Shown here: positions 1 through 64,000 of the stretch, one piece after another
How positions within the stretch are numbered: the first letter of the stretch is position 1
Layout: every line of letters begins with the position of its first letter
Assembly (NCBI GenBank): GCA_019057795.1
Contig: JAHLWS010000073.1
Location: 32,001-96,000, forward strand
DNA: 64,000 nt
Source of the DNA: Promethearchaeota archaeon
Lineage (GTDB): Archaea > Asgardarchaeota > Lokiarchaeia > Sigyniarchaeales > SOKP01
Reading direction: 5' to 3'
Translations under genes and position numbers: made by a program
Notes under the pieces: model-generated
The model's input: only the letters and a program-made list of their open reading frames with translations
Told to the model about the DNA's origin: nothing
Database searches by the model: none

Positions 1-19
1 TTTACATTTACATATTTTA

Positions 20-994
20 ATGACTGAGAATAATAATTTGAAAAATCAATCTGAAAAAAAAAACAATAAAGAAGACGACGAAGAAGAAGAGAATAAACTT
101 AAAATCGAATCTCTTACTAAAGCTGGAAAGATTGCTCAGGAAGTAAAGAAGTACATTAAACCGCAAATACAAGTTGGAACAAAAGTGTTAAATTTAATTG
201 AAAACACAGAGAAGAAAATCGTTGAATTAGGCGGAGGGTGGGCATTTCCCGTTAATGTTAGTATAAACAACATTGCAGCTCACTATACATCTCCAATAAA
301 GGACGATGAACTTACGATTAAAGAAGGAGATATTGTTAAAATCGATTTAGGCGTTCATATCGACGGATACATAGTGGACACAGCTTTTACCGTAAGTTTT
401 AACGACAAGAAATCTCTTGAAAACATAATTCAAGCAACCGAAGTCGCTCTAGAAGCCGCAAAAATGATGGCTAAACCTAAAATCAACACGAAAGAATTAG
501 GTAAAAAAATCGAAGATATCGTAAAAGGTTTTAAATTTAATCCAATAAAAGAACTTGGTGGACATCAAATTGAAAGGTGGACCGTTCATGGAAAAAAACA
601 ATTGCCAGAATTAGGTGTTCAAGGTGGAGATATAATGGAAGAAGGTGAAGTCTTTGCCATAGAAATATTTGCTTCGACGGGGGAAGGTACAGTTCATAAT
701 ACCAAATACTCTTATATTTACGAATTGAATCCATATGCAGGAAGGGTACCTCTACGTAGAAAAACATCTAAACAAATTTTAGGGCACATAAATAAGAATT
801 ACAAAACGCTCCCTTTTGCAGAAAGATGGTTAGGAAAAGATTTTAGAATGGGAGTAATGTTTGGACTTCAAGAACTAGTACAACAAGGAAAAATACAAGT
901 TCATTATGTATTGGCGGAACAAAAAGGAGAATTTGTAGCTCAAAGTGAACAAACGATTTTAATAACTGAAGATGGATTTAAACAACTAACATAA
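20..994 (+). CDS. map: Methionine aminopeptidase, type II
   Basis: AFPVNVSINNIAAHYT, KIDLGVHIDGYIVDTAFT and FAIEIF motifs; type-II insertion (YKTLPFAERW); acidic N-terminal extension. Confidence 0.95.
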   Translation: MTENNNLKNQSEKKNNKEDDEEEENKLKIESLTKAGKIAQEVKKYIKPQIQVGTKVLNLIENTEKKIVELGGGWAFPVNVSINNIAAHYTSPIKDDELTIKEGDIVKIDLGVHIDGYIVDTAFTVSFNDKKSLENIIQATEVALEAAKMMAKPKINTKELGKKIEDIVKGFKFNPIKELGGHQIERWTVHGKKQLPELGVQGGDIMEEGEVFAIEIFASTGEGTVHNTKYSYIYELNPYAGRVPLRRKTSKQILGHINKNYKTLPFAERWLGKDFRMGVMFGLQELVQQGKIQVHYVLAEQKGEFVAQSEQTILITEDGFKQLT

Positions 995-1031
995 AAAGTT
1001 GATCCTTCAATAAAACAACGTTTGATTTTAG

Positions 1032-2141
1032 ATGAAAAAGTTAAAAATTTGTTTAGTATCATTAACAGTTTCTCCTGATAGCGCCGATGGAGAGGCAAAA
1101 GTCATCAGAGCAATTTTTGAATATCTAAAAAAGCAAGGACACAAAGTAAAATTAATTACTGGTAAATGGAACAAAGATTTAGACAACACGGATATCGTTC
1201 AGTTTGATTTAGTTAGAAAAAGATTTTTTTGGGCTCCAAATTTTTGTTACAAGGTAATTAAATTCTTAAGGAATAATAATTTCGACATCGTACACGCTAA
1301 TAGTGCCAAAGCAGCTTTACCAATTATTTTATCTAACCAAAAAAGATTCATTTGCACGATCCACGATTTTACTCCTTTTGAAACAAAACTTACAAGAATT
1401 CCTCTAGAAAAGTTTTTGATAAAATATGTTTCAAAAAAAGCATCGTTAATAACTACTGTTTCTAATTATGTTAAGCAAGAATTTCAATATTTCATTCCAA
1501 AAATTGATAAGAATAAAATTGTCACCATTTTCAATGGTATTGAGGAAAAGTACAATCCTTACCCCATCGAAGCTCAAAGATTAAAGGAAAAATTAAACAT
1601 TAAAGGCCCTGTTTTATTATATATCGGAAGAATAGCTCCTTATAAAGGAGTAGGTAACATAATTGAAGCTTATAGACTGGTTAAAAACGAAATTCCAAAC
1701 CTTAATTTAGTTATTGGAGGTAGACCAGATTATTTGATGGAAAAAGCGTACAATAATTGGAAAAATGAAAACAAAGACATTTATTTTATGGGATATCTTC
1801 CAGAAGAAGAAGTCCCTTTTTATTATTCTATGGGAGATATTTTTATAACTTTTTCTTCATCTTCCGAAGGATTTGGATTAACTCCGCTAGAAGCTATCTC
1901 GTGTGGAACGCCCGTAATATGTTCCTCAATTTCAGTATATCGAGAGATTCTAAAGAACCATGCTCTGTTCGTTCCTCCTAAAGATTCGAAAAAATTGGCT
2001 GAAAAAATAAAAATTCTCCTCAATGATAATGAATTGAGAAATGAAATAGTAAAAGACGCTCAAGGTTTTATAAAAAAATACAGTTGGGACGCGGTTGGTA
2101 AAAGATTAGAAGAAGAATATGAAAAATTTTTAACTAATTAG
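1032..2141 (+). CDS. Glycosyltransferase family 4 (GT-B)
   Basis: YIGRIAPYKG and EGFGLTPLEAISCGTPVI (EX7E) motifs. Confidence 0.92.
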   Translation: MKKLKICLVSLTVSPDSADGEAKVIRAIFEYLKKQGHKVKLITGKWNKDLDNTDIVQFDLVRKRFFWAPNFCYKVIKFLRNNNFDIVHANSAKAALPIILSNQKRFICTIHDFTPFETKLTRIPLEKFLIKYVSKKASLITTVSNYVKQEFQYFIPKIDKNKIVTIFNGIEEKYNPYPIEAQRLKEKLNIKGPVLLYIGRIAPYKGVGNIIEAYRLVKNEIPNLNLVIGGRPDYLMEKAYNNWKNENKDIYFMGYLPEEEVPFYYSMGDIFITFSSSSEGFGLTPLEAISCGTPVICSSISVYREILKNHALFVPPKDSKKLAEKIKILLNDNELRNEIVKDAQGFIKKYSWDAVGKRLEEEYEKFLTN

Positions 2142-3247
2142 ATCTCTTTTATTAAATTCTCCTTTACAATTTTAAAGCAAATTTCGTTTGGGTTTTCAAA
2201 TTGCATAATTTTTTTTTTAAATGAATTGGTAAATCTGTTGTGATGAGGTTTTTCAGAAAGAATTTCTATAGACTTCCCTATAATTTTTTCAGATTCTTTT
2301 ATATGTTCTAAAGGGAAACCATTATTTATTAAAAAATGTTCCTGAGGGGCGGTATCTCCGGGAAAAAATTCAATGCTTGGCACATTTAATAAACTCGATT
2401 CCCGAACGATCGTACCTCCACCACTGATTACTAACGCACTGAAATAACATAAATCGACCATATTCGGCATAAACCGCGTGATAATTACGTTGGAATTATC
2501 AATATATTTTTTCAACTTTTTTTTCAGGTATAGTTCTTGTTTTTCTGTTCTTACAATTAAAAAATATTTAAGATTTGGAAATTGATTAAATATTGTGGGA
2601 AAAAATTGACTAATTAATGTTTCTTCTGGTTTTAGTTCTCCTATGAAATAACTAGCAAACGAAGGTTCACTTCTAATAATTACGAATTTTCCCTTTTCTA
2701 AGTCGTTTTTTTCAAGTATATTGGGATTAGGTTCGTATTCTGAAAGCCAAGCTATCTCATCGATACCATTATATCTGATTAATCTCTCCGGATTGGCGTG
2801 GAGATGGATATACCATTCTTCTGGAACACACATCGGAGTAATTATATGATCTAAATATGGAAATATTTGTTTACACACCGGAACATTTCGAGGCTCATCG
2901 TTATAACCTATTGAGGGAATGTTCAATCCGTAAGATATTCTAGTGCCTTCCACAGAAGAAAAAGTTACAAAATAGTCTGGAGTAAATTTTATAACATATG
3001 GGTAAAGTTTAGACAAGCGATCGATGTAAGTTTTTAATTTATCTTCCAGTTTTTCACCTCCGTGCTTCCCAACTTTCTGATACTTAACATGTAAGTCGTC
3101 TAAAATTTGAAAAGTAGAATCGTAATCTCGAGCAGTAATTAAAAGTTCTGCACCTTCCTTCTGAAATTTTTTTAGAAGACGATTAAACATAATTCCCGTT
3201 TTTGGTTCTTCTATATCAATCCAAACTTTTTTGTTTAATAAACTCAT
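2138..3247 (-). CDS. DUF354-family GT-B fold protein
   Basis: KVWIDI, ITARDY, VGKHGG and ISGGGTIVRE motifs; start moved to ATG 3247 (the ORF-track start 3319 overlaps the next gene). Confidence 0.8.
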   Translation of the reverse strand: MSLLNKKVWIDIEEPKTGIMFNRLLKKFQKEGAELLITARDYDSTFQILDDLHVKYQKVGKHGGEKLEDKLKTYIDRLSKLYPYVIKFTPDYFVTFSSVEGTRISYGLNIPSIGYNDEPRNVPVCKQIFPYLDHIITPMCVPEEWYIHLHANPERLIRYNGIDEIAWLSEYEPNPNILEKNDLEKGKFVIIRSEPSFASYFIGELKPEETLISQFFPTIFNQFPNLKYFLIVRTEKQELYLKKKLKKYIDNSNVIITRFMPNMVDLCYFSALVISGGGTIVRESSLLNVPSIEFFPGDTAPQEHFLINNGFPLEHIKESEKIIGKSIEILSEKPHHNRFTNSFKKKIMQFENPNEICFKIVKENLIKEI

Positions 3248-3309
3248 CTTAAGATCAACTTTCTTAATGATAAATTGAATAATTTCATTAAATTGGAATT
3301 GCCAATTTT

Positions 3310-4065
3310 TTATTTCCAATCTTTAGGAATTTTTTTTAAAAACTTTGCTGGGTTTCCTACAACAATGTCGTTTTCTTCAGTATTTTTTGTAACTACAGAT
3401 CCTGCTCCAACGATCGTCCCCCTTTTTAAAGTAATTCCTGGCATAATTACTGAGTTTGCCCCCAAAGAAACGTAATCTTCAATTTTAGGTCCGTTTAAAT
3501 CAAATTCTTTTCGCATCATATATTTATCATTTGTTAATTTGCTATATGGACCCATAAAAACGTTGTTTCCAATTGTAGAGTATAAAGGAATGTAAACTCC
3601 CGTTTGAATACTTACATTGTTTCCTATAACTACATTTCCATCGATAATCGTGTTAGTACCTATTAAAGTGCTGTTTCCTATGGATGTTTTTTCTCTAATC
3701 ATAACATTATGTCCCGTCTGGCATTTGTCCCCGATGATCACTTCAGAATATATTATAGAGCCTGCTCTGATGGTGCATTCCTTTCCTATTGTAATTAATG
3801 GACTCTCAAAATCTGTTATCTCTTTCTTGTCTTTTATAATAGCTGTTAAATCCGCTCTCTGCGGATGTCCAATGATACAATTTTCGCCTAAATATGTCTC
3901 TGAGTGAATCAAAGCATTTCCATAAATCTTAACTCCCATGGAAAGATAAACATCACTTTCAATTTTAACTCCTTTTCCTATTGCTGTAAAATTATCAATG
4001 AATACCGTCTCGTGGATAAATGCCTTTTTGTGGATAAAAGATAAATTTTTTCTCTCTAGATTCAC
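3310..4065 (-). CDS. Hexapeptide-repeat (left-handed beta-helix) N-acetyltransferase, WbpD/WxcM-like
   Basis: Many [IV]Gxxxx repeats; C-terminal VGAGSVVTK...VVGNPAK. Confidence 0.88.
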   Translation of the reverse strand: MNLERKNLSFIHKKAFIHETVFIDNFTAIGKGVKIESDVYLSMGVKIYGNALIHSETYLGENCIIGHPQRADLTAIIKDKKEITDFESPLITIGKECTIRAGSIIYSEVIIGDKCQTGHNVMIREKTSIGNSTLIGTNTIIDGNVVIGNNVSIQTGVYIPLYSTIGNNVFMGPYSKLTNDKYMMRKEFDLNGPKIEDYVSLGANSVIMPGITLKRGTIVGAGSVVTKNTEENDIVVGNPAKFLKKIPKDWK

Positions 4066-4128
4066 TTTTCCAGCTTCACTTTAAATTAGTATTTAGTTGA
4101 ATTATTTTTCAAAATAATATTAACTTAA

Positions 4129-4422
4129 TCATTTTCCACATTTACAAGGGGAAGAGTTGCATTTCTTGCATTTATTTGGATACTTGCTAAATAATGCTTT
4201 TTCTATATCAACTTCTAATAAATTTGCGATGGAAACAGTCCATGCGATAATATCAGCTAATTCCTCTGAAGATTTTTCTTTATCTATATTTTGAGAATTA
4301 AATAATGTAGCTAGCTCCCCAATTTCTTCTATCAACCAGATAAATGTACTTTTAAGGCCCCTATTTAAGTCCTTTTGATAATAGAGCCTCTTTATTAAAT
4401 CCTGGAAGTCTGAAATATTCAT
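4129..4422 (-). CDS. MazG-like nucleotide pyrophosphohydrolase
   Basis: LIEEIGELA...EELADII motif; C-terminal CxxC...CxC. Confidence 0.85.
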   Translation of the reverse strand: MNISDFQDLIKRLYYQKDLNRGLKSTFIWLIEEIGELATLFNSQNIDKEKSSEELADIIAWTVSIANLLEVDIEKALFSKYPNKCKKCNSSPCKCGK

Positions 4423-4467
4423 AATAAGAAAAATAAATTTATATAAAAAATTTTAATAAAAAAAAAT

Positions 4468-4674
4468 TTAAAATAACCATTCAAAAATGCCTAACCAAGC
4501 AAACATTACCATTGCAATTAAAGCAACGGCAAAAATTACAGTAGTTATTGGGCTGATTTTAATTCCAATTGAACTATCTTCAAAAAATCTCATTAAACCT
4601 GCTCCCCCTAAAGGCATTGGAGCACTTCCACTTCTTCTTTTCTTACGTCTTGATTGACTTTGTCGAGATGGCAT
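4468..4674 (-). CDS. secG: Preprotein translocase subunit Sec61beta
   Basis: Basic N-terminus, GAGLMRFFED...IKISP motif, single C-terminal TM helix. Confidence 0.92.
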   Translation of the reverse strand: MPSRQSQSRRKKRRSGSAPMPLGGAGLMRFFEDSSIGIKISPITTVIFAVALIAMVMFAWLGIFEWLF

Positions 4675-4828
4675 AACTCAACTATCACAAAAATTGTAAT
4701 TAATTAAATAAAATTAACACATCAAAAATAATAAGGTTTATCTTGAATTAAAAAAAAAATATGATAAATTTTTATTAATTGTATTAATTATTATTAGTTA
4801 ATTTGAGGAAATAAAGGTTTAATTTTTT

Positions 4829-6697
4829 ATGAGAAAAAAAGGTTTCATCTTATTATTAATTGGTTTTCTTTTATTTATTGTTGTGATTTCAAATATTCAG
4901 AATAATTCCTTAGTTAATTATCAGAATCAACCTGAGAAAGAATCTCCTCAATTAGCAGGGAGTTTAGAAGGAGCAGAAAATATAGTAATTACTGAATTAA
5001 GAAGGTACGGTAATCTAAGCGGATACGGATTAGTAAATATTGAAGATAAAATGACTATTTTAAATAACAACGACAATCCTATTAATTCAATTTTTATTGG
5101 AATTCCTATTGAACATTCTGATGATTTAGTTTATTTTGAAGCTATGGGTGAAAACAAAAATTCTCTATTAACAGAAAGATCAAAAATAGTAATGCACAAT
5201 TTTGAAATGATAATAATTTATTTTGATTCACCATTATTGCCGTATCAAACGAAAAATATAAGATTACTACAAACTTTTCAAAATTTATTCGCTTATAATG
5301 TTTTTCCATTAGGATTAACGGAAGATATAGATGTACATCATAATTTCACAGGGCCAGTATGGCCAATTTTACCCTATAGAGCAGAAGGAGAAATTTCTGC
5401 TGAATTTCGGTTTCCTGCCACAGCAGAAAGAGTTTATTTTGAAAGAATAGGATCCACAGGGAATGAGGCAGAAGGAGGGCGTATTTTATATGATTTAGCC
5501 AAAAGTCTTAGTTACGATTATTTAGACCCATTTTTAGAAAATTTAGGTGAACATCGAGAAATAGATATCATATTTAGAGATAGAGTTCTAAAATTCTCTC
5601 AAATTGAAATAGAAGAAATTAATCGAGATATTATGATTTCACCCTGGGGTTTAATTAAAATCAAAGAAGAATATTTAATCAAAAATCTAGGTTATTTTGA
5701 ACAACATAATCTATTTTTAAATATTCCCGCTAATGCAATAAATATTTATCTATTTGATGATTTGGGCGAATTATCAGGGACTTTAAGTGATCTTGAGAAT
5801 TCAAATAGAAAGAAATTAGAGATAAACCTCGTTCAAAATCGCGCTACATTAACCCCATCTTCAGTGATAAAATTCACTTTAACATATAACTTACCATTTG
5901 AAAAATATTTTACAACTAATTGGCTTCAAGAATCGCTTCAGATTGATTTATTAACAACAAAATATGATTATTTAGGAAAAAAACAAACAATAAATATACT
6001 TATTGAAGGATGTGGGAATATTGATTATATATCATCTCCTCCAGTTGCTATTAAACAATCGGGAGGATCCAAGATAATAGTTTATTATTCTGATTATGTA
6101 GCCCCTCTAGAAAATAAAATAGTTCTTCTTACCTTCAGTATTGATTTATTTGATTTATTATTAAGACCAATATTAATTATCCTCGCAATTGCAGTTATTT
6201 CATCTCTATATGTTCTATTAATGAAATCTAGTAAGAGAGAAGAAGATATTTCACTCTTTAAGAAGGAATATCTACCTGTAAACGAAATAAGAGAATTTTG
6301 TTCCTTATATGAAGAGAAAAATGCTTTAATATTAGAAATTAGGAAAGCAGAAACTGAAGCAAAACGTAAAAAATTAGCCAAGAAAACATATAAAAATCTA
6401 TTAGCCAAAAATTCAACAAAAATTGACCAAATAAAAAATGAAATCATGCCATTTAAAAAAGTTTTAATAGAGACAAGTGAAACATTTGGAAATATTCTAA
6501 AAAAACTTGATGTTTTGGATACTGAAAGAATTAGTGTTGATGATAGCTTAAACCTTTTAGAGACTCGATATAAAAGAGGAAGATTACCTTCTAAAGCAGC
6601 TTATCAAAAATTATCAGATGATTTCTTCAATAGAAGAAAGAAAATCGATAGAACGATAGATAGATATATTCAACAGCTAAGAAGTTATTTGTTATAA
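4829..6697 (+). CDS. Ribophorin I (RPN1/Ost1)-like oligosaccharyltransferase subunit
   Basis: Signal/anchor peptide; INRDIMISPWGLIKIKEEYLIKN and IYLFDDLGE motifs; one TM (LLRPILII...) followed by a cytosolic helical domain. Confidence 0.8.
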   Translation: MRKKGFILLLIGFLLFIVVISNIQNNSLVNYQNQPEKESPQLAGSLEGAENIVITELRRYGNLSGYGLVNIEDKMTILNNNDNPINSIFIGIPIEHSDDLVYFEAMGENKNSLLTERSKIVMHNFEMIIIYFDSPLLPYQTKNIRLLQTFQNLFAYNVFPLGLTEDIDVHHNFTGPVWPILPYRAEGEISAEFRFPATAERVYFERIGSTGNEAEGGRILYDLAKSLSYDYLDPFLENLGEHREIDIIFRDRVLKFSQIEIEEINRDIMISPWGLIKIKEEYLIKNLGYFEQHNLFLNIPANAINIYLFDDLGELSGTLSDLENSNRKKLEINLVQNRATLTPSSVIKFTLTYNLPFEKYFTTNWLQESLQIDLLTTKYDYLGKKQTINILIEGCGNIDYISSPPVAIKQSGGSKIIVYYSDYVAPLENKIVLLTFSIDLFDLLLRPILIILAIAVISSLYVLLMKSSKREEDISLFKKEYLPVNEIREFCSLYEEKNALILEIRKAETEAKRKKLAKKTYKNLLAKNSTKIDQIKNEIMPFKKVLIETSETFGNILKKLDVLDTERISVDDSLNLLETRYKRGRLPSKAAYQKLSDDFFNRRKKIDRTIDRYIQQLRSYLL

Positions 6698-6720
6698 ATA
6701 ATATATAATTCGGTGAATTA

Positions 6721-7344
6721 ATGAAACCGTGGTTATTTGACATTTTAGCTTGTCCAATTGACAAATATTTTCCCTTAGATTTTTATATCTTTTCATATGA
6801 AACTAAAGAAGAAGAATTTAAGGAAATCTTAAGTTTTTTTGAGAAAAGAGACATTGATCTTATTAAGAAAGAAAATATTATCGAAATTCACCAGGAAAAG
6901 GGAAAAATTTATATTCGGGATGATATAGTTATTGAAAAGAGTTCGATCGATACTTATCTAAATTTAATAATTTCGAGCATTAAGGAAGTCAACTACATAC
7001 ACGATAAATCGTCATTAAAATTAAGTAAACAATGTTTTAACATTATCAAACACGATATAAAAGATAAAATAACCAATTTTTCTAATAGCATAGAATTTGA
7101 ACAAATCGAAAATATTCTACCTGAATTATATTTTTTAAATAAAATTAAAGTTGAAACTGAAGTTGAAACGGGATTACTGTTCTGTTCAGAATGTATGCGA
7201 TGGTACCCAATCATCGAAACAATACCTCAAATGCTACCTGATGAATATAGAGACGAAAAAGCAGACATTCAATTTCTAAAAACCAATAAAGATTTATTAG
7301 ATAATGCATTTTTTAAACAAAATTTAAAACCTTTCAATGTATAA
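6721..7344 (+). CDS. trm112: Trm112-like methyltransferase activator, long form
   Basis: N-terminal MKPWLFDILACPIDK and C-terminal GLLFCSECMRWYPIIETIPQML, separated by a long insert. Confidence 0.85.
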   Translation: MKPWLFDILACPIDKYFPLDFYIFSYETKEEEFKEILSFFEKRDIDLIKKENIIEIHQEKGKIYIRDDIVIEKSSIDTYLNLIISSIKEVNYIHDKSSLKLSKQCFNIIKHDIKDKITNFSNSIEFEQIENILPELYFLNKIKVETEVETGLLFCSECMRWYPIIETIPQMLPDEYRDEKADIQFLKTNKDLLDNAFFKQNLKPFNV

Positions 7345-7358
7345 GTAATAAAATACAT

Positions 7359-7460
7359 AGCCCGGTGGTGTAGTGGACAAGCATCTGGGGCCTTGAACCC
7401 CGTGACCACGGTTCGAAAACTATCAAGTTAACTCGATAATCGAAATTCCGTGCCGGGCTA
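7359..7460 (+). tRNA. tRNA-Gln(UUG) with a 29-nt BHB intron in the T-loop (7418-7446, position 59/60)
   Basis: Acceptor AGCCCGG/CCGGGCT (A1-U72, typical of archaeal Gln); anticodon TTG at 7393-7395; T-arm CACGG-TTCGAA|T-CCGTG restored after intron removal; BHB helix TTCG/CGAA with bulges AAA and ATT. Confidence 0.9.
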
Positions 7461-7519
7461 TTATTTATTTACTTTTTGTCAGTATAAATAAACTACTTAA
7501 AAAAGTTCATCGATCAATA

Positions 7520-8881
7520 ATGATTCGGATAACTGATTTAAATTGGGGCGTCTTGGAAGCGGTATATTTAATAATAGTCTTTGTTGTAGGATTTGCAATT
7601 ACAATGGCAATTATCCCCTATCTAATAAAAATAATGAAAAGGAGGGGTCACATCGGAATCGATATACATAAAAACTTAAAAACAGAAGTTGCGGAATCTG
7701 GTGGAATTAGCATCGTCATAGGAATTTCATTTGCATCAATGCTTCTAATTATCTTCTTTCCAAGTTTCTTTAACGAAATCCTGATATTTGTTTTAACTGT
7801 GGCTTTATCAGGGTTAATTGGTTATTTTGACGACAGAATTAAATTAAGATCGAGATATAAACTAATATTAACAATCTTTACGGGAACCTTGATTTTTCTG
7901 GCAAATTTTTTTGGTTTTATTAAAATTGAATCCCCTACAATCCCTTTCCTGGGGCAATTAAGATTAACGATTATTTATCCTATACTTGCGCCTATAATAG
8001 TAACAGTATTTGCAAACACGGTGAATATGTTGGAAGGATATAATGGTGAAGGGTCTGGGACATCCATTATTGCGTTATGTTCCTTGTTTGTTTGTTCAAT
8101 AATATGGGATTCCGCAGAAGGAATTTTATTTACCACTATCGCTTTAGCAGTTCTAATTCCATTTTACTTATATAATAAATTTCCTGCAAAAATCTTTCCT
8201 GGAGATGTTGGAACGCTAAGTATTGGCGCTTTATTTGCGGGTATTGCTTTGTTTGGTTCTCTTGAAGCAGCAGTTTTCTGTGCGCTTTTAATACATATTT
8301 TTAATAGCTTTTATGTTTTATATTCAGTAAAAGGATTTTTTGAGAGCAGTGAAATTCTAGAAAATAAGAGCGATATTATATTGTTAGAAAACGATTTTAT
8401 AAAAGCATCCGATGAGAAAGACGCTGCTCTAACTTTACCAAGATTAATCTTAGCAAAGGGGCCTTTAAAAGAACCAGAATTAGTTAAAAATTTTTATATT
8501 ATTTCACTCATCTGTGGATTTTTCTCCATTATAACAACATTATTAATGGTTTGGACAATTGGAAATCTGGATTTAATTACAATAGCAATTGTAATCGTTA
8601 TTTTTGGACTTATCATTACCATTTTATTACATAAATTTCCTAGAATAAGAGGCGTTGTGATTCTTATGGTTATATTAATCGTTGTAGGTTATATTTTTCT
8701 CATCTGCATTGATTTGTTTATAATACCAATAGATTTCGTAGATATTGTTATTTTTGGTATACCCTTGCCAACTAATATTATAATTTCTTTAATTTTAGTA
8801 ATCCCTGGATTATTACTATGGTACTATATTACAATTAAATATTTTTGGTTTGAAATTTATAAAATGAAAGAAGGATCTTAA
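7520..8881 (+). CDS. UDP-GlcNAc:dolichyl-phosphate GlcNAc-1-P transferase (DPAGT1/Alg7/AglH family)
   Basis: GIDIHK, ESGG, GYFDD, NTVNMLEGYNG and FPAKIFPGDVG motifs; polytopic, with extra C-terminal TM helices. Confidence 0.88.
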   Translation: MIRITDLNWGVLEAVYLIIVFVVGFAITMAIIPYLIKIMKRRGHIGIDIHKNLKTEVAESGGISIVIGISFASMLLIIFFPSFFNEILIFVLTVALSGLIGYFDDRIKLRSRYKLILTIFTGTLIFLANFFGFIKIESPTIPFLGQLRLTIIYPILAPIIVTVFANTVNMLEGYNGEGSGTSIIALCSLFVCSIIWDSAEGILFTTIALAVLIPFYLYNKFPAKIFPGDVGTLSIGALFAGIALFGSLEAAVFCALLIHIFNSFYVLYSVKGFFESSEILENKSDIILLENDFIKASDEKDAALTLPRLILAKGPLKEPELVKNFYIISLICGFFSIITTLLMVWTIGNLDLITIAIVIVIFGLIITILLHKFPRIRGVVILMVILIVVGYIFLICIDLFIIPIDFVDIVIFGIPLPTNIIISLILVIPGLLLWYYITIKYFWFEIYKMKEGS

Positions 8882-9002
8882 AGGAATAATTCTAACTTCT
8901 CAAATTAATTTTGTATAATTTTTTTCTAATTGTAGGAAATAATTTTAAGGAATTCATATTTAAAAAACAATAACAATAAAATTAAGACATAAAGGGTTTT
9001 TT

Positions 9003-11552
9003 ATGAAAAAAATATTAAGATACTTACTATTTATCCTTTATATTTTTATTTCAACTGGACTATTTTTTTTATTTTACTTCATATTATTTCAACGAAACTC
9101 ATTTGAAATTTTAATCGATTGGAGTTTTTGGGTATTACTCTTTTTATTTTTAATTACAATAGAAGAGTTTTACAGGTTTTGTAAAAATGGAAAAAGAAGC
9201 GAAATGAGTGATATTATAGCAATTTTATTTTTCTTTTTTCTTATTTTCTTCATTTCAAAAGATGTTTTGACTTCACTAATGGGTGCTTTTTCTATTTATT
9301 TGTGGTTTGGAATATATGAATTAAAGGAGTATCCTGTTTTAAATAAAATTTTAATAATTTCTTTAGTTACATATACTACTATCTTTATTTCTGGAATAAT
9401 TTCAAACTTTTTAGGAGATCCAATTGTTATTAACACGGCTTTTGCTTTTTCTTTTTGGATTATTCTTGGATTAGGTTTAATATTATTTGGTAGAAAGTAT
9501 ATTATTATTTGGAGATTCATGTCACCTCAATATTTAACTTTATTTTTGTATATTATTGCGTGGCTCGCTATTGTTTTTATAAATCAATATACACCTCTTA
9601 ATTTTATTAGCCAGAAAGCTTTCCTGTTTAGCCCTTTCTCCGTTTGGGAACTCTTCATTAACATCTACATGATTTTAATATTAATAAATTGGTTTATTTA
9701 CTTCATTTCTGGGCCTATTTTAGATTTTATGCTTGGTATAAAATCAGTTGAGGATAAAAACTTATTACGTTTAATTAATGAAGTAAAAACTGACATTGGA
9801 ATAAAAGGAAAAGTAAAGGTTGGGTTCGGTAAATACCCGATTTTAAATGCTATGGCATATGGCTCAGTTTTTGATAAAAGAATCGCCCTTATTGCGGAAG
9901 ATTATAAAAAAGTGCCAGAAGATGAGGTTAAAGGAATTGTTGCTCATGAATTAGCACATATTAAGGGAAAACATACTTTAATATTAACTTTTATCACAAC
10001 AGCAGATTTAATATTTAGGATGTTATTTGGCATCCCCGCTACATTTTACGATTATACGTTCGGAAACCCTCAAATACCTTTAATATTATTCATTCTTTTA
10101 AACTTAGGGATATATCTTATTTTGTTTATGTTTGTCAGAATCTTGGAAGGAAAAGCGGATCTAAAAACTAAAAAAATCGGCTACGCAAAAGAACTCGTAA
10201 AAGCGCTTTATAACTTAGAAAGTTTTTACGCCACAGGCCGGGAATTTGGCTTAAATACGATGCTTTTGTGCGATGAAAAAATCACAAAAAATAATGAAAT
10301 TTTAAATTATTTAGACACGGCTGATTACATCAATAGATCAATAATTAAACCAAAAAGACTCTCGCTCGTTAGCAACATAATGAACTCCCATCCCCCCACT
10401 TATCATAGAATTGCAGCTATATTGGACGATAAGTTAAAACCAACAAAAGAAACGCTTTTACCGATCATTTGTTTAAAAAAATCAAAACAAAAATACTACG
10501 CAAAAATATTTGAAGACGCGAGAAAAAAATTTAAAGTCATCGCCAACGAGAAGTTTAAAGAATACTTCCATATTGGAGATATTTCTGCTTTTATGAGAAA
10601 TCTAAATAGAATAGAATTATACAAACTGGAACTCGAAAAGGATTACGTGTTTAAGAATAAAGTTACAGATGAAATCGTTATAGGTAAATTAAAGGATGTT
10701 AAATTTAAAGACGACATTTGCGATACTGACGAGTATATCGTCAATGACATCAAAACTGGTAATGAAATTCTTTTAAATTCTTCATTGTATAAAAAATCTC
10801 GGGTTGATCTTAAAGATCAATATTTTTTTAAAAAGGAGGGAACTTTAAAACTGGTAGATATTGAATTGAACGAGGATAAAAAGGATGGCAAATATGTTTT
10901 TTTAGATAAAGAAGGTCGGAAGATTTTTAAAAACCTAAAAAAAAAAAAATTGCCCAATTCAATAGGCTTAATTAAAGAATTTAGCAACAATGATATTTTT
11001 TTTATAATAAAAGGAGAAATTAGAATAGTTAAATGTTTAAATGTAAACATCTCTGATAATTTCAAAGAATCTGAATTATCCTTTAGTGAGATGCCTCAAA
11101 GTGATGGCAACAAAACAATTCAATACAAATTAAAGGATTTGATCGTTAAACCAAAAAATATCTATATACAAATAAGAAGAAATGAAATGTTCCGAAAATC
11201 TGAATTAAACGTAATTAATTGGTTGATAGAAAAACAACTTAGAACTTTCATTTATCTTAAAAAACCAGTGAATAACCTTGAAATTGGCTATATCCAAGAT
11301 GTCAAAATAAGTATTGAAGATTCAAAAAAAAAATCAAATAAAGGAAAGAATGAGAAAAGTAATTATCTTTCCATGAAAAATATCTTCGGTGAAGATATTA
11401 AGATTCCATACAATTCATTGGAAGTGTTGTTGTTTGAATATAATACAGCTATTATTCAAAAAAAATCAGAAACGAGCATGGTTAGCAAATTAGGATATTT
11501 AATAGTGAGAAAATTTAAACCAGAAAAATTTTTTTATCTTAATAAAATTTAA
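9003..11552 (+). CDS. M48 (HtpX/Ste24-like) membrane zinc metalloprotease with long N- and C-terminal extensions
   Basis: NAMAYG, HELAH, EGKAD and SHPP..RI motifs. Confidence 0.82.
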   Translation: MKKILRYLLFILYIFISTGLFFLFYFILFQRNSFEILIDWSFWVLLFLFLITIEEFYRFCKNGKRSEMSDIIAILFFFFLIFFISKDVLTSLMGAFSIYLWFGIYELKEYPVLNKILIISLVTYTTIFISGIISNFLGDPIVINTAFAFSFWIILGLGLILFGRKYIIIWRFMSPQYLTLFLYIIAWLAIVFINQYTPLNFISQKAFLFSPFSVWELFINIYMILILINWFIYFISGPILDFMLGIKSVEDKNLLRLINEVKTDIGIKGKVKVGFGKYPILNAMAYGSVFDKRIALIAEDYKKVPEDEVKGIVAHELAHIKGKHTLILTFITTADLIFRMLFGIPATFYDYTFGNPQIPLILFILLNLGIYLILFMFVRILEGKADLKTKKIGYAKELVKALYNLESFYATGREFGLNTMLLCDEKITKNNEILNYLDTADYINRSIIKPKRLSLVSNIMNSHPPTYHRIAAILDDKLKPTKETLLPIICLKKSKQKYYAKIFEDARKKFKVIANEKFKEYFHIGDISAFMRNLNRIELYKLELEKDYVFKNKVTDEIVIGKLKDVKFKDDICDTDEYIVNDIKTGNEILLNSSLYKKSRVDLKDQYFFKKEGTLKLVDIELNEDKKDGKYVFLDKEGRKIFKNLKKKKLPNSIGLIKEFSNNDIFFIIKGEIRIVKCLNVNISDNFKESELSFSEMPQSDGNKTIQYKLKDLIVKPKNIYIQIRRNEMFRKSELNVINWLIEKQLRTFIYLKKPVNNLEIGYIQDVKISIEDSKKKSNKGKNEKSNYLSMKNIFGEDIKIPYNSLEVLLFEYNTAIIQKKSETSMVSKLGYLIVRKFKPEKFFYLNKI

Positions 11553-11579
11553 TTGATATGTTTAGTTTAACATCTTATA

Positions 11580-12509
11580 ATGACAAGTAAAATTAGAAGT
11601 ATCGTAAACCTTTTACGCATAAGACAGTATTATAAAAATGTATTAATATTCATTGGTGTCTTTTTTACTAAAAGAATATTTGAAGTTGAACTTTATTTTC
11701 CTCTCATCTTAGGTTTTATTTTACTATGTTGCGCTTCTTCTTTCAATTACATTATAAACGATATACGAGATGTCGAACGCGATAAAAAACATCCCGAAAA
11801 AATGAAAAAAAAACCGCTTGCTTCTGGAGATTTGCCAGTGCATTTTGCCGTATTATTATTATTAATCATATCAGCATTTATGCTCTTCTCCCTCGTATTT
11901 TTAATACCAAATATCAGTTTCATTTTTATGATAATTCTTATCATCTTAACGGGACAACTTTACAACCATTTTTTTAAAAATTACGCTTTTATTGACATTT
12001 CAGTCTTATCTACAGGTTACTTATGGAGAGCGTTATCTGGGGTCGTTATAATAAATGAATACATTTCCGCTTGGTTGTTTTTAGCAATTTTTGAAATCGC
12101 GATGTTTTTAAGCATAGCTAAAAGAAAGGGCGATCTAATACTTCTTGGGAAAGACAAAGCTGTTGAGCATAAGAAAGTTTACGATCAATATTCTTTAAAA
12201 TTACTAGAAGAATTTCATGTCATGATTGCCGGCTCTTTATTTATGACTTATTCTCTTTATCTGATATTAAAATTTAACCTTTTTGAACCTACCGTAAATT
12301 TACAAGAATATATTGTGATTTTTACCATCCCTATTTCATTGTATTTAATCATGCGATATATGTATTTAACGTCAGCGAAGCCTGAAATAGCGAGGAGGAC
12401 CGAAAAAGCTTTTTTCGATAAAGGCATAATTCTCGCGGGTTTTTTCCTCTTTTTGATCCTTTTTTCTTCTTTTTATTACGACGTATTAGTGGGGATATTT
12501 GGCAGTTAA
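11580..12509 (+). CDS. UbiA-family prenyltransferase (decaprenyl-phosphate phosphoribosyltransferase-like)
   Basis: RIRQYYKN, YIINDIRDVERDKKHPEK..KPLASG and KRKGD motifs. Confidence 0.85.
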   Translation: MTSKIRSIVNLLRIRQYYKNVLIFIGVFFTKRIFEVELYFPLILGFILLCCASSFNYIINDIRDVERDKKHPEKMKKKPLASGDLPVHFAVLLLLIISAFMLFSLVFLIPNISFIFMIILIILTGQLYNHFFKNYAFIDISVLSTGYLWRALSGVVIINEYISAWLFLAIFEIAMFLSIAKRKGDLILLGKDKAVEHKKVYDQYSLKLLEEFHVMIAGSLFMTYSLYLILKFNLFEPTVNLQEYIVIFTIPISLYLIMRYMYLTSAKPEIARRTEKAFFDKGIILAGFFLFLILFSSFYYDVLVGIFGS

Positions 12510-12805
12510 GGTAATAAGAAGCATTAAAGATAAAGAACCGCTTTTTTTTAATTATTAAAAATATACAAGTAAAAGGGAGAACTGGAAGTTTTAGATAAAA
12601 CCAAGGCTATTAATAATTAAAATTTATAATAAACCAGAAAAATTTTTACAAAATCAAATTGTCAATCTAATTACAAAAAAACAACTCTACTACCAAATAA
12701 GAAAAAAAAAGAAAAAAAAAGAAAAAACTTATAAGTTTACAAATTTAAGAAGATACAACTACAAATCAAAAAAAAAAAATAAAATAAATTTTAAGTGATT
12801 ATAAA

Positions 12806-14614
12806 ATGAGTTTAGAAAAAAAAGACTGGGCAATTATTATAATAGCTGTACTCGCAGTAGCGTCCATTATTGGTAATGGAGTCCTACTTCTTCAACCTGG
12901 GGCGATAGTCAAGCCAGATTTAGGCGCAACCCTTGTTTTTGGTACCCAGAGAGGTCCTGTAGATCTTGATCCTCAGTATGCTTGGGATAGTGCGTCTTCG
13001 GATGTAATAAATCAAGTAGTTGAGACTTTATTTGCTTATAATTTAAGTGACCCTAATTTAGCTTTAATTCCTAGTTTAGCTCTGTGGGGCGATTGGGATG
13101 ATACCGCTAATGATGATGGTACATATAATTATACCGTTCAATTAAGGGAAGGAGTATACTTCCATGATGGCACTCCATTTAATGCTTCATCCGTTGAATG
13201 GAACTTTGATAGATTAGCTAACTTAATGGATCTAGGCATTACTCAAATAGCTGAATTATATCAATACTATGTTGACACCGTTGTTGTCAATGAAACCTCT
13301 GGCGAAACAGAAGACATTATTAAACCTCTTATCAACGATACAGTAGTTATATCTGAATACCTTTTTCAATTTAAAATGAATGTAGAATATGGACCATTTC
13401 AAGCCTTACTCTGCTTTTCTGCTTCCAGTATTATGTCACCTACAGCTCACGCTGATGACTTTGATGACATACTTGAAACAGCAACTAGTGATTTAGTAGG
13501 TACAGGGCCATTCGTTTTTGACAAAGTAGAAACTGGTGTTGAGGTAATCATGCATGCTTTTGACCACTATTGGGGTGGTAGAGCCCAAATTGATACACTA
13601 ATCTTTTCCATTATAAGCGACGCTCAAATTAGAAACAATGCTTTATTATCTGGAGATATCGATTTCTTAGGAGATCCAATGGCTGCTATGTATGATACAT
13701 TCAATACAACCGCGGGTCTTGATCTAGTTAATGCAGGACAGAGTCTTATTACCCAATATCTTGGAATGAACAATGTGAAAATAAATGCCACATTTAGAAG
13801 AGCAATTTCACACGCCATTAATTATTCATACATTCTCGAGAACCTCATGCAGGGATGGGCCGCAAGACTTGAATCACCAATTCCAATGGGATTTCAAATG
13901 GCTGATTGGTCATCTACTGAGGCTGACTATGATGTAGAGTACGCAAGAGAGATCATGCAAAGTATGGGTTATGGTGCTACATGGTCTACATCAGAAACCC
14001 ATGCAGACAACGCTAAATGGTTAGCCGCATCTTTTAGGTCGTTTAATTATACCTATAATATCGGGAATAATATGCGAGAAAATGTATTACTGTTATTAAC
14101 AGATAATCTTGGTAAGATTGGTATAAAGGTCGGAGATGATGGTGATACCTGGGCAAACTACATCTATAGATTATATGAAATTTATGGGTACACTAGAAAC
14201 GACTTAGAGCTCTATTGGATTGGATGGATTCCTGACTATAACGACCCAAGTAACTTTATTAACCCATTATTCACCAATAGAACAGTTGCATCTAATGGCG
14301 CTCAATACAACGGATATTTGGCAGCACTTGAAGAAGACGAATTTAAGGATGCGAGAGATCCATTTGACGTAAATGATAATGTGCAACTCTTAATGGAAGC
14401 AGCATTGTTTGAAACTGTTGAAGCTACAAGAGAAGATATGTACAGTAGAATACAAGAACTTCTTGTTGAAGAAGATATGCCTTGGGTCTATGGATATGTC
14501 AGTATTGGTTTTGACGCCCATAATTCAGAATTAAAGGGTTTCCCAACCAACCCATGGGGTTATACATACTTCTATCCATGCTATTGGGATCCATTACCAA
14601 TACAAGATTATTAG
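12806..14614 (+). CDS. dppA: Peptide/nickel ABC transporter substrate-binding protein (family 5)
   Basis: LDP, LREGVYFHDGTPFNA, GTGPF and RRAISHAIN motifs; N-terminal membrane anchor. Confidence 0.9.
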   Translation: MSLEKKDWAIIIIAVLAVASIIGNGVLLLQPGAIVKPDLGATLVFGTQRGPVDLDPQYAWDSASSDVINQVVETLFAYNLSDPNLALIPSLALWGDWDDTANDDGTYNYTVQLREGVYFHDGTPFNASSVEWNFDRLANLMDLGITQIAELYQYYVDTVVVNETSGETEDIIKPLINDTVVISEYLFQFKMNVEYGPFQALLCFSASSIMSPTAHADDFDDILETATSDLVGTGPFVFDKVETGVEVIMHAFDHYWGGRAQIDTLIFSIISDAQIRNNALLSGDIDFLGDPMAAMYDTFNTTAGLDLVNAGQSLITQYLGMNNVKINATFRRAISHAINYSYILENLMQGWAARLESPIPMGFQMADWSSTEADYDVEYAREIMQSMGYGATWSTSETHADNAKWLAASFRSFNYTYNIGNNMRENVLLLLTDNLGKIGIKVGDDGDTWANYIYRLYEIYGYTRNDLELYWIGWIPDYNDPSNFINPLFTNRTVASNGAQYNGYLAALEEDEFKDARDPFDVNDNVQLLMEAALFETVEATREDMYSRIQELLVEEDMPWVYGYVSIGFDAHNSELKGFPTNPWGYTYFYPCYWDPLPIQDY

Positions 14615-14713
14615 ATGAATATATAGCCCAAAAAACAAAAAAATCTAAATAAATAATTTTTTTTTTATTCATTATTTTTTTCTATAGAGTTATTATTTTA
14701 TTCGGTTATATAA

Positions 14714-15595
14714 ATGAACCCAAAAATAGGATTTTTAAATCCCCCTGTAAAATTGAAATCATTTAAAAATGATCTAGCACCCATTGGATTCTTTTTAGAT
14801 ATTTTTTCGTCTGAATTATTTGAAATTCCTGTAATGCCAATCCCTATGAGGATTGATAATTTAACAAATGGAATAGCCACATTTTTCATAATACCTGATT
14901 TTACTAAATTGAATATTTTACTTGAGCGCTTGGATTTGGTTTTTGACTTTTATAGTTTTATTACACAGGGGATACATAATTTAATTATTTATGCTAAAAG
15001 AAAATATAAAGAAATAACATATCGAACCTTACCAAAAGAATTAATTATTAAATGGTTTGAAAACTCATTAAATTTAACTGCAGAGATACTTAGTTTAAAA
15101 CAAGATTTTACTTTTATAACTAGTGAATTTTTGAAGATATATTCTAAAATTGAAAAAAAACAGATTGAAATAAATTCTAAAGATTATTATAATGTTCTAA
15201 CTGATTATTGCGAAGTAAATATTAAATACTTTAGAGACAGGATTGAGAATAATCAGTTCAAAATCTTTGAAAAAGGTGTATTAAAAACAGTAGAATTGTA
15301 TAAAGAAAAAAGAAGTAAATATTATCCAGAACTTATTCCTATTGAAGTAAAAAATTTGAAAATGAATAAAGTTAATAAATTGACGTTCGTACCATACTTA
15401 ATATATGACGACATTTTAGATTGCTTTACGTACAACAAGAAACTTTTAGATGATGCAAAATTAAAACCATTAAATCTGACTACATGGAAAAACTACGGAA
15501 TAATTAATAAAAGATCAAATATTGATAATTCTGAATATAATTATAACCTAAAAAATTTTAATTTAAAAAATATTAAATTGGAGATATTGTTATGA
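14714..15595 (+). CDS. Hypothetical protein inside the ABC operon
   Basis: 293-aa ORF; stop overlaps the next start (ATGA). Confidence 0.65.
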   Translation: MNPKIGFLNPPVKLKSFKNDLAPIGFFLDIFSSELFEIPVMPIPMRIDNLTNGIATFFIIPDFTKLNILLERLDLVFDFYSFITQGIHNLIIYAKRKYKEITYRTLPKELIIKWFENSLNLTAEILSLKQDFTFITSEFLKIYSKIEKKQIEINSKDYYNVLTDYCEVNIKYFRDRIENNQFKIFEKGVLKTVELYKEKRSKYYPELIPIEVKNLKMNKVNKLTFVPYLIYDDILDCFTYNKKLLDDAKLKPLNLTTWKNYGIINKRSNIDNSEYNYNLKNFNLKNIKLEILL

Positions 15596-16071
15596 AATGG
15601 AAGATTGATCTTGCCAGGCAAGGAAATTTCATTATGGCTGTAATATTAATCCATTTTGTATTTTTCGGATATATATGCAATCTTTACGAAAAATCTATTG
15701 GAAATAGAGTTATATTTCTATACCAAGTGCTTTTCAATCCATTTTCCATTTTATCATTAGTAATACTTATGGGAATAGTATTTTTTATGGTCTTTAGGGA
15801 GGAGTTTTTTGAATACGGAATTAGAAATAGCATTTGGCTTATATTATTTATCGTTATTGAATCTTGGATATGGTATTTGTTTATAAATGGTTTCCAAGCC
15901 GACTTATTGGCATTAACTGCTCAAATGTTTGGGCTCTATTTTGGTAGTATTGACGGTTATCTAACAATACTAACTCTTTTGGGAGTAAATCTATTAAGTG
16001 CTATATTAGGTGCATTTACTAAACAAAAATATAAAGAATATATCGCAAAAATTAAAGAAGTGAAAATTTAA
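15592..16071 (+). CDS. Hypothetical 4-TM membrane protein
   Basis: Four hydrophobic segments; translationally coupled to the upstream ORF. Confidence 0.7.
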   Translation: MKWKIDLARQGNFIMAVILIHFVFFGYICNLYEKSIGNRVIFLYQVLFNPFSILSLVILMGIVFFMVFREEFFEYGIRNSIWLILFIVIESWIWYLFINGFQADLLALTAQMFGLYFGSIDGYLTILTLLGVNLLSAILGAFTKQKYKEYIAKIKEVKI

Positions 16072-16131
16072 TTTAAAAAAATTAAAATTTTTAATAAAAA
16101 TGTTAAAAAAGTATAGGTGATTTAAAAACAG

Positions 16132-17151
16132 ATGAGTATGCTTAAATATATTCTAAGAAGGCTACTAGCTGCGGTTCCAGTATTATTTGGAGTGTTAACA
16201 ATTACTTTTGTTCTCTCAAGAATGATGCCAGGAGATCCAGTTTTAGCAACTATGCAAGCAAGATTTCCAACTGAAGCAGCATATCGGGCACAGTATGAAG
16301 CTTTAGGACTTCATTTACCATTAATAACACAATATTTTATCTATGTTGGGAAATTATTCATCGGAGATTGGGGCTATTCCTACTCTCTAGTTAGAGGGCA
16401 AGAAGTTTGGGATATTATAATGGAAAGATTCCCTAGAACTTTTGATATTGCGATTTTTGCAATTGTTATCGCAACAATCATAGGACTTAAAACAGGGGTG
16501 ATTTCAGCGACAAATAGGAACAAATGGAAGGACACACTACTAAGAGGCATTGCATTAATAGGTGTTTCGATTCCTATTTTTTGGATGGGGTTAATCTTAC
16601 AATTTTACCTATCTTTTCAATTGGGTTGGTTTCCAACAGCTAATTATAAAACCCCAGGAATCGGAGATCCCCCCCCAATTACGTTAAATAGAATTATTGA
16701 TGCAATATTATCAGGTCAAACATATTTAGTTACAGATTATTTACACCATTTGATTTTACCTATTTTCTGCTTATCTTTTATAACAATCGCAGGAATTACA
16801 AGACAAACACGTTCTAGTATGCTAGAAATACTAGAACAAGATTATGTTCGAACTGCAAGAGCTAAAGGATGTAAAGAACGAGATGTAATTAATACTCATG
16901 CTAGAAAAAATGCTCTCATTCCTACAATAACAGTTATTGGGTTGAACTTTGGGGGTCTTTTAGCGGGAGCGATTCTGACTGAAACTACTTTTAATTTGCA
17001 TGGAATAGGTGAAGCTTTAATTGCATCAATACAAAGTACAGATTACTGGCTTTTAAATGCAATTGTATTTTTAACAACAGTAGTTTTTATAGCTATAAAT
17101 TTAGGAGTAGACATTATTTATGGTTTTGTAGATCCAAGAATTAGATATTAA
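16132..17151 (+). CDS. dppB: Peptide ABC transporter permease
   Basis: YILRRL, PGDP, DYVRTARAKG (EAA loop) and DPRIRY motifs. Confidence 0.93.
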   Translation: MSMLKYILRRLLAAVPVLFGVLTITFVLSRMMPGDPVLATMQARFPTEAAYRAQYEALGLHLPLITQYFIYVGKLFIGDWGYSYSLVRGQEVWDIIMERFPRTFDIAIFAIVIATIIGLKTGVISATNRNKWKDTLLRGIALIGVSIPIFWMGLILQFYLSFQLGWFPTANYKTPGIGDPPPITLNRIIDAILSGQTYLVTDYLHHLILPIFCLSFITIAGITRQTRSSMLEILEQDYVRTARAKGCKERDVINTHARKNALIPTITVIGLNFGGLLAGAILTETTFNLHGIGEALIASIQSTDYWLLNAIVFLTTVVFIAINLGVDIIYGFVDPRIRY

Positions 17152-17191
17152 AAACGCTTTAATGAATTTTAAAAAAAGAGATGATTTATAA

Positions 17192-18199
17192 ATGGCAGAT
17201 CAAGTTTATGAAATAGAATCCGATAAAGATTATTCCGAAAGAAAAGAGAATTTTTTAAAAACAATTTTAAAATGGATTGCATCCAATATTAAATTTCTAC
17301 TTATACCTGGTTCTAGAATAGATGAATTAACTTTACGAGAAATTGAATACGAAAAATCAATCAGCAAACGTAAATTTATTCGCAGGTTAAAATCAGCTTT
17401 AACGATTTTAGGAATTTCAATCATTTTCATAATAGTAACATTGGCAGTTTTTCCCGAATGGATATCTCCCTATACATACGAAGTAGCCAACGGCCTTTGG
17501 GAGGATTGGTGGAGTGCCCCTTCACCAAGTCATCCGTTAGGAACAACTGAATGGGGACGAGATGTATTAGCGCGAGCAATATTTGGTGCGAGATCATCTC
17601 TAACGATCGCCCTACCAGCTATTTCTTTTAGTGTTATATCTGGTGTAATGGTCGGTGTCATTGCTGCCTATTATGGTGGATGGGTTGATTCTATAATAAT
17701 GAGAGTCGTTGACATCTTTCTTGCATTTCCTGGTTTAATTCTTGCAATGGTATTTATTGCTATTTGGGGTCAAAGAATGGAATTCATTATGCTAGCATAT
17801 GGTATTATTGGCATACCGTATTATGCCAGGTTAATAAGAGGATCTGTACTTCAAGCACGAGCTTTACCTTATGTGGAAGCAGCAAGAGTAGCAGGTGCCG
17901 GGAATTGGAGAATAATGTTTAAACACATTTTACCTAATTGCATTCAACCTATTATTATATCTTTTACTTTCGATATTGGTGGCATTATTTTAAGCTTAGC
18001 GGGTTTAGCCTTTTTAGGATATAGTGATCTTAGAATGATTGAATGGGGAAGAGATATTAGTATGGCCCGTGGATATCTTATACCTGCTCCATGGGCATCC
18101 TTATGGCCTGGACTAATGATATTATTTACTGTATTAGGTTTCATGCTAGTTGGCGATGGATTGAGAGATGCTTTAGATCCAAGATTGAGGAATTTGTAG
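17192..18199 (+). CDS. dppC: Peptide ABC transporter permease
   Basis: HPLGT..GRD, YVEAARVAG, HILPN and GDGLRDALDP motifs. Confidence 0.93.
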   Translation: MADQVYEIESDKDYSERKENFLKTILKWIASNIKFLLIPGSRIDELTLREIEYEKSISKRKFIRRLKSALTILGISIIFIIVTLAVFPEWISPYTYEVANGLWEDWWSAPSPSHPLGTTEWGRDVLARAIFGARSSLTIALPAISFSVISGVMVGVIAAYYGGWVDSIIMRVVDIFLAFPGLILAMVFIAIWGQRMEFIMLAYGIIGIPYYARLIRGSVLQARALPYVEAARVAGAGNWRIMFKHILPNCIQPIIISFTFDIGGIILSLAGLAFLGYSDLRMIEWGRDISMARGYLIPAPWASLWPGLMILFTVLGFMLVGDGLRDALDPRLRNL

Positions 18200-18243
18200 T
18201 TTTATTAATTAATCAAAAAAAATAACATTTGAGGAATAATTAG

Positions 18244-19512
18244 ATGATTGATTTAAATAGTGATAAAAAAGTTGAAAAAATAGAGGAACCTGAAGATAGT
18301 TCTGAAATAACAAAATCATTAATCGAAATAAACAATTTAAAAACTTATTTCTTTACTGAAGAAGGTATTGTTAAAGCAGTAGATGGAGTATCTTTTTCTA
18401 TTTTTGAGAACGAGATACTTGGACTTGTAGGTGAAACTGGGTGTGGAAAATCCGTTACAGCTCTTTCTATTCTTGGTTTAGTTCGTTCACCTGGAAAAAT
18501 AATGGAAGGTTCAATTACCCTTAAAGGAGTAGATCTAATCTCATTAAGTGTGAAAGAAATGAGGAACTATCGTGGGAAAGAGATCACCATGATATTTCAG
18601 GACCCGCTCAATTCACTCAATCCAGTAATTTCAGTTGGCAACCAAGTAGGTGAAGTTTTTTTACTACATCAAAAAGAAAGAATTAAAAATACCTTAAGAG
18701 AACGCCGTTTGGAAAAGAAAGAAAAACTTAAAGAAAAAAGAGAACTAAAAAATAAATTAAAAAATGAAGCTGAAAGATTAACCACGGAAGAAGTAAATGA
18801 AATAAACGAAAGAATTGAAAAATTGCTGACAGAAACTAAAGGAGCTTTATCAATAGGTAGTATAGTAAAAGATGAATCAGAAAAAATTATTACAGAAGTA
18901 GGAATAGCTGATGCTAAAGGAATATTAAAAAGGTATCCACATGAATTAAGTGGTGGTATGAGACAAAGAGTAATGATTTCAATGGCACTTTCATGTAATC
19001 CCGTTTTATTAATTGCTGACGAACCAACGACAGCTTTAGATGTTACAATCCAAGCTCAAATTCTTGATTTAATGAAAGAGTTGAAAAGGAAATTTAAAAC
19101 TTCTATTTTAATGATAACTCATGACTTAGGAATTATTGCAGATTTATGTGATAGAGTTGCTGTAATGTATAGTGGTAATATCGTTGAATACGCAACAGCT
19201 GTTGATTTATTTAAAAATCCACGACATCCTTATACTCAAGGATTAATTGGCGCAATACCAAGCATAGAAAAGAGGGATCAAAAATTAAAAACAATACGTG
19301 GAATGGTTCCAAATTTAATTTATCCTCCCTCTGGTTGCAGATTTCATCCTAGATGCGATTTTAGATTAGAAATATGCGATAAAGTAAAACCGAAATTCCT
19401 CAAAATTGGTAATAGATATTTTATTGCTTGCCACATGTTTGATCCTGAATATAAAGATTCGCCTAAATATCAATGGGAAGAAGCAGAATTAGAACTATCA
19501 GGAAGATTTTAA
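18244..19512 (+). CDS. dppD: Peptide ABC transporter ATPase with a coiled-coil insertion
   Basis: GETGCGKS, LSGGMRQR, LLIADEPT; C-terminal GCRFHPRC domain. Confidence 0.93.
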   Translation: MIDLNSDKKVEKIEEPEDSSEITKSLIEINNLKTYFFTEEGIVKAVDGVSFSIFENEILGLVGETGCGKSVTALSILGLVRSPGKIMEGSITLKGVDLISLSVKEMRNYRGKEITMIFQDPLNSLNPVISVGNQVGEVFLLHQKERIKNTLRERRLEKKEKLKEKRELKNKLKNEAERLTTEEVNEINERIEKLLTETKGALSIGSIVKDESEKIITEVGIADAKGILKRYPHELSGGMRQRVMISMALSCNPVLLIADEPTTALDVTIQAQILDLMKELKRKFKTSILMITHDLGIIADLCDRVAVMYSGNIVEYATAVDLFKNPRHPYTQGLIGAIPSIEKRDQKLKTIRGMVPNLIYPPSGCRFHPRCDFRLEICDKVKPKFLKIGNRYFIACHMFDPEYKDSPKYQWEEAELELSGRF

Positions 19513-19552
19513 AAAATAACTATAATAAATAATTAAAAAGAGGTTTAAAAAA

Positions 19553-20602
19553 ATGACTATAAGTGAAGATATGACAATTGACTCCAAAAAATCGGATGAT
19601 GTTATACTTTCTGTAAAAAATTTAAAAACATATTACCCTATTTATGGTGGTATATTAAAACGTAAAATTGGAGAAGTTAAAGCAGTAGATGGAGTTTCTT
19701 TTAATCTTCATAAAAGAGAAACCTTAGGATTAGTAGGTGAAAGTGGATGCGGCAAAACGACTATTGGAAACACTATTTTAAATTTAGTTCCAGCTACATC
19801 TGGAGAAATTTGGTTCAAAAATGAGAGAATTGATGACAATTTTAAAAAGGATTTACGGAAAAAAATTCAAATGGTATTCCAAGATCCTGATTCTTCTCTT
19901 AATCCAAGATGGAAAGTAGTAAATATTATCGGTGAGCCCTTAAAACTCTTAATGAGGATGAAAAAAAAACGAGAGATTCGAAGACGAGTTCTTGAACTAT
20001 TAGAAACAGTGTCTATGAAAAATGAGCATTTAGATCGATTTCCACATGAATTCTCTGGAGGGCAAAAACAAAGAATTGTTATAGCAAGAGCTCTTGCTTG
20101 TAATCCTGAATTAATAATTTTAGATGAACCAACATCTGCTCTTGATGTATCCGTACAAGCCCAAATTTTAAACTTATTGAAAGCCCTTCAGAAAGAATTC
20201 GACTTATCTTATCTGTTCATTACGCATGATTTAAGTGTTATTCAACATATAGGTGATAGAATAGAGGTTATGTACTTAGGAAAATTCGTTGAGGGAGGCC
20301 CTATTGAAGAAGTATTCTATAACCCAGCGCATCCCTATAGTAAAGCCTTATTATCAGCAAGACCGACATTTGATCCGACTTCTAGAATAGATAGGATTAT
20401 TCTTGAAGGAGATGTGCCAAGCCCTATTAATCCGCCTTCAGGATGTTCCTTTCATCCTCGATGTCAAGAAATGGAAAAACATGAGGGGTGTGGTGTAAAT
20501 ACCCCTCCAAGAGTTCAATTAGGTAAAGATCATTACATGTACTGCGTACCATTAAAAGATGAAAAAAAGTCGTATAAAGGAATGGAATATATCTCAGACT
20601 AA
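19553..20602 (+). CDS. dppF: Peptide ABC transporter ATPase
   Basis: GESGCGKT, FSGGQKQR, IILDEPT and GCSFHPRC motifs. Confidence 0.93.
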   Translation: MTISEDMTIDSKKSDDVILSVKNLKTYYPIYGGILKRKIGEVKAVDGVSFNLHKRETLGLVGESGCGKTTIGNTILNLVPATSGEIWFKNERIDDNFKKDLRKKIQMVFQDPDSSLNPRWKVVNIIGEPLKLLMRMKKKREIRRRVLELLETVSMKNEHLDRFPHEFSGGQKQRIVIARALACNPELIILDEPTSALDVSVQAQILNLLKALQKEFDLSYLFITHDLSVIQHIGDRIEVMYLGKFVEGGPIEEVFYNPAHPYSKALLSARPTFDPTSRIDRIILEGDVPSPINPPSGCSFHPRCQEMEKHEGCGVNTPPRVQLGKDHYMYCVPLKDEKKSYKGMEYISD

Positions 20603-20710
20603 TCAAATATTTTTCCTTTTCAATTTTCATAATACTTTTTCTTAAGTAGATTTAATATTATTAGAAAAATCATAAAAAAAATAAATTATTGAACTTTTTT
20701 TATAATAATC

Positions 20711-21880
20711 ATGCCTCACAAATCTCAGATTTTTGTAGTAAAAACGTCTCCAAATACAGTTTTGGAGGATTATAAAAAATTAATGCATTTAGCAGAATAT
20801 GAAAAGTTTTACGATAAAAATAATAAAACCATCTTAAAATTAAATTTAAGTTGGTCAAAATTTTTCCCTTCGTGCTCCAGTCCACCATGGCAAGTGGAAG
20901 GAGTACTAAAAACTATGGTAGAAGATGGTTATAATCCAAAAAAAATCTTCACTGCTGAAAATAGAACTGTCGTGACGAACATCGAAAAGGGGCTAAAAGG
21001 AAACAAGTGGGGCCCTATTATCAAGAGATATGGTGCGTGGTTTGTACCGTTAACACGGGTACCGTTTGTGCCGTATGAATCGTTAAGACATAGATTTATT
21101 TCGTTGAAAAATAGGCAGTTGCATGTTCTTGATTCTAAAATATTTCCAGAAGGTTTTAAAATTCCAGAATTTTACGTTGGGAAATCCATAATTCACCTTC
21201 CAACCATGAAAACTCACGGTCATACGGGGGCGATCGGAGGCTCATTGAAACAAACCAAGGAAGAAATGAAGCATGGGGGTATAACATGCGCTATGAAAAA
21301 TGCCTTCGGTGGCCTTTTGACCAAGCGTAGACATTTTAGTCACCAATTTATATCTGAAGTATTAGTAGATTTGTTAATAATTCAAAAACAAATACACCCG
21401 AACATTATGGCGATAGTAGATGGAACTGTGTGTGGGGATGGGGCGGGACCAAGAACTATGATTCCTCGAATAAAAAATTTTCTCCTTGCGGGGTACGACC
21501 AAGTCGCAGTTGACGCCGTTGTAGCAAAAATGTTAGGATTTGAACCTTTGAAACTACCAGCTATAAAATTAGCCCATGAAGAAGGGTTGGGCTGCGGAGA
21601 CTTCGAAGATATTGAGATTATTGGAGAAGATGTATCGAACATAAATTGGAACTTTAAAGTAAAACGCAGTTTGGTAATTTGGGGAGATCAGATGGTTAGG
21701 AAAGGATCTTTACAGTTTATAAATCCATTATTACAAAATAAAATCTTTTTTACTTTTCCAATTTTAGGTTCCTTAATCTTTCATGATATGCTATGGTACC
21801 CTACAATCGGCAAGAAAAGAATAAATAATTTCCTTAAATCAGGATGGGGAAAACTTTTCAAAAATTATCCTCATAATTAG
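20711..21880 (+). CDS. DUF362-family (Fe-S-associated) protein
   Basis: LKLNLSW, PTMKTH...AMKNAFG, DGTVCGDGAGP and DQVAVD motifs. Confidence 0.8.
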   Translation: MPHKSQIFVVKTSPNTVLEDYKKLMHLAEYEKFYDKNNKTILKLNLSWSKFFPSCSSPPWQVEGVLKTMVEDGYNPKKIFTAENRTVVTNIEKGLKGNKWGPIIKRYGAWFVPLTRVPFVPYESLRHRFISLKNRQLHVLDSKIFPEGFKIPEFYVGKSIIHLPTMKTHGHTGAIGGSLKQTKEEMKHGGITCAMKNAFGGLLTKRRHFSHQFISEVLVDLLIIQKQIHPNIMAIVDGTVCGDGAGPRTMIPRIKNFLLAGYDQVAVDAVVAKMLGFEPLKLPAIKLAHEEGLGCGDFEDIEIIGEDVSNINWNFKVKRSLVIWGDQMVRKGSLQFINPLLQNKIFFTFPILGSLIFHDMLWYPTIGKKRINNFLKSGWGKLFKNYPHN

Positions 21881-22671
21881 GGTTTAATTTCTTTCGCATC
21901 TTTAAGAACTCCCTCTATTAAATCTCTAAAATTAAGATTATATTTCTTATCTAATTGAATATGGATCAAAAATTCAACAGCCCCTCCTTTTCCTAAAAGA
22001 GGAGAAACCATTATACCCTTAGGAAAGAAAGAATTCTCAACATTCCATTCCATTAGGTTAAGTAAAATCTGGTAAAGCTTTTCTGAATCATTTATTACTT
22101 TTAATTTGGTTTCTTCACGAAAGTTTGTTTCAAAAAGAGGTTTAACTAAAACAACAATATCTCCATTTTTCTTCAAATAATTCCTAATGTTAGGTAGTAC
22201 TGACTTGAGCGAAGAGAAAGTTATGTCTATTGTTACAATGTCTACTTTATTGGGTAGAGTTTTCAAACTTCTAGCATCGACTCCTAATAGTTCGACAATT
22301 TTTTCATTCTTGCATTTTAAGGAAGGATGAAGTATATCTGTTGCAGTATCAATTGCGTAAATTTTAATCGCTCCATGTTGCAATAAGCAATCTGTAAAAC
22401 CTCCGATTGAAGCTCCAATATCAGCGCAAACCTTTCCTTTAACTGAGATAGAGAAACGCTCTAATGCCGCTTCTAACTTAAGTCCTCCCCGCCCAACATA
22501 AGGAAATTTTCTCATTAATTGGATGTCAGAAGTGTTTTCAATTTTTTTACCCGGTTTAGTATTTATTACATCGTTTACATACACATATCCCTTTTTTATT
22601 AACCACTGTGCTTTTGTTCTACTTTCTACTAACCTTCTTTCCACTAATAGGATGTCTAAGCGTTCTTTCAT
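21877..22671 (-). CDS. tlyA: TlyA-family rRNA 2'-O-methyltransferase (S4 + FtsJ domains)
   Basis: MKERLD..L, YVGRGGLKL, DIGASIGGFTD and LVKPLFE motifs; start set to ATG 22671. Confidence 0.88.
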   Translation of the reverse strand: MKERLDILLVERRLVESRTKAQWLIKKGYVYVNDVINTKPGKKIENTSDIQLMRKFPYVGRGGLKLEAALERFSISVKGKVCADIGASIGGFTDCLLQHGAIKIYAIDTATDILHPSLKCKNEKIVELLGVDARSLKTLPNKVDIVTIDITFSSLKSVLPNIRNYLKKNGDIVVLVKPLFETNFREETKLKVINDSEKLYQILLNLMEWNVENSFFPKGIMVSPLLGKGGAVEFLIHIQLDKKYNLNFRDLIEGVLKDAKEIKP

Positions 22672-22792
22672 CTCTTCAGCATAAAAATATTTTAATATCA
22701 ATTGGTAATAACGATGAAAATAATAAAATCATTTTTATGAATTTCTATAAAAAGTCGAATTTTATATTCTTAGAATAAAAACTTAATGTGAT

Positions 22793-23302
22793 ATGTCTAA
22801 TTCTTTAGTTGATTATCTTTACTTTAGTCAGATTGTAAACATAAAAAAGAAATTCTTTAACATAGAATTAAAGTTTATTAAATTCTTTTTTGAAATTACA
22901 AAAATCGTTCCGGTATTTGTAATTATCAGAAATCAGTTTGTATTCTATTTTGTAAAACCAAGAGATTTTTTTATAGCTAAATTTTTTCTAAGAAAATTAA
23001 GATATAAGCTCAATGGTAAAAAAATTTCAATAATCCGGGCTGAAACAACGTTAATAAGGCTAGTTTTCAGCTTTTTTGACGATGTTTATATTCATAATGT
23101 AAAATTGATTGAAAAAACAAATGGAACTTTAATTGATGTAATATTTTTATTTGATAAAGATAGGGCTATTGCCGTTGGAAATGAAGGCGGTTATATTAAA
23201 GCCGTTAATTATATCTTTAGAAATTACATTGATTTTGATAGTCCTTTTAACCAATTCGAAAAAGATCCGGTAGAAATAAAGTGTACTAAAACTAATTTAT
23301 AA
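22793..23302 (+). CDS. Divergent archaeal NusA-like KH-domain protein
   Basis: DRAIAVGNEGGYIKAVN resembles the second KH GxxG motif of archaeal NusA. Confidence 0.5.
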   Translation: MSNSLVDYLYFSQIVNIKKKFFNIELKFIKFFFEITKIVPVFVIIRNQFVFYFVKPRDFFIAKFFLRKLRYKLNGKKISIIRAETTLIRLVFSFFDDVYIHNVKLIEKTNGTLIDVIFLFDKDRAIAVGNEGGYIKAVNYIFRNYIDFDSPFNQFEKDPVEIKCTKTNL

Positions 23303-23327
23303 TCAAGACGAGTTTTTTATCATGTAG

Positions 23328-24431
23328 CTAGTGTTTATTTTTTTCCTCGATTCTACCTGCTAAATAAAAACTTATTTTACCTAATATTACTTTTAATGAA
23401 GCCTTCCAACCCCAAGTTTTGTATATTTGCCTTAATATCAAGCCAACCAAAATAAAAGAAACTACAACGGCTATCCAAATACTAAATGGATCTAAGCTGT
23501 TTAAAAAAATAAAATACATCAAATTATGCCCTAAATAAACAGTAAAGGAATAATAAGAGAAGTAAAACAATAGTTTGTAACTTCTTTTAGTTTTAAAAAC
23601 GTTAAATTCCTCAAGAGTTATTAATATTAACAGCAATATTAAATCGATACCTAACGTATAAATTAACCAAGAAAAACTGCTTCTGATTAGAAAACTTGGA
23701 AAATCAAATATTAAGCCAAAAAAAATTAACAATAAACCAAAGATACACATTGGTAAAAATAATCTTTTTTTCAACTCATTTTTTCTGTTTTGTGGTTTTT
23801 TGTTGAAATTTATCTCATATAAGACATCTCCAATAACAGTTCCAAAAAGAAAAAAGGGAAAAAAGTTAAGTAAAGTATCTTGACCTAAATCGTTATATAA
23901 AATGTGATATAAGACGCCTTGTAGAGTTGCTAAACCTTGATGTGGAGATAAGAAATTATAAATAAATTGATTTATGATCCAAATCGAAAAACAAATAAAA
24001 ATTCTAGTCTTTTTTGATAATTTAAATAATGGCCATGTTATAAGTAAGGAAAAGGCAGCAGTCATTAATACAAACCATGTCCAAATCCATGATAAGTTAC
24101 CTATCGAAAGAGCTATTGCAAAATTATAACCTAAAGCAATTATGAATAAAAATAATGCTCGAAAGTAATAAGATTGTTTTACTCTCGAATAACTTAGCTC
24201 ATTCAATATCTCAACTCTATAAATTCGATCTCGATACGATATAGCTATACTTACGCCTGAAATAAATAAAAACCCAGAAGCCCCAATCGGATCCAAAATA
24301 CTATGAGTATAATTTTTTAAAGAAAAATATTCAGCTTTAAGCCACCAGTCTAATAAATGACCTAAAAACATCCAACCCATACATATTCCGCGAAATATGT
24401 CAATACTTTTTAGTCTTTTCATTAATTTCAA
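23328..24431 (-). CDS. DUF1624/HGSNAT-like membrane acyltransferase, paralog 1
   Basis: RLKSIDIFRG...GH and FLFISGVS motifs; polytopic. Confidence 0.78.
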   Translation of the reverse strand: MKLMKRLKSIDIFRGICMGWMFLGHLLDWWLKAEYFSLKNYTHSILDPIGASGFLFISGVSIAISYRDRIYRVEILNELSYSRVKQSYYFRALFLFIIALGYNFAIALSIGNLSWIWTWFVLMTAAFSLLITWPLFKLSKKTRIFICFSIWIINQFIYNFLSPHQGLATLQGVLYHILYNDLGQDTLLNFFPFFLFGTVIGDVLYEINFNKKPQNRKNELKKRLFLPMCIFGLLLIFFGLIFDFPSFLIRSSFSWLIYTLGIDLILLLILITLEEFNVFKTKRSYKLLFYFSYYSFTVYLGHNLMYFIFLNSLDPFSIWIAVVVSFILVGLILRQIYKTWGWKASLKVILGKISFYLAGRIEEKNKH

Positions 24432-24477
24432 AAAATATTTGTGAATTAAACTTAAATATTTAGAATTTAATTCTAAA

Positions 24478-25575
24478 CTAATTAAAATTTTTTCTATTAT
24501 CGATTAATTTAGCAATTCCTAGACTCAACCTACCTATTTGTGCTTTTATGGAAAAGTTAGAGCCCCATTTGTTATGGATACTCCTTAAGGCAAATCCTAT
24601 GATGAGTATTATTGCTGATATATAAATCCAAATGTTAAATGGATACAAACTATCTACAAATAGAAAATATAATAAATTATGTAAGAGGTATACTGTAAAG
24701 GAGTAATAAGAAAAATAAGAGAGAAATCGGTATCTTTTTTGAGTATTAAGCATCCCAATTTCTTCCATTCCCAATATAAATGCAAAAATTATTAATTCAA
24801 TTCCTAAAGAATAAAAAAACCAAGAAAATGTTCGATGATGTAAAAAGTTTGGAAATTGAAAGATAACCCCAAATACTATTAAAATTACTCCTGATATTAA
24901 TGAAGGAATTAGAAATTTCTTTTTAAATACTTCTCTATTAACCTTTTTGTTATCATCTGAATATAAATCGTAAAGAACATCTCCTATAACAGTACCTATA
25001 ACAAAAAACGTAAAAAACGATAATATCGGGTCTAATTCCAAGTTATTGTACAATACATAATACATAACGCCAAAAAGATTATTTTGACCAACATATCCCA
25101 ATAAAAAAGTTATTAATATTTGGTTTAGAAACCATAAACTTATTCCAAAACAGATTCTAAATAGCTTCGATGTTTTAAACAACGGCCAAATCATAATAAG
25201 AGAAATTGCAATTGTAAGAAGAATAAACCAATGCCATATTATAGATAGATCATGAAACATTACTGCAACAAATGTGTTATAAAGCAAAGAAATTATTAAA
25301 ATAAAAAAAGCTCGAAGGAAATACTCGTTTCTTAGAGTTTTTTTACCGTAAGATTTCGATATTTCAGCCTTTTTAGTTCTGCTTCTATACGATAAAACTG
25401 CACTTACTCCAGAAAGAAATAAAAAGGCTCCTGATCCTATTGGATCTGCAATTGCTCTATATATATCAAAGAACCACATGCTCTCTTGAGTAAGGTACCA
25501 CTCGGTCATATGGCCCACGATCATATGCACCATGCTTAATCCGCGCAAAATATCGATAGTTTTAAATCTTTTCAA
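24478..25575 (-). CDS. DUF1624/HGSNAT-like membrane acyltransferase, paralog 2
   Basis: RFKTIDILRG...GH and FLFLSGVS; clear tandem paralog of 23328-24431. Confidence 0.78.
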   Translation of the reverse strand: MKRFKTIDILRGLSMVHMIVGHMTEWYLTQESMWFFDIYRAIADPIGSGAFLFLSGVSAVLSYRSRTKKAEISKSYGKKTLRNEYFLRAFFILIISLLYNTFVAVMFHDLSIIWHWFILLTIAISLIMIWPLFKTSKLFRICFGISLWFLNQILITFLLGYVGQNNLFGVMYYVLYNNLELDPILSFFTFFVIGTVIGDVLYDLYSDDNKKVNREVFKKKFLIPSLISGVILIVFGVIFQFPNFLHHRTFSWFFYSLGIELIIFAFILGMEEIGMLNTQKRYRFLSYFSYYSFTVYLLHNLLYFLFVDSLYPFNIWIYISAIILIIGFALRSIHNKWGSNFSIKAQIGRLSLGIAKLIDNRKNFN

Positions 25576-25686
25576 TTACAGTATCCCCAAAGCTCCAAGT
25601 GCTATAGATAGCAATAATTTTTAAAATCTTTTTTATAACTGTAATTTGATGAAATTATTCAAAATTATTAAATTTTTCAGCTATAA

Positions 25687-26541
25687 CTAATAATATCTTA
25701 TTTCATTAATCAACCGAGTAGATTCTTTAAGTGAAATTTCACCGTGTAACACATTTTCAGCAATTTCTCCCAGTGTATTTATATTTTCGTCAATCTTTTC
25801 AAAATTCCTTTTGAATACACCTTCATTTTGTAATTTATTTAATCTTTTTTGTTTGTAAATCGAGTCGTAATTTTTCTCGTTTACTTCAATGCCTTTCCTA
25901 AATGCTAATATTAATGCTGAGATTTCATCTTTAGAAAAATTTCGTTCTTTTTGTTTTTTAATTATTCTCATTTTCGAGGATTTGTATTCATTAATTAAAA
26001 ATATATTAACATTCTTTCTCCCGTGTAAAAATTTAAAAATATTTTCTATTAATTCATATGTAAATGATGGTACACCCATTCCTAATTTAAAAGTTAGCAC
26101 CATTAAATTTGGGTTGCTATCTTGAAAAGTGTGAATGTTGTTCTTTATAGCTACCAATAACTCGTCTTTTTCATAACAACAAAAAGAATCTAAATAATAA
26201 TCATCTAAAAAAATCATCAATCCAATTTTTTTTCCCGGATCGATTGAAAAAGTTAAACTTAAGTAGTTATTTTTATATTCTATACGATATGCAGAGATTA
26301 CTCTTAATAGATATTGCTCGAAATTCTCGCCTTTCGAATATACAAGAAAACTTACCTTAAGATCTTTATTATAATAACTTTCAAATTCATCCCGTGTTGT
26401 TAAGATAATGGATGGAGCGTTTGGAATTTTATTTCCAGGATTTAATATTTCAGCTTTAATTCTTTTTTCATTTAATCTTTTATTTATTTTATAAAAAAAG
26501 TTCAGATTCTCCGTTAATATATATAAATGTTTATTTCTCAA
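25687..26541 (-). CDS. RNase H-like fold (YqgF/RuvC-like) hypothetical protein
   Basis: SIDPGKKIG, INEYKSS and DEISA motifs. Confidence 0.55.
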   Translation of the reverse strand: MRNKHLYILTENLNFFYKINKRLNEKRIKAEILNPGNKIPNAPSIILTTRDEFESYYNKDLKVSFLVYSKGENFEQYLLRVISAYRIEYKNNYLSLTFSIDPGKKIGLMIFLDDYYLDSFCCYEKDELLVAIKNNIHTFQDSNPNLMVLTFKLGMGVPSFTYELIENIFKFLHGRKNVNIFLINEYKSSKMRIIKKQKERNFSKDEISALILAFRKGIEVNEKNYDSIYKQKRLNKLQNEGVFKRNFEKIDENINTLGEIAENVLHGEISLKESTRLINEIRYY

Positions 26542-26583
26542 TTTATTAATATAAATTAAAGATTTAATTAAAAACTTTTAATT

Positions 26584-27279
26584 ATGAATTTTCCTATCAA
26601 ACAAATAAACGATTTCTTTAATTCCATAGATATCTTCGAGGGAATCACTTCATTATGGGGTGATATTGGCGTTGGTAAAACTACTTTATCGCTCCAAACA
26701 GCTTATAATAACGCGTTAAGTGGTTTTAAGGTAATTTATATATATAGCAAACCAAATTTCCCTTACTATAAAATTGATTCTGTTATTGAAAACGATTTAA
26801 ATGAAGTATTGAATAATATTTTGTTTAGTAAGCCTATAACTTTTAAAGATTTATATAACCTTGTTTTTAATTTAGAATTTATTATTATTGATGATTTAAA
26901 AAACGATGATGGCTCTTTTAATTTAATTATAGTTGATTCAATAACTGATTTATATGGATTAGAATTACAACAAGATAAAAAAGAGAAAAATTACATTCTG
27001 AATTATAAGTTAAATCAAATTCTAGCTAACTTAACTTTTTTAAATAAAAAATATCACATTGATGTTTTAATTGTAAATGAACTTAGCAGAAAAACTCAAG
27101 AGGGCCAAATTTATGAAGTGGAACGCGGCGGCAATGTTATGGAATATTGGGTAAAAAAATCTATCAAAATTGAACGAACGGATAAATTGAACCACCGTAA
27201 GTTTTTTTTAATGAAAGGAAAAAGTAATAATTCGATCGTATTTTATTCTATATTAAATAAACAAGGTTTTGAAGAATAA
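26584..27279 (+). CDS. RadB-like RecA-superfamily ATPase
   Basis: Walker A GDIGVGKT; Walker B LIIVDSI. Confidence 0.75.
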   Translation: MNFPIKQINDFFNSIDIFEGITSLWGDIGVGKTTLSLQTAYNNALSGFKVIYIYSKPNFPYYKIDSVIENDLNEVLNNILFSKPITFKDLYNLVFNLEFIIIDDLKNDDGSFNLIIVDSITDLYGLELQQDKKEKNYILNYKLNQILANLTFLNKKYHIDVLIVNELSRKTQEGQIYEVERGGNVMEYWVKKSIKIERTDKLNHRKFFLMKGKSNNSIVFYSILNKQGFEE

Positions 27280-27321
27280 AAAAAAGAAAAAAGTAGTTGA
27301 ATAAAGATCAGAATACCCCAA

Positions 27322-28293
27322 ATGAAATTGTCAAAATGGTTGAATAATAACATCCCTCATTATTTTTCAAATAAAAGCGATTTAATAGAAATTATAGAAA
27401 TTATTGCTGAAGCAACCATCCCTATTCGCGGGTTATTAGAAAGGGGCATCACATCTCGCGAAATTGAGCAGAGAATGAATATTAAAAAGGTAAAAGAAAA
27501 GACTATAAATGTTTACGGCGAATCCCAAATTCACGAAGATATATTAACACACAGCATTATATTAAAAGCGCTACAAGAAAGCGATACAGATTTTCTTTTT
27601 GTTGCTTCTGAAGAAGCAGAGCCCGTTTTAAGTGATGGAAAGTTTGGTATAACAATAGATCCTGTTGATGGCTCTTCAAATGTTATAGTAAATAGAACTG
27701 TTGGGACGATTGTGGGAATTTATGACGAGGCGGGGCGCATTGTATGTAGTTTCTATGTACTTTATGGGATTTATACTAACTTAATCTTAGCGCTTAATGG
27801 ACAAGTTGCTGAATTCATTTTAGATACATCACCTTATAGCATGACTTTTTACCATTATGTCTTTCAAGAATTAAAAACTTTGCCCAACAAAGAAGAGGGG
27901 GGCATTAGATGTCTTGGAGGTGATTCTACGGAATGGTCAGATAAATGTAGGGCTTATGAACAACTATTAATTAATCATCATTTTAAAAATCGTTATAGCG
28001 GAAGCTTTGTTGGTGATTTCCATGCAATAATAACTTATGGTGGAATTTACTCATACTTTCCTTCACCAAAACCAAAAATTCGCGTATATTATGAGTGGCT
28101 CCCGTTAGCTTTTATCATCAAAATTTTAAACGGAGAATTTTTAATTATTGGAAGTATTGAAGACCATAACAAAGTAAAAAAGATTGAACATATTGAGCCA
28201 TTAACTAAGACTAATGTGAACAAGATACATGATGAGACTTCTGGTGGTTTGTTAGGGAGCGCAATACCTGTTAACCTCTTTTTATCGCTCTAA
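27322..28293 (+). CDS. fbp: Fructose-1,6-bisphosphatase class I
   Basis: ASEE, DPVDGSSN, VGTI, RYSGSFVGDFH, GGIYSY and KIR.YYE motifs. Confidence 0.85.
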   Translation: MKLSKWLNNNIPHYFSNKSDLIEIIEIIAEATIPIRGLLERGITSREIEQRMNIKKVKEKTINVYGESQIHEDILTHSIILKALQESDTDFLFVASEEAEPVLSDGKFGITIDPVDGSSNVIVNRTVGTIVGIYDEAGRIVCSFYVLYGIYTNLILALNGQVAEFILDTSPYSMTFYHYVFQELKTLPNKEEGGIRCLGGDSTEWSDKCRAYEQLLINHHFKNRYSGSFVGDFHAIITYGGIYSYFPSPKPKIRVYYEWLPLAFIIKILNGEFLIIGSIEDHNKVKKIEHIEPLTKTNVNKIHDETSGGLLGSAIPVNLFLSL

Positions 28294-28351
28294 AAGAGGT
28301 TATAATTTTGTCTAATTTATTAATTAACTTGAGCAAAATGATTAATCTAAT

Positions 28352-29602
28352 ATGAAGATTGGAAATCTCAACCTAAATAATAACAAATATGTCAAAAAAC
28401 AAGAAGGTTCTGTAGAATTCTATTTATATAAGAATGACAAAGATAGTATACCTTCCAAATCAATGGGTGTTTTTTATAATGAAAAAATGGAAATAAATCG
28501 AGATATTTCAATCTTAACTATACTAACATATAATAAACTGATTAATCGAGATTCGTTGGTAATGGTAGATTGTATGGCTGCTTCGGGCATAGGCTCTATT
28601 AGATTGTTAAAAGCTTCCAATAACTTTAAAAAAATATTTATCAACGATATTAACCCGATAGCCGTAAAACTTATTAAAAGAAATTTAAAACTAAACGATT
28701 TAGAAAAAAATACTCAAATCATCTCCTCACTCAAAGATGCCAATTTATTATGCATAGAAATCGCGCAAAAATCTTGCTTAATTGGAGAAAAAAAGATTGA
28801 AAGCCCCAATGTAATTTCAATTGATCCTTTTGGCACTCCAAACATATATATTGATTCTGCATTTAAATCGATTAAAAAAGAAAATGGATTGTTATGTATA
28901 ACGGCCACGGATACCGCAGTATTATTTGGAGTAAAACCAAAGGCTTGTATTAGAAAGTACATGTCTAAACCACTTCACACGGAATATTGTAAAGAAATTG
29001 GAGCAAGGATACTAATATATTATATTTCAAGAATTGCTAATGTTAACAATTTAGGAATAATTCCGTTGTTAACTTTTTATTCAAATCACTTCATAAGAAT
29101 TTTTGCTCTTACATATAAAAGTAAGGCGAAGATTTTTAAGGACATATCAAATAGTTATGGATATATTATCCATTGTAAGAATTGCGGGTATCGTTCGTCC
29201 GTTTTAAACGATATATTAACAATTCCTCAAAAATGTCCATCATGCTTAAAAGAAGAACCATTATCATATTCTGGCCCCCTATGGATTAAAGAATTACATA
29301 AAAGATATTTTCTTGAAGAAATAATTCAGTTAAATGAAAAATTCAATTTTAAGAGTAAAAATAGAATATCTAAAATTATTAAATACGCATTAGATGAAAT
29401 AGGTATGCCCGTTTCTTATTATAACATACATAAATTATGTCAACAATTAAAGCTCCCATCAATTCCCAAAATCGAAAAATTAATTGAAGCAATTGGCGAA
29501 AGTGGTTATTCAGCATCAAGAACTCATTTCGATTTTATATCAATTAAAACAAATATGGGAATTAATGCGTTAAAAAATATACTAAAAAATATACTAAATT
29601 AA
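28352..29602 (+). CDS. trm1: tRNA (guanine26-N2)-dimethyltransferase
   Basis: VFYN..M..NRD, AASGIGSIR, IDPFGTP, TATD and RTHF motifs. Confidence 0.93.
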   Translation: MKIGNLNLNNNKYVKKQEGSVEFYLYKNDKDSIPSKSMGVFYNEKMEINRDISILTILTYNKLINRDSLVMVDCMAASGIGSIRLLKASNNFKKIFINDINPIAVKLIKRNLKLNDLEKNTQIISSLKDANLLCIEIAQKSCLIGEKKIESPNVISIDPFGTPNIYIDSAFKSIKKENGLLCITATDTAVLFGVKPKACIRKYMSKPLHTEYCKEIGARILIYYISRIANVNNLGIIPLLTFYSNHFIRIFALTYKSKAKIFKDISNSYGYIIHCKNCGYRSSVLNDILTIPQKCPSCLKEEPLSYSGPLWIKELHKRYFLEEIIQLNEKFNFKSKNRISKIIKYALDEIGMPVSYYNIHKLCQQLKLPSIPKIEKLIEAIGESGYSASRTHFDFISIKTNMGINALKNILKNILN

Positions 29603-29608
29603 ATAGGA

Positions 29609-30253
29609 ATGTGGACCATGCCAAAGGCAGCAGAAGATCATAAGAAAGACGCCGTGTATAAGCAAGCTAAACGTAAAGGATATAGAGCCCGCTCAGCATT
29701 TAAATTACTTGATATACAAAGAAGATTCACCATTTTTAAAAGGGCTTTTTATATATTGGATTTGGGTAGTACTCCGGGTTCATGGCTTCAAGTTGCGAAG
29801 AAATTTGCTGAAGAAAATTTATTGAAATATAACGATAAATATTATCACCGAGATCATTATAAAATTATGGGTATAGATATAAAACATATAACGCCTATTG
29901 AAAATATTAACACAGTTCGAATTGATTTTACTACACCTGAGTTTCAAATTGAAGTTAAAAAATACTTCGAAGGAGAAAAACTAGATCTTATCTTATCTGA
30001 TGCCAGTATCAAAAAATCAGGAAATAAATTTAGTGATCAAGCCATGCAAGTAAAACTCTGTTTTAAAATTCTTGAACTTACAAAATTTTTAAAAATTAAG
30101 GGAAACTTCGTAATAAAGATATTTCAAGGGGCTGATTATGATGATTTTTACATAAAAATGAAGCAAAACTTTACGATCGTTAAAAGTCTAAAACCAAGCT
30201 CGTCTAGCAAAAAGAGTAATGAAATCTATTTAATTGGTTTAAAGAAAAAATAA
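29609..30253 (+). CDS. rlmE: 23S rRNA Um2552 methyltransferase (RlmE/FtsJ)
   Basis: GYRARSAFKL, LDLGSTPGSW, LILSD, FVIKIFQG and SNEIY motifs. Confidence 0.9.
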   Translation: MWTMPKAAEDHKKDAVYKQAKRKGYRARSAFKLLDIQRRFTIFKRAFYILDLGSTPGSWLQVAKKFAEENLLKYNDKYYHRDHYKIMGIDIKHITPIENINTVRIDFTTPEFQIEVKKYFEGEKLDLILSDASIKKSGNKFSDQAMQVKLCFKILELTKFLKIKGNFVIKIFQGADYDDFYIKMKQNFTIVKSLKPSSSSKKSNEIYLIGLKKK

Positions 30254-30856
30254 TTATTTATCTGATTGTATTTCTTCAAAATTTGTTTTGTAGATTTGTC
30301 CTTCTAAGGATGTTTTAACCCATTCAGTTAACCAAGGACAATGTAATGGATTAAATTGGTCGAGATTTGTGTTATTACATTTACCTGTAAAGGGACAAGT
30401 TAAACATGGTTGATGTGAAAAAATATCTAAAATGAAATCATTATTATTTTTGTTAACATTAATATCTTTTACTTTAACATCGATTTTTTCAATTATAGTA
30501 ATACGCTTTACCCAAGAAGCTTCCAATAATTCGCGATTTATATTAATTTTATCTTGTAAATACAGAGTGCCTAAGATTTTATCGAGTTCCATTCGCTTTT
30601 TGTTTGTAAGCTCTAATAACTTATGAAAAAAAATATCTTTTTCTTGATTAATTATTTTAAGTACCATTTTCTCATCTTTTCTTAAACTGCGAGCTCCTTC
30701 TTTCTTTCTTTCTTCGATCCTTTCTAGCCTTCTTTCAACATCAGACTTATCGGATTCTTCTGAACCCTCGATTCTCTCCTTTACTTTGCATTTATGACGA
30801 CTTAGATAAGCGAAACTATTTCCACAATAGGGACAAACTTCTTTTTTTTTTGCCAT
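30254..30856 (-). CDS. RPC34/TFE-beta-like protein: N-terminal Zn finger, winged helix, C-terminal 4-Cys Fe-S motif
   Basis: C-terminal PCLTCP...C...NP.HCPWLTEW matches the RPC34/RPC6 Fe-S motif; N-terminal CPYC...H.C. Confidence 0.65.
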   Translation of the reverse strand: MAKKKEVCPYCGNSFAYLSRHKCKVKERIEGSEESDKSDVERRLERIEERKKEGARSLRKDEKMVLKIINQEKDIFFHKLLELTNKKRMELDKILGTLYLQDKININRELLEASWVKRITIIEKIDVKVKDINVNKNNNDFILDIFSHQPCLTCPFTGKCNNTNLDQFNPLHCPWLTEWVKTSLEGQIYKTNFEEIQSDK

Positions 30857-31050
30857 TTTAAAAGAACTTAAAATTTTTTATATTGAAATATATAAAAACA
30901 AATCTTAAAGTTAATATATTTTATAGTTTATGTTTAATCAAAAATTAATTTTACGATTTATTTATTGCTAAAATAATTAATAATTATTAGAACTAAGTTT
31001 TTTTGAATTTATGAATTTAATAGTAATTACACAATTTAATCAGCTAAAAG

Positions 31051-31848
31051 ATGAAATCAAACAAATCAAGGACGGTAAATTTAAAAAAATCATTAATTAT
31101 TGGTACAAAAAAGATTATTAGCGAAATCGAAAAAATTAAACGAGAAAAATTAAATATTTCTACTGGTTCAAAAAATATTGACGATGTTATAGGTGGTGGG
31201 TTTCATTCAAACAAAACCTATATAATTTTTGGGGCGAATAAAACTGGAAAAACTCAATTATGCCATCAGTTATCTGTTCAAGCGTATCATAAATCCTTTA
31301 AGTTGATCTATTTAGACACAGAAAACACATTTCGCCCCGAAAGGATAAGAGCATTGGCAAAAACCCAAGAACTTGAAAGCGAGAAGATTCTAAAGAATAT
31401 TTTAGTATCAAAAATTTTGAGTAATCCCGCTTTTTTACTAAAATTGAACGAGATAGAAGATGTAATCAAACAAAATAATGTCAAAATACTAATCATTGAC
31501 TCTATCAATAATTATTATAGATTTGAGCTTAGTGATAAAGAAGTATCATCTTTTAGAGCTAAAACAAGATTTTTGAAGATTTTGGAAAAAATTAGTAATC
31601 TTACTCGTAAATATAATTTAATTACAATTTTAACTGCTCAAGTTGCTCCAAATTTTATTGAAAACTCAATTATAAGAGAACTCCCTGTAGGATTGCGATA
31701 CCTGAATCATTATTTTTCTGAAGCTTTATATTTAAATCGTAAAGAAAGTGGAACGGGTTATCTTCATTTAATAAACTCTCATCAATTTCCTGAAAAGAAA
31801 ACACGTTATATTATTACGAATAAGGGAATAGAGGAATACGAAATTTGA
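31051..31848 (+). CDS. RadA/Rad51 paralog lacking the N-terminal HhH domain
   Basis: ISTGSKNID..IGGG, GANKTGKTQLCHQL, YLDTENTFRPERI and IIDSI motifs. Confidence 0.82.
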   Translation: MKSNKSRTVNLKKSLIIGTKKIISEIEKIKREKLNISTGSKNIDDVIGGGFHSNKTYIIFGANKTGKTQLCHQLSVQAYHKSFKLIYLDTENTFRPERIRALAKTQELESEKILKNILVSKILSNPAFLLKLNEIEDVIKQNNVKILIIDSINNYYRFELSDKEVSSFRAKTRFLKILEKISNLTRKYNLITILTAQVAPNFIENSIIRELPVGLRYLNHYFSEALYLNRKESGTGYLHLINSHQFPEKKTRYIITNKGIEEYEI

Positions 31849-31851
31849 AAT

Positions 31852-32691
31852 TTAATTCTCAAGAATTTTTTCTTTAAACATTTCCAATGTTAGATTTTTA
31901 AGATTATTCGAGATAATTTTCGAATTGATTATATACACGGGATTTTTGATTCTGTTCAATAACCATTCAACAATTTGTAAAGCATACTGTAACTTTTTCA
32001 GCTTGATTGGGCTAGCCTTATGATTCTTTTCTATTTCTGGTTTACTATATTTGCCTATAATGTCGTTAAAGTCCATACCTATAAGATATAATTCGTGTTT
32101 AGGTAAAAGTAAAGACGATATAAAAGATATAATCCTATCCCCATCAGTAAAACCGCCAGAATTAACTAGATTTTCAACTGGTTCTACTTGGGTTGTTCCT
32201 ATAACATTTGGAAAGTTGATTATTTCGCTCTTAAAATGTTTTAGGCAAATTATATTATCTCCGTGAGCATGGACTATTATGAATTTTGAATGTTTAAAAT
32301 CTCGCTTAGTAATACCATCTAAGTCAGTAAAGATTCCATCTATTTGAATTTTCCTTTCTGTTAATAATCGGGCGGCCCCATCCGCTGCTAAATTCACCCA
32401 ATTATTGAAAATCTTTTTCTCCCGTATTTTTAGAATGTAATCAATAGTTTCTTCAAGCGAAGGGCCGCATCCATAAATGAAAATTCTCTTCTTCTTTTGA
32501 ATAAGGCATTTAAAAGAAAGTAGCACTTTCTCAAGTTTCCAATTTTCATTTTTTTCTTCTAAAATTCTAGATAAAAACTCTCTCGCTTCACAATCTTTTT
32601 GATAGTTAAAATTAAAATCTTGTAGTATCTTAATATACCACTGTTTAAATTCAACAAATGAATCTATCCGTTTCTTAAGTGAATGTTTCAT
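31852..32691 (-). CDS. mptE: 6-hydroxymethylpterin diphosphokinase MptE-like
   Basis: GCGPSL, AADGA, TDLDG, VHAHGDN, GGFTDGDR and GMDF motifs. Confidence 0.88.
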   Translation of the reverse strand: MKHSLKKRIDSFVEFKQWYIKILQDFNFNYQKDCEAREFLSRILEEKNENWKLEKVLLSFKCLIQKKKRIFIYGCGPSLEETIDYILKIREKKIFNNWVNLAADGAARLLTERKIQIDGIFTDLDGITKRDFKHSKFIIVHAHGDNIICLKHFKSEIINFPNVIGTTQVEPVENLVNSGGFTDGDRIISFISSLLLPKHELYLIGMDFNDIIGKYSKPEIEKNHKASPIKLKKLQYALQIVEWLLNRIKNPVYIINSKIISNNLKNLTLEMFKEKILEN

Positions 32692-32828
32692 CTATATCGT
32701 TGTTTTGTTTTTAAAATTTTTCTGGAATAAAAAAATTTTAAATCTATTATATAATTAGTTTTATCATACACTTAAATTCGATATTATAAAAATTTATAAA
32801 ATTTTAAACAAAAAGTTGAATATAAAAC

Positions 32829-33230
32829 ATGACGATTTGGTATACTAAAACCCACCAATGGTATAATGATGAAAATGGTGAAGTAGGACTTACTCCTTTT
32901 GCAGCTGAGCAATTAGGAGAAATCTCTTTTGTTGATGTTGATGCACTTGAAGGTGCTGAACTTACTCAGCTAACTATGGATGGAGATGAACCAACTTCAG
33001 ATCCAATTGACGCCACAGTTGAGTCAAGTAAAGCTGTTGGAGATATATATAGTCCGGTCTCTGGAACAGTTAAAGAAGTAAATGGCGATTTGATGGACGA
33101 GCCTGAGAAAATTAACGAAGCTGCCTTCTCTGCTTGGTTGTATAAGATCGATGCATCAAATTGGGACGCAGAAAAAGGCAATTTATTAGACGAAGCCGCC
33201 TATAAAGCGTTTACAGACTCGCTTAAATAA
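32829..33230 (+). CDS. gcvH: Glycine cleavage system H protein (lipoyl carrier)
   Basis: YTKTHQW, GLTPFAAEQLG and VESSKAVGDIYSPVSG (lipoyl-Lys) motifs. Confidence 0.9.
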   Translation: MTIWYTKTHQWYNDENGEVGLTPFAAEQLGEISFVDVDALEGAELTQLTMDGDEPTSDPIDATVESSKAVGDIYSPVSGTVKEVNGDLMDEPEKINEAAFSAWLYKIDASNWDAEKGNLLDEAAYKAFTDSLK

Positions 33231-33449
33231 ATCAAGTTTTTAGTCTTACTTAGAAAATTTATAATTTTTACTTTTTTTTATTTTTCTGTGAAAACTTTTG
33301 AACTACTTCAATAAGTTCAACTTGAGTATTAATGGATTTGCTTCTAAAAATGAGTATTTTTCATCAACGACATCTGAGATTTAACTATTTGAAGCTTAGC
33401 ATAATAAATAAATATAAAGAGTTTTATTCTATTTAGGGCAAAACCGGTA

Positions 33450-33980
33450 TTACACATTAAATAATGTTTGACCAAGTTTAATCGTAATCATTGCTTGTAA
33501 TGTAATAAAAGCAATTAAAATTAAAAGAATCCCTGCAATTAAATACCTTATTGCAATATTCTTGTTATAAACATATTGAGATGCTAGGTATAAAAAAATA
33601 AAGCCTAAAGAACACAAAAAAATAAAAATTGAAGCGACAATTCCTTCAATTATAAACGATTCATTAATGTCAGGATAAAGAAACATAGGATCACCCGTTG
33701 TTGGATTAGCTCCCATTGCTGGAGGGTCTCTAATTATTAAATATACAATTCCAGTTTGTAAAAGAAACAAAGCAATATAAACCACTATCGCAGAGATTGA
33801 TTTTCCTGGAAGAGGCATATCCATTCTAGGCCTTTTTATATCAGGAAACAATAATTTAGGTTTTCTTAGTGTTTTACCAAAAACCCAAGGAGTTTTATCT
33901 TTGATTTTTTCAAAAACAGTCTCTGAGCCAATAACTTCTTCTTTAACAAGCTTAGTTTTCGTGCTTCTTTCTTTTTGCAT
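33450..33980 (-). CDS. OSTC/DC2-like oligosaccharyltransferase subunit (OST3/OST6 family)
   Basis: TGIVYLIIRDPPAMG and FIIEGIVASIF...GFI motifs; three TM helices; no thioredoxin domain. Confidence 0.78.
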   Translation of the reverse strand: MQKERSTKTKLVKEEVIGSETVFEKIKDKTPWVFGKTLRKPKLLFPDIKRPRMDMPLPGKSISAIVVYIALFLLQTGIVYLIIRDPPAMGANPTTGDPMFLYPDINESFIIEGIVASIFIFLCSLGFIFLYLASQYVYNKNIAIRYLIAGILLILIAFITLQAMITIKLGQTLFNV

Positions 33981-34066
33981 TATAATCTTAGAATTTTATT
34001 TTCTTTGTTTTATAAATTTCTTTTGAATTAAAATTTTTTTAAAAAAGAAATAATTATTCAAGTTAT

Positions 34067-35587
34067 TTAATCTAAATTTTTAAGTAAAGTTACTAAAAAT
34101 TTCCAGACTTTCTCTACGCTTCTTATCTTTAGCCTTTCGTCAGGAGAATGGCCTCCCAAAACATCAGGGCCAAAAGATATCATTTCCATCTCTGGAAAAT
34201 GCAAGTTGAAATAGGAGCATTCTAATCCCGCGTGAATAGCTTGAATTATAACTTCTTCGTCAAATAGTTCTTTATACACCGATTTAGATATACTCGTAAT
34301 TTTTGAGTCAAAATCCGGCGGCCAACTAGGATATTCAGTATCAATAGTTTTATTGAATTCTAAGCCAGACATCTTCAATAAAGTTGTAACTTTTTCATGG
34401 ATAATATCTTTGTCATACTGGGCCAAACTCCTTTGACTTATTTGAAATTCAATAAAATCTTCAAGTGTTTTTATCGACGCTAAATTAGAAGACGTATGAA
34501 CTAATCCTTTACTCGTCGGATGTAGAGAAATGGGTCCATTAGGCATCAAATATAACAAGTTTAATAATTTATCTTGAATTTCTTTAGTCAATACGAGATC
34601 ATCTGTAAATGCATCTAATTTTTCGAAAGAAATCTTAAAATTTGGTTCGATTTCATTATACAACTTTTGAATGTTTAATTTCAACTTTTTTATATAAGAA
34701 TCAATTTCTGTAAACTTATTTTTATTAATAAAAATAATAGCACGACATTCTCTTGGAATAGCATTCGATAGATTACCCCCTTTTAAAGAATTGAGAGAAA
34801 TTTTATATTTTTTATTCAATTTCCATAAAATTTGGGCAACTATTTTTAGCGCATTACTTCGACCTTTGTGAATATCTCCGCCTGAATGCCCCCCAACTAA
34901 ACCAGTCACGGAAATTTTAGTTGGTGTTAAATTAGCATCAATACTATTTATCTTTGTTTTTTCTCTTTTTATCTTTACAGTAAATGTTATACCTCCCGCA
35001 CAACCAATTGTGAAACGGTCATCTTCTTCCGAATCAAGATTTAATAGATATTTTCCTCTAATCAGGTCTTTACTTATTTGACTCGCGCCCGTAAGGGCTC
35101 TCTCTTCATCTACAGTAAATAATAAGTCTAAATCAATTGAATCAAAATTTAAACTACCATCGTGGATTTTCTTCATAATAGCAAGCTGATACGCGATCCC
35201 CACGCCATTATCCGCTCCCAATGTTGTCCCTTCCGCAGTTAACCATCTTTCACCTTCAATTTCAACGGTTTTTAATTTTAATGGATCTTTTAAGAAATCG
35301 TGAATAACATCTTCATTCTTTTCACACACCATATCCATGTGACTCTGCAAAACTACTCCTAAACACTTTGAATTAGATCCTAATTTGGACGGAATTCGCA
35401 CAACAATATTTTTTATTTGGTCAACCTCAGTTTGAAAACCTAATTTCTCAGCTTCTTTCTTGATATATTCTCTCATCTGATCTTCGTGAGCTGAGCATCG
35501 AGGAATTTTTGTGATTTGATAAAAATATTGCCAAAACTCTAAAGGCTCGCCAAGGTTTTTTAAATTTTCCATAATTCTCGCTTCCAA
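34067..35587 (-). CDS. pepD: Aminoacyl-histidine dipeptidase (M20C)
   Basis: LQSHMDMV, TTLGADNG, TVDEE, NLDSEE, GGHSG, IHAGLEC and HSPDE motifs. Confidence 0.93.
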   Translation of the reverse strand: MEARIMENLKNLGEPLEFWQYFYQITKIPRCSAHEDQMREYIKKEAEKLGFQTEVDQIKNIVVRIPSKLGSNSKCLGVVLQSHMDMVCEKNEDVIHDFLKDPLKLKTVEIEGERWLTAEGTTLGADNGVGIAYQLAIMKKIHDGSLNFDSIDLDLLFTVDEERALTGASQISKDLIRGKYLLNLDSEEDDRFTIGCAGGITFTVKIKREKTKINSIDANLTPTKISVTGLVGGHSGGDIHKGRSNALKIVAQILWKLNKKYKISLNSLKGGNLSNAIPRECRAIIFINKNKFTEIDSYIKKLKLNIQKLYNEIEPNFKISFEKLDAFTDDLVLTKEIQDKLLNLLYLMPNGPISLHPTSKGLVHTSSNLASIKTLEDFIEFQISQRSLAQYDKDIIHEKVTTLLKMSGLEFNKTIDTEYPSWPPDFDSKITSISKSVYKELFDEEVIIQAIHAGLECSYFNLHFPEMEMISFGPDVLGGHSPDERLKIRSVEKVWKFLVTLLKNLD

Positions 35588-35671
35588 TGAAAATATAAAT
35601 ATGAATTATTTTTTATTATTTAATAAAAATAATATTTAATTCCTTATAATATTAATAAAAGAGGTAATTTA

Positions 35672-36784
35672 ATGAGTAGTTGGAAGGATCTCTATTCTGA
35701 AGTTAAACGGCGTAAAATGGAAGCGCTTGATAAAAAAGATATTGTAAAAGCAGTCGAGAAGCACGGCAGAATACTCGCGGTTGAAGGTCGCTATGAAAAA
35801 CCTAAAAAAGTAATAGACCATATGTATGCGGCAAAACATATAACCATTAAACCTACTGATATCATGAAGTATAATTTAAGTGATTACGATGTCGTGTTGA
35901 TAGGATGTCCAGGAGATAAAATCCCACATTCGGCTTTCCCTAAAATTAGTGAATATGTTTCGCTAAAAGGAGGGTGGATAATAACAACAGACTGGGCTAT
36001 AAAACATATTGTAGAAACGATATTCCCGGGTTATATCCGATGGAACGGAGAAAGAACTGCCGATGCTGTTGTTGCGTGCCAAATTCTTGAGCCAAATCAC
36101 CCTTTCTTAGATGGAGTAATAAGTGAAATACAACAAGCTAAATGGCAAAAAATGTCGTCAAAAGACACTAAAAAAACCGAATTTAAGTGGTGGCTTGAAA
36201 ATAGATCTTTTCCAATTCAAGTTCTTAATCCCTCCGTAAGAGTATTAATCTCTTCTCTGCGAATTCAGCAAAAATGGGGCCAAGCTCCCGTTTTGTGTTA
36301 TTTTGATCACGGTAAAACAGGAGGGCGCGTTATTCATTTAATTTCTCATACTCATCTACAAAAAGGCGGAGCAAAAGGTAAATACGCGTCAGCTTTAATA
36401 TTAACAAATATTTTAGATGAGAAAGTTTCTTTAAAGATGGGACTATCTGAAAAACCTGCTCAAGGTTACGTCTCAAACTGGGAGCAACCTCAACCTTATT
36501 CTCAGCAACAACAAATGGTTACACCTTCTCAAGATAGTTCGTTTTTAACCCCTTATAGTGCAAATACGGGGTTAACAGGGACCTCGCAAATAGTTGAAGT
36601 GGATGTAAATAGTAGTAATTTTTCTTTTGCAAATAAATGCAGTTATTGCGGCTATGATTTTGGTGATTACACAGGTAAAATATACATGTGCCAAGCATGT
36701 GGTACAAATTATCACGAAAACTGTCTTAACTTGCAGATTAATGAAGGTACTTGTAAAAATTGCGGCAAAATATTGCTTTGGTAA
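35672..36784 (+). CDS. Hypothetical protein: class I GAT-like domain, Q/S-rich linker, C-terminal C4HC3 zinc finger
   Basis: YDVVLIGCPG...GGWIITTDWA; C-terminal CSYC-x13-CQAC-x4-HENC-x9-CKNC. Confidence 0.65.
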   Translation: MSSWKDLYSEVKRRKMEALDKKDIVKAVEKHGRILAVEGRYEKPKKVIDHMYAAKHITIKPTDIMKYNLSDYDVVLIGCPGDKIPHSAFPKISEYVSLKGGWIITTDWAIKHIVETIFPGYIRWNGERTADAVVACQILEPNHPFLDGVISEIQQAKWQKMSSKDTKKTEFKWWLENRSFPIQVLNPSVRVLISSLRIQQKWGQAPVLCYFDHGKTGGRVIHLISHTHLQKGGAKGKYASALILTNILDEKVSLKMGLSEKPAQGYVSNWEQPQPYSQQQQMVTPSQDSSFLTPYSANTGLTGTSQIVEVDVNSSNFSFANKCSYCGYDFGDYTGKIYMCQACGTNYHENCLNLQINEGTCKNCGKILLW

Positions 36785-37091
36785 TTTGTGAATTAAAATA
36801 AATTTCCATTCAGAAATATTTTGTAATCGATAACTCAACATATTTTTTTATTCTTCTTATTCTTCTTAAAAACTTTAATCCTATAGGATTGTATTACACC
36901 GATATATCTTATCATATTTCGGTAATATATACAAATTTTCGTGAAAGGGGTGTTTCACGATCTGAATTATTAAGATAAAACTGGTAAAAGTGGTTGGATA
37001 CCGTTAAAAAATGTTAAAATAATTAAAAAAAATTTAATTTAAAAATAAAAAAAAGAGTTTTCTAAAAAATCTATGAGGAATTTTTTGAATT

Positions 37092-37289
37092 TTAATCCTC
37101 AGTTATTGTTATGCATTCTTCAGGGCATTGTGTCTCACATGCCATGCAACCAACGCAATCGTCTCTATTGTCTTCTATTATATTTACTTTTCCACCCTCA
37201 GGTTCTGCAAAACACTCACTTGGGCAGACTTCATAGCATGTTCCACATCCAGTGCAAGCATCCATATCAATTTTGATTCCGAATCCCAT
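37092..37289 (-). CDS. 2[4Fe-4S] ferredoxin
   Basis: Two CxxCxxCxxxCP motifs. Confidence 0.93.
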   Translation of the reverse strand: MGFGIKIDMDACTGCGTCYEVCPSECFAEPEGGKVNIIEDNRDDCVGCMACETQCPEECITITED

Positions 37290-37462
37290 AATTTATTACC
37301 TATTTGTTGTTTTTGTTTCTTTTCGAAGTTTTTTTTTTCTGAATATAGATAAATTAATTATCTTTGATATGGAGAATTGCGTAAAAAATTTAAATTTCTT
37401 TCTTATTTTGGGAAATAATTGATAGAAGATTTTTTTCTTAAAAAAAAAAAGATATTATAAAT

Positions 37463-37927
37463 TTAAGGCAAATCAAGATTTTTTAAACCTAGGTAATACA
37501 AAATAGCCGTTAAGAACCCACCAATTATTCCACCATAAAAACCGGCATCAAACCACCACCAAACATCATCTAATTCCATCACCACGGCAAAAATAATACC
37601 CCCAATTAAGCTAAGAACAAATACCAGAGTTGACATAAAAAACCCATATTTAACATATTTCTTATCAGGGATTTTATCAGGAAATCTAAGTACAAGTATT
37701 GAAATACCCATACAGTATAAGAGCAAGAATCCTGATATCACTATTGGAATACCATAAATACTGTTCCACGCACCTATTCCTCCAAATATATAGACTCCAA
37801 GGTAATAATTTGAACCGTCCCATCCACCGAAATCTAAGGCTAAGAGCAAAATTCCACCAATAGCGCTGGTGATTAATGCCCCCATGAAAAAAATCGATGT
37901 TGGAACTTCACTTTTCTCTTTTGACAT
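37463..37927 (-). CDS. Hypothetical 4-TM membrane protein
   Basis: Four hydrophobic helices; GAGGA RBS upstream. Confidence 0.7.
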   Translation of the reverse strand: MSKEKSEVPTSIFFMGALITSAIGGILLLALDFGGWDGSNYYLGVYIFGGIGAWNSIYGIPIVISGFLLLYCMGISILVLRFPDKIPDKKYVKYGFFMSTLVFVLSLIGGIIFAVVMELDDVWWWFDAGFYGGIIGGFLTAILYYLGLKNLDLP

Positions 37928-38069
37928 TTTTTATTCCTCTTTATTAAAAATTTTATTAATTAAAAAGAAATTTGATTTTAATTTTATTTATAATTATATT
38001 TTATAAAAAATAATTGATGTTTCAAAAAACATTTTCCTATATTGAAATAACAGTCTAGCAATAGTAATA

Positions 38070-39191
38070 ATGATGTTTGTTAAAGAACGATGGGATTTCC
38101 TTAATAGCGAGTCAATTCTTGGGATTGAAGTAGGAGATATTAATAATAACGGAAGCTATGAAATTGTTGCTTTTTCTAAATCGGGTAAAATTCTTATACT
38201 TTCTATGAAAGGTAAATTAATTTCTGAATTAGAAATCTCAGAGAATTCCTCTATTTGGCAAGCAAAAATATGCGACATAGATCGCGATAATAAAAATGAA
38301 GTTATTTTTAGTGGTTTAGATGGTTTATTAAGAGTGTTTAAATGTAGTCCCTCCTATGAATTGAAACCTTTTTGGGCACATCAATTTGGTGCATCTATTA
38401 GCGGGTTCTTGTTTGAGGACATAAACGACAATAACACAGACGAAATCATCGCGTATTCGATAGATAAAAGCTTAAGAGTTTTAAACCCTATTAATGGATC
38501 TTTAATATGGGGTCAAATCTTTGAAGATGGAATAGGTGACGCTATAATTTATCGAGATTCTACTGACTTTGGAACAAAGGAAGTAATTGCATGTGGAAAT
38601 GATGGCTCAATCAGAGTTTTTAAGGGAAAGGATGGAGATTTAGTCTGGATTAAACGATTTAAAGATAAAATTCGTTGCGTTTCGATTTTTAAATCAAAAA
38701 ATAGAGAATTGGTTGTATGTGGAGGAGATGATAAAAAACTCCACTTAATTGATAAAATTACTCAAGAAGAAATTAAATCAATTCAATTCGACGATTATGT
38801 CTGGAAATGCTTTTCGTTTCTTCATAATGACGAAAATTATTTAGTAGTAAGTACTTATTCGTTTGAATATTTTGACGAGTCTCTTAATATCGAAGATATC
38901 GAATTCAGCTCAAAACTTATGTGCTGGAACAAAAAATTAGAAAAAAAATGGGACATAACGCACATAAATACAGAATGCTTGATTCAAACTAAAATAGATT
39001 CGAATAGTTATATTGTATTAGGAACAACTAAGGGGAAATTATTGATCATTGACGAAGTTTCTGGCAAAATTATTACTAAAATTCAAAAAAAATCGTGTTT
39101 AAACGACCTAAAATACGATTTGAAATCAAATATCTTAATTGCCTGTCATGATAACGGTTCAATATTCGCTTACTTTTTAGCGGAGTCTTAA
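38070..39191 (+). CDS. Beta-propeller protein with FG-GAP/WD40-like repeats
   Basis: Repeated DINNNG/DIDRDN/DINDNN...E[IV] and DG.[LI]RVF blade motifs; no signal peptide. Confidence 0.72.
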   Translation: MMFVKERWDFLNSESILGIEVGDINNNGSYEIVAFSKSGKILILSMKGKLISELEISENSSIWQAKICDIDRDNKNEVIFSGLDGLLRVFKCSPSYELKPFWAHQFGASISGFLFEDINDNNTDEIIAYSIDKSLRVLNPINGSLIWGQIFEDGIGDAIIYRDSTDFGTKEVIACGNDGSIRVFKGKDGDLVWIKRFKDKIRCVSIFKSKNRELVVCGGDDKKLHLIDKITQEEIKSIQFDDYVWKCFSFLHNDENYLVVSTYSFEYFDESLNIEDIEFSSKLMCWNKKLEKKWDITHINTECLIQTKIDSNSYIVLGTTKGKLLIIDEVSGKIITKIQKKSCLNDLKYDLKSNILIACHDNGSIFAYFLAES

Positions 39192-39229
39192 CTTTGATAT
39201 TTAAATAAAAATTTTTTAAACGAATAACT

Positions 39230-39970
39230 ATGTGTCGTATGTTTTTTCAGTGTTCGCTTGAACCCTTTCAAATTGATTTTAAAATTTTAAAAAAATTTGT
39301 AGCCTCGTGCCATTGGCATTATTTAAGGAAGTATAATCTTTTTGGGCACCATGGATTGGGTTGGGGCTTCGCTTATATCTCTGAAGGTGACAACAAACTC
39401 GTAATAAAGCGAGATATAACTCAAATATACTACGCGGACTGGAAAAACCTCACTAAGATTAAAACTCGTTTCCTTTTAGTCCACGCGAGAAAAACCCTCC
39501 CTTGGAAAAAGAACTTTAGAGACGTACATCCTATAGATATTGGTGAGAAATACATCATAACTCATAATGGAATTATAAAAGGCTTTCCAGATAAAAAATT
39601 AAAAAACCCAAAATTGGAAAAAATTTATAGTAAAACTAACTTGGACACTCGAAAATATCTATGTGCTATTATTGACGAACTACAAGAAGGTAAAAGTTTA
39701 AAGAATACCTTGGAAACCCTTTTTAAAGAGATTGAGATAGGTGCTGGCGCGAACGCATTTCTATTTAATTCGCACACCTGCAATGTCATCACTAATCATA
39801 AAACTAATTTTAACGGCAGGCACCACACCTTATTTTTAAGAAAAAAACAAAAAGAAATCCTTGTAAGCACTACTCCCTTAACTGAGAATGCAAAAGAAAT
39901 TCCTAATTACTCTTTAATTCAAATTGATTTAAATAATCTAAACCTGAATGCTATGAAATTAGAATTTTAG
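39230..39970 (+). CDS. Class II glutamine amidotransferase (Ntn hydrolase, YafJ/EgtC-like)
   Basis: N-terminal MCRM; H..GWG, HARK, VHP and HNG motifs. Confidence 0.85.
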   Translation: MCRMFFQCSLEPFQIDFKILKKFVASCHWHYLRKYNLFGHHGLGWGFAYISEGDNKLVIKRDITQIYYADWKNLTKIKTRFLLVHARKTLPWKKNFRDVHPIDIGEKYIITHNGIIKGFPDKKLKNPKLEKIYSKTNLDTRKYLCAIIDELQEGKSLKNTLETLFKEIEIGAGANAFLFNSHTCNVITNHKTNFNGRHHTLFLRKKQKEILVSTTPLTENAKEIPNYSLIQIDLNNLNLNAMKLEF

Positions 39971-40025
39971 GTATAAATATATAATTTTAAATAAAAAAAA
40001 ATAAAAAAGGTTAATTATATCCTTT

Positions 40026-40374
40026 CTACTCTCCAGATTCTTCTTCAGCAGCTAATTCTTCCTCTAATTCTTCCAATGGAACGGGTGCCGGTGTTTAACT
40101 TGAATTCTGCGATATGCACGAATCCTGTAAGCATACTGTACCCGATCCATATAGCAATAATTGCTATTAATAATACCATAATCCAGAGTGGTAGAACTGT
40201 GAATAATCTCCAATCGAGCCAATCGATATTAAATATTCGGAAGACAGCGTCCCAATTTGGGTCCCCACCAAGAGTGCCAAACCATAAATCAACGACGCTT
40301 CCCAGAGTATAAACTACCGCGATAAGGATACCAAGGAGCATGACGATTGCGCCAATTATCTTATCTTTTGCCAT
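40026..40374 (-). CDS. DPM2-like 2-TM protein interrupted by a predicted 31-nt BHB intron (40126-40096); spliced product 105 aa
   Basis: Removing 40096-40126 joins ...WIGYSMLT to TPAPVPLEELEEELAAEEESGE* (TAG 40028-40026); the unspliced ORF frameshifts and stops at 40045. Confidence 0.8.
40096..40126 (-). other. Predicted pre-mRNA BHB intron (31 nt)
   Basis: Helix GCTT/AAGT, bulges AC|A and TA|A, intron stem GGATTC/GAATTC plus TGC/GCA. Confidence 0.8.
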
Positions 40375-40707
40375 TATCAATACCTTTGTTTTAAGTTTTT
40401 AGTATATTTTTTCAAGCACATTTACATTGCTTAATATTATTTTTAAAATTATATTAAATTAAAACCATTCGTTAAAGGACGAATTTTTATGGATTACAAA
40501 ATCCTTAATGCCCTTAAAACTGGGCTTTCAGCTGATATTTGGCACCTCAAGCATTTTCGAACTCATAACGAAATTTTTTCTAACATTTATGAACCCAAAC
40601 CACTTTCTGATAGACTTAGAAAAGTACTCTTTAATTGTGATGTTTCATAAATTGATAATATAATGCGAAGAGAGTTCGAAAAATCGCGATTTTAAAGTGG
40701 TAAAATT

Positions 40708-41679
40708 ATGTCAAATAGCAACCAATACGTTCTAATTATTGGTTCGAGTAATATGGATTTAAACATATACTCGCAACGGTTACCGGAACCTGGTGAAACT
40801 GTAACTGGGGGCACATTTAAGCAATTCCTGGGAGGAAAAGGTGCGAATCAAGCGGTAGCTTCTGTGAGATCGGGGGCTAATACTATTTTTATTGGTAAAG
40901 TCGGCATAGATTCGTACGGAGACCAAATGATTTCTCAATTAAACAATGAAGGCGTGGACATAGAACATATTATAAGGGATCCTTACGAATCGAGCGGAAT
41001 CGCTTTTATAATGATAGACGAAAACGGAGAGAACGTGATTAGTGTAGCTCCTGGGGCAAATTTCAATTTAACGCCAGAAGACATTCGAATTAATTCCGAA
41101 GTCATTAAAGACGCTAACGCTTTGATCGTTCAGATGGAAATTCCCATTGATTCAATTGAAGAAATTTTTAAAATAGCAGTTCAAGGGAAGGCTGTAAAAA
41201 TTCTTAATCCTGCGCCGTTAAAACCTATAAGTTTATCAATTTTGAGAAATATTGATGTAATAATCCCCAACGAGGGAGAACTACTACGTTTACATTCGCT
41301 TCTAAATCTTAAAGAGTTAGTTGGCAAATCTAAAGGTAAAATTATTCAAGCTTCAAAAGATATTTCAAAATTAGGAGTTAAAACAATCGTAACTACATTA
41401 GGTAGTAAAGGATGTATGGTATATAGCGCTATAGAAGATAAAATTACTGAAATACCCGCTTTTAAGGTTAAACCCGTTGATACAGTAGGCGCTGGAGATT
41501 GCTTCAACGGAGTTTTAGCAAGCAAGTTAAATCAAGGGGAAGATTTAATCACTTCGGTAAAGTATGCAACAGTTGCTGCCTCAATAGCAGTAACGAGGAA
41601 AGGAGCGCAAGAATCAATGCCATTTATTGATGAAATTGAAGCACGCTTCAAAAAATATATAGATATTTATGTGATATAG
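40708..41679 (+). CDS. rbsK: Ribokinase (PfkB family)
   Basis: GSSNMD, GGKGANQAVA, NPAP, PNEGE and DTVGAGDCFNG motifs. Confidence 0.92.
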   Translation: MSNSNQYVLIIGSSNMDLNIYSQRLPEPGETVTGGTFKQFLGGKGANQAVASVRSGANTIFIGKVGIDSYGDQMISQLNNEGVDIEHIIRDPYESSGIAFIMIDENGENVISVAPGANFNLTPEDIRINSEVIKDANALIVQMEIPIDSIEEIFKIAVQGKAVKILNPAPLKPISLSILRNIDVIIPNEGELLRLHSLLNLKELVGKSKGKIIQASKDISKLGVKTIVTTLGSKGCMVYSAIEDKITEIPAFKVKPVDTVGAGDCFNGVLASKLNQGEDLITSVKYATVAASIAVTRKGAQESMPFIDEIEARFKKYIDIYVI

Positions 41680-41699
41680 ACAATGTAGGTGTTAAAAAG

Positions 41700-42374
41700 A
41701 TGTTAGAAGAGATAATTCAACCTGAGAAAGGCACAAATCTTAGAAAAAATGGGCAAGAAGAACTAACAATTTTGATAGATTCAAATGCTCTAAAAAAAAT
41801 ATTTCTTATAAATGGAACCATATTTTTCACTCAAAATTTAAACACATCTAATCTAGTTGTTAAACCAAACGATTATTACATGATAATTAATAAAGGAGAT
41901 GAGGAAATTAATGTAAAATATAGTATCGATATTTCTAGTCATATGGTAATTTATGAACCTTATCTGTACGAATCGTCTAAAAAAGAAATTTTTAATCTAA
42001 TTCGGTTTAGCAAGAAATATAGCGTTCCAGATGGATACATCGACACTTTAGCTAAGTGGTACAGTATTAAATTCACATATCCTAATTATAATTTAATATT
42101 TATTAAACCGAAGATAGGAATCTCCATTCAAACTCACAAATTTAGAAGTGAAACATGGAAAGTATTGAAAGGCAAACCAATAATAATTAACGGGAATAAA
42201 GTACATTATTTTGTTGAAAATGGAACAGAGTTTTTAAACGCAAAAATGACTTACCATTCCGTTATAAATCCAAATAACAATCCTGAACAATTTGTTTTAA
42301 TAGAAGAAAAATGGAGCGGTGAATTCGACGAAGAAGATATAATAAGAGCGTTCAACCCCAATAATTATCATTAA
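41700..42374 (+). CDS. Cupin-domain protein (type II mannose-6-phosphate isomerase C-terminal-like)
   Basis: ISIQTHKFRSETW...H...EEDIIR resembles the PMI type II cupin. Confidence 0.55.
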   Translation: MLEEIIQPEKGTNLRKNGQEELTILIDSNALKKIFLINGTIFFTQNLNTSNLVVKPNDYYMIINKGDEEINVKYSIDISSHMVIYEPYLYESSKKEIFNLIRFSKKYSVPDGYIDTLAKWYSIKFTYPNYNLIFIKPKIGISIQTHKFRSETWKVLKGKPIIINGNKVHYFVENGTEFLNAKMTYHSVINPNNNPEQFVLIEEKWSGEFDEEDIIRAFNPNNYH

Positions 42375-42607
42375 TTATTATTCCTGAAAGTAAGAATTTA
42401 CTACTCATTTTAACCGATTATATAAGAGATTTTGAGATGATATAGTTTTCCTTGGAGTTCACATTCCAACCTTTTAAATTTTGTGTTTTTAGTTCCTCTG
42501 TTTTAATAAAATTAAAATTTGATAGATAACTTCTATCATTACACGAAGTAATAAAAGTGTAAAAAAAAACATTATAAATTAAATGGAACAAGTAGATTGG
42601 TGGAAAA

Positions 42608-43141
42608 ATGGCTCCAAATGAAGAACTGAAAGATGGAGAACAGAAAGAAACGAAAACAGAAGATGCTGCAAAAGAATCTTCCAAAGAATCTGAAGAAGTA
42701 AAAGATACCGAAGAATTAGATCTTGCAAAAGAAAGAGATCGTCTTAAATTTCATTACAGAGGTCATACATTAGACGAATTAAAGAGAATGAATATGGACG
42801 CGTTTATTCAATTATTACCAGCACGAGCGCGAAGATCTCTAAAAAGAGGATTACCTCCTAGACAGAAAAAGCTCCTTGAAAGGCTAAGACGAGCATACAG
42901 AGCTAAAAAAAGAGGAAAAGATCTTCTTACGCGAACACATGTGAGAGATATGTTGATTTTTCCTGAGATGGTAGGTTTGAAAATAGGCGTCTATAACGGA
43001 AAACAATATGAAGTTGTTGATGTAAAACCTGAAATGATTGGACATTACTTAGGAGAGTTTTCACTCACTAGAAGGCGCGTTCAACATGGTTCTCCCGGAA
43101 TTGGGGCCACACGTTCAAGTAAATATGTTCCTTTAAAGTAA
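42608..43141 (+). CDS. rps19p: 30S ribosomal protein S19 (uS19) with acidic N-terminal extension
   Basis: [22 protein letters not shown] and [12 protein letters not shown] motifs. Confidence 0.96.
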
Positions 43142-43183
43142 TTTATATGATAATAATATAATAACTAATTGAGATGATATAAA

Positions 43184-43663
43184 ATGCCTAACTGGGGTTA
43201 TTCCTTTAGCGAAGAAAAATACGATGTAGATAGGTTAGCAAAAGCTTCAGGGAGAGATTTACGGATAAAGCCAAAACCCTCAAGAGAAATTTGTGCCGTG
43301 ATAAATGGTATGAAATTGGACCAAGCTAAAGGGTTTCTTGAAAAAGTTATTCAGTTAAAACAATCAGTGCCTTTCAGAAGACATAAAAAAAAACAAGCTC
43401 ATAGAAAAGATTTAAAACAATTCAATTGGTATGCCGGTAGATATCCCCAAAAAGCGGCCGCAAGAATCTATGAACTTCTCACTTCCGTCGAATCCAACGC
43501 AGAATATAAAGGCTTAGACGTCGATCAATGCAGGATTATTCACGCTGCTACGCATAGGGGTCGAATCATAAAGCGCTACATTGAACGCGCTCACGGTCGA
43601 TCGACCGCAAAATTTAGGCATTTAAGTCATGTAGAAATTGTAATTTACGAATTTCCAAGTTAA
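43184..43663 (+). CDS. rpl22p: 50S ribosomal protein L22 (uL22)
   Basis: GRYPQKAA, NAEYKGLD and RAHGR motifs. Confidence 0.96.
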   Translation: MPNWGYSFSEEKYDVDRLAKASGRDLRIKPKPSREICAVINGMKLDQAKGFLEKVIQLKQSVPFRRHKKKQAHRKDLKQFNWYAGRYPQKAAARIYELLTSVESNAEYKGLDVDQCRIIHAATHRGRIIKRYIERAHGRSTAKFRHLSHVEIVIYEFPS

Positions 43664-43703
43664 TAAAAATAAATTAATAAAAAAAAGTTAAATATTAAAG
43701 ATA

Positions 43704-44516
43704 ATGACTCCTTTGGCAAAACATTTCATTGAACAGGGCATCAAGTTGATGCAAATTAACGAATTCTTGCGCTCAGAGTTTGTTAGAGCTGGATTTGCAG
43801 GTATTGACATGCAACAGACACCACTCGGCGTTAGAATCACTCTAAAGACCTCCCGTCCAGGCCTCGTCATTGGAAAGGGCGGCAAACGTATTCAAGAGAT
43901 TACGGATATCTTACAAGAAAAATTTGACCTGGAATTACCCCAGATAGAGGTAGAAGAGGTTTCTAACCCCGATTTAAACGCCCAAATTATGGCTGAGAGG
44001 CTAGCGTATAGTCTCGATAGAGGAAGGCATTATAGAAGGGCAGGTTATTACATATTACGTAAAATTATGGATTCTGGCGCAAGGGGTACAGAGATTATAG
44101 TTTCGGGTAAGGTCACTTCACAACGCGCCAGGACAACTGTGTTTAGAGCGGGTACAATGAAAAAATCGGGCCAACCTGCTCAAGTAGGTGTGGACAAAGG
44201 AGTAGCTCAATGCGTTCAGAAGAGTGGAACTCTTGGGATCATAGTAAAAATTATGCAAGCGGACATAAGAATGGGAGACACAGTTAAAATTAATAATGAA
44301 GCACTAGCAACAGTGCAAGCAAAAAAGGCAGCAGAATTAGCCAAAACGAGAGCAGAGAAAGATTACGAAATTAGCGTAGAAGAAGGAGAACTCACCGAAG
44401 TAGAAAAAGAATTATTCGAAGAAGTAGAAGAAGAAGAAATTTCTGAAATTTCGCTGAAGCCAGAAAAAGAAGACGAAGAAAAAGATAATGAAAAGGAAAC
44501 AAAAGGAAAAAAGTAA
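43704..44516 (+). CDS. rps3p: 30S ribosomal protein S3 (uS3) with acidic C-terminal tail
   Basis: RPGLVIGKGGKRI KH motif; GARGTEIIVSGK. Confidence 0.96.
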   Translation: MTPLAKHFIEQGIKLMQINEFLRSEFVRAGFAGIDMQQTPLGVRITLKTSRPGLVIGKGGKRIQEITDILQEKFDLELPQIEVEEVSNPDLNAQIMAERLAYSLDRGRHYRRAGYYILRKIMDSGARGTEIIVSGKVTSQRARTTVFRAGTMKKSGQPAQVGVDKGVAQCVQKSGTLGIIVKIMQADIRMGDTVKINNEALATVQAKKAAELAKTRAEKDYEISVEEGELTEVEKELFEEVEEEEISEISLKPEKEDEEKDNEKETKGKK

Positions 44517-44531
44517 AAAAGAGTGTAAAAG

Positions 44532-44741
44532 ATGGATATTATTACCGCGGCAAAAGTCCGAGAAATGGACGAACGAGAAAGGGAGCGAACCCTATTAACG
44601 TTAAGAGAAGAATTAATGATGTTATACAGCCAACAAACGGGTGGTGGTATTGCTGATAATCCCGCAAAGGCAAAACTTTTAAGGAAACAAATTGCAAGAG
44701 TTCTTACAGTAAAAAATGAAATGAAAACGTTGAATGTATAA
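44532..44741 (+). CDS. rpl29p: 50S ribosomal protein L29 (uL29)
   Basis: NPAK...RKQIARVLT motif; operon position. Confidence 0.93.
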   Translation: MDIITAAKVREMDERERERTLLTLREELMMLYSQQTGGGIADNPAKAKLLRKQIARVLTVKNEMKTLNV

Positions 44742-45034
44742 TGATAAGTCCAAAATATTTGATTTACCACGATTTAATTGGCTTTAAGGCGTACGCTAAA
44801 CTTAAATCAAAATCAAATAGTACCACATTTTCGGATATTGGTATGATAATTGACGATACACGAAATATGTTAATATCTGAAAAAAATAATACAATAAAAA
44901 AGTATATCAAAAAAGATTATATTTTTAGATTCAAACTTGAAGAAGGAACGTTAGAATTAAATGGATCTAAAATTGTTGGCGTTCCTGAAAACAGATTAAG
45001 AAGTTTAAAAAAAAAGAAGTGGTTGAGAAAATAA
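44741..45034 (+). CDS. rnp1: RNase P protein subunit Rpp29/POP4
   Basis: HDLIG, GMIIDDTRNML and PENRL motifs; conserved position between L29 and S17. Confidence 0.88.
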   Translation: MISPKYLIYHDLIGFKAYAKLKSKSNSTTFSDIGMIIDDTRNMLISEKNNTIKKYIKKDYIFRFKLEEGTLELNGSKIVGVPENRLRSLKKKKWLRK

Positions 45035-45035
45035 A

Positions 45036-45386
45036 ATGAGCGTTCGAAATATCGGTATTCCCGGAGTAAATCCTCCAAAAGCGCGTGAATGTAGCGATAA
45101 GGATTGTCCTTTTCACGGAAATACACGAATAAGAGGTAAGATTACTCAAGGAGTAGTAGTTAATAAAAAATCAAAAAACACTGTAATTGTTAGACAAGAT
45201 TATGTTCAATTTGTTAAGAAGTATCAACGATATGAAAGGCGTAATTCGCGTCTTGCATGTCATTTACCCGAATGTTTGACTCCCGAAATTCAAGTAGGAG
45301 ATTTAGTGCGTGTAGGAGAAAGCAGAAAACTCTCAAAGACGAAAGCATTCATAGTATTAGATAAAATAAAGAGTGGGGCGATGTAG
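45036..45386 (+). CDS. rps17p: 30S ribosomal protein S17 (uS17)
   Basis: CPFHG, KYQRYERR and GESRKLSKTK motifs. Confidence 0.96.
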   Translation: MSVRNIGIPGVNPPKARECSDKDCPFHGNTRIRGKITQGVVVNKKSKNTVIVRQDYVQFVKKYQRYERRNSRLACHLPECLTPEIQVGDLVRVGESRKLSKTKAFIVLDKIKSGAM

Positions 45387-45812
45387 ATGGGAACTAGAAG
45401 AAAAATGGGAAGAAAAACGCAGATGAAAGCAAGAACTAGTTACGGTGTACAAAATGGTACAAAAATTTTTATTACTGATAATTCTGGTGCAAAGATTGCA
45501 CAAATAATTAACGTCGACCATGCAAAAACCCGTTTAAGAAGGTTGCCAAAAGCTTCTGTAGGGTCAGTTTGCACAGTAACCGTTAAAAAAGGTCGCCCTG
45601 ACTTACGCGGAACTATATTGAAAGCTGTAATCGTTAGACAAAAGATGATATATAGGCGAGTAGACGGCACAAGATTATCTTTTGAAGATAATGCAGGCGT
45701 TTTAATAACCAAGGAAGGCGATCCTAAAGGTACAGAAATTCGAGGTCCAATTGCGAGGGAAGCTGCTGAATTATTTCCACGTTTAGCATCCATTTCTTCA
45801 TTAATTATTTAA
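45387..45812 (+). CDS. rpl14p: 50S ribosomal protein L14 (uL14)
   Basis: DNSGAK, FEDNA and KGTEIRGPIARE motifs. Confidence 0.96.
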   Translation: MGTRRKMGRKTQMKARTSYGVQNGTKIFITDNSGAKIAQIINVDHAKTRLRRLPKASVGSVCTVTVKKGRPDLRGTILKAVIVRQKMIYRRVDGTRLSFEDNAGVLITKEGDPKGTEIRGPIAREAAELFPRLASISSLII

Positions 45813-45837
45813 TTAAGATCATAAGGTTAAAAAAAGT

Positions 45838-46269
45838 ATGAAAGCAAAATCAAAACAGCCTAAAAAGCAGCGGAAAGCATTATTTAATTATAAGAATCAT
45901 CAAAGGTCAAAACTATTATCAACAAGAATTGCTGATTTTTTAAGAGAGGAGTATGGGATTAGAACACTTCCCCTTAGAGTTGGTGATGGGGTTAAAATTG
46001 TGAAGGGTGAATTCAAAAATTTTGAGGGAGAAGTTATGGAGATCACGAAAAACCAGAGAACAAAAATTAAGGAAGCAACTTTTGATAAAGCAGATGGAAC
46101 GCAGTTTCATCCAGCTATTCACATATCGAATTTGGTAATAACAAAATTCGCTAAAGAAAAAAAAATGGACCCCTGGCGGGCAAGTATGATTGACAGGAAA
46201 TACATTTTTGGGATAAGGGAAGAAGAGCTAAGAGCTCCAAAAAAACAAAAAGAGGAGGGGGCGAAATAG
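45838..46269 (+). CDS. rpl24p: 50S ribosomal protein L24 (uL24)
   Basis: SKQPKKQRK; KOW motif LRVGDGVKIVKG. Confidence 0.94.
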   Translation: MKAKSKQPKKQRKALFNYKNHQRSKLLSTRIADFLREEYGIRTLPLRVGDGVKIVKGEFKNFEGEVMEITKNQRTKIKEATFDKADGTQFHPAIHISNLVITKFAKEKKMDPWRASMIDRKYIFGIREEELRAPKKQKEEGAK

Positions 46270-47022
46270 ATGACTAGACATGGTGGTTCAAGAGCGTTAA
46301 AAAGACTCAACACGCCTAAATTTCTACAAATAAAAAGAAAGCACGGCAAGTTCTTTATGAAGCCATCACCTGGTCCTCATCCAAGGAGATTCTGCTTGCC
46401 TTTACTCCATATTGTCAGGGATCTTCTGAAGATAGTCGATAACCATAGAGAAGCGAAAAAATTAATAGGACTCGGTAATTTTAAAGTAGATGGAAGGGTA
46501 GTAAAAGATACAACATATCCAGTAGGTTTAATGGATGTGCTAAGTATAGAAAAAATGAACAAAAATTATCGAATTCTGCCAGATTCTCACTATGGATTAA
46601 TACTGCATGAAATAACTGAAGCAGAAAGTACTTTTAAATTATGTCGAATAACCCAAAAAACCACGATAAAGGGAGGACATATTCAATTAAATTTGCACGA
46701 TGGAAAGAACATTCTAATACTAGTTAAAGACCCAAGTAACACTAAAGAGGATATTTACAAAAGAATGGATGTTTTAAAAATTTCCGTTCCTGAGCAAGAA
46801 ATTCTTAAAGTGTTAAAGTTCAAGGAAGGAAATTTAGCAGTAATCATGTCCGGGAAAAATATTGGACAGTTAGGGAAAATTAAAAATATATTAAAGCGTT
46901 TTGGTCCAAAAGCAAGTACGGTTTCCATTCAGCATAACTCAGAGCATACTGAAACCCTTTTAGACTATACATTTATTATAGGAGAGGATCAATCCGAAAT
47001 TAGTTTACCAAAAATAGAATAA
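46270..47022 (+). CDS. rps4e: 30S ribosomal protein S4e
   Basis: LKRL..P, PSPGPH, YPVGLMDV and QLNLHDGKN motifs. Confidence 0.96.
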   Translation: MTRHGGSRALKRLNTPKFLQIKRKHGKFFMKPSPGPHPRRFCLPLLHIVRDLLKIVDNHREAKKLIGLGNFKVDGRVVKDTTYPVGLMDVLSIEKMNKNYRILPDSHYGLILHEITEAESTFKLCRITQKTTIKGGHIQLNLHDGKNILILVKDPSNTKEDIYKRMDVLKISVPEQEILKVLKFKEGNLAVIMSGKNIGQLGKIKNILKRFGPKASTVSIQHNSEHTETLLDYTFIIGEDQSEISLPKIE

Positions 47023-47043
47023 AATAAAGAAGTGAATTCAATT

Positions 47044-47649
47044 ATGTCAGTTATAGCAGCAAAAAAAACTCAGAAAAAATCACGAAAAGAACTAGAAAAA
47101 ATATTTGAAGTGATGTGGACTCATCCAATGAAGAAACCTTACTTAGAAAAAGTGGTTCTAAATATTGGAGTAGGTGTTGGGGGTGAAGAATTAGAAAGAG
47201 CCTTTACGGTATTACAAACGATCTCTGGTAAAACTCCTGTAAAAACTCTTTCTAAGAAAAACGTAAAAGAATTCAACTTGCGGATAGGACGTCCAATTGG
47301 AACGATGGTAACTATACGGAGAAAAGAAGCTGAAAAATTGCTTAAAAGACTATTTGTTGTAAATAACGATAAAATGTTAAGAAAAAGTTTCGATAATTAT
47401 GGTAATTTTGGTTTTGGTATTACTGAACATATCACCATTCCAGGAATCGAATATGATAACCTGATTGGCATCTGGGGTCTTGATGTTGTTGCTCGAATAG
47501 TTAGACCTGGTATGAGAGTTAAGTACAGAAGAAAAGGTCGAGCTAAAGTTCCTAAACACCATTATGTTTCTCGAGCGGAAGCTCAATATTTTTTAGAAAA
47601 AAATTTTGGAATCGAAATAGTAGATAAATTAGAATTAGAATATATGTAA
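47044..47649 (+). CDS. rpl5p: 50S ribosomal protein L5 (uL5)
   Basis: KVVLNIGVG, GNFGFGITEHI and RPGMRV motifs; ATG 47044 preferred over GTG 47032. Confidence 0.95.
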   Translation: MSVIAAKKTQKKSRKELEKIFEVMWTHPMKKPYLEKVVLNIGVGVGGEELERAFTVLQTISGKTPVKTLSKKNVKEFNLRIGRPIGTMVTIRRKEAEKLLKRLFVVNNDKMLRKSFDNYGNFGFGITEHITIPGIEYDNLIGIWGLDVVARIVRPGMRVKYRRKGRAKVPKHHYVSRAEAQYFLEKNFGIEIVDKLELEYM

Positions 47650-47672
47650 AGAAAAAAAAAGTTTTGATAATT

Positions 47673-47819
47673 ATGCCGCAAGGTAAGATAGGTAAGGGTC
47701 AAAGAGAATGTAGACGCTGCCATACACATAGAGGCGTTATAAGAAGGTATGGTTTATATATATGCCGTCGTTGTTTTTATGAAATTGGAAAAGAAATTGG
47801 ATTTTATAGGTACGATTAA
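47673..47819 (+). CDS. rps14p: 30S ribosomal protein S14 (uS14, Zn-binding), absent from the ORF track
   Basis: Manual translation MPQGKIGKGQRECRRCHTHRGVIRRYGLYICRRCFYEIGKEIGFYRYD* (48 aa); lies between L5 and S8. Confidence 0.95.
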   Translation: MPQGKIGKGQRECRRCHTHRGVIRRYGLYICRRCFYEIGKEIGFYRYD

Positions 47820-47827
47820 AATTAGGA

Positions 47828-48226
47828 ATGAGGTGTAAAAAAATAGCAAACACACTTGCCGATATGTGCAACAATCTCAAGAACGCAGAAAGAGCAAGAA
47901 AAAAAGAAGTAATAATTAACCCTGCTTCGAAATTAACACAAAAAGTTCTTCGCATCTTCCAGCAGCACGCATATATCGGAGAATTTGAGAGATATGACGA
48001 TGGAAGGCAAGGCAAGTTTAAAATTGCCCTATTAGGTAAAATAAACCACTGTGCTGGTTTATTGAGGCTTAACTATAAAACTAATCAATACGAATCACTC
48101 GAAAGAAGGTTGCTTCCAGCGCCAGGGTTAGGAATAATTGTATTAACCACTAACCAAGGTATCATGACCATGAAAGAAGCAGAAGAAAAACATATTGGTG
48201 GCATGGCCTTATGTTATATTTATTAA
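47828..48226 (+). CDS. rps8p: 30S ribosomal protein S8 (uS8); true start possibly ATA at 47843
   Basis: NTLAD...KNAE, YIGEFE..DDGRQGK and TTNQGIMT...GG motifs. Confidence 0.95.
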   Translation: MRCKKIANTLADMCNNLKNAERARKKEVIINPASKLTQKVLRIFQQHAYIGEFERYDDGRQGKFKIALLGKINHCAGLLRLNYKTNQYESLERRLLPAPGLGIIVLTTNQGIMTMKEAEEKHIGGMALCYIY

Positions 48227-48248
48227 TATTGAAAGAAGGTAATAGTAA

Positions 48249-48827
48249 ATGGTAAAAATAGCATTTTATAAGGAAGAAATGGAAATTCCGGAAGGAGTGA
48301 AAGTTACCCTTGATGGAAATCATCATATTACTGTTAAAGGTCCAAACGGAAAAATAACAAAAGATTTCTCTCATGTGAGAGGTATAAAGGTCTCAATTGA
48401 AGGGAAAAAAATTATTTTTTCTACAAACTTCCCAAAAAGCGGAACTCTCGCCTTGACTAAGACTATTATCAATTTAATTAAAAATTTAATAATCGGGGTT
48501 CAGACAAATTATAAATATATTTGTAAAGTGTGCTATAGTCATTTTCCATGCACTGTGGAAGTGAAGCCTGAAAAAAAAGAAATTCATGTAGTAAATTTTC
48601 TTGGAGAAAGAGCTCCAAGAGTTACACATTATTTAGATAATGTAGAAGTAAAGGTTGAAGGCGAAGATGTTATTTTGATTGGACCCGATAAAGAAACATT
48701 GGGACAAACAGCAGCAAATATACAAAAATGCTGTAGAATTAGGAAAAAAGATCCAAGAGTTTTTCAAGATGGAGTATACCTCTACAAAAGACAGATTGGA
48801 GAAATAGTTACTTGGGAAATAAAATAA
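48249..48827 (+). CDS. rpl6p: 50S ribosomal protein L6 (uL6)
   Basis: IPEGV, VKGPNG, YSHFP, NFLGE and KDPRVFQDGVY motifs. Confidence 0.96.
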   Translation: MVKIAFYKEEMEIPEGVKVTLDGNHHITVKGPNGKITKDFSHVRGIKVSIEGKKIIFSTNFPKSGTLALTKTIINLIKNLIIGVQTNYKYICKVCYSHFPCTVEVKPEKKEIHVVNFLGERAPRVTHYLDNVEVKVEGEDVILIGPDKETLGQTAANIQKCCRIRKKDPRVFQDGVYLYKRQIGEIVTWEIK

Positions 48828-48842
48828 ATTGAGGTAAAAGCG

Positions 48843-49331
48843 ATGGAACAAAAACAAAAAAGATTAATAGAACTCAGGAAAAAAATCAATAAAAAACGAC
48901 CATCCTTTAGACGTGTAGAATCGTGGAGATATGTGAGAGTAAAAGATCCGTGGAGAAAGGCTAGAGGGATCGATTCACGAACTCGAATAAAATCTAAATC
49001 TGGTGTTAAATCTCCATCGATGGGGTATAGAGGGCCCAAAAAAGTTAGAGGACTTCATCCATCTGGGTATGAAGAAGTAAGAGTTGTCACTATTAACGAT
49101 ATAAAAGATTTAAATAACAAAAAACACGCACTTAAAGTTTCAAGTAAATTAGGTGTTAAAAAAAGAATAGCTTTAATTGATTACGCTCAAAGTAGAGGAT
49201 TTAAAATTCTTAATTTAGGAATCTCTCAAAAAGAATTAGAGGAATTAGAGGCAATGTTAGAGTCTTCTATTGAAGATTTGGACGACGAGGATTTGCTTGA
49301 CGATGAGGATTTGCTTGACGATGAGGATTAG
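48843..49331 (+). CDS. rpl32e: 50S ribosomal protein L32e with a repetitive acidic tail
   Basis: RPSFRRVES, WRKARGIDS and RGLHPSGY motifs. Confidence 0.95.
   Translation: MEQKQKRLIELRKKINKKRPSFRRVESWRYVRVKDPWRKARGIDSRTRIKSKSGVKSPSMGYRGPKKVRGLHPSGYEEVRVVTINDIKDLNNKKHALKVSSKLGVKKRIALIDYAQSRGFKILNLGISQKELEELEAMLESSIEDLDDEDLLDDEDLLDDED
49281..49328 (+). repeat. 18-bp coding tandem repeat (about 2.7 copies) encoding DDEDLL
   Basis: GACGA(C/T)GAGGATTTGCTT at 49281 and 49299, partial copy at 49317. Confidence 0.9.
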
Positions 49332-49372
49332 AAAGAATACCTATAATTAATAATAGATTTGTGTGATAAAAA

Positions 49373-49831
49373 ATGAGTTTAAAAGCCCAAAAAAGAATGG
49401 CTGCAGAAATTTTAAAATGTGGGGAAAATCGAGTTTATTGCGATCCCTATTTAATCGATGAAATTAAAATGGCAATTACTCGACAGGATATCCGAAATTT
49501 AATTAAAGAAGGAATAATTCAGAAAAAATATAAAAAAGGAAACTCAAAATATAGGAAAAATGTCCGCCACGAAAGAAAGAAAAAAGGTAGGGCTAGAGGA
49601 TTAGGCAAAAGAAAGGGAACTAAAGGCGCACGAACTCCCAAGAAAAAAGCTTGGATGAAACGCATTCGTCCTCAGAGACGAGAATTGAAGAAGTTGAGGG
49701 ATCGAAAACTAATTACTACAGCAACATATAGAAAGCTATACAAAAACGCTAAAGGTGGAATGTTTACTAGCGTTGCTCAAATGAACCGTCATATTAAAGA
49801 AAAAGATTTAATCAAGAGAGGTAGATCGTAA
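49373..49831 (+). CDS. rpl19e: 50S ribosomal protein L19e
   Basis: QKRMAAEILKCG, G.GKRKG..GAR and LYKNAKGG motifs. Confidence 0.96.
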   Translation: MSLKAQKRMAAEILKCGENRVYCDPYLIDEIKMAITRQDIRNLIKEGIIQKKYKKGNSKYRKNVRHERKKKGRARGLGKRKGTKGARTPKKKAWMKRIRPQRRELKKLRDRKLITTATYRKLYKNAKGGMFTSVAQMNRHIKEKDLIKRGRS

Positions 49832-50425
49832 ATGGCAAAAGGACCGAGATATCGTCGTTCTAATCGAAGGAGAGAAGAAGGTAAAACAAATTACCATAGG
49901 AGATTAAGGTTATTAAAATCAAAGAAGTTAAGAGTTGTAATTAGGGCTTCGAACAATCATATTATTGTCCAAATTATTCAATCTAAATTCGGGGGCGATA
50001 AGGTTTTAGTCTCTGCCCATTCTATGGAATTAACATCAAAATTTGGATGGAAAGCAAATACAGGAAATGTTCCAGCAGCATATTTAACTGGTTTTTTAGC
50101 AGGTCTAAGGGCTAAAAAACAAAATATTCATGAAGCTATTCTCGATTTAGGTGTCTTTTATCATAGAATTCGAGTACTTGCGGCTTTTAAAGGTATTTTA
50201 AAATCAGAATTAGAGGTACCCTATAAGGAAAGCTTCTTTCCAGACGATTTGGAGGAACGAATCACTGGGGTCCAAATAGAAAAATATGCTATTCTTCTAA
50301 AAAGTGAGAATCCAGAAAAATACGATCAAACTTTCTCAGGTTATCTAAAGAAAAATAAAATAAATCCATTAAAAATTAGTCAAATTGTTTCGAATACATT
50401 CAAAACAATTGAAAATAATGCTTAA
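49832..50425 (+). CDS. rpl18p: 50S ribosomal protein L18 (uL18)
   Basis: RRREEGKTNY and NVPAAYLTG motifs. Confidence 0.96.
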   Translation: MAKGPRYRRSNRRREEGKTNYHRRLRLLKSKKLRVVIRASNNHIIVQIIQSKFGGDKVLVSAHSMELTSKFGWKANTGNVPAAYLTGFLAGLRAKKQNIHEAILDLGVFYHRIRVLAAFKGILKSELEVPYKESFFPDDLEERITGVQIEKYAILLKSENPEKYDQTFSGYLKKNKINPLKISQIVSNTFKTIENNA

Positions 50426-50439
50426 AAAAGTGAGTTAAA

Positions 50440-51090
50440 ATGAGTCAACAAAGAAATCAAAGACAAAATCAAAGACAAAGAAAACCAAGAAACCCTACCG
50501 AAGGATGGGTTCCAAAAACGCGCTTGGGCGAATTGGTCAAAGAAGGGCTAATTACTTTAGAAAAAATATTTGCTAATAATCTCATTGTCAAGGAGAAACA
50601 AATTATTGACATTCTCCTCCCACAATTAAATGAGAGTGTGGTTTCTATCTCCATGGTACAACAAATGACTGCTAGCGGTCAACGATCTAGATTCAAAGCA
50701 GTTGTACTTGTCGGAACGGATGGCTTTATTGGCGTAGGCTCAGCAAAGTCAAGAGAGGTAGGACCGGCAATAAGAAAGGCAATTGATAGAGCAAAGCTTT
50801 CTGTTATACCCATTCTTAGAGGTTGTGGTAGTAAAGAATGTGGTTGTGGTCATACTCACAGCGTACCATTTAAGGTAGATGGAAAATGTGGTTCTGTGAA
50901 AATACGATTGATCCCGGCACCACAAGGAGTGGGGTTAGCTTGTGCAGATAAAGTTAAACAAGTATTAAAATTAGCCGGTATCGAAGATATCTGGAGTAAA
51001 ACTTTTGGCGATACTAGAACAAGCGAAAATCTTGTAAAAGCTACTGTTACCGCGCTTAAAAATGCTCACAAATTTAATTTCAATTTATAG
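50440..51090 (+). CDS. rps5p: 30S ribosomal protein S5 (uS5)
   Basis: WVPKTRLG, GQRSRF, LIPAPQGVGL and AGIEDIW motifs. Confidence 0.96.
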   Translation: MSQQRNQRQNQRQRKPRNPTEGWVPKTRLGELVKEGLITLEKIFANNLIVKEKQIIDILLPQLNESVVSISMVQQMTASGQRSRFKAVVLVGTDGFIGVGSAKSREVGPAIRKAIDRAKLSVIPILRGCGSKECGCGHTHSVPFKVDGKCGSVKIRLIPAPQGVGLACADKVKQVLKLAGIEDIWSKTFGDTRTSENLVKATVTALKNAHKFNFNL

Positions 51091-51097
51091 ATGATGA

Positions 51098-51643
51098 GTG
51101 GTGTATATGATGGCTGAAAATAAAGTTATAGTTAGAAAAAAATCTAAAATAAAAAAACCGAAACCTCCTGTCCTGTACTTCGCAGTTCGTATAAGAGGTG
51201 CACCAGGAATGAAACGCGTAATTTTAAACACATTGAAAATGTTGAGAATGCACAAGGTTAACCATGGAGTTCTTATTTGGGGTGAAGTAAGCTATGTTGG
51301 TATGCTTAAAAAATGTAAAGATTATATAGCTTATGGTGAAATAGACGAAAAAACACTGTTGAGATTATTGAGGGCAAGAGGGAAAGTAGAAGGAAATAAA
51401 CCACTCACCGACGAACATATTAAAAATCTAACTAAATATAAGGATTTTAAAGAACTTACTAAAGCTTTAATATCTGGAGAAATTCAATACAAAACGAAAG
51501 ATATATATAAAATTAAACCTGTTTTTCGATTGCACCCCCCAAGAAAAGGGCACCGCGGTACGATTAAAAAACATTATCGTGAAGGTGGCACCTTGGGATA
51601 TGTAGAGCAATATATTAATGAGATAATTCATAAAATGATTTAA
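51098..51643 (+). CDS. rpl30p: 50S ribosomal protein L30 (uL30, archaeal long form)
   Basis: AVRIRG, DYIAYGEI and VFRLHPPRKG motifs; real start probably a few codons downstream. Confidence 0.95.
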   Translation: MVYMMAENKVIVRKKSKIKKPKPPVLYFAVRIRGAPGMKRVILNTLKMLRMHKVNHGVLIWGEVSYVGMLKKCKDYIAYGEIDEKTLLRLLRARGKVEGNKPLTDEHIKNLTKYKDFKELTKALISGEIQYKTKDIYKIKPVFRLHPPRKGHRGTIKKHYREGGTLGYVEQYINEIIHKMI

Positions 51644-51664
51644 TTAGAAAGGTGAAATAAAACT

Positions 51665-52144
51665 ATGCGAAAATTCCCAAAAAGAGTTAGAAAAATGAGA
51701 GGGACCCGTACACATGGATATGGAAGAGTAGGGCAACATCGAAAAGCAGGCCAGAGAGCTGGAAAAGGTAAAACATCTCAATGGAAGAAAAGTAAAAAAT
51801 CCTATTATCTCAAGCAAAAAGAACTTGGGTTCCCAGACCCAGATTGGGATTTTGGAAAACAAGGTTTTAAAAGACCACAAGATATTAATCGTATTTATCA
51901 AGTAAACGCTCTAAATGTAAAAGATTTAGATTCAAAAATAGAGGAATTAACTAAAAATAACATAGCCTCAAAATCGGGAAATACTTATACGATTGATTTA
52001 AAAGATGTAAATATTCAAAAAATCTTAGGTCGTGGAGAAATTAATAAAAAAATTAATATTTCAGTTAGTAAAGCTTCAAAAAGAGCTATTGAGAAAATCG
52101 AGTCTGCTGGTGGAAAAGTAACGCTTCTTTCGGAAGCTAAATGA
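51665..52144 (+). CDS. rpl15p: 50S ribosomal protein L15 (uL15)
   Basis: RGTRTHGYG, FGKQGF, KILGRG and AIEKIESAGG motifs. Confidence 0.96.
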   Translation: MRKFPKRVRKMRGTRTHGYGRVGQHRKAGQRAGKGKTSQWKKSKKSYYLKQKELGFPDPDWDFGKQGFKRPQDINRIYQVNALNVKDLDSKIEELTKNNIASKSGNTYTIDLKDVNIQKILGRGEINKKINISVSKASKRAIEKIESAGGKVTLLSEAK

Positions 52145-52195
52145 TTAACTCATTAATATTTTTTACCTATCTTTTTTATTTTTGTTTATTAGGAA

Positions 52196-52858
52196 TTAAT
52201 CTAATAATTTTATAATTAGTTGAATTAATCCAGGTAATATAAATATAAATCCTAGAGTGTTTCCAACTAAATGAATCGTTGTAAATATAATACCAGAAAG
52301 ATAGGACGCGATAAAATATTCTATCGCAATAGAAACTATAAAACCACCAAATAAAGTGCTTAAAATATCATATATAAAAGTAATTGACGCACCTAAAACT
52401 CCAAGTATTAACATTATTTGAAAAACATACAAATCTTCCCTTGGCTTAAAATATTTTTTGTTCCATAAATAATCTCTCGTAAGCCCACCTAACGCTCCAG
52501 TTAAAGTATAATGCGCTAACTGGTAAAAGAAAAGTGGTGGCGGCGAAGGTCCGAATGGATTAAAAAAAGTAAATATGGTTGAACTTAACAACCCAACTAT
52601 GGCTCCTTCCTTTTTGTTCATAACGAAACCAGCTAAAAAGATCATCAAGGTAAAAATCTCAATGTTGGGAATATACGCCAACATATACCCCAAAACAACT
52701 GCCAAGGCTGAAAATGTACCTATTAACGCAATTCGAAAACTTTTTTTTTCTAACCAAACTGATTGATTAACTCTTTCAATTTCTTCGCTTACACTATTGC
52801 TTTCAAATGAGATGTGAGATTTTCCATGTTCTTTAGATACTTCTGAATCAATAACCAT
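52196..52858 (-). CDS. ECF transporter S component (CbrT-like, possibly cobalamin)
   Basis: IALIGTFSAL..V...IPNIE motif; about six TM helices; ATG 52858 has an AAGGA RBS. Confidence 0.75.
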   Translation of the reverse strand: MVIDSEVSKEHGKSHISFESNSVSEEIERVNQSVWLEKKSFRIALIGTFSALAVVLGYMLAYIPNIEIFTLMIFLAGFVMNKKEGAIVGLLSSTIFTFFNPFGPSPPPLFFYQLAHYTLTGALGGLTRDYLWNKKYFKPREDLYVFQIMLILGVLGASITFIYDILSTLFGGFIVSIAIEYFIASYLSGIIFTTIHLVGNTLGFIFILPGLIQLIIKLLD

Positions 52859-53352
52859 CTTAACTTTTATTCCTTCTTTGTTTGGCAAAATTCTGTTGAA
52901 GTTTAAATATTTCAAAACTATTTGTATTAAATTTGATTAATTAATTATTAATTTAAAATCTTATGAAATCAAATATTTAAAAATGCAGGGTTTACAAGAT
53001 ATTTTACTGAATTTTACATTGATCCAAGCAATATCCTCGAAAGAATCCCTCTATTAATATAAAACTGAGAAAAGAATTAATGAAATTCCTCTTAATTACA
53101 TTTTAATCTGAGATCGCCTATAGGAATCCTAACCTATTTGTTTCGAGCGCTATCCTTCATAAAACCTTTTAAAGTAATCACTCTAGATCAATTCTATCTA
53201 TAGTAGAAGGCGGGAATCCTGGCTAGGTTTTAACTGGTAAATTCATAATCTTTTTATTATATTTTAACTTTTAATTTTTAGGAAAAGATGGGATAAGTTT
53301 CCTAACATTTCTGTCAAATAATAAAAATAAAAAATTGAAAAAAATTGATCTT

Positions 53353-54168
53353 ATGAATAAAAAAAACATATTTCTTGGCATTTTCACCTCGCTATTGGTA
53401 TTTCAAACAATCTTTTTAGTCCTAACTCCGATTAGTAAAGCCGATACAGCAATTCCAGAAAATTTTTGCGGAAAATTAGATTTAAGTGAGGTTTATATTT
53501 ATAATGTATCTTCTTTTAATACAAGCAAGCCTCTTGAGTGGAGAGACTTAGATTGGATTCCAAGAGGTTTTGCCAATACAACTCCTGGAGGGCAGATACT
53601 AGTAAATTTCACTGGTTTTTACGATAAAGCTCCTAACGATGACTATAATCTTTTTGAAAGTCCAATATCATACATGGACATAGAGTTCAAGGAGAATAGA
53701 CTAGGCGTTCTTGTTACAAATACTACTTTCTACAATACTTCAAATGGCGAAGCAGACAATAATTTAGTTATAGGCTATAATAAATTTAAGTCAGGATTTT
53801 TAATTCCAATTAATAATTTCACTTACTTGAAACAACAAGCCTACGCACAAGATGAACCTCCATGGATGAATGCAACCGTTATCATCGAAGAGACTCAAAA
53901 TAGCATTACATTTGAATTTCATCAGAAAGGGGGATTACCTCAGAGAACCAAATCTATATACGATAAAATTTCAGGTCTTCTAGTTTACACAAATACTTCA
54001 TTTGGAAATTATACGCTTGAGATGACATTAACTAATCTACCTGACTTAACCACTGAACTTCCATTTATTTCTGCATACCCTACATTAATCATATTTACTA
54101 GCCTTAGTATAACAACAATAATCTTAATTCTCAGTGCAAAAAGAAAAACGAAAAAAAGCAAAAATTAG
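53353..54168 (+). CDS. Exported protein with C-terminal TM anchor and basic tail
   Basis: Signal peptide (..ISKA|D); many N-x-S/T sequons; C-terminal TM followed by KRKTKK. Confidence 0.7.
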   Translation: MNKKNIFLGIFTSLLVFQTIFLVLTPISKADTAIPENFCGKLDLSEVYIYNVSSFNTSKPLEWRDLDWIPRGFANTTPGGQILVNFTGFYDKAPNDDYNLFESPISYMDIEFKENRLGVLVTNTTFYNTSNGEADNNLVIGYNKFKSGFLIPINNFTYLKQQAYAQDEPPWMNATVIIEETQNSITFEFHQKGGLPQRTKSIYDKISGLLVYTNTSFGNYTLEMTLTNLPDLTTELPFISAYPTLIIFTSLSITTIILILSAKRKTKKSKN

Positions 54169-54216
54169 ATTTACAATAAATTATTATTTTTTTTTAAATT
54201 GTTTTTATTTTGAATC

Positions 54217-54642
54217 ATGGAAAAAAGGATTAAATATATTTTATTGATATTTATTGGAATATCTTGCTTTAGTTTACTATTTATTTTTAATACTATCCTA
54301 CTACAAAATCCAGAACCTCCTATTAATCAAGATAATGGAGAAAGAGATGTGAAACAGTACTGTGTTGAAAATATTACGCTAATAATTGATTATTCCGGTA
54401 TAAAACCTAATGAGAAATTTGAAAATATAAATTTGACTAATTATGAAACTACAGCATATCACCTTTTACTTAATTGTTGTGAAATTGTTATTATAGATTA
54501 TGGTTGGGGGGTATATATAAAAGAGATTAATGGTGTTGGAGTTGGTTGGATATATACAATTAACAACGGTGTGCCCCCGAGTATGCCAATAAATTATTTC
54601 AATTTATTAGATAACGATATTGTTAAATGGACACATGTATAA
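54217..54642 (+). CDS. DUF4430 (transcobalamin C-terminal-like) membrane-anchored protein
   Basis: YGWGVYIKEING..GWIYTINN...L.DNDIVKW motif. Confidence 0.75.
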   Translation: MEKRIKYILLIFIGISCFSLLFIFNTILLQNPEPPINQDNGERDVKQYCVENITLIIDYSGIKPNEKFENINLTNYETTAYHLLLNCCEIVIIDYGWGVYIKEINGVGVGWIYTINNGVPPSMPINYFNLLDNDIVKWTHV

Positions 54643-54682
54643 ATAAAAATCTAAAATGAGTATTTTTAACTTAACTAATAAT

Positions 54683-55120
54683 TTATGAAGTATGTAAATC
54701 TTTTGATTCAATTTTCTTAAGAACGGGCTCCATATCTTTAAAGGATTTACGGATTTTATGGAAATAATAACCCAATTTATATCCTTTGGAGCAATTGGTA
54801 AATAGCATGAAGTTATTGTCTGAATCTCCAACTAAAATAATAGTATAACCTTTTACCCCTCTAATTACAATTTCTCTTAAATCTCCTTGTCCCAAACCAC
54901 TACTAATTTTTTCTCCCAATGAAATTAATGTGGCAGGGCTCGCACTATAAATATCTGCTACAATATCAGCAGTTTCAGAGCTAGCTATTCTCAATCCCGT
55001 TTTTGATACGATTGCAGAACCCTCTAAATCTGTAGAACTTTCTAACTTCTCTAAGTTTTGCATAATTTCTCCCAATATTTCTGGATCGATGTTGATTTCT
55101 GATGTTTCAATTTTTTCCAT
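54683..55120 (-). CDS. Roadblock/LC7 domain protein
   Basis: LEGSAIVSKTGLRIAS...SA...LGE...LG.G.L.EIVIRG..GY motif. Confidence 0.85.
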   Translation of the reverse strand: MEKIETSEINIDPEILGEIMQNLEKLESSTDLEGSAIVSKTGLRIASSETADIVADIYSASPATLISLGEKISSGLGQGDLREIVIRGVKGYTIILVGDSDNNFMLFTNCSKGYKLGYYFHKIRKSFKDMEPVLKKIESKDLHTS

Positions 55121-55130
55121 TTTAACTACC

Positions 55131-56591
55131 TCACTTAATATTATTAATAATTTTCAGCAAATTTAAATCTTTTTTAGATTTCAAAGTGAAACTCCGTAAT
55201 TCTTTTAAAGCGATTGGGTCACCTTTTTTCAGGGTTTGGTCTTTTGTTTCAATCCCTACAATTACTAATCCTTTCGTTCCAAATGTACCAGTAATTTTAG
55301 TAAATGGGTGCTCCAATTTGCGACCAATGATTTTTTTAGCTCCTTCGTAGCTTTGGGCTAAACCGCTACAAACGATCCCTTGAGTATGTTCGGGGTTTTG
55401 AATAAATCCTTTCTTTATTTTAAACTTATACAATTTTGGAGGATCTTTAATTACGGTGATCAGTTTTGCTGCGCCAATTATCCTTAAAGTTGTCGGTGGA
55501 AGGTCCAATCGACTTAAAAGCATTGTATTTCTTTCCTTATTAATAAACACTTTTTCGTTTAACCATAAAAAGGCATTGTATGTATTTAAATCACCCGAAC
55601 TTTCTAATTGAATCTTTTTCCCATTTTTTTCATAATAAGGAAATAAGTTTCCCGTAACTGTGAACATCCCTATTGTAACATGCACTTGGGTCCCAAATTG
55701 AGTCTTAGGTTTGAATAATTTATTTTGTTTTACTCGAATATCAATTAGGTCGCAAAAGTCGAATGCTTTCTTATTATTTGTAGCGTAACAACCGCGATAT
55801 ACCTTCTTAATATCTAATCCTTTTATATTAACTCCAACTCTATCACCTGCTTTAGCTTCATCAACATTCTGGCGAAAAATTTGAATAGATTTGACTCTAC
55901 CTGAACTATTAACCGGGATCACATCTATATTCTGGTTTAGCTTTAACCTCCCCCTTAAGATTGTTCCCGTAATTACCGCTCCTCTTCCCTTTATTAAAAA
56001 ATGGTGATCAATTGGGATGATAACACTTCCTTCGTAATTTCTTTTAATATCAAAAGTTTTAACTTTCTCTAAAATTCCTTGCTTTAAATCTTCAAATCCG
56101 AGTTTTTTTTTTGCAGAAACCGAAAAAATAGGTATATCCGAACCATATGAGGTCGATCTAAAAAATTCTCTAATTTTCTTAACTTCTGCATCTAAATCTC
56201 CTTTAAATAAATCAATTTTGTTAAGTACGACTATAATATCTTTTATATCGAGCGACTCTATCATTATTAAATGTTCTCCAGTTTGAATCTGAGGGCCTTT
56301 AGTTATATCAATTACGATTAGAGCACAATCAATAATCTCCACTGAAGAAGCACTAATTTTAATCAAATCGGCGTGACCAGGACCATCTACTAAGGTGATC
56401 AAATATTCCTCTAAAATAAAACTCGTAAAACCTAAATCTATTGTAATACCCCTTTCCTTGCTCTGAGGATGAGCGTCAATTCCAGCAGTTGAAATAAACT
56501 CGCTTAAAACTGCGGCTACTGCCGTCTTGCCGGAATCTATATGACCAAAAAGACCGATATGGACGGGAATTTTCTTCTCAATTTTTAACAT
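55131..56591 (-). CDS. selB: Selenocysteine-specific elongation factor SelB/eEFSec
   Basis: GHIDSGKT, ERGITIDLGF, DGPGH, QTGEH and NKID motifs; archaeal/eukaryotic-type domain IV (GTFGTKG). Confidence 0.92.
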   Translation of the reverse strand: MLKIEKKIPVHIGLFGHIDSGKTAVAAVLSEFISTAGIDAHPQSKERGITIDLGFTSFILEEYLITLVDGPGHADLIKISASSVEIIDCALIVIDITKGPQIQTGEHLIMIESLDIKDIIVVLNKIDLFKGDLDAEVKKIREFFRSTSYGSDIPIFSVSAKKKLGFEDLKQGILEKVKTFDIKRNYEGSVIIPIDHHFLIKGRGAVITGTILRGRLKLNQNIDVIPVNSSGRVKSIQIFRQNVDEAKAGDRVGVNIKGLDIKKVYRGCYATNNKKAFDFCDLIDIRVKQNKLFKPKTQFGTQVHVTIGMFTVTGNLFPYYEKNGKKIQLESSGDLNTYNAFLWLNEKVFINKERNTMLLSRLDLPPTTLRIIGAAKLITVIKDPPKLYKFKIKKGFIQNPEHTQGIVCSGLAQSYEGAKKIIGRKLEHPFTKITGTFGTKGLVIVGIETKDQTLKKGDPIALKELRSFTLKSKKDLNLLKIINNIK

Positions 56592-56804
56592 TGAAATAAA
56601 AAGGAAAAATGAAATGAATCTATGATGTAATTTAATAATTATTTAAAATTAATATCTTTTAATATAAAAATATTAGAATAAATAATTTATTTTAATAAAT
56701 CAGAGAAATAAGTGTAATTATTGGACTCCAATAAAATTTAATTACAAATACAATATCATTTTATTATATCTTATTTTAAATCAAACCGAGAAGTGAGAAG
56801 TTAA

Positions 56805-57680
56805 ATGGCTAAATATTGTGTATATTGCGGCAATCCGTTGAAAAGTGAAGATAAATTCTGTATAATCTGTGGGAAGCCAGTTCTAGCAGGCGTAAAAAAG
56901 TCAGAAAAAACCGAGGTCGAGAAAGTTAAAGAATTCATTAAAGACAAGAAAAAACTTAGGGAAGAACCCGCTGAGGAAATTAATATAGAAGAAGCTGTCG
57001 AAGATAAGTCTGAAAAACCCGAAAAAAAAAGCAAAAAGAAAAAGGATAAAAAAGACGAAAAAGAAATTGTAGAGAAACCTCTCCCATTTGAAGTCAAAGA
57101 GCAGATGATCTTGAACATAGAATATAATGATACTCAATTAAATAAACAAATATTGCTTGAAAAATTAAAAGAACTTCAAAAATCTGTAAAAGATCCAAGA
57201 TACGATGTAGATCCAGAATATAAAAAAACGGTTAATATAAAACTCGAAGCGATTAAAACTTTAATAACTGAATTAAAACAAAAAGAAGGCGAATTAGAGC
57301 AAAAATTGGAGAAACCATTTATTGTTCAGAGAATTCAAGACGATATTGAAAAGAAAATCTTTCAATTAAAAAACCTGTCAAAAGAATTTAAATTACACAA
57401 AGTCGATAAAGAATCGTTTGAAAAGCTACGAGAAAAGTACAACCAAGCAAAAAAGGACCTCGAAACGGAGAAAAAAGATTTGACAGAAGGAATGAAACTT
57501 TGGATTAAGGAATTAAAAATGGAAAAAGCTGAACTCCAATCGGAGAGAAACTTAAACAAAGGACGATTTTCAGCAAAAGAAATTTCTGAAGACGATTTTA
57601 AAGCTAAAAGCAAAGCTTTTGATTTAAAACTTAAAAAAATTGATATAAAAATCAAGACTCTTGTAAATCTTACTAAATAA
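56805..57680 (+). CDS. Zinc-ribbon plus coiled-coil hypothetical protein
   Basis: CVYCG-x9-CIICG; K/E-rich heptad region. Confidence 0.7.
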   Translation: MAKYCVYCGNPLKSEDKFCIICGKPVLAGVKKSEKTEVEKVKEFIKDKKKLREEPAEEINIEEAVEDKSEKPEKKSKKKKDKKDEKEIVEKPLPFEVKEQMILNIEYNDTQLNKQILLEKLKELQKSVKDPRYDVDPEYKKTVNIKLEAIKTLITELKQKEGELEQKLEKPFIVQRIQDDIEKKIFQLKNLSKEFKLHKVDKESFEKLREKYNQAKKDLETEKKDLTEGMKLWIKELKMEKAELQSERNLNKGRFSAKEISEDDFKAKSKAFDLKLKKIDIKIKTLVNLTK

Positions 57681-57731
57681 TCAAAACCTAAATTTTTAAT
57701 TTATTTCGAATATTATAATATTTGATTTAAT

Positions 57732-57857
57732 ATGAGAAAAAAACTAATTGGTCTTATAATTTTTATAATTGCCTTATCTTTACTAACAATAGGGCTCATA
57801 AATAGCGATTATCTTAAAATTAATTCTCTTTACGAACTAATGAATTCTTTTACATAA
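57732..57857 (+). CDS. Small single-TM protein (41 aa), absent from the ORF track
   Basis: MRKKLIGLIIFIIALSLLTIGLINSDYLKINSLYELMNSFT*; fills the intergenic gap. Confidence 0.5.
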   Translation: MRKKLIGLIIFIIALSLLTIGLINSDYLKINSLYELMNSFT

Positions 57858-57874
57858 AAGCGGTTTATGTTAAG

Positions 57875-58186
57875 CTAATCCCAACGTTTCCCTTTACCTA
57901 AAGCAGCTGAATTTTCTAAAAAACCCTTCTTCTGGTATACCTTTTCTTGGGATTTTCTATATTTATTCGCGTCTCTATAATGTTTTTTACAGAGAAAAAT
58001 TTTATGTTGCCTATTTTCAAAAATTTTTAAATTTGCTTTCTCAACGTAAGTTTTCCATTTATTTTCTGAAAGCGATCTTATGGCGATCTCTCCACAGTCT
58101 CTCACTGAACAACTTTTTCCCTTACTTGCTGTTGCGCTAAGGTCTCCTTTCTCTCTAAGTTCTTTAGGTAACTTCAATTTTAACAC
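57875..58186 (-). CDS. Small archaeal Cys/His (putative Zn-binding) hypothetical protein
   Basis: CSV..C...A.RS...LCKKHY pattern; GTG/TTG start. Confidence 0.65.
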   Translation of the reverse strand: MLKLKLPKELREKGDLSATASKGKSCSVRDCGEIAIRSLSENKWKTYVEKANLKIFENRQHKIFLCKKHYRDANKYRKSQEKVYQKKGFLENSAALGKGKRWD

Positions 58187-58259
58187 TTACTAAAATTTTA
58201 TTAGGATTGAATATTATAATCTTAAATTAATTACCATCTTAAAATTTTTCCTAAAATTC

Positions 58260-58970
58260 ATGGATTCTTCGAACTTAATTTTCGATGAAAATCTTATTAA
58301 GAGCAAACTTTATGACTGCGATTCACCTTTGAGAATATCTCTTAAAGACAATTTTTTTACAAGTTCAGCAGTGCTTTTTTCTATCGTTCCATACAAAGAA
58401 AAACCCTACGAATTAATATTAATTCATCGTTCAAATAGAGGAACAAAACATAGGGGGGAAATGTCGTTTCCAGGAGGTAAATTCGAAGTTAATAACGATA
58501 AATCCTTAGAAGACACCGCTTTAAGAGAAACTGAAGAAGAAATTGGCGTACCAAGGAAAAATATTAAAATTCTTGGTTGTCTTGACGATTTTCCTACAAT
58601 GACGAAGTATATTATCACCCCATTTGTAGCAATTATTGATCAAAATCAAAAATTAATTAAAGAGGATAGAGAAGTTCAGAAGATATTAAAAATTCCTGTC
58701 GATTTCTTCTTAAGTAAAGAAAATTTTCGAGAACAAGCTGTAGACATTGATGGCAATAAGTTCCCTATATTCTACTTTAATTACATCAATAAAGAAAATG
58801 GCAAAAAATATACTATTTGGGGAGCAACGGCTTATATGATTGTAACTTTTCTGGAAGATTTATATGGATTTACTCTTTCAAACTTAGGATTGGAGCGATT
58901 TAGACTTGAAAAAATAAAAGATTTAAAAGAGTATCTTAAATATCGAAACCAAATTACTAAGAAATTTTAA
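58260..58970 (+). CDS. Nudix CoA pyrophosphatase (NUDT7/8-like), paralog 1
   Basis: HRGEMSFPGGK, TALRETEEEIG and IWGATA motifs. Confidence 0.88.
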   Translation: MDSSNLIFDENLIKSKLYDCDSPLRISLKDNFFTSSAVLFSIVPYKEKPYELILIHRSNRGTKHRGEMSFPGGKFEVNNDKSLEDTALRETEEEIGVPRKNIKILGCLDDFPTMTKYIITPFVAIIDQNQKLIKEDREVQKILKIPVDFFLSKENFREQAVDIDGNKFPIFYFNYINKENGKKYTIWGATAYMIVTFLEDLYGFTLSNLGLERFRLEKIKDLKEYLKYRNQITKKF

Positions 58971-59003
58971 TAATTTAATACAATATTCAAAATACTGATA
59001 CCT

Positions 59004-59672
59004 ATGGATTTCATTTTTGATGAGAACTTTATTAGAAAGAAACTGAAAGACTTTAATTCTCCAGATCGTCTGGCTATGTCGCACGAATATTTTATTAATT
59101 CTGCCGTCATATTTCTAATTCTTCAATACAAGGATAAACCGTATGATTTGGTTCTATTTCGAAGAACCAAAAGTAAAACAGATAAACATTCAGGAGAAAT
59201 GTCATTTCCTGGAGGTAAATTCGACTCAACGCTTGATAAATCTTATTTAGATACGGCGTTAAGAGAACTCGAAGAAGAACTAGGCGTTTCCAAAACAAAT
59301 GTCAATGTTTTGGGCTCTATAGACGACCATCTTACACCTAAAGGATTTATTATTACTGCTTTTGTAGCCTATATCGACCAAGATGTAAGAATTGTAAAAG
59401 AAGAAAACGAAGTACAAGAAATTGTAAAAATACCAATAACTTTTTTTGCAAATAAAAAAAACTACAAAGAAAGGACTTACAATCTCAAAGGAGACCTAAT
59501 TGGAGTTGGTAAATTTAATTACAGATCCGCAGAAAATAAAAAATATGTCATATTTGGTGCGACATCTCATATTATAGTCAATTTTATTGACACAATCTAT
59601 AATATTGGATTAATGACACCTGGATGTCGACGAATAAATTGTGAAGACATTAAAGATAGAATAATTAGATAA
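59004..59672 (+). CDS. Nudix CoA pyrophosphatase (NUDT7/8-like), paralog 2
   Basis: HSGEMSFPGGK, TALRELEEELG and IFGATS motifs. Confidence 0.88.
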   Translation: MDFIFDENFIRKKLKDFNSPDRLAMSHEYFINSAVIFLILQYKDKPYDLVLFRRTKSKTDKHSGEMSFPGGKFDSTLDKSYLDTALRELEEELGVSKTNVNVLGSIDDHLTPKGFIITAFVAYIDQDVRIVKEENEVQEIVKIPITFFANKKNYKERTYNLKGDLIGVGKFNYRSAENKKYVIFGATSHIIVNFIDTIYNIGLMTPGCRRINCEDIKDRIIR

Positions 59673-59756
59673 TATCGAAAATTTAAAATAAACATAAAAT
59701 TCATTTAAATCTATAAATATTAAGTATTAACAGTAAATCTATATAATAATTAATTT

Positions 59757-59912
59757 GGCCCCCGGCGGTCGGAATTTGATTTGATCATTTCGATCTCATA
59801 CGATAAGTGGTCTCTGACGCTGGGCTTCAAACCCAGTTATCCTGCGGAGGGATAGGGGTTCGATATGGAAAGAGATTTGTTCTTTTCGAGGAAATCCCCC
59901 TGGGGGCCGCCA
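59757..59912 (+). tRNA. selC: tRNA-Sec(UCA), 9/4 fold, with two BHB-type introns (59774-59806 in the D-stem; 59865-59894 in the T-loop)
   Basis: 9-bp acceptor GGCCCCCGG/CTGGGGGCC plus GCCA; anticodon TCA at 59827-59829 in a 6-bp stem; long variable arm; 4-bp T-stem; 7-bp D-stem after splicing; adjacent to SepSecS. Confidence 0.92.
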
Positions 59913-59945
59913 AATTCAAAATTTAAGTAATTTCACGGGAAATTT

Positions 59946-61313
59946 ATGTTTGACTTTAATAAAATTATTGATTATTTTAAGAGCACATCAATTCCACAAA
60001 ATATGTTAGATAGAGGGCAATTAGTTTTAAACAATTTCTTAAAACCAATGAAAACGCTATTTGAGCAAAGAAATGTCCCTCAAAAGCCTTGGAGTGAAGG
60101 TCAAATCGAGTTTTTGCTTCAAATGCTTTCAAATATGGATACCGACAAAGATGATAAAGCTTCTCGAGTAGGGGAGCGTGAAGCAAGAATTGCATCGAGC
60201 TTACACTTAAAAACTTCAAGTGGATTTTGTCATGGGATAGGACGAAGTGGATTCTTAACAGCACCACAACCAAAAGCTCCTGGGGGCTCTATAATGTATG
60301 AACTCAGTAATTATTTAGCTCTTAATTTCCTTAGAAAATTTGGAATGTCAAATATAAAAAAAGCAATCGTCGTCCCTCAATGCACTGGAATGTCTTTAGC
60401 TTTATGTCTAGGGGCGCTCAGACCTAATTGGGATAAAAAAAATTTAATTAATAAAAGAACTGTAATTGTTCCTCAAATTGACCACAAATCTCTAATAAAA
60501 GCTATTAATTTGATGGGAATGAGAATAAAAACTGTTGAAGGGAAAATTTTTGGGGATGCAGTTAGAATACCAATTGAAGACATTGAAGCTAGTTTAGATA
60601 GTGATTGTTTTGCTGTAATCTCTTTAACAAGTTTCTTTCCTCCTCGAGAACACGACAATATTAAAGAGATTAGCAAGTTTGCTAAAAAAAACGATCTGGT
60701 TCATATAATTATTAACGCCTATGGTGTACAAAGCCCAGAATGGATGAAATTAATCCGGGTTGGTATCGACGCTGGTAGAATTGATGCAATTATTCAATCA
60801 ACTGATAAAAATGTTCTTACTCCTGTTGGTGGAGCAATAATAGCATCCCCAAGCGAAGAAATTATAACCAAAATCAGCCAAGCTTACGCAGGTCGCGCTT
60901 CTGCTGCTCCAATTGTGAACTTTCTTATATCAATGTTATCTTTAGGAATAGAAGGGTACCAAAAACTCTTAAGAGAACAACAAGATAATCGAAAATTACT
61001 AGAAAATCAATTAAAAGGAGTTGCCGAAAAAATCAACGAAAAAATTCTCGATGTGTTTAATCCTGTAGCTGTTGCTGTGTCTTTAAATAACTTAAAAAAA
61101 GAACAATTGTTCGCGTTAGGGGGCGCTTTATACAACTTAAGAGTCACTGGTCCACGAGTATATAATCCTGAAGAAAGCGTATTTGGAACGTGTTGTACTG
61201 AATATATAACACCATATATCGTAATGAACGCCGCTATTGGGGCAACATCAGAAGATATCGTTTCTGCTGTTGAGAGATTTGAAAAAGCTTACGATCAAAT
61301 AACTCAAAAATAA
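59946..61313 (+). CDS. spcS: O-phosphoseryl-tRNA(Sec) selenium transferase (SepSecS)
   Basis: MDT...GEREARI, HGIGRSG...QPKAPG, INAYGVQ, QSTDKN, YAGRAS and NAAIG motifs. Confidence 0.95.
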   Translation: MFDFNKIIDYFKSTSIPQNMLDRGQLVLNNFLKPMKTLFEQRNVPQKPWSEGQIEFLLQMLSNMDTDKDDKASRVGEREARIASSLHLKTSSGFCHGIGRSGFLTAPQPKAPGGSIMYELSNYLALNFLRKFGMSNIKKAIVVPQCTGMSLALCLGALRPNWDKKNLINKRTVIVPQIDHKSLIKAINLMGMRIKTVEGKIFGDAVRIPIEDIEASLDSDCFAVISLTSFFPPREHDNIKEISKFAKKNDLVHIIINAYGVQSPEWMKLIRVGIDAGRIDAIIQSTDKNVLTPVGGAIIASPSEEIITKISQAYAGRASAAPIVNFLISMLSLGIEGYQKLLREQQDNRKLLENQLKGVAEKINEKILDVFNPVAVAVSLNNLKKEQLFALGGALYNLRVTGPRVYNPEESVFGTCCTEYITPYIVMNAAIGATSEDIVSAVERFEKAYDQITQK

Positions 61314-61459
61314 TAATTTTCTAATATTATTTCTATTTAAGTTAGGAAAAATATAATACCGCTTTTAATAGTAAATTACGATGACATAATAATTTTTCAA
61401 TACTAAAATAATAAAAACTAGAAGAACAATATTATACTAAATATTTAGGGTTATTAACG

Positions 61460-62143
61460 ATGGTAGAAAATTTACTCTTAGATCAATTTAATAATGTAAT
61501 ATCAACTCAATGGTCTTTTAAACAAATTGAAGAAAACCATGAACCATTATCTTCACGAGAATTATTTGAATTAGCGTATCATACAAGTAATTCCGTTGCA
61601 ATGCGAAATATTTTTATAAAACTCTCTGCCTCGGAAAGTAAAGGCGGTTCTCAGGCTATACTATATTCAAACACTAAAGAATTTATAAAGATCGAAACTC
61701 TTGAGGATTCTTTGAGAATTACAAAATACTTCCCTGAAGGAAGTACTGGGGATAAGTTAATCACCAATATCCAGCCTAAACTAAAGAATAGAAAAGAAAA
61801 ATTTTTAACAAAAGATAGTTCTATGAAAACTGACATCCTTAAAACTATTCTAGTTGAAAGGAAACTAGATGAATGCGTAAACTTCGTTATGTTAAAAGAT
61901 ATTAATCGAAAAGTCTATTTTGCCATTGGAGACGCCCGGGAAAGCGCTGCAGTCGTACCTATGTTCATGGAAGCAGAAGGAGCCAGTTTGGTTCAATTAG
62001 CTTTAAATAAGTGGATGAGCACAGTTCAAACTTTCGACCAGGAAAAACCCTTTCCAGATAATTTTGTCACGGGCTTACTTAAAAATATAATGCAAATTAA
62101 AAAGTGGGTTCTGAATTTAATATCTATTAATCTAGATAAATAA
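61460..62143 (+). CDS. Hypothetical protein
   Basis: 227-aa ORF; no motif recognised. Confidence 0.65.
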   Translation: MVENLLLDQFNNVISTQWSFKQIEENHEPLSSRELFELAYHTSNSVAMRNIFIKLSASESKGGSQAILYSNTKEFIKIETLEDSLRITKYFPEGSTGDKLITNIQPKLKNRKEKFLTKDSSMKTDILKTILVERKLDECVNFVMLKDINRKVYFAIGDARESAAVVPMFMEAEGASLVQLALNKWMSTVQTFDQEKPFPDNFVTGLLKNIMQIKKWVLNLISINLDK

Positions 62144-62293
62144 ACAATACCTGTATAACAATAAAATTTGTAAAACTTGTTTGGTTTATGTATGTCTTGT
62201 TCTTTTTCAAAAAATATAACATTTAAATTATTTTTTAACTAAAATTCTATTTATACAATCATGAATTTTTAATAAATTGGAGGAAAATCTTAA

Positions 62294-63181
62294 ATGGTCT
62301 TTATCAATTCTGATGGAAAATTTAATGAAAACACTTATTTAATTGATGCCGAACTGTATAGAATGAAAGGAAATCTCGCAATTTATATAATCGAAAACGA
62401 TAATATGCGAATAATGATTGATACTCCTTCAGATTTAATGGTTAGGAAATTTGTAAAAAAAATTAAAGAATTCGGATTATATCCCATTCATAAAATAATA
62501 TTGACTCATTCTCATTTTGATCATGTTCAAGGAGTAGGAAAATTAAAAAAATTGATGCAAGGAACTAAAATTGAAGTATTAGCTTCTGAAAGAGCAATAA
62601 ATAACTTGAAAAATCCTGATAAACTAAATAAAGAATTTGGATACAATGTGAACCCTATAGATAATGTTACTCCATTGAAAGAAGGAGATATAATTGATGT
62701 TAATGGTTTAAAGCTCGAGATAATGAACTTTTTTGGTCATACTCAGGATTCTATAGCAATATTAGATCGTAAAAACAAAAATATATTTATTGGCGATGCG
62801 ATAATAAATATGTATGAACGTGAAACTTTTAGCCCTACTTTCATGTCTTTTGACTTTAACGAATCTGAACTCCTAAAAACTTTTCAAAAACTAAGAAATC
62901 TTAAAGAAGATTTATGTTCTATCTCTCTAAGTCATTTCGGCATATGGAAAGATGAAGATTTCGATTTTGTATTAAATGAAATGGAAGATCAACACTTTAA
63001 AACAAAAAATACATTAATTGAATGGTATAACGAAAATCCTGACATAGGATATATAACTCTTAAATATCACGAAACTTTTACTCCTAATTCGACAATCCAC
63101 ACTAAAGAAAACATGCTCGGTTTAGAACTTGTGATTTCATTGCTTATTAACGGCTTAAAGATAAGTGGTTATATTAAATGA
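62294..63181 (+). CDS. MBL-fold metallo-hydrolase
   Basis: THSHFDH, GHT, FIGD and SHFG motifs. Confidence 0.88.
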   Translation: MVFINSDGKFNENTYLIDAELYRMKGNLAIYIIENDNMRIMIDTPSDLMVRKFVKKIKEFGLYPIHKIILTHSHFDHVQGVGKLKKLMQGTKIEVLASERAINNLKNPDKLNKEFGYNVNPIDNVTPLKEGDIIDVNGLKLEIMNFFGHTQDSIAILDRKNKNIFIGDAIINMYERETFSPTFMSFDFNESELLKTFQKLRNLKEDLCSISLSHFGIWKDEDFDFVLNEMEDQHFKTKNTLIEWYNENPDIGYITLKYHETFTPNSTIHTKENMLGLELVISLLINGLKISGYIK

Positions 63182-63214
63182 TTTCCTCTTGAAATATAGA
63201 AAAAAGAAAAAGAG

Positions 63215-63394
63215 TGGGCCATCGGGGACTTGAACCCCGGATCTCAGGCTTTTACTGATATGGACATTTTAAATTATTTTGTCTGTCCATGGGTCAATTA
63301 TAAGACCTGCGCTTGTTGACCAAGCTTCAATTAAGCCTTGTTAACCATTTCAGTAAACAAGATAAATTCTCGTTTAAAACTGAGCTAATGGCCC
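63215..63394 (-). tRNA. tRNA-Ile(UAU) with three BHB introns (63377-63348, 63341-63315, 63297-63250)
   Basis: Acceptor GGGCCAT/ATGGCCC plus A73; T-arm CGGGG-TTCAAGT-CCCCG; anticodon arm CAGGT-CTTATAA-GCCTG (TAT at 63302-63300); each intron has a 4-bp helix, 3-nt bulges and an intron stem. Confidence 0.88.
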
Positions 63395-63574
63395 TGTGCT
63401 TAATTTATATTCTGTATTTTTAAATACTTTTTTTATTTTACTTACATTATAAAGTCAAAAAGCACAAAATAATAAAAATTTTTTTATTGGTGTGCTCTAA
63501 TTAAATATATAATTAAAATCAAAAAATGATATTATACATAATATTTAAAAAAACACAAATGGGTGTAAAAACAA

Positions 63575-63979
63575 ATGGCCGAAATGTTACAAGACCTCTT
63601 AAACTCAATTTACCAAAGAATTGCCCAACTTGGTCAAGCAATTCAAGGATTGAAAACCTCTTTAGACGGGCTAAATCAAAATATTGAGCAAAAAATCTCT
63701 AATCTAAACGAAAAGTTAAAAGAATTTTCAGAGGAAATTGAAGTAACGAAGGGCAAACACATCGAAGTTCTGAAAGACATTGGAGAGAGTACAAAACTTG
63801 AATTGACGAAAATACAGGAAGGACTAGGATTAGTTGCTCTTGAAACGCTCGTGAAAAACTTAGAAGAATTCTCAAAATTGTCCGGGGAAGTACTTAACCA
63901 AGATACAGTTAATTTGCTTCTTTCTGAAGCAATTAGTTCGGTAAAATCCATGAGAGAAATATCTCAAAATGATGTATAG
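63575..63979 (+). CDS. Coiled-coil hypothetical protein
   Basis: Heptad-rich 134-aa ORF with GGGTG RBS. Confidence 0.65.
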   Translation: MAEMLQDLLNSIYQRIAQLGQAIQGLKTSLDGLNQNIEQKISNLNEKLKEFSEEIEVTKGKHIEVLKDIGESTKLELTKIQEGLGLVALETLVKNLEEFSKLSGEVLNQDTVNLLLSEAISSVKSMREISQNDV

Positions 63980-64000
63980 TATAAATAATGTAGTATAATC

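What the first reader, a model, noticed from the sequence alone, without database searches (positions are those of the whole stretch)
40026..40374. Frameshifting 31-nt BHB intron inside a protein-coding gene: candidate pre-mRNA splicing in an Asgard archaeon
Seen: the minus-strand mRNA reads ...AT GCTT AC|A GGATTC G TGC ATATC GCA GAATTC AAGT TA|A ACACCG.... This forms a bulge-helix-bulge: central helix GCTT/AAGT, two 3-nt bulges (ACA, TAA), a 6-bp intron stem GGATTC/GAATTC, and an imperfect exon-exon stem. Cutting after the second base of each bulge (the archaeal EndA rule) removes exactly 40126-40096 (31 nt). That converts the odd basic tail GFVHIAEFKLNTGTRSIGRIRGRISC* into TPAPVPLEELEEELAAEEESGE*, which fits my recollection of the TPxP...EE tail of archaeal homologues. 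The structure-based cut sites and the frame restoration agree independently. Established: archaeal mRNA introns are rare; the well-studied case is crenarchaeal cbf5. Eukaryotic HAC1/XBP1 splicing also uses an endonuclease and a tRNA ligase, and in XBP1 a short intron shifts the frame. Inference: EndA/RtcB splicing may control or switch the C-terminus (basic versus acidic) of a glycosylation-related membrane protein. Such introns would be mis-annotated as frameshifts.
Basis: partly seen in the sequence, partly recalled or inferred. Interest (0 to 1): 0.95.

Follow-up and report, generated by a model that had tools for sequence, protein, structure and literature searches.

The report
Mini-intron in Asgard membrane-protein gene
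A 31-base tRNA-type (bulge-helix-bulge) intron sits in the most conserved part of a small membrane-protein gene of a Loki-type Asgard archaeon, and comparison with about 100 relatives shows that it must be cut out of the mRNA; in the papers I could search, this kind of splicing is documented in archaea for hardly any protein gene.

Summary
On the minus strand, 40126-40096 (31 nt) folds with its flanks into a bulge-helix-bulge (BHB). Cutting after the second base of each bulge restores ...SMLT|TPAPVPLEELEEELAAEEESGE*.

That tail is invariant in 68 intron-free Asgard orthologues. About 20 distinct alleles carry 30-32 nt (once 44 nt) inserts at this site (A) or at a second site 26 nt downstream (B); one genome has both.

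Evidence that the insert is spliced out:
- The helices covary.
- The BHB-rule cut equals the sequence-restoring cut in 17 of 19 alleles.
- Exon 2 of the intron-bearing alleles changes almost only synonymously in the spliced frame (513 synonymous, 13 non-synonymous), and not in the other two frames.
- The genome encodes two EndA paralogues and RtcB.
- One public contig matches a two-intron relative at every aligned base over 586 nt but lacks both introns exactly.

No spliced RNA was seen for the window's own allele, so splicing is inferred, not shown. The proposed basic/acidic "switch" and the "glycosylation" label are weakly supported or unsupported.

Earlier, mostly unchecked, notes of this scan report similar introns in this genome and in at least 61 genomes. 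I found no paper reporting them in Asgard protein-coding genes.

The parts
40026..40374 (-). Whole gene (pre-mRNA coding region) of a conserved Asgard small two-TM membrane protein; the spliced product is 105 aa
40127..40374 (-). Exon 1 (ATG 40374 ... ends with AC of the split Thr codon)
   Evidence: The 82-aa product is 55-95% identical to orthologues in 76 Asgard genome loci, with a few more distant ones at 31-52%
40096..40126 (-). 31-nt BHB intron (site A)
   Evidence: Absent at exactly these bases in 68 orthologues
40026..40095 (-). Exon 2: A of the split Thr codon, then TPAPVPLEELEEELAAEEESGE and TAG
   Evidence: 513 synonymous against 13 non-synonymous codon differences among 14 intron-bearing alleles in this frame
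40129..40132 (-). Central helix, 5' strand GCUU (exon 1)
   Evidence: Paired in 100% of cells with 40098-40101
40098..40101 (-). Central helix, 3' strand AAGU (intron)
   Evidence: Variants AAGC, GAGC, CAAC and CGAU keep the pairing with the exon
40126..40128 (-). 5' bulge ACA; predicted cut between 40127 and 40126
40095..40097 (-). 3' bulge UAA; predicted cut between 40096 and 40095
40102..40125 (-). Intron hairpin: GGAUUC / GAAUUC stem, bulged G, UGC/GCA stem and AUAUC loop
   Evidence: 7 of 9 pairs show changes on both sides across site A and site B alleles
40133..40144 (-). Exon-exon (outer) helix, 5' strand: CGGGU at 40144-40140, GU at 40136-40135, U at 40133
   Evidence: the pair AGY/ACR covaries (C-G in 6 alleles, U-A in 3). 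Exon pairing is higher in intron-bearing alleles
40082..40094 (-). Exon-exon (outer) helix, 3' strand: A at 40094, AC at 40092-40091, ACCCG at 40086-40082
40069..40070 (-). Site B (between G 40070 and A 40069, in CUCGAAG|AAUUGG of relatives; here UUGGAAG|AAUUAG): empty in this window, but holds a related 30-31 nt BHB intron in six relatives

Best explanation
The 31 nt at 40126-40096 are an archaeal bulge-helix-bulge intron in the pre-mRNA of a small, Asgard-wide, two-TM membrane protein. The transcript folds so that exon 1 (GCUU) pairs with the 3' end of the intron (AAGU). This 4-bp helix lies between two 3-nt bulges and is closed by an intron hairpin on one side and an exon-exon helix on the other. 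The splicing endonuclease, probably a two-subunit (alpha-beta)2 EndA, cuts after the second base of each bulge, and RtcB joins the exons. Only then does the mRNA encode the invariant C-terminus SMLTTPAPVPLEELEEEL.... Splicing is most likely constitutive. The intron is young and unstable in evolution: it is present or absent among near-identical alleles, it sits at either of two sites 26 nt apart, and it is accompanied by about 20 nt of co-varying exon sequence on each side.

Shown: the anatomy, the comparative pattern, the selection on the spliced frame and the presence of the enzymes.

Inferred: cleavage and ligation in vivo, which enzyme does it, and that splicing is constitutive.
For: 1. 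Orthologues. 68 intron-free loci read straight through ...GYSMLTTPAPVPLEELEEEL. The inserts lie exactly at the predicted cut sites: 31 nt in 11 distinct site-A alleles, 32 nt in L021/L090, 44 nt in L080, and 30-31 nt at site B in L017, L062, L092, L093, L075 and L036.

2. Cut rule. In 17 of 19 alleles, the excision that restores the conserved peptide is the one with a 4/4 central helix in BHB register. The other two (L075, L080) have 3/4. The background for a 4/4 helix is about 2% of the (position, length) combinations tested.

3. Covariation. In the 66-nt site-A alignment, 91.8% of cells are paired, against 21-50% when partners are slid, and 6 pairs show double changes. In the combined A+B alignment, 90.5% are paired against 23-45%, 10 of 13 pairs covary, and 0 of 500 shuffles reach the observed score. 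L021 against L090 shows CCAGU/ACUGG becoming CCGGU/ACCGG. The exon Leu codon CTT or TTG is matched by intron AAGU or CAAC.

4. Selection. Among 14 intron-bearing alleles, exon 2 has 513 synonymous against 13 non-synonymous codon differences in the spliced frame, and 5/521 and 0/551 in the other two frames.

5. Exon flanks. Flanks co-vary with intron presence. Exon-exon pairing is 7.0 of 8 against 5.3 of 8, p = 3.7e-5.

6. Enzymes. Two EndA paralogues and RtcB are encoded in the genome. A preprint reports the same two-paralogue pattern in most Asgard genomes it examined (10.64898/2026.10.13.758758).

7. The intron-free twin. Contig L106 (ENA ERZ25073504, 586 nt) has no mismatch to the L017 locus (one 1-nt difference in a poly-A run) but lacks both 31-nt introns exactly. 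A 30-kb contig of the same ENA series carries both.

8. Other genes. Other genes of this genome are split the same way. NAD synthase matches Pfam profile positions 4-143 on one side of a 30-nt BHB insert and 145-242 on the other. rpl11 carries a 28-nt GCAU/AUGC BHB insert.
Against: - No RNA evidence exists for this allele. The one RNA-library contig that covers the site (X17) carries the intron-containing form, with 2 mismatches. This may be pre-mRNA or carried-over DNA.
- Whether L106 comes from RNA or from DNA is unknown.
- The outer helix is imperfect: U-A, then an A.C mismatch, then U-A and G-C. The fold's z-score is modest at -1.6.
- Several relatives have a mismatch next to the 5' bulge.
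- My genome-wide scans found no statistical excess of BHB motifs that fuse long ORFs over wrong-frame controls, so BHB shape by itself proves little here.
- The alleles are phylogenetically related, so the covariation counts overstate the number of independent events.
Confidence: 0.85

Rival explanations
1. The insert is not removed. The gene makes a 109-aa protein with a basic tail, or it is a decaying pseudogene in these lineages.
For: Gene callers annotate the 109-aa form. An RNA-library contig retains the insert.
Against: The out-of-frame downstream segment keeps coding for TPAPVPLEELEEEL with almost only synonymous change (513/13). The frame that would be read unspliced shows 0/551. The insert-encoded peptides vary freely (GFVHIAEFKLN, VFEHFAGFKLN, KSAHFAGFKLN, CSQYFTGYTTK) while the RNA pairing is kept. 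The site-B insert of L075 carries an in-frame TAG.
Confidence: 0.05
2. The frame is restored during translation, by ribosome hopping over about 31 nt as in T4 gene 60, or by frameshifting, and not by RNA splicing.
For: A stable hairpin lies in the skipped stretch. At site B, the TCGAAG direct repeat would allow take-off and landing on identical GAA codons.
Against: At site A, take-off at ACA and landing on the only downstream ACA would give MLT-PAP, one Thr short of the invariant MLTTPAP. In L021 no matching landing codon precedes ACC CCA (direct reading). A simple frameshift would leave the 10 variable insert residues in the protein. The conserved 4-bp helix with two 3-nt bulges is the EndA signature, not a bypass signal.
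Confidence: 0.02
3. Splicing is real but regulated. Unspliced mRNA gives an alternative basic-tailed isoform or an 'off' state, in the manner of HAC1/XBP1.
For: The intron shifts the frame near the 3' end, so both products are nearly full length. Transcription and translation are coupled in archaea, so some unspliced message will be translated. These are inferences, with no tool result behind them.
Against: The unspliced tail is not conserved. Most orthologues, including near-identical alleles, have no intron at all, so no conserved regulatory role can depend on it.
Confidence: 0.08
4. The 31 nt are an assembly or sequencing artefact, or a DNA-level insertion of a mobile element unrelated to RNA processing.
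For: Short direct repeats flank the site-B inserts: TCGAAG, and 9 nt in L036.
Against: The same insert occurs in independent assemblies from several studies and in DNA runs that hold the whole stretch. The repeats are what a palindromic UCGA central helix produces. The covariance model finds no other copy in the genome.
Confidence: 0.01

Closest known systems
BHB intron in the cbf5 pre-mRNA of Crenarchaeota (Watanabe 2002; Yokobori 2009, PMC2738675)
   Same: A short intron (16-44 bp in cbf5) in a protein-coding gene, often frameshifting. [quoted passage not shown] It is present or absent among relatives, and the host has a two-subunit splicing endonuclease.
   Different: The gene and the phylum differ (Asgard/Promethearchaeota). 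There are two alternative insertion sites in one gene, both occupied in one genome. Turnover is very rapid among near-identical alleles, with co-varying exon flanks. Splicing here is not experimentally shown.
Archaeal tRNA and rRNA BHB (hBHBh') introns, including the heavily interrupted Asgard tRNA genes (10.64898/2026.10.13.758758)
   Same: The same motif geometry (4-bp helix, two 3-nt bulges, cut inside each bulge), similar length (the tRNA median is about 22-23 nt), and the same presumed enzymes. Introns sit where exon sequence can complete the motif.
   Different: The host RNA is an mRNA without a tRNA scaffold, so the outer helix is made from synonymous codon choices. Removal must also restore a reading frame.
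EndA-processed BHB in a Haloferax volcanii mRNA (Schwarz 2020, PMC7714728)
   Same: An mRNA as substrate of the archaeal splicing endonuclease.
   Different: The text I read says only that one additional mRNA is cleaved by EndA. Here the cut-and-join must restore a conserved coding sequence.
HAC1/XBP1 unconventional splicing (IRE1 plus tRNA ligase/RtcB)
   Same: A small frameshifting intron near the 3' end of the coding region changes the C-terminus. Ligation is by a tRNA-type ligase (established knowledge).
   Different: The endonuclease is IRE1, which recognises twin 7-nt stem-loops, not EndA and a BHB. That splicing is a regulated stress switch, and nothing here indicates regulation.
Translational bypassing in phage T4 gene 60
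   Same: An untranslated gap with a hairpin inside a coding region.
   Different: Bypassing needs matched take-off and landing codons. At site A these would give the wrong peptide (see rival explanations).

Membership tests
Archaeal BHB (hBHBh') intron | 4-bp central helix made of exon 1 and the 3' part of the intron | tested here: met
   GCUU/AAGU. 100% of cells are paired in 11 site-A alleles and in 13 A+B alleles, and 3 of 4 pairs covary between sites
Archaeal BHB (hBHBh') intron | Two 3-nt bulges on opposite strands, each 3' of its central-helix strand | tested here: met
   ACA and UAA. The minimum-free-energy fold widens the 3' bulge to 5 nt because of an A.C mismatch in the outer helix
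Archaeal BHB (hBHBh') intron | Flanking helices h (exon-exon) and h' (intron), each with at least 2 Watson-Crick pairs (definition in PMC7714728) | tested here: met
   h': 6 bp plus 3 bp. h: U-A, mismatch, U-A, G-C, plus a distal CGGGU/ACCCG. One h pair covaries. In some relatives the h' pair next to the bulge is mismatched, which is the relaxed form
Archaeal BHB (hBHBh') intron | Cutting after the second bulge base on both sides yields the functional product | tested here: met
   It restores the invariant SMLTTPAPVPLEEL in the window and in 17 of 19 alleles with a 4/4 helix, and in 2 of 19 with a 3/4 helix
Archaeal BHB (hBHBh') intron | The host encodes the splicing endonuclease and the RtcB ligase | tested here: met
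   PF01974 matches twice (97.7 and 70.5 bits) and PF01139 once (561 bits)
Archaeal BHB (hBHBh') intron | The intron is actually excised and the exons ligated in RNA; the intron is released, often as a circle | tested here: inconclusive
   No spliced RNA contig was found for this allele. Contig L106 matches a two-intron relative at every aligned base minus both introns, but its library type is unknown
DPM2 / PIG-P family (small ER glycosyltransferase-complex subunits) | A match to PF07297 or PF08510 above the curated cut-off | tested here: not met
   Best DPM2 E-value 0.0056 and best PIG-P 2.9e-5, all below the gathering scores (27.3 and 39.3 bits), though hit by 29 and 26 of 31 members. Atlas scores are 0.84-0.87, which are leads only
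Multi-copy mobile mini-element | Further copies of the same sequence family elsewhere in the genome | tested here: not met
   Covariance model R1 finds only the locus itself (E = 2.8e-8); the next hits have E > 4

The most novel reading that the evidence does not exclude
The intron is a mobile cassette. It spreads between co-existing Lokiarchaeial populations by homologous recombination, dragging about 20 nt of structure-forming exon sequence on each side. It has moved between two sites 26 nt apart in the same gene: the 11-nt core GCAUUUCGCUG is shared by site-A and site-B introns. It is lost precisely through cDNA of spliced mRNA. This would be a live system of intron gain, sliding and loss in protein-coding genes of the closest prokaryotic relatives of eukaryotes, in a genome where further genes (NAD synthase, rpl11, thiolase) are split the same way.
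Probability: 0.4. Interest if true: 0.9.

Novelty: new member of a known kind. Interest (0 to 1): 0.8.

Why it matters
In the literature I could search, endonuclease-dependent splicing of an archaeal coding sequence is documented only for crenarchaeal cbf5 (PMC2738675). One Haloferax mRNA is also reported as an EndA substrate (PMC7714728).

Here the same mechanism is inferred for a different, Asgard-wide gene in the lineage closest to eukaryotes. These cells have no nucleus to separate splicing from translation, which bears directly on ideas that introns drove that separation.

The locus is also an unusually clean natural experiment. It offers about 20 alleles with an intron and 68 without, two insertion sites, compensatory changes in both intron and exon, and a near-identical intron-free twin contig. 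Questions of how such introns arrive, move and leave become testable.

In practice, such genes are mis-annotated as frameshifted or truncated: the public protein set holds the 109-aa read-through form.

Tried and rejected
1. RNA evidence. Four RNA or possibly-RNA runs were laid on the stretch. The X16 contig is an intron-free relative, with exon flank GGATATTCAATGCUCAC as in L003, so it says nothing about splicing. The loose end in X19 is the same. The X17 contig holds the intron-containing form but is joined to the upstream part on the opposite strand, probably a template-switch artefact at the stem base. The result is inconclusive, and both caps are spent.

2. Genome-wide BHB scan. The strict motif gives 35,524 hits with a flat length distribution. 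ORF-fusion 'rescue' gives 240 hits against 204-244 for wrong-length controls. An ORF-pair scan shows no excess of the compatible frame. The number of mRNA introns in this genome therefore cannot be estimated this way. One top hit (C31) was two adjacent TldD/PmbA genes, a false positive.

3. rpl11 insert 1. I could not fit it to the canonical cut rule.

4. Covariance model of the intron. It finds no other copy in the genome.

5. Function. Pfam and NCBIfam give nothing above their cut-offs, and PDB sequence search gives nothing. Structure prediction was not attempted, because a two-helix hairpin would not discriminate between families.

6. Rfam. No family matches the locus.

7. Origin of L106. 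Its 5' end lies 25-34 nt downstream of a TATA-like box, but it also lies next to an A12 run that could break an assembly, so this is not decisive.

8. Literature. Five searches found no report of BHB introns in Asgard protein-coding genes.

Full report
**What is there**

On the minus strand a small gene starts at ATG 40374. Read straight through, it gives 109 aa ending ...GYSMLTGFVHIAEFKLNTGTRSIGRIRGRISC*. The stretch 40094-40026 in another frame reads TPAPVPLEELEEELAAEEESGE*. Removing exactly 40126-40096 (31 nt) joins AC|A and links the two.

- a central helix GCUU/AAGU;
- bulges ACA and UAA;
- an intron stem GGAUUC/GAAUUC, topped by UGC/GCA and an AUAUC loop;
- an imperfect exon-exon helix.

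The unconstrained minimum-free-energy fold recovers these elements.

**Is the fold more than chance?**

By itself, no. The genome is AT-rich, and my strict BHB definition (central helix 4/4, inner helix at least 5 of 6, outer helix at least 3 of 4) is met 35,524 times at lengths of 24-48 nt. It is met 1,340 times at 31 nt, about 1.4e-4 per position, and no length is preferred. The z-score of the fold is only -1.6. What lifts the case is that the structure-defined cuts coincide with independent evidence.

**Orthologues**

The 82-aa exon-1 product has 384 relatives, all from Asgard metagenome-assembled genomes (MAGs) or environmental assemblies. Most are 105 aa long and end ...SMLTTPAPVPLEELEEELAAEEESGE. 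A minority of 109-aa proteins have a variable insert after SMLT and a shifted basic tail.

In 76 genome loci, 68 read straight through the invariant WIGYSMLTTPAPVPLEELEEEL, which is the most conserved part of the protein. A DNA pattern scan of metagenomes and look-ups of single proteins added more insert-bearing alleles.

The inserts fall into two classes:
- **Site A**, the window's site. The insert is 31 nt in 11 distinct alleles, 32 nt in L021/L090 and 44 nt in L080.
- **Site B**, 26 nt downstream, at CUCGAAG|AAUUGG. The insert is 31 nt in L017, L062, L092 and L093, and 30 nt in L075 and L036.

L017 has both. The L075 insert carries an in-frame TAG.

**Structure conservation**

- In the 66-nt site-A alignment, 91.8% of cells are paired, against 21-50% when partners are slid by 1-3 columns. 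Six pairs change on both sides, against 0-2 in the controls. The exon-exon pair formed by the third positions of a Ser and a Thr codon covaries: AGC...ACG in 6 alleles and AGU...ACA in 3.
- When site A and site B introns are aligned together in 38 columns without gaps, 90.5% of cells are paired, 10 of 13 pairs covary, and the central helix is paired in every sequence. It is GCUU/AAGU, GCUU/AAGC or GCUU/GAGC at site A and UCGA/UCGA at site B. None of 500 shuffles reaches the observed score.
- The 32-nt introns add two textbook compensations. The exon Leu codon TTG (giving GUUG) is matched by intron CAAC or CGAU, and CCAGU/ACUGG becomes CCGGU/ACCGG.
- Minimum-free-energy folds of most alleles recover the BHB on their own.
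- For 17 of 19 alleles, the excision that restores the conserved peptide is the one with a 4/4 central helix in BHB register. The other two have 3/4. About 2% of all (position, length) pairs give 4/4 by chance.

**Selection on the spliced frame**

Among 14 intron-bearing alleles, codon differences in exon 2 are 513 synonymous against 13 non-synonymous in the spliced frame. In the other two frames, including the one read without splicing, they are 5/521 and 0/551. The insert-encoded peptides vary freely.

So the acidic tail is made in these organisms, and the basic read-through tail is not under selection. This argues against a pseudogene, against a functional alternative tail, and against the proposed basic/acidic switch.

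Translational bypassing is also unlikely. At site A the only matching landing codon would give MLTPAP instead of the invariant MLTTPAP, and L021 has no matching landing codon at all (direct reading).

**Machinery**

The genome is a 4.95-Mb MAG in 87 contigs from a sediment metagenome. It encodes two EndA paralogues of about 200 aa, and RtcB. A recent preprint reports the same two-paralogue pattern, consistent with an (alpha-beta)2 enzyme, in most Asgard genomes it examined. This enzyme type is the one linked to relaxed BHB substrates and to the cbf5 mRNA intron in Crenarchaeota.

**RNA-level evidence**

For the window's own allele there is none. Of four runs laid, two gave contigs of intron-free relatives. 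One RNA-library contig carries the intron-containing form, joined oddly on the opposite strand. Neither shows nor excludes splicing.

The nearest thing to direct evidence concerns a relative. Contig L106 (ENA ERZ25073504, 586 nt, coverage 11) has no mismatch to the L017 locus of MAG ABR11 and one 1-nt length difference in an A-run. It lacks both 31-nt introns exactly at the predicted junctions. Other relatives differ from it by 30 or more substitutions.

A sister assembly of the same ENA series holds a 30-kb contig with both introns. L106 starts 25-34 nt downstream of a TATA-like box, as a transcript would, but it also starts next to an A12 run.

- If L106 is RNA-derived, it shows double splicing.
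- If it is DNA, it shows precise loss of both introns within one population, as expected from recombination with cDNA of a spliced message.

I could not tell which.

**Evolutionary dynamics**

On a tree of exon 1, intron states are mosaic among near-identical alleles. Well-supported branches force at least 8 changes for site A and 5 for site B.
- L081 (A only), L092 (B only) and L017 (A and B) are close kin.
- L018 (no intron) and L085 (A) are almost identical.

Substitutions between such pairs cluster in the roughly 20 nt on each side of the intron, at about ten times the background rate. Intron-bearing alleles share GGGUACAGYAUGCUUAC|AACRCCGGCACCC, while intron-free ones share GGAUAUUCNAUGCUCAC|NACUCCAGCACCU. 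Intron-bearing alleles also have more exon-exon pairing, 7.0 against 5.3 of 8 pairs, p = 3.7e-5.

The simplest reading, which is an inference, is that intron and flanks travel together by homologous recombination. Site-A and site-B introns share an identical 11-nt core, GCAUUUCGCUG (L017-A against L093-B), which suggests movement between the two sites. The family is not multi-copy: a covariance model finds only the locus itself in this genome.

**Context in the genome**

Notes of earlier first-stage readers list many BHB-like inserts in other genes of this genome, and similar cases in at least 61 genomes. These are leads, not evidence. I checked three:
- **NAD synthase.** The domain is split exactly at a 30-nt BHB insert: Pfam profile positions 4-143 on one side and 145-242 on the other.
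- **rpl11.** The gene is in three pieces. Its second insert is a canonical 28-nt BHB (GCAU/AUGC, AA|A), but the first did not fit my cut rule.
- **A thiolase.** It is plausibly split by 30 nt.

My own genome-wide scans could not show a statistical excess over wrong-frame controls, and one top candidate was simply two adjacent genes. The number of such introns therefore remains open.

**The protein**

It is a protein of about 105 aa with two transmembrane helices, found across the sampled Asgard lineages. It has no family match above the curated thresholds. Consistent but sub-threshold similarity to DPM2, PIG-P and DPM3 makes 'glycosylation-related' a lead and no more.

**Comparison with what is known**

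Mechanistically this is the cbf5 type of archaeal pre-mRNA intron, in a new gene and a new phylum. Five full-text searches found no report of BHB introns in Asgard protein-coding genes. The nearest is a 2026 preprint on Asgard tRNA introns.

I file it as a new member of a known kind. It has added interest from the two-site polymorphism, the co-varying exon flanks and the Asgard setting.

Noticed in passing
L097:347-376 (-) = G000:C69:3647-3676: The NAD synthase gene is interrupted by a 30-nt insert with a BHB (GGUG/CACU helix, bulges AU|U and AG|A). Exon 1 matches PF02540 positions 4-143 and exon 2 matches 145-242.
   Followed up: yes
L100 (G000:C73:108301-109100), minus strand; about 12 kb beyond the window's end: Ribosomal protein L11 gene is in three pieces, with a 10-codon micro-exon GPAVGPTGIN. 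Insert 2 (28 nt) is a canonical BHB, GCAU/AUGC with AA|A cuts. Insert 1 (about 30 nt, containing a TAA) did not fit the canonical cut rule in my hands.
   Followed up: partly
L098:975-1004 (+) = G000:C11:43775-43804: A thiolase gene has a 30-nt insert (CUGG/CCAG helix, exon helix CUUCU/AGAAG). Thiolase_N matches upstream of it and Thiolase_C downstream.
   Followed up: partly
L106 (ENA ERZ25073504 NODE_197358) against L017:1450-2097: A 586-nt public contig has no mismatch to a MAG locus but lacks both of its 31-nt introns exactly. Whether the library is RNA or DNA is unknown.
   Followed up: partly
window 40076-40151 (run X17): An RNA-library contig carries 40076-40135 inverted relative to 40151-40417. 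The breakpoints lie at the base of the CGGGU/ACCCG exon helix. It looks like template switching at a stable stem.
   Followed up: no
L036:958-1022, L017:1786-1851 and other site-B alleles: Site-B introns are flanked by direct repeats: TCGAAG, and 9 nt (CCACTCGAA) in L036. The palindromic UCGA helix explains only part of this, so the repeats may hint at how the intron arrived. The L036 insert is in frame without a stop.
   Followed up: no
L021 (DATKTW010000178.1): A contig filed under a Nanopelagicaceae (actinobacterial) MAG carries this Asgard gene with a 32-nt intron. It is probably a mis-binned contig.
   Followed up: no
L080:3194-3272: A 44-nt insert at site A has a relaxed BHB (central helix 3/4, inner helix 5/6) and no significant fold (z = 0.2). 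It may be an independent or an expanded intron.
   Followed up: partly
window 39230-39970 (+) and 40708-41679 (+): The neighbours (a GATase_4-like gene convergent with the small gene, and a PfkB-family kinase divergent from it) keep the same arrangement in distant relatives (L093, L101, L104, L111). No functional link is evident.
   Followed up: no
window 39889-39952 (+): A weak, sub-threshold Rfam match to a C/D-box snoRNA family (sn2317; 21.9 bits against a gathering score of 50; E = 0.21), overlapping the 3' end of the GATase-like gene (39230-39970, +). Probably chance.
   Followed up: no

What the first reader, a model, noticed from the sequence alone, without database searches (positions are those of the whole stretch)
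63215..63394. tRNA-Ile with UAU anticodon (eukaryote-like AUA decoding)
Seen: the anticodon loop is CT-TAT-AA. U34 pairs with an intron A in the BHB helix (TTAT/GTAA), which argues against a CAT-to-TAT sequencing error. Established: most archaea read AUA with tRNA-Ile2(CAU) modified to agmatidine by TiaS, and UAU is a rare exception. Eukaryotes use tRNA-Ile(UAU), and in yeast its anticodon pseudouridylation depends on the intron. Inference: this lineage may have switched to the eukaryotic solution, with the 48-nt intron possibly needed for anticodon modification.
Basis: partly seen in the sequence, partly recalled or inferred. Interest (0 to 1): 0.72.

Follow-up and report, generated by a model that had tools for sequence, protein, structure and literature searches.

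The report
Three-intron Asgard tRNA-Ile(UAU), no TiaS
This is a real isoleucine tRNA gene with the rare UAU anticodon, hidden from standard finders by three small introns, and it appears to be the only reader of the very common AUA codon in a Loki-type Asgard archaeon whose whole order lacks the usual archaeal enzyme TiaS; a few other archaea are already known to read AUA this way.

Summary
Window 63215-63394 (minus strand) is a tRNA gene with anticodon loop CTTATAA. It carries three introns, not one: 30 nt and 27 nt in the D-loop around a 6-nt micro-exon, plus the 48-nt intron beside the anticodon. The spliced 75-nt product is called tRNA-Ile(tat) by ARAGORN.

Twenty-four orthologues (17 distinct mature sequences) keep the loop unchanged. 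Nine of 21 stem pairs show compensatory double changes, and intron content varies from one to three.

TiaS is not found in this genome, in 0 of 41 genomes of the order, or in 0 of 45 of the family, but it is present in 115 of 201 sampled genomes of the phylum. The UAU anticodon arm is found in 43/45 family and 3/4 sister-family genomes, and only at chance level elsewhere.

A manual inventory found 44 of about 47 expected tRNAs. Only two carry CAU: the initiator and elongator Met.

AUA is the 8th commonest codon and interchanges with AUU/AUC, not AUG.

The "eukaryote-like, intron-dependent modification" idea has no support. CAU relatives in TiaS-bearing Asgards have the same intron, and only one TruA-family gene exists.

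This is a new member of a known kind (Nanoarchaeum, Korarchaeum). The scan has found the same thing repeatedly in other Asgard genomes.

The parts
63215..63394 (-). complete tRNA-Ile(UAU) gene, 180 nt: four exons and three introns; CCA not encoded
63378..63394 (-). exon 1 (tRNA positions 1-17): acceptor 5' strand, D-stem 5' strand, start of D-loop
   Evidence: D arm defined by the orthologues of G019 and G023, which lack D-loop introns
63348..63377 (-). intron 1, 30 nt, in the D-loop. BHB-like: 4-bp helix TCAG/CTGA, 3-nt bulges TTT and AAT, 9-bp inner hairpin; the outer helix is nearly missing (relaxed form)
   Evidence: present in only about 8 of 24 orthologues
63342..63347 (-). exon 2, 6-nt micro-exon TGGTTA (G18 G19 region of the D-loop)
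   Evidence: continuous with its flanks in the G019 and G023 orthologues
63315..63341 (-). intron 2, 27 nt, at the D-loop/D-stem junction (21/22). BHB: helix TGGT/GTCA, bulges TAA and ACA, inner helix CAAG/CTTG. The outer helix forms only once intron 1 is gone (inferred)
   Evidence: precisely absent in the G019 and G023 orthologues
63298..63314 (-). exon 3: D-stem 3' strand, G26, anticodon stem 5' strand, loop CTTATAA
63300..63302 (-). anticodon TAT (UAU), positions 34-36
   Evidence: invariant in 17 distinct orthologous sequences
63250..63297 (-). intron 3, 48 nt, beside the anticodon (37/38; by sequence equally 38/39). Helix TTAT/GTAA, bulges AAT and AAG, inner helices TGA/TCA and ATGGACA/TGTCCAT. 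Two unpaired bases separate it from the anticodon stem (relaxed BHB)
   Evidence: present in every orthologue of both families examined
63215..63249 (-). exon 4: anticodon stem 3' strand, variable loop AGATC, T arm, acceptor 3' strand, discriminator A73
63415..63424 (-). TATA-box-like TTTAAAAATA centred about 26 nt upstream of position 1 (inferred archaeal promoter)
   Evidence: read directly; not tested
63200..63213 (-). T-rich tract directly after the discriminator base (inferred archaeal terminator)
   Evidence: read directly; not tested

Best explanation
The locus is a functional, independently transcribed pre-tRNA gene. The archaeal splicing endonuclease removes three introns and a ligase joins the exons, giving a 75-nt tRNA-Ile with anticodon UAU. 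This tRNA reads AUA directly by a U34-A pair and is the only AUA reader in this organism. The ancestor of this Loki-type order lost TiaS and converted (or replaced) its tRNA-Ile2(CAU) to UAU. Shown: the gene, its exon-intron structure, its conservation and covariation, no TiaS, TilS or third CAU tRNA detected, heavy use of AUA, and AUA behaving as an isoleucine codon. Inferred: transcription, the order of splicing (intron 1 before intron 2), charging by the eukaryote/archaeal-type IleRS, and whatever keeps U34 from misreading AUG (a U34 modification, competition with tRNA-Met, or a ribosomal property, as in Mycoplasma mobile).
For: Structure: ARAGORN calls the spliced product tRNA-Ile(tat). 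Introns of [30, 27, 48] nt were recovered independently, each has a BHB-like motif, and the precursor z-score is -6.58.

Selection: 24 orthologues give 17 distinct mature sequences. Nine of 21 pairs have compensatory double changes and the loop CTTATAA is invariant. Intron content varies from 1 to 3 while the exons are kept.

TiaS: the Pfam TiaS_FLD model finds nothing in the own genome (100% complete), while the archaeal controls ring. It finds 0/41 in the order, including three closed genomes, and 0/45 in the family against 115/201 in the phylum sample. tblastn with four full Asgard TiaS proteins gives a best E of 0.06. The TilS-specific domain is absent.

CAU tRNAs: the manual inventory holds 44 tRNAs, with only initiator and elongator Met carrying CAU. 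blastn-short finds no paralogue of the UAU gene or of Asgard Ile2(CAU) genes.

Distribution: the anticodon-arm 14-mer GCGCNRGTCTTATA occurs in 43/45 family and 3/4 sister-family genomes, and at chance level in TiaS-bearing families. Full genes were read in six sister-family genomes, one of them closed.

Codons: AUA is 33.4 per 1000 codons, the 8th commonest, and 1.8 times as frequent as AUG. Window ATA codons change to ATT/ATC 49 times and to ATG 3 times in relatives.

Splicing capacity: there are two EndA-domain genes of about 200 aa. That fits the two-subunit type, which cuts non-canonical introns (PMC5829648 abstract).
Against: The tRNA inventory is hand-made and lacks Asn(GTT), Cys(GCA) and Arg(CCG). 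A heavily disrupted or unassembled third CAU gene therefore cannot be strictly excluded.

The assembly is a MAG in 87 contigs with 7.5% contamination.

Intron 3 has a relaxed rather than strict BHB, and intron 1 lacks the outer helix.

Nothing here shows how AUG misreading is avoided.

The UAU tRNA is only slightly closer to Asgard Ile2(CAU) genes (75-77% identity) than to its own tRNA-Ile(GAU) (72%), so its origin from Ile2 is not resolved.
Confidence: 0.85

Rival explanations
1. The TiaS/tRNA-Ile2(CAU) route still exists in this organism but was missed, because the genes are unassembled, too divergent or heavily disrupted. The UAU tRNA would then be a redundant second AUA reader, as in some Firmicutes that hold both tilS and a TAT gene.
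For: The genome is a MAG of 87 contigs. My inventory misses three expected tRNAs. tRNA genes here can carry up to three introns, so a fourth disrupted CAU gene could escape. Genomes holding both routes are reported for bacteria (PMC3575796).
Against: TiaS_FLD finds nothing in 0/41 genomes of the order, including three closed ones, and in 0/45 of the family. The same search finds it in 115/201 of the phylum and in all four archaeal controls. Full-length Asgard TiaS proteins give no tblastn hit. No Ile2-like paralogue appears by blastn-short.
Confidence: 0.05
2. This is a eukaryote-type system: U34 and U36 are pseudouridylated to give a psi-A-psi anticodon by a Pus1-like enzyme that needs the intron, so the intron beside the anticodon is kept for that reason.
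For: The 37/38 intron is present in every UAU orthologue of both families examined, while the D-loop and variable-loop introns come and go. The anticodon pairs with the intron in the precursor. In yeasts, psi-34/36 of tRNA-Ile(UAU) is made by Pus1 on the intron-containing precursor (established knowledge; PMC11912914 for S. pombe Pus1).
Against: The most similar CAU tRNA genes of TiaS-bearing Asgard genomes carry an intron at the same place, so the intron is inherited and not tied to UAU. Anticodon-intron pairing is a general property of canonical archaeal introns. Only one TruA/Pus1-family gene is present, as in other archaea. The partner tRNA is Ile(GAU), not AAU.
Confidence: 0.07
3. The gene is a decaying or non-functional tRNA-like relic, for example one disabled by intron insertions, and AUA is read in some other way.
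For: Three introns and a 6-nt micro-exon are extreme. Standard finders reject the gene. No expression data are available.
Against: The exons are under strong purifying selection with compensatory changes in 9 of 21 pairs, while the introns diverge. Many other tRNA genes in this genome are equally disrupted. AUA makes up 3.3% of all codons and no other possible reader exists.
Confidence: 0.02

Closest known systems
tRNA-Ile3(UAU) of Nanoarchaeum equitans and Candidatus Korarchaeum cryptofilum (PMC6000648; PMC8450103; PMC3575796 introduction)
   Same: An archaeal genome without tiaS and without tRNA-Ile2(CAU), with a single TAT-anticodon tRNA gene as the AUA reader. The Korarchaeum gene also has an intron.
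   Different: Here the trait is shared by a whole species-rich Asgard order rather than single odd genomes. The gene carries up to three introns. The body looks at least as close to Asgard Ile2(CAU) genes as to Ile(GAU), whereas the Korarchaeum gene is reported as a copy of its GAU tRNA (PMC6000648).
Mycoplasma mobile tRNA-Ile2(UAU) (PMC3575796)
   Same: The C34-modifying enzyme and the CAU gene are lost, and a UAU tRNA decodes AUA in an A+T-rich genome where AUA is common.
   Different: That system is bacterial, with bacterial-type IleRS adapted by a Trp-to-Arg change, unmodified U34, and a ribosome that rejects AUG. None of these points could be tested here. Archaea already have the eukaryote-type IleRS.
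Eukaryotic cytosolic tRNA-Ile(UAU), anticodon psi-A-psi, Pus1- and intron-dependent (PMC11912914; PMC6582322)
   Same: UAU anticodon, an intron next to the anticodon, eukaryote/archaeal-type IleRS, and no C34 chemistry.
   Different: No evidence of pseudouridylation. Only one TruA-family gene. The major Ile tRNA is GAU, not AAU/IAU. The intron is also present in CAU relatives. Splicing is BHB-based, with additional D-loop introns.
Canonical archaeal tRNA-Ile2(CAU) plus TiaS (agmatidine) (Ikeuchi 2010 and Mandal 2010, as cited in PMC3575796)
   Same: Same job, reading AUA. Similar tRNA body: the 5' end GGGCCA(Y)-TA-GCTCAG is shared with the CAU genes of TiaS-bearing Asgards, and the intron sits at the same position.
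   Different: T instead of C at position 34, and no TiaS in the genome, family or order.
Multi-intron tRNA genes of Thermoproteales and other Asgard archaea (PMC4090602; PMC11291895)
   Same: Several BHB introns at non-canonical positions and a two-gene EndA.
   Different: Nothing essential. The 6-nt micro-exon and the apparent dependence of intron 2's outer helix on prior removal of intron 1 are details of this gene.

Membership tests
tRNA-Ile(UAU) ('tRNA-Ile3') AUA reader of TiaS/TilS-less prokaryotes | Cloverleaf tRNA with genomic anticodon TAT | tested here: met
   ARAGORN on the spliced product gives tRNA-Ile(tat). Covariation is seen in 9 of 21 pairs.
tRNA-Ile(UAU) ('tRNA-Ile3') AUA reader of TiaS/TilS-less prokaryotes | No TiaS (or TilS) gene in the genome | tested here: met
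   The positive controls ring.
tRNA-Ile(UAU) ('tRNA-Ile3') AUA reader of TiaS/TilS-less prokaryotes | No tRNA-Ile2(CAU): only initiator and elongator Met carry CAU | tested here: met
   Searches found two CAU genes among 44 tRNAs. Caveat: the inventory is hand-made, lacks three non-CAU tRNAs, and comes from a MAG.
tRNA-Ile(UAU) ('tRNA-Ile3') AUA reader of TiaS/TilS-less prokaryotes | Charged with isoleucine; AUA still means Ile | tested here: inconclusive
   Charging is not testable. Indirect evidence: ATA codons interchange with ATT/ATC (49) far more often than with ATG (3) in relatives.
tRNA-Ile(UAU) ('tRNA-Ile3') AUA reader of TiaS/TilS-less prokaryotes | Expressed and processed to a mature tRNA | not testable with these tools
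Archaeal BHB-intron (multi-intron) tRNA genes | Bulge-helix-bulge or relaxed HBh' motif at each exon-intron pair | tested here: met
   Intron 2 has a full motif once intron 1 is removed. Introns 1 and 3 are relaxed forms.
Archaeal BHB-intron (multi-intron) tRNA genes | Introns precisely absent from some orthologues | tested here: met
   The G019 orthologue has only the 37/38 intron, and G023 has no D-loop intron.
Archaeal BHB-intron (multi-intron) tRNA genes | Splicing endonuclease able to cut non-canonical sites | tested here: inconclusive
   Two EndA-domain genes of about 200 aa fit the two-subunit type. The subunit type was not verified.
Eukaryotic tRNA-Ile(UAU) psi-A-psi system | Dedicated Pus1-type pseudouridine synthase | tested here: inconclusive
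   There is one TruA-family gene only, as in ordinary archaea. Its specificity is unknown.
Eukaryotic tRNA-Ile(UAU) psi-A-psi system | Major isoleucine tRNA with AAU (inosine) anticodon | tested here: not met
   The other Ile tRNA is GAU (C53:72832-72905).
Eukaryotic tRNA-Ile(UAU) psi-A-psi system | Intron tied specifically to the UAU anticodon | tested here: not met
   The CAU relatives in TiaS-bearing Asgards carry an intron at the same position.
Eukaryotic tRNA-Ile(UAU) psi-A-psi system | Pseudouridine at positions 34 and 36 | not testable with these tools
   This needs mass spectrometry or pseudouridine mapping.

The most novel reading that the evidence does not exclude
U34 (and U36) of this tRNA is modified on the intron-containing precursor, as in eukaryotes. 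AUA decoding by an intron-bearing UAU tRNA would then have been in place in Asgard archaea before eukaryogenesis and been inherited by eukaryotes, rather than invented by them.
Probability: 0.06. Interest if true: 0.85.

Novelty: new member of a known kind. Interest (0 to 1): 0.42.

Why it matters
Separating AUA (Ile) from AUG (Met) is one of the hardest cases in decoding. The textbook archaeal answer is agmatidine made by TiaS. Here a whole, species-rich Asgard order, including closed genomes of its sister family, does without TiaS. It relies on a plain UAU gene in A+T-rich genomes where AUA is about 3% of all codons.

That gives a natural system, with cultured relatives, for asking how an archaeal ribosome or U34 modification avoids misreading AUG. 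It also bears on whether the eukaryotic use of tRNA-Ile(UAU) is ancestral or convergent.

Practically, the gene is missed by default tRNA finders. Annotations of these genomes will therefore wrongly appear to lack an AUA reader.

Tried and rejected
- ARAGORN, with or without intron mode, on the raw locus finds nothing or a false "tRNA-Stop(tta)" with a 90-nt intron. Rfam at gathering score finds nothing.
- The pattern CTTATAA..GGTTCRANYCC across the phylum gave many false hits. All 13 inspected loci from TiaS-bearing families fail the anticodon-stem test. Hits in family f9 are a conserved non-cloverleaf element. A hit in f14 lies inside the intron of another tRNA.
- The BLAST "orthologue" in G030 (L024) is a tRNA-Ala.
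- A 28-nt match of intron 1 to C53:602-629 lies in an intact deacetylase-like ORF and is chance, not a mobile intron copy.
- For the TiaS-less families f14, f15, f18, f22 and f4 I could not find the AUA reader with my patterns. This is left open.
- The identity matrix of mature tRNAs does not resolve whether the UAU gene descends from Ile2(CAU) or Ile(GAU).
- No complex or structure prediction was run, as none bears on the question.

Full report
**What is in the sequence.** The gene lies on the minus strand, from window 63394 down to 63215. It shows a 7-bp acceptor stem (GGGCCAT/ATGGCCC) with discriminator A, a standard T arm (CGGGG-TTCAAGT-CCCCG), and an anticodon stem CAGGT/GCCTG closing the loop CTTATAA.

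Between the loop and the 3' strand of the stem lie 48 nt. The helix TTAT/GTAA, in which U34 pairs with an intron A, is real.

The gene is 180 nt long, so about 57 more bases are extra. They sit in the D-loop. ARAGORN and Rfam fail on the locus for this reason.

**Exon-intron structure.** BLAST of the 180 nt against 40 relatives found orthologues in 18 of 24 genomes of the same genus, at 80-99% identity. These orthologues have different intron sets.

- One orthologue (G023) has an uninterrupted D arm, GCTT-AGCCTGGTTA-AAGC.
- Another (G019) has only the intron beside the anticodon, with D arm GCTC-AGATTGGTTA-AAGC.

Together these define the mature D arm. They show that the window's gene has two D-loop introns around a 6-nt micro-exon TGGTTA:

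| Intron | Window coordinates | Length |
|---|---|---|
| 1 | 63348-63377 | 30 nt |
| 2 | 63315-63341 | 27 nt |
| 3 | 63250-63297 | 48 nt |

A splice-aware alignment to the mature sequence recovers [30, 27, 48] without my guidance.

Each intron has a bulge-helix-bulge-like motif:

- **Intron 1:** 4-bp helix TCAG/CTGA, 3-nt bulges, a 9-bp inner hairpin, and almost no outer helix.
- **Intron 2:** helix TGGT/GTCA, bulges TAA and ACA, inner helix CAAG/CTTG. Its outer helix (G15-C, U16.G, U17-A) can form only after intron 1 is removed. I read this as a hint of ordered splicing; that is an inference.
- **Intron 3:** helix TTAT/GTAA, bulges AAT and AAG, and two unpaired bases toward the anticodon stem, so a relaxed form.

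The genome has two EndA-domain genes of about 200 codons. That fits the two-subunit endonuclease, which cuts non-canonical introns (PMC5829648). The spliced 75-nt product is called tRNA-Ile(tat) by ARAGORN. The precursor folds with z = -6.58.

A TATA-like box sits about 26 nt upstream and a T-tract lies directly downstream. Both suggest a separate transcription unit; this is an inference.

**Is it under selection?** Twenty-four orthologous genes from both families (f1 and f2) give 17 distinct mature sequences. Of 21 stem pairs, 11 vary and 9 show compensatory double changes. The only recurrent non-pair is C13.A22. The loop CTTATAA never varies.

Intron content varies among orthologues:

| Intron | Present in |
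|---|---|
| 37/38 intron | all orthologues |
| second D-loop intron | most |
| first D-loop intron | about a third |
| intron at the variable loop | three genes |

This rules out a sequencing error and a pseudogene.

**TiaS and CAU tRNAs.**

- The Pfam TiaS_FLD model finds nothing in the window's genome (100% complete, 7.5% contamination), while it rings in all four archaeal control genomes.
- It finds nothing in 41 genomes of the same order, three of them closed.
- In a sample of 201 genomes of the phylum at 80% completeness or better, 115 have TiaS. The window's family has 0 of 45. Six other families also have none.
- tblastn with four full-length Asgard TiaS proteins against the genome gives no hit better than E = 0.06.
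- The TilS-specific domain is absent.

For the tRNAs I wrote a finder that allows introns in the T-loop, which are common here. I read the anticodons by hand. It yields 44 archaeal-type tRNAs. That is every expected anticodon except Asn(GTT), Cys(GCA) and Arg(CCG).

Only two genes carry CAU:

- the initiator, C70:174352-174458, with a T-loop intron;
- an elongator-type Met tRNA, C65:137711-137848.

The isoleucine tRNAs are GAU (C53:72832-72905) and this UAU gene. blastn-short with the UAU tRNA and with CAU relatives from TiaS-bearing Asgards finds no paralogue.

**Distribution.** The 14-mer GCGCNRGTCTTATA covers tRNA positions 24-37. The reversed control gives 13 hits in 201 genomes. The pattern occurs in 43 of 45 genomes of the family and 3 of 4 of the sister family. 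In TiaS-bearing families it is at chance level: 0/24, 3/48, 0/12 and 0/7.

I read full UAU genes in six genomes of the sister family, including a closed 4.4-Mb genome. Each has a single 37/38 intron. Three small genomes of another TiaS-less family also show a CTTATAA tRNA.

For four further TiaS-less families my patterns found nothing, so their AUA reader is not identified here.

Record titles of close relatives name them Promethearchaeota/Promethearchaeia MAGs, for example Loki_b31. This is a Loki-type Asgard archaeon.

**Meaning of AUA.** In 1817 ORFs of 300 codons or more, AUA is 33.4 per 1000 codons. That is a third of all Ile codons, the 8th commonest codon, and 1.8 times as frequent as AUG.

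In window ORFs aligned to three relatives, ATA changes to ATT or ATC 49 times, to GTN about 19 times, and to ATG 3 times. ATG mostly stays ATG. AUA therefore behaves as isoleucine.

**The eukaryote-like reading.** The CAU tRNA genes most like this one come from TiaS-bearing Asgard genomes (G066, G108, G092). They share the 5' end GGGCCA(Y)-TA-GCTCAG. They also carry an intron at the same 37/38 position.

The intron was therefore there before C34 became U, and it is not evidence for intron-dependent modification. Further points against the reading:

- The genome has a single TruA/Pus1-family gene.
- The major Ile tRNA is GAU, not AAU.

Identity values do not resolve the origin of the gene: 75-77% to those CAU genes against 72% to the organism's own Ile(GAU).

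An earlier, unchecked note of this scan places a TiaS gene cluster in Hodarchaeales. If correct, that would argue that the Loki-type UAU is convergent with eukaryotes rather than ancestral. I did not test it.

**Comparison with what is known.** Archaea lacking tiaS and carrying a TAT gene are already described: Nanoarchaeum equitans and Korarchaeum cryptofilum, the only two among 167 and 217 archaeal genomes surveyed (PMC6000648; PMC8450103). Bacteria such as Mycoplasma mobile do the same. There U34 is unmodified, IleRS carries an adaptive Arg, and the ribosome rejects AUG (PMC3575796).

Four full-text searches found no paper linking Asgard archaea with TiaS, agmatidine or tRNA-Ile(UAU). This scan, however, has already reported the same arrangement in several other Asgard genomes.

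**Verdict.** The gene is real, and the replacement of the TiaS route is well supported. It is a new member of a known kind. Interest is moderate, because the trait is order-wide in the archaeal group nearest to eukaryotes and is testable in culture. No RNA data could be consulted.

Noticed in passing
window 7359-7460 (+) = C73:39359-39460: A second tRNA gene in the window: tRNA-Gln(UUG), with A1-U72 and an intron of about 29 nt inside the T-loop. ARAGORN and Rfam at gathering score miss it.
   Followed up: partly
genome-wide, e.g. C70:174352-174458, C70:127969-128072, C78:135689-135792, C34:23319-23421, C52:67395-67497: At least a dozen tRNA genes, including the initiator, Lys(UUU), Asp, Ala(GGC) and Arg(GCG), carry an intron of about 30 nt at the same place in the T-loop, after TTCRA. 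Default finders therefore report only about 27-30 of about 47 tRNAs.
   Followed up: partly
C65:137711-137848 (+), outside the window: The only elongator tRNA-Met gene found has two introns and an odd T-loop, CTCATAT instead of TTCRANY: no T54 and no A58.
   Followed up: no
L134 (G036) and L135 (G025), sister family: The tRNA-Ile(UAU) genes of two sister-family genomes (genera g9 and g2) have A at position 54 (T-loop ATCGAAG), a feature otherwise known from eukaryotic initiator tRNAs.
   Followed up: no
L065, L066, L067 (three genomes of TiaS-bearing family f9): A conserved element of about 90 nt ends in GGTTCAAATCC and contains CTTATAA, but has no cloverleaf. It may be a tRNA-derived fragment or an integration site.
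   Followed up: no
C24:45545-45614 (+), outside the window: An isolated tRNA 3'-end-like fragment (GGGGGTTCGAATCC) sits directly after a coding region. It may be the remnant of an integration site.
   Followed up: no
L145 and L147 (G035, sister family): One MAG holds two different tRNA-Ile(UAU) genes on separate small contigs. This is either a real duplication or two mixed populations.
   Followed up: no
C50:14246-14316 and C79:40878-40950, outside the window: Two extra intron-less tRNA(UUG)-like genes have atypical acceptor stems. They may belong to the 7.5% contamination of the bin.
   Followed up: no
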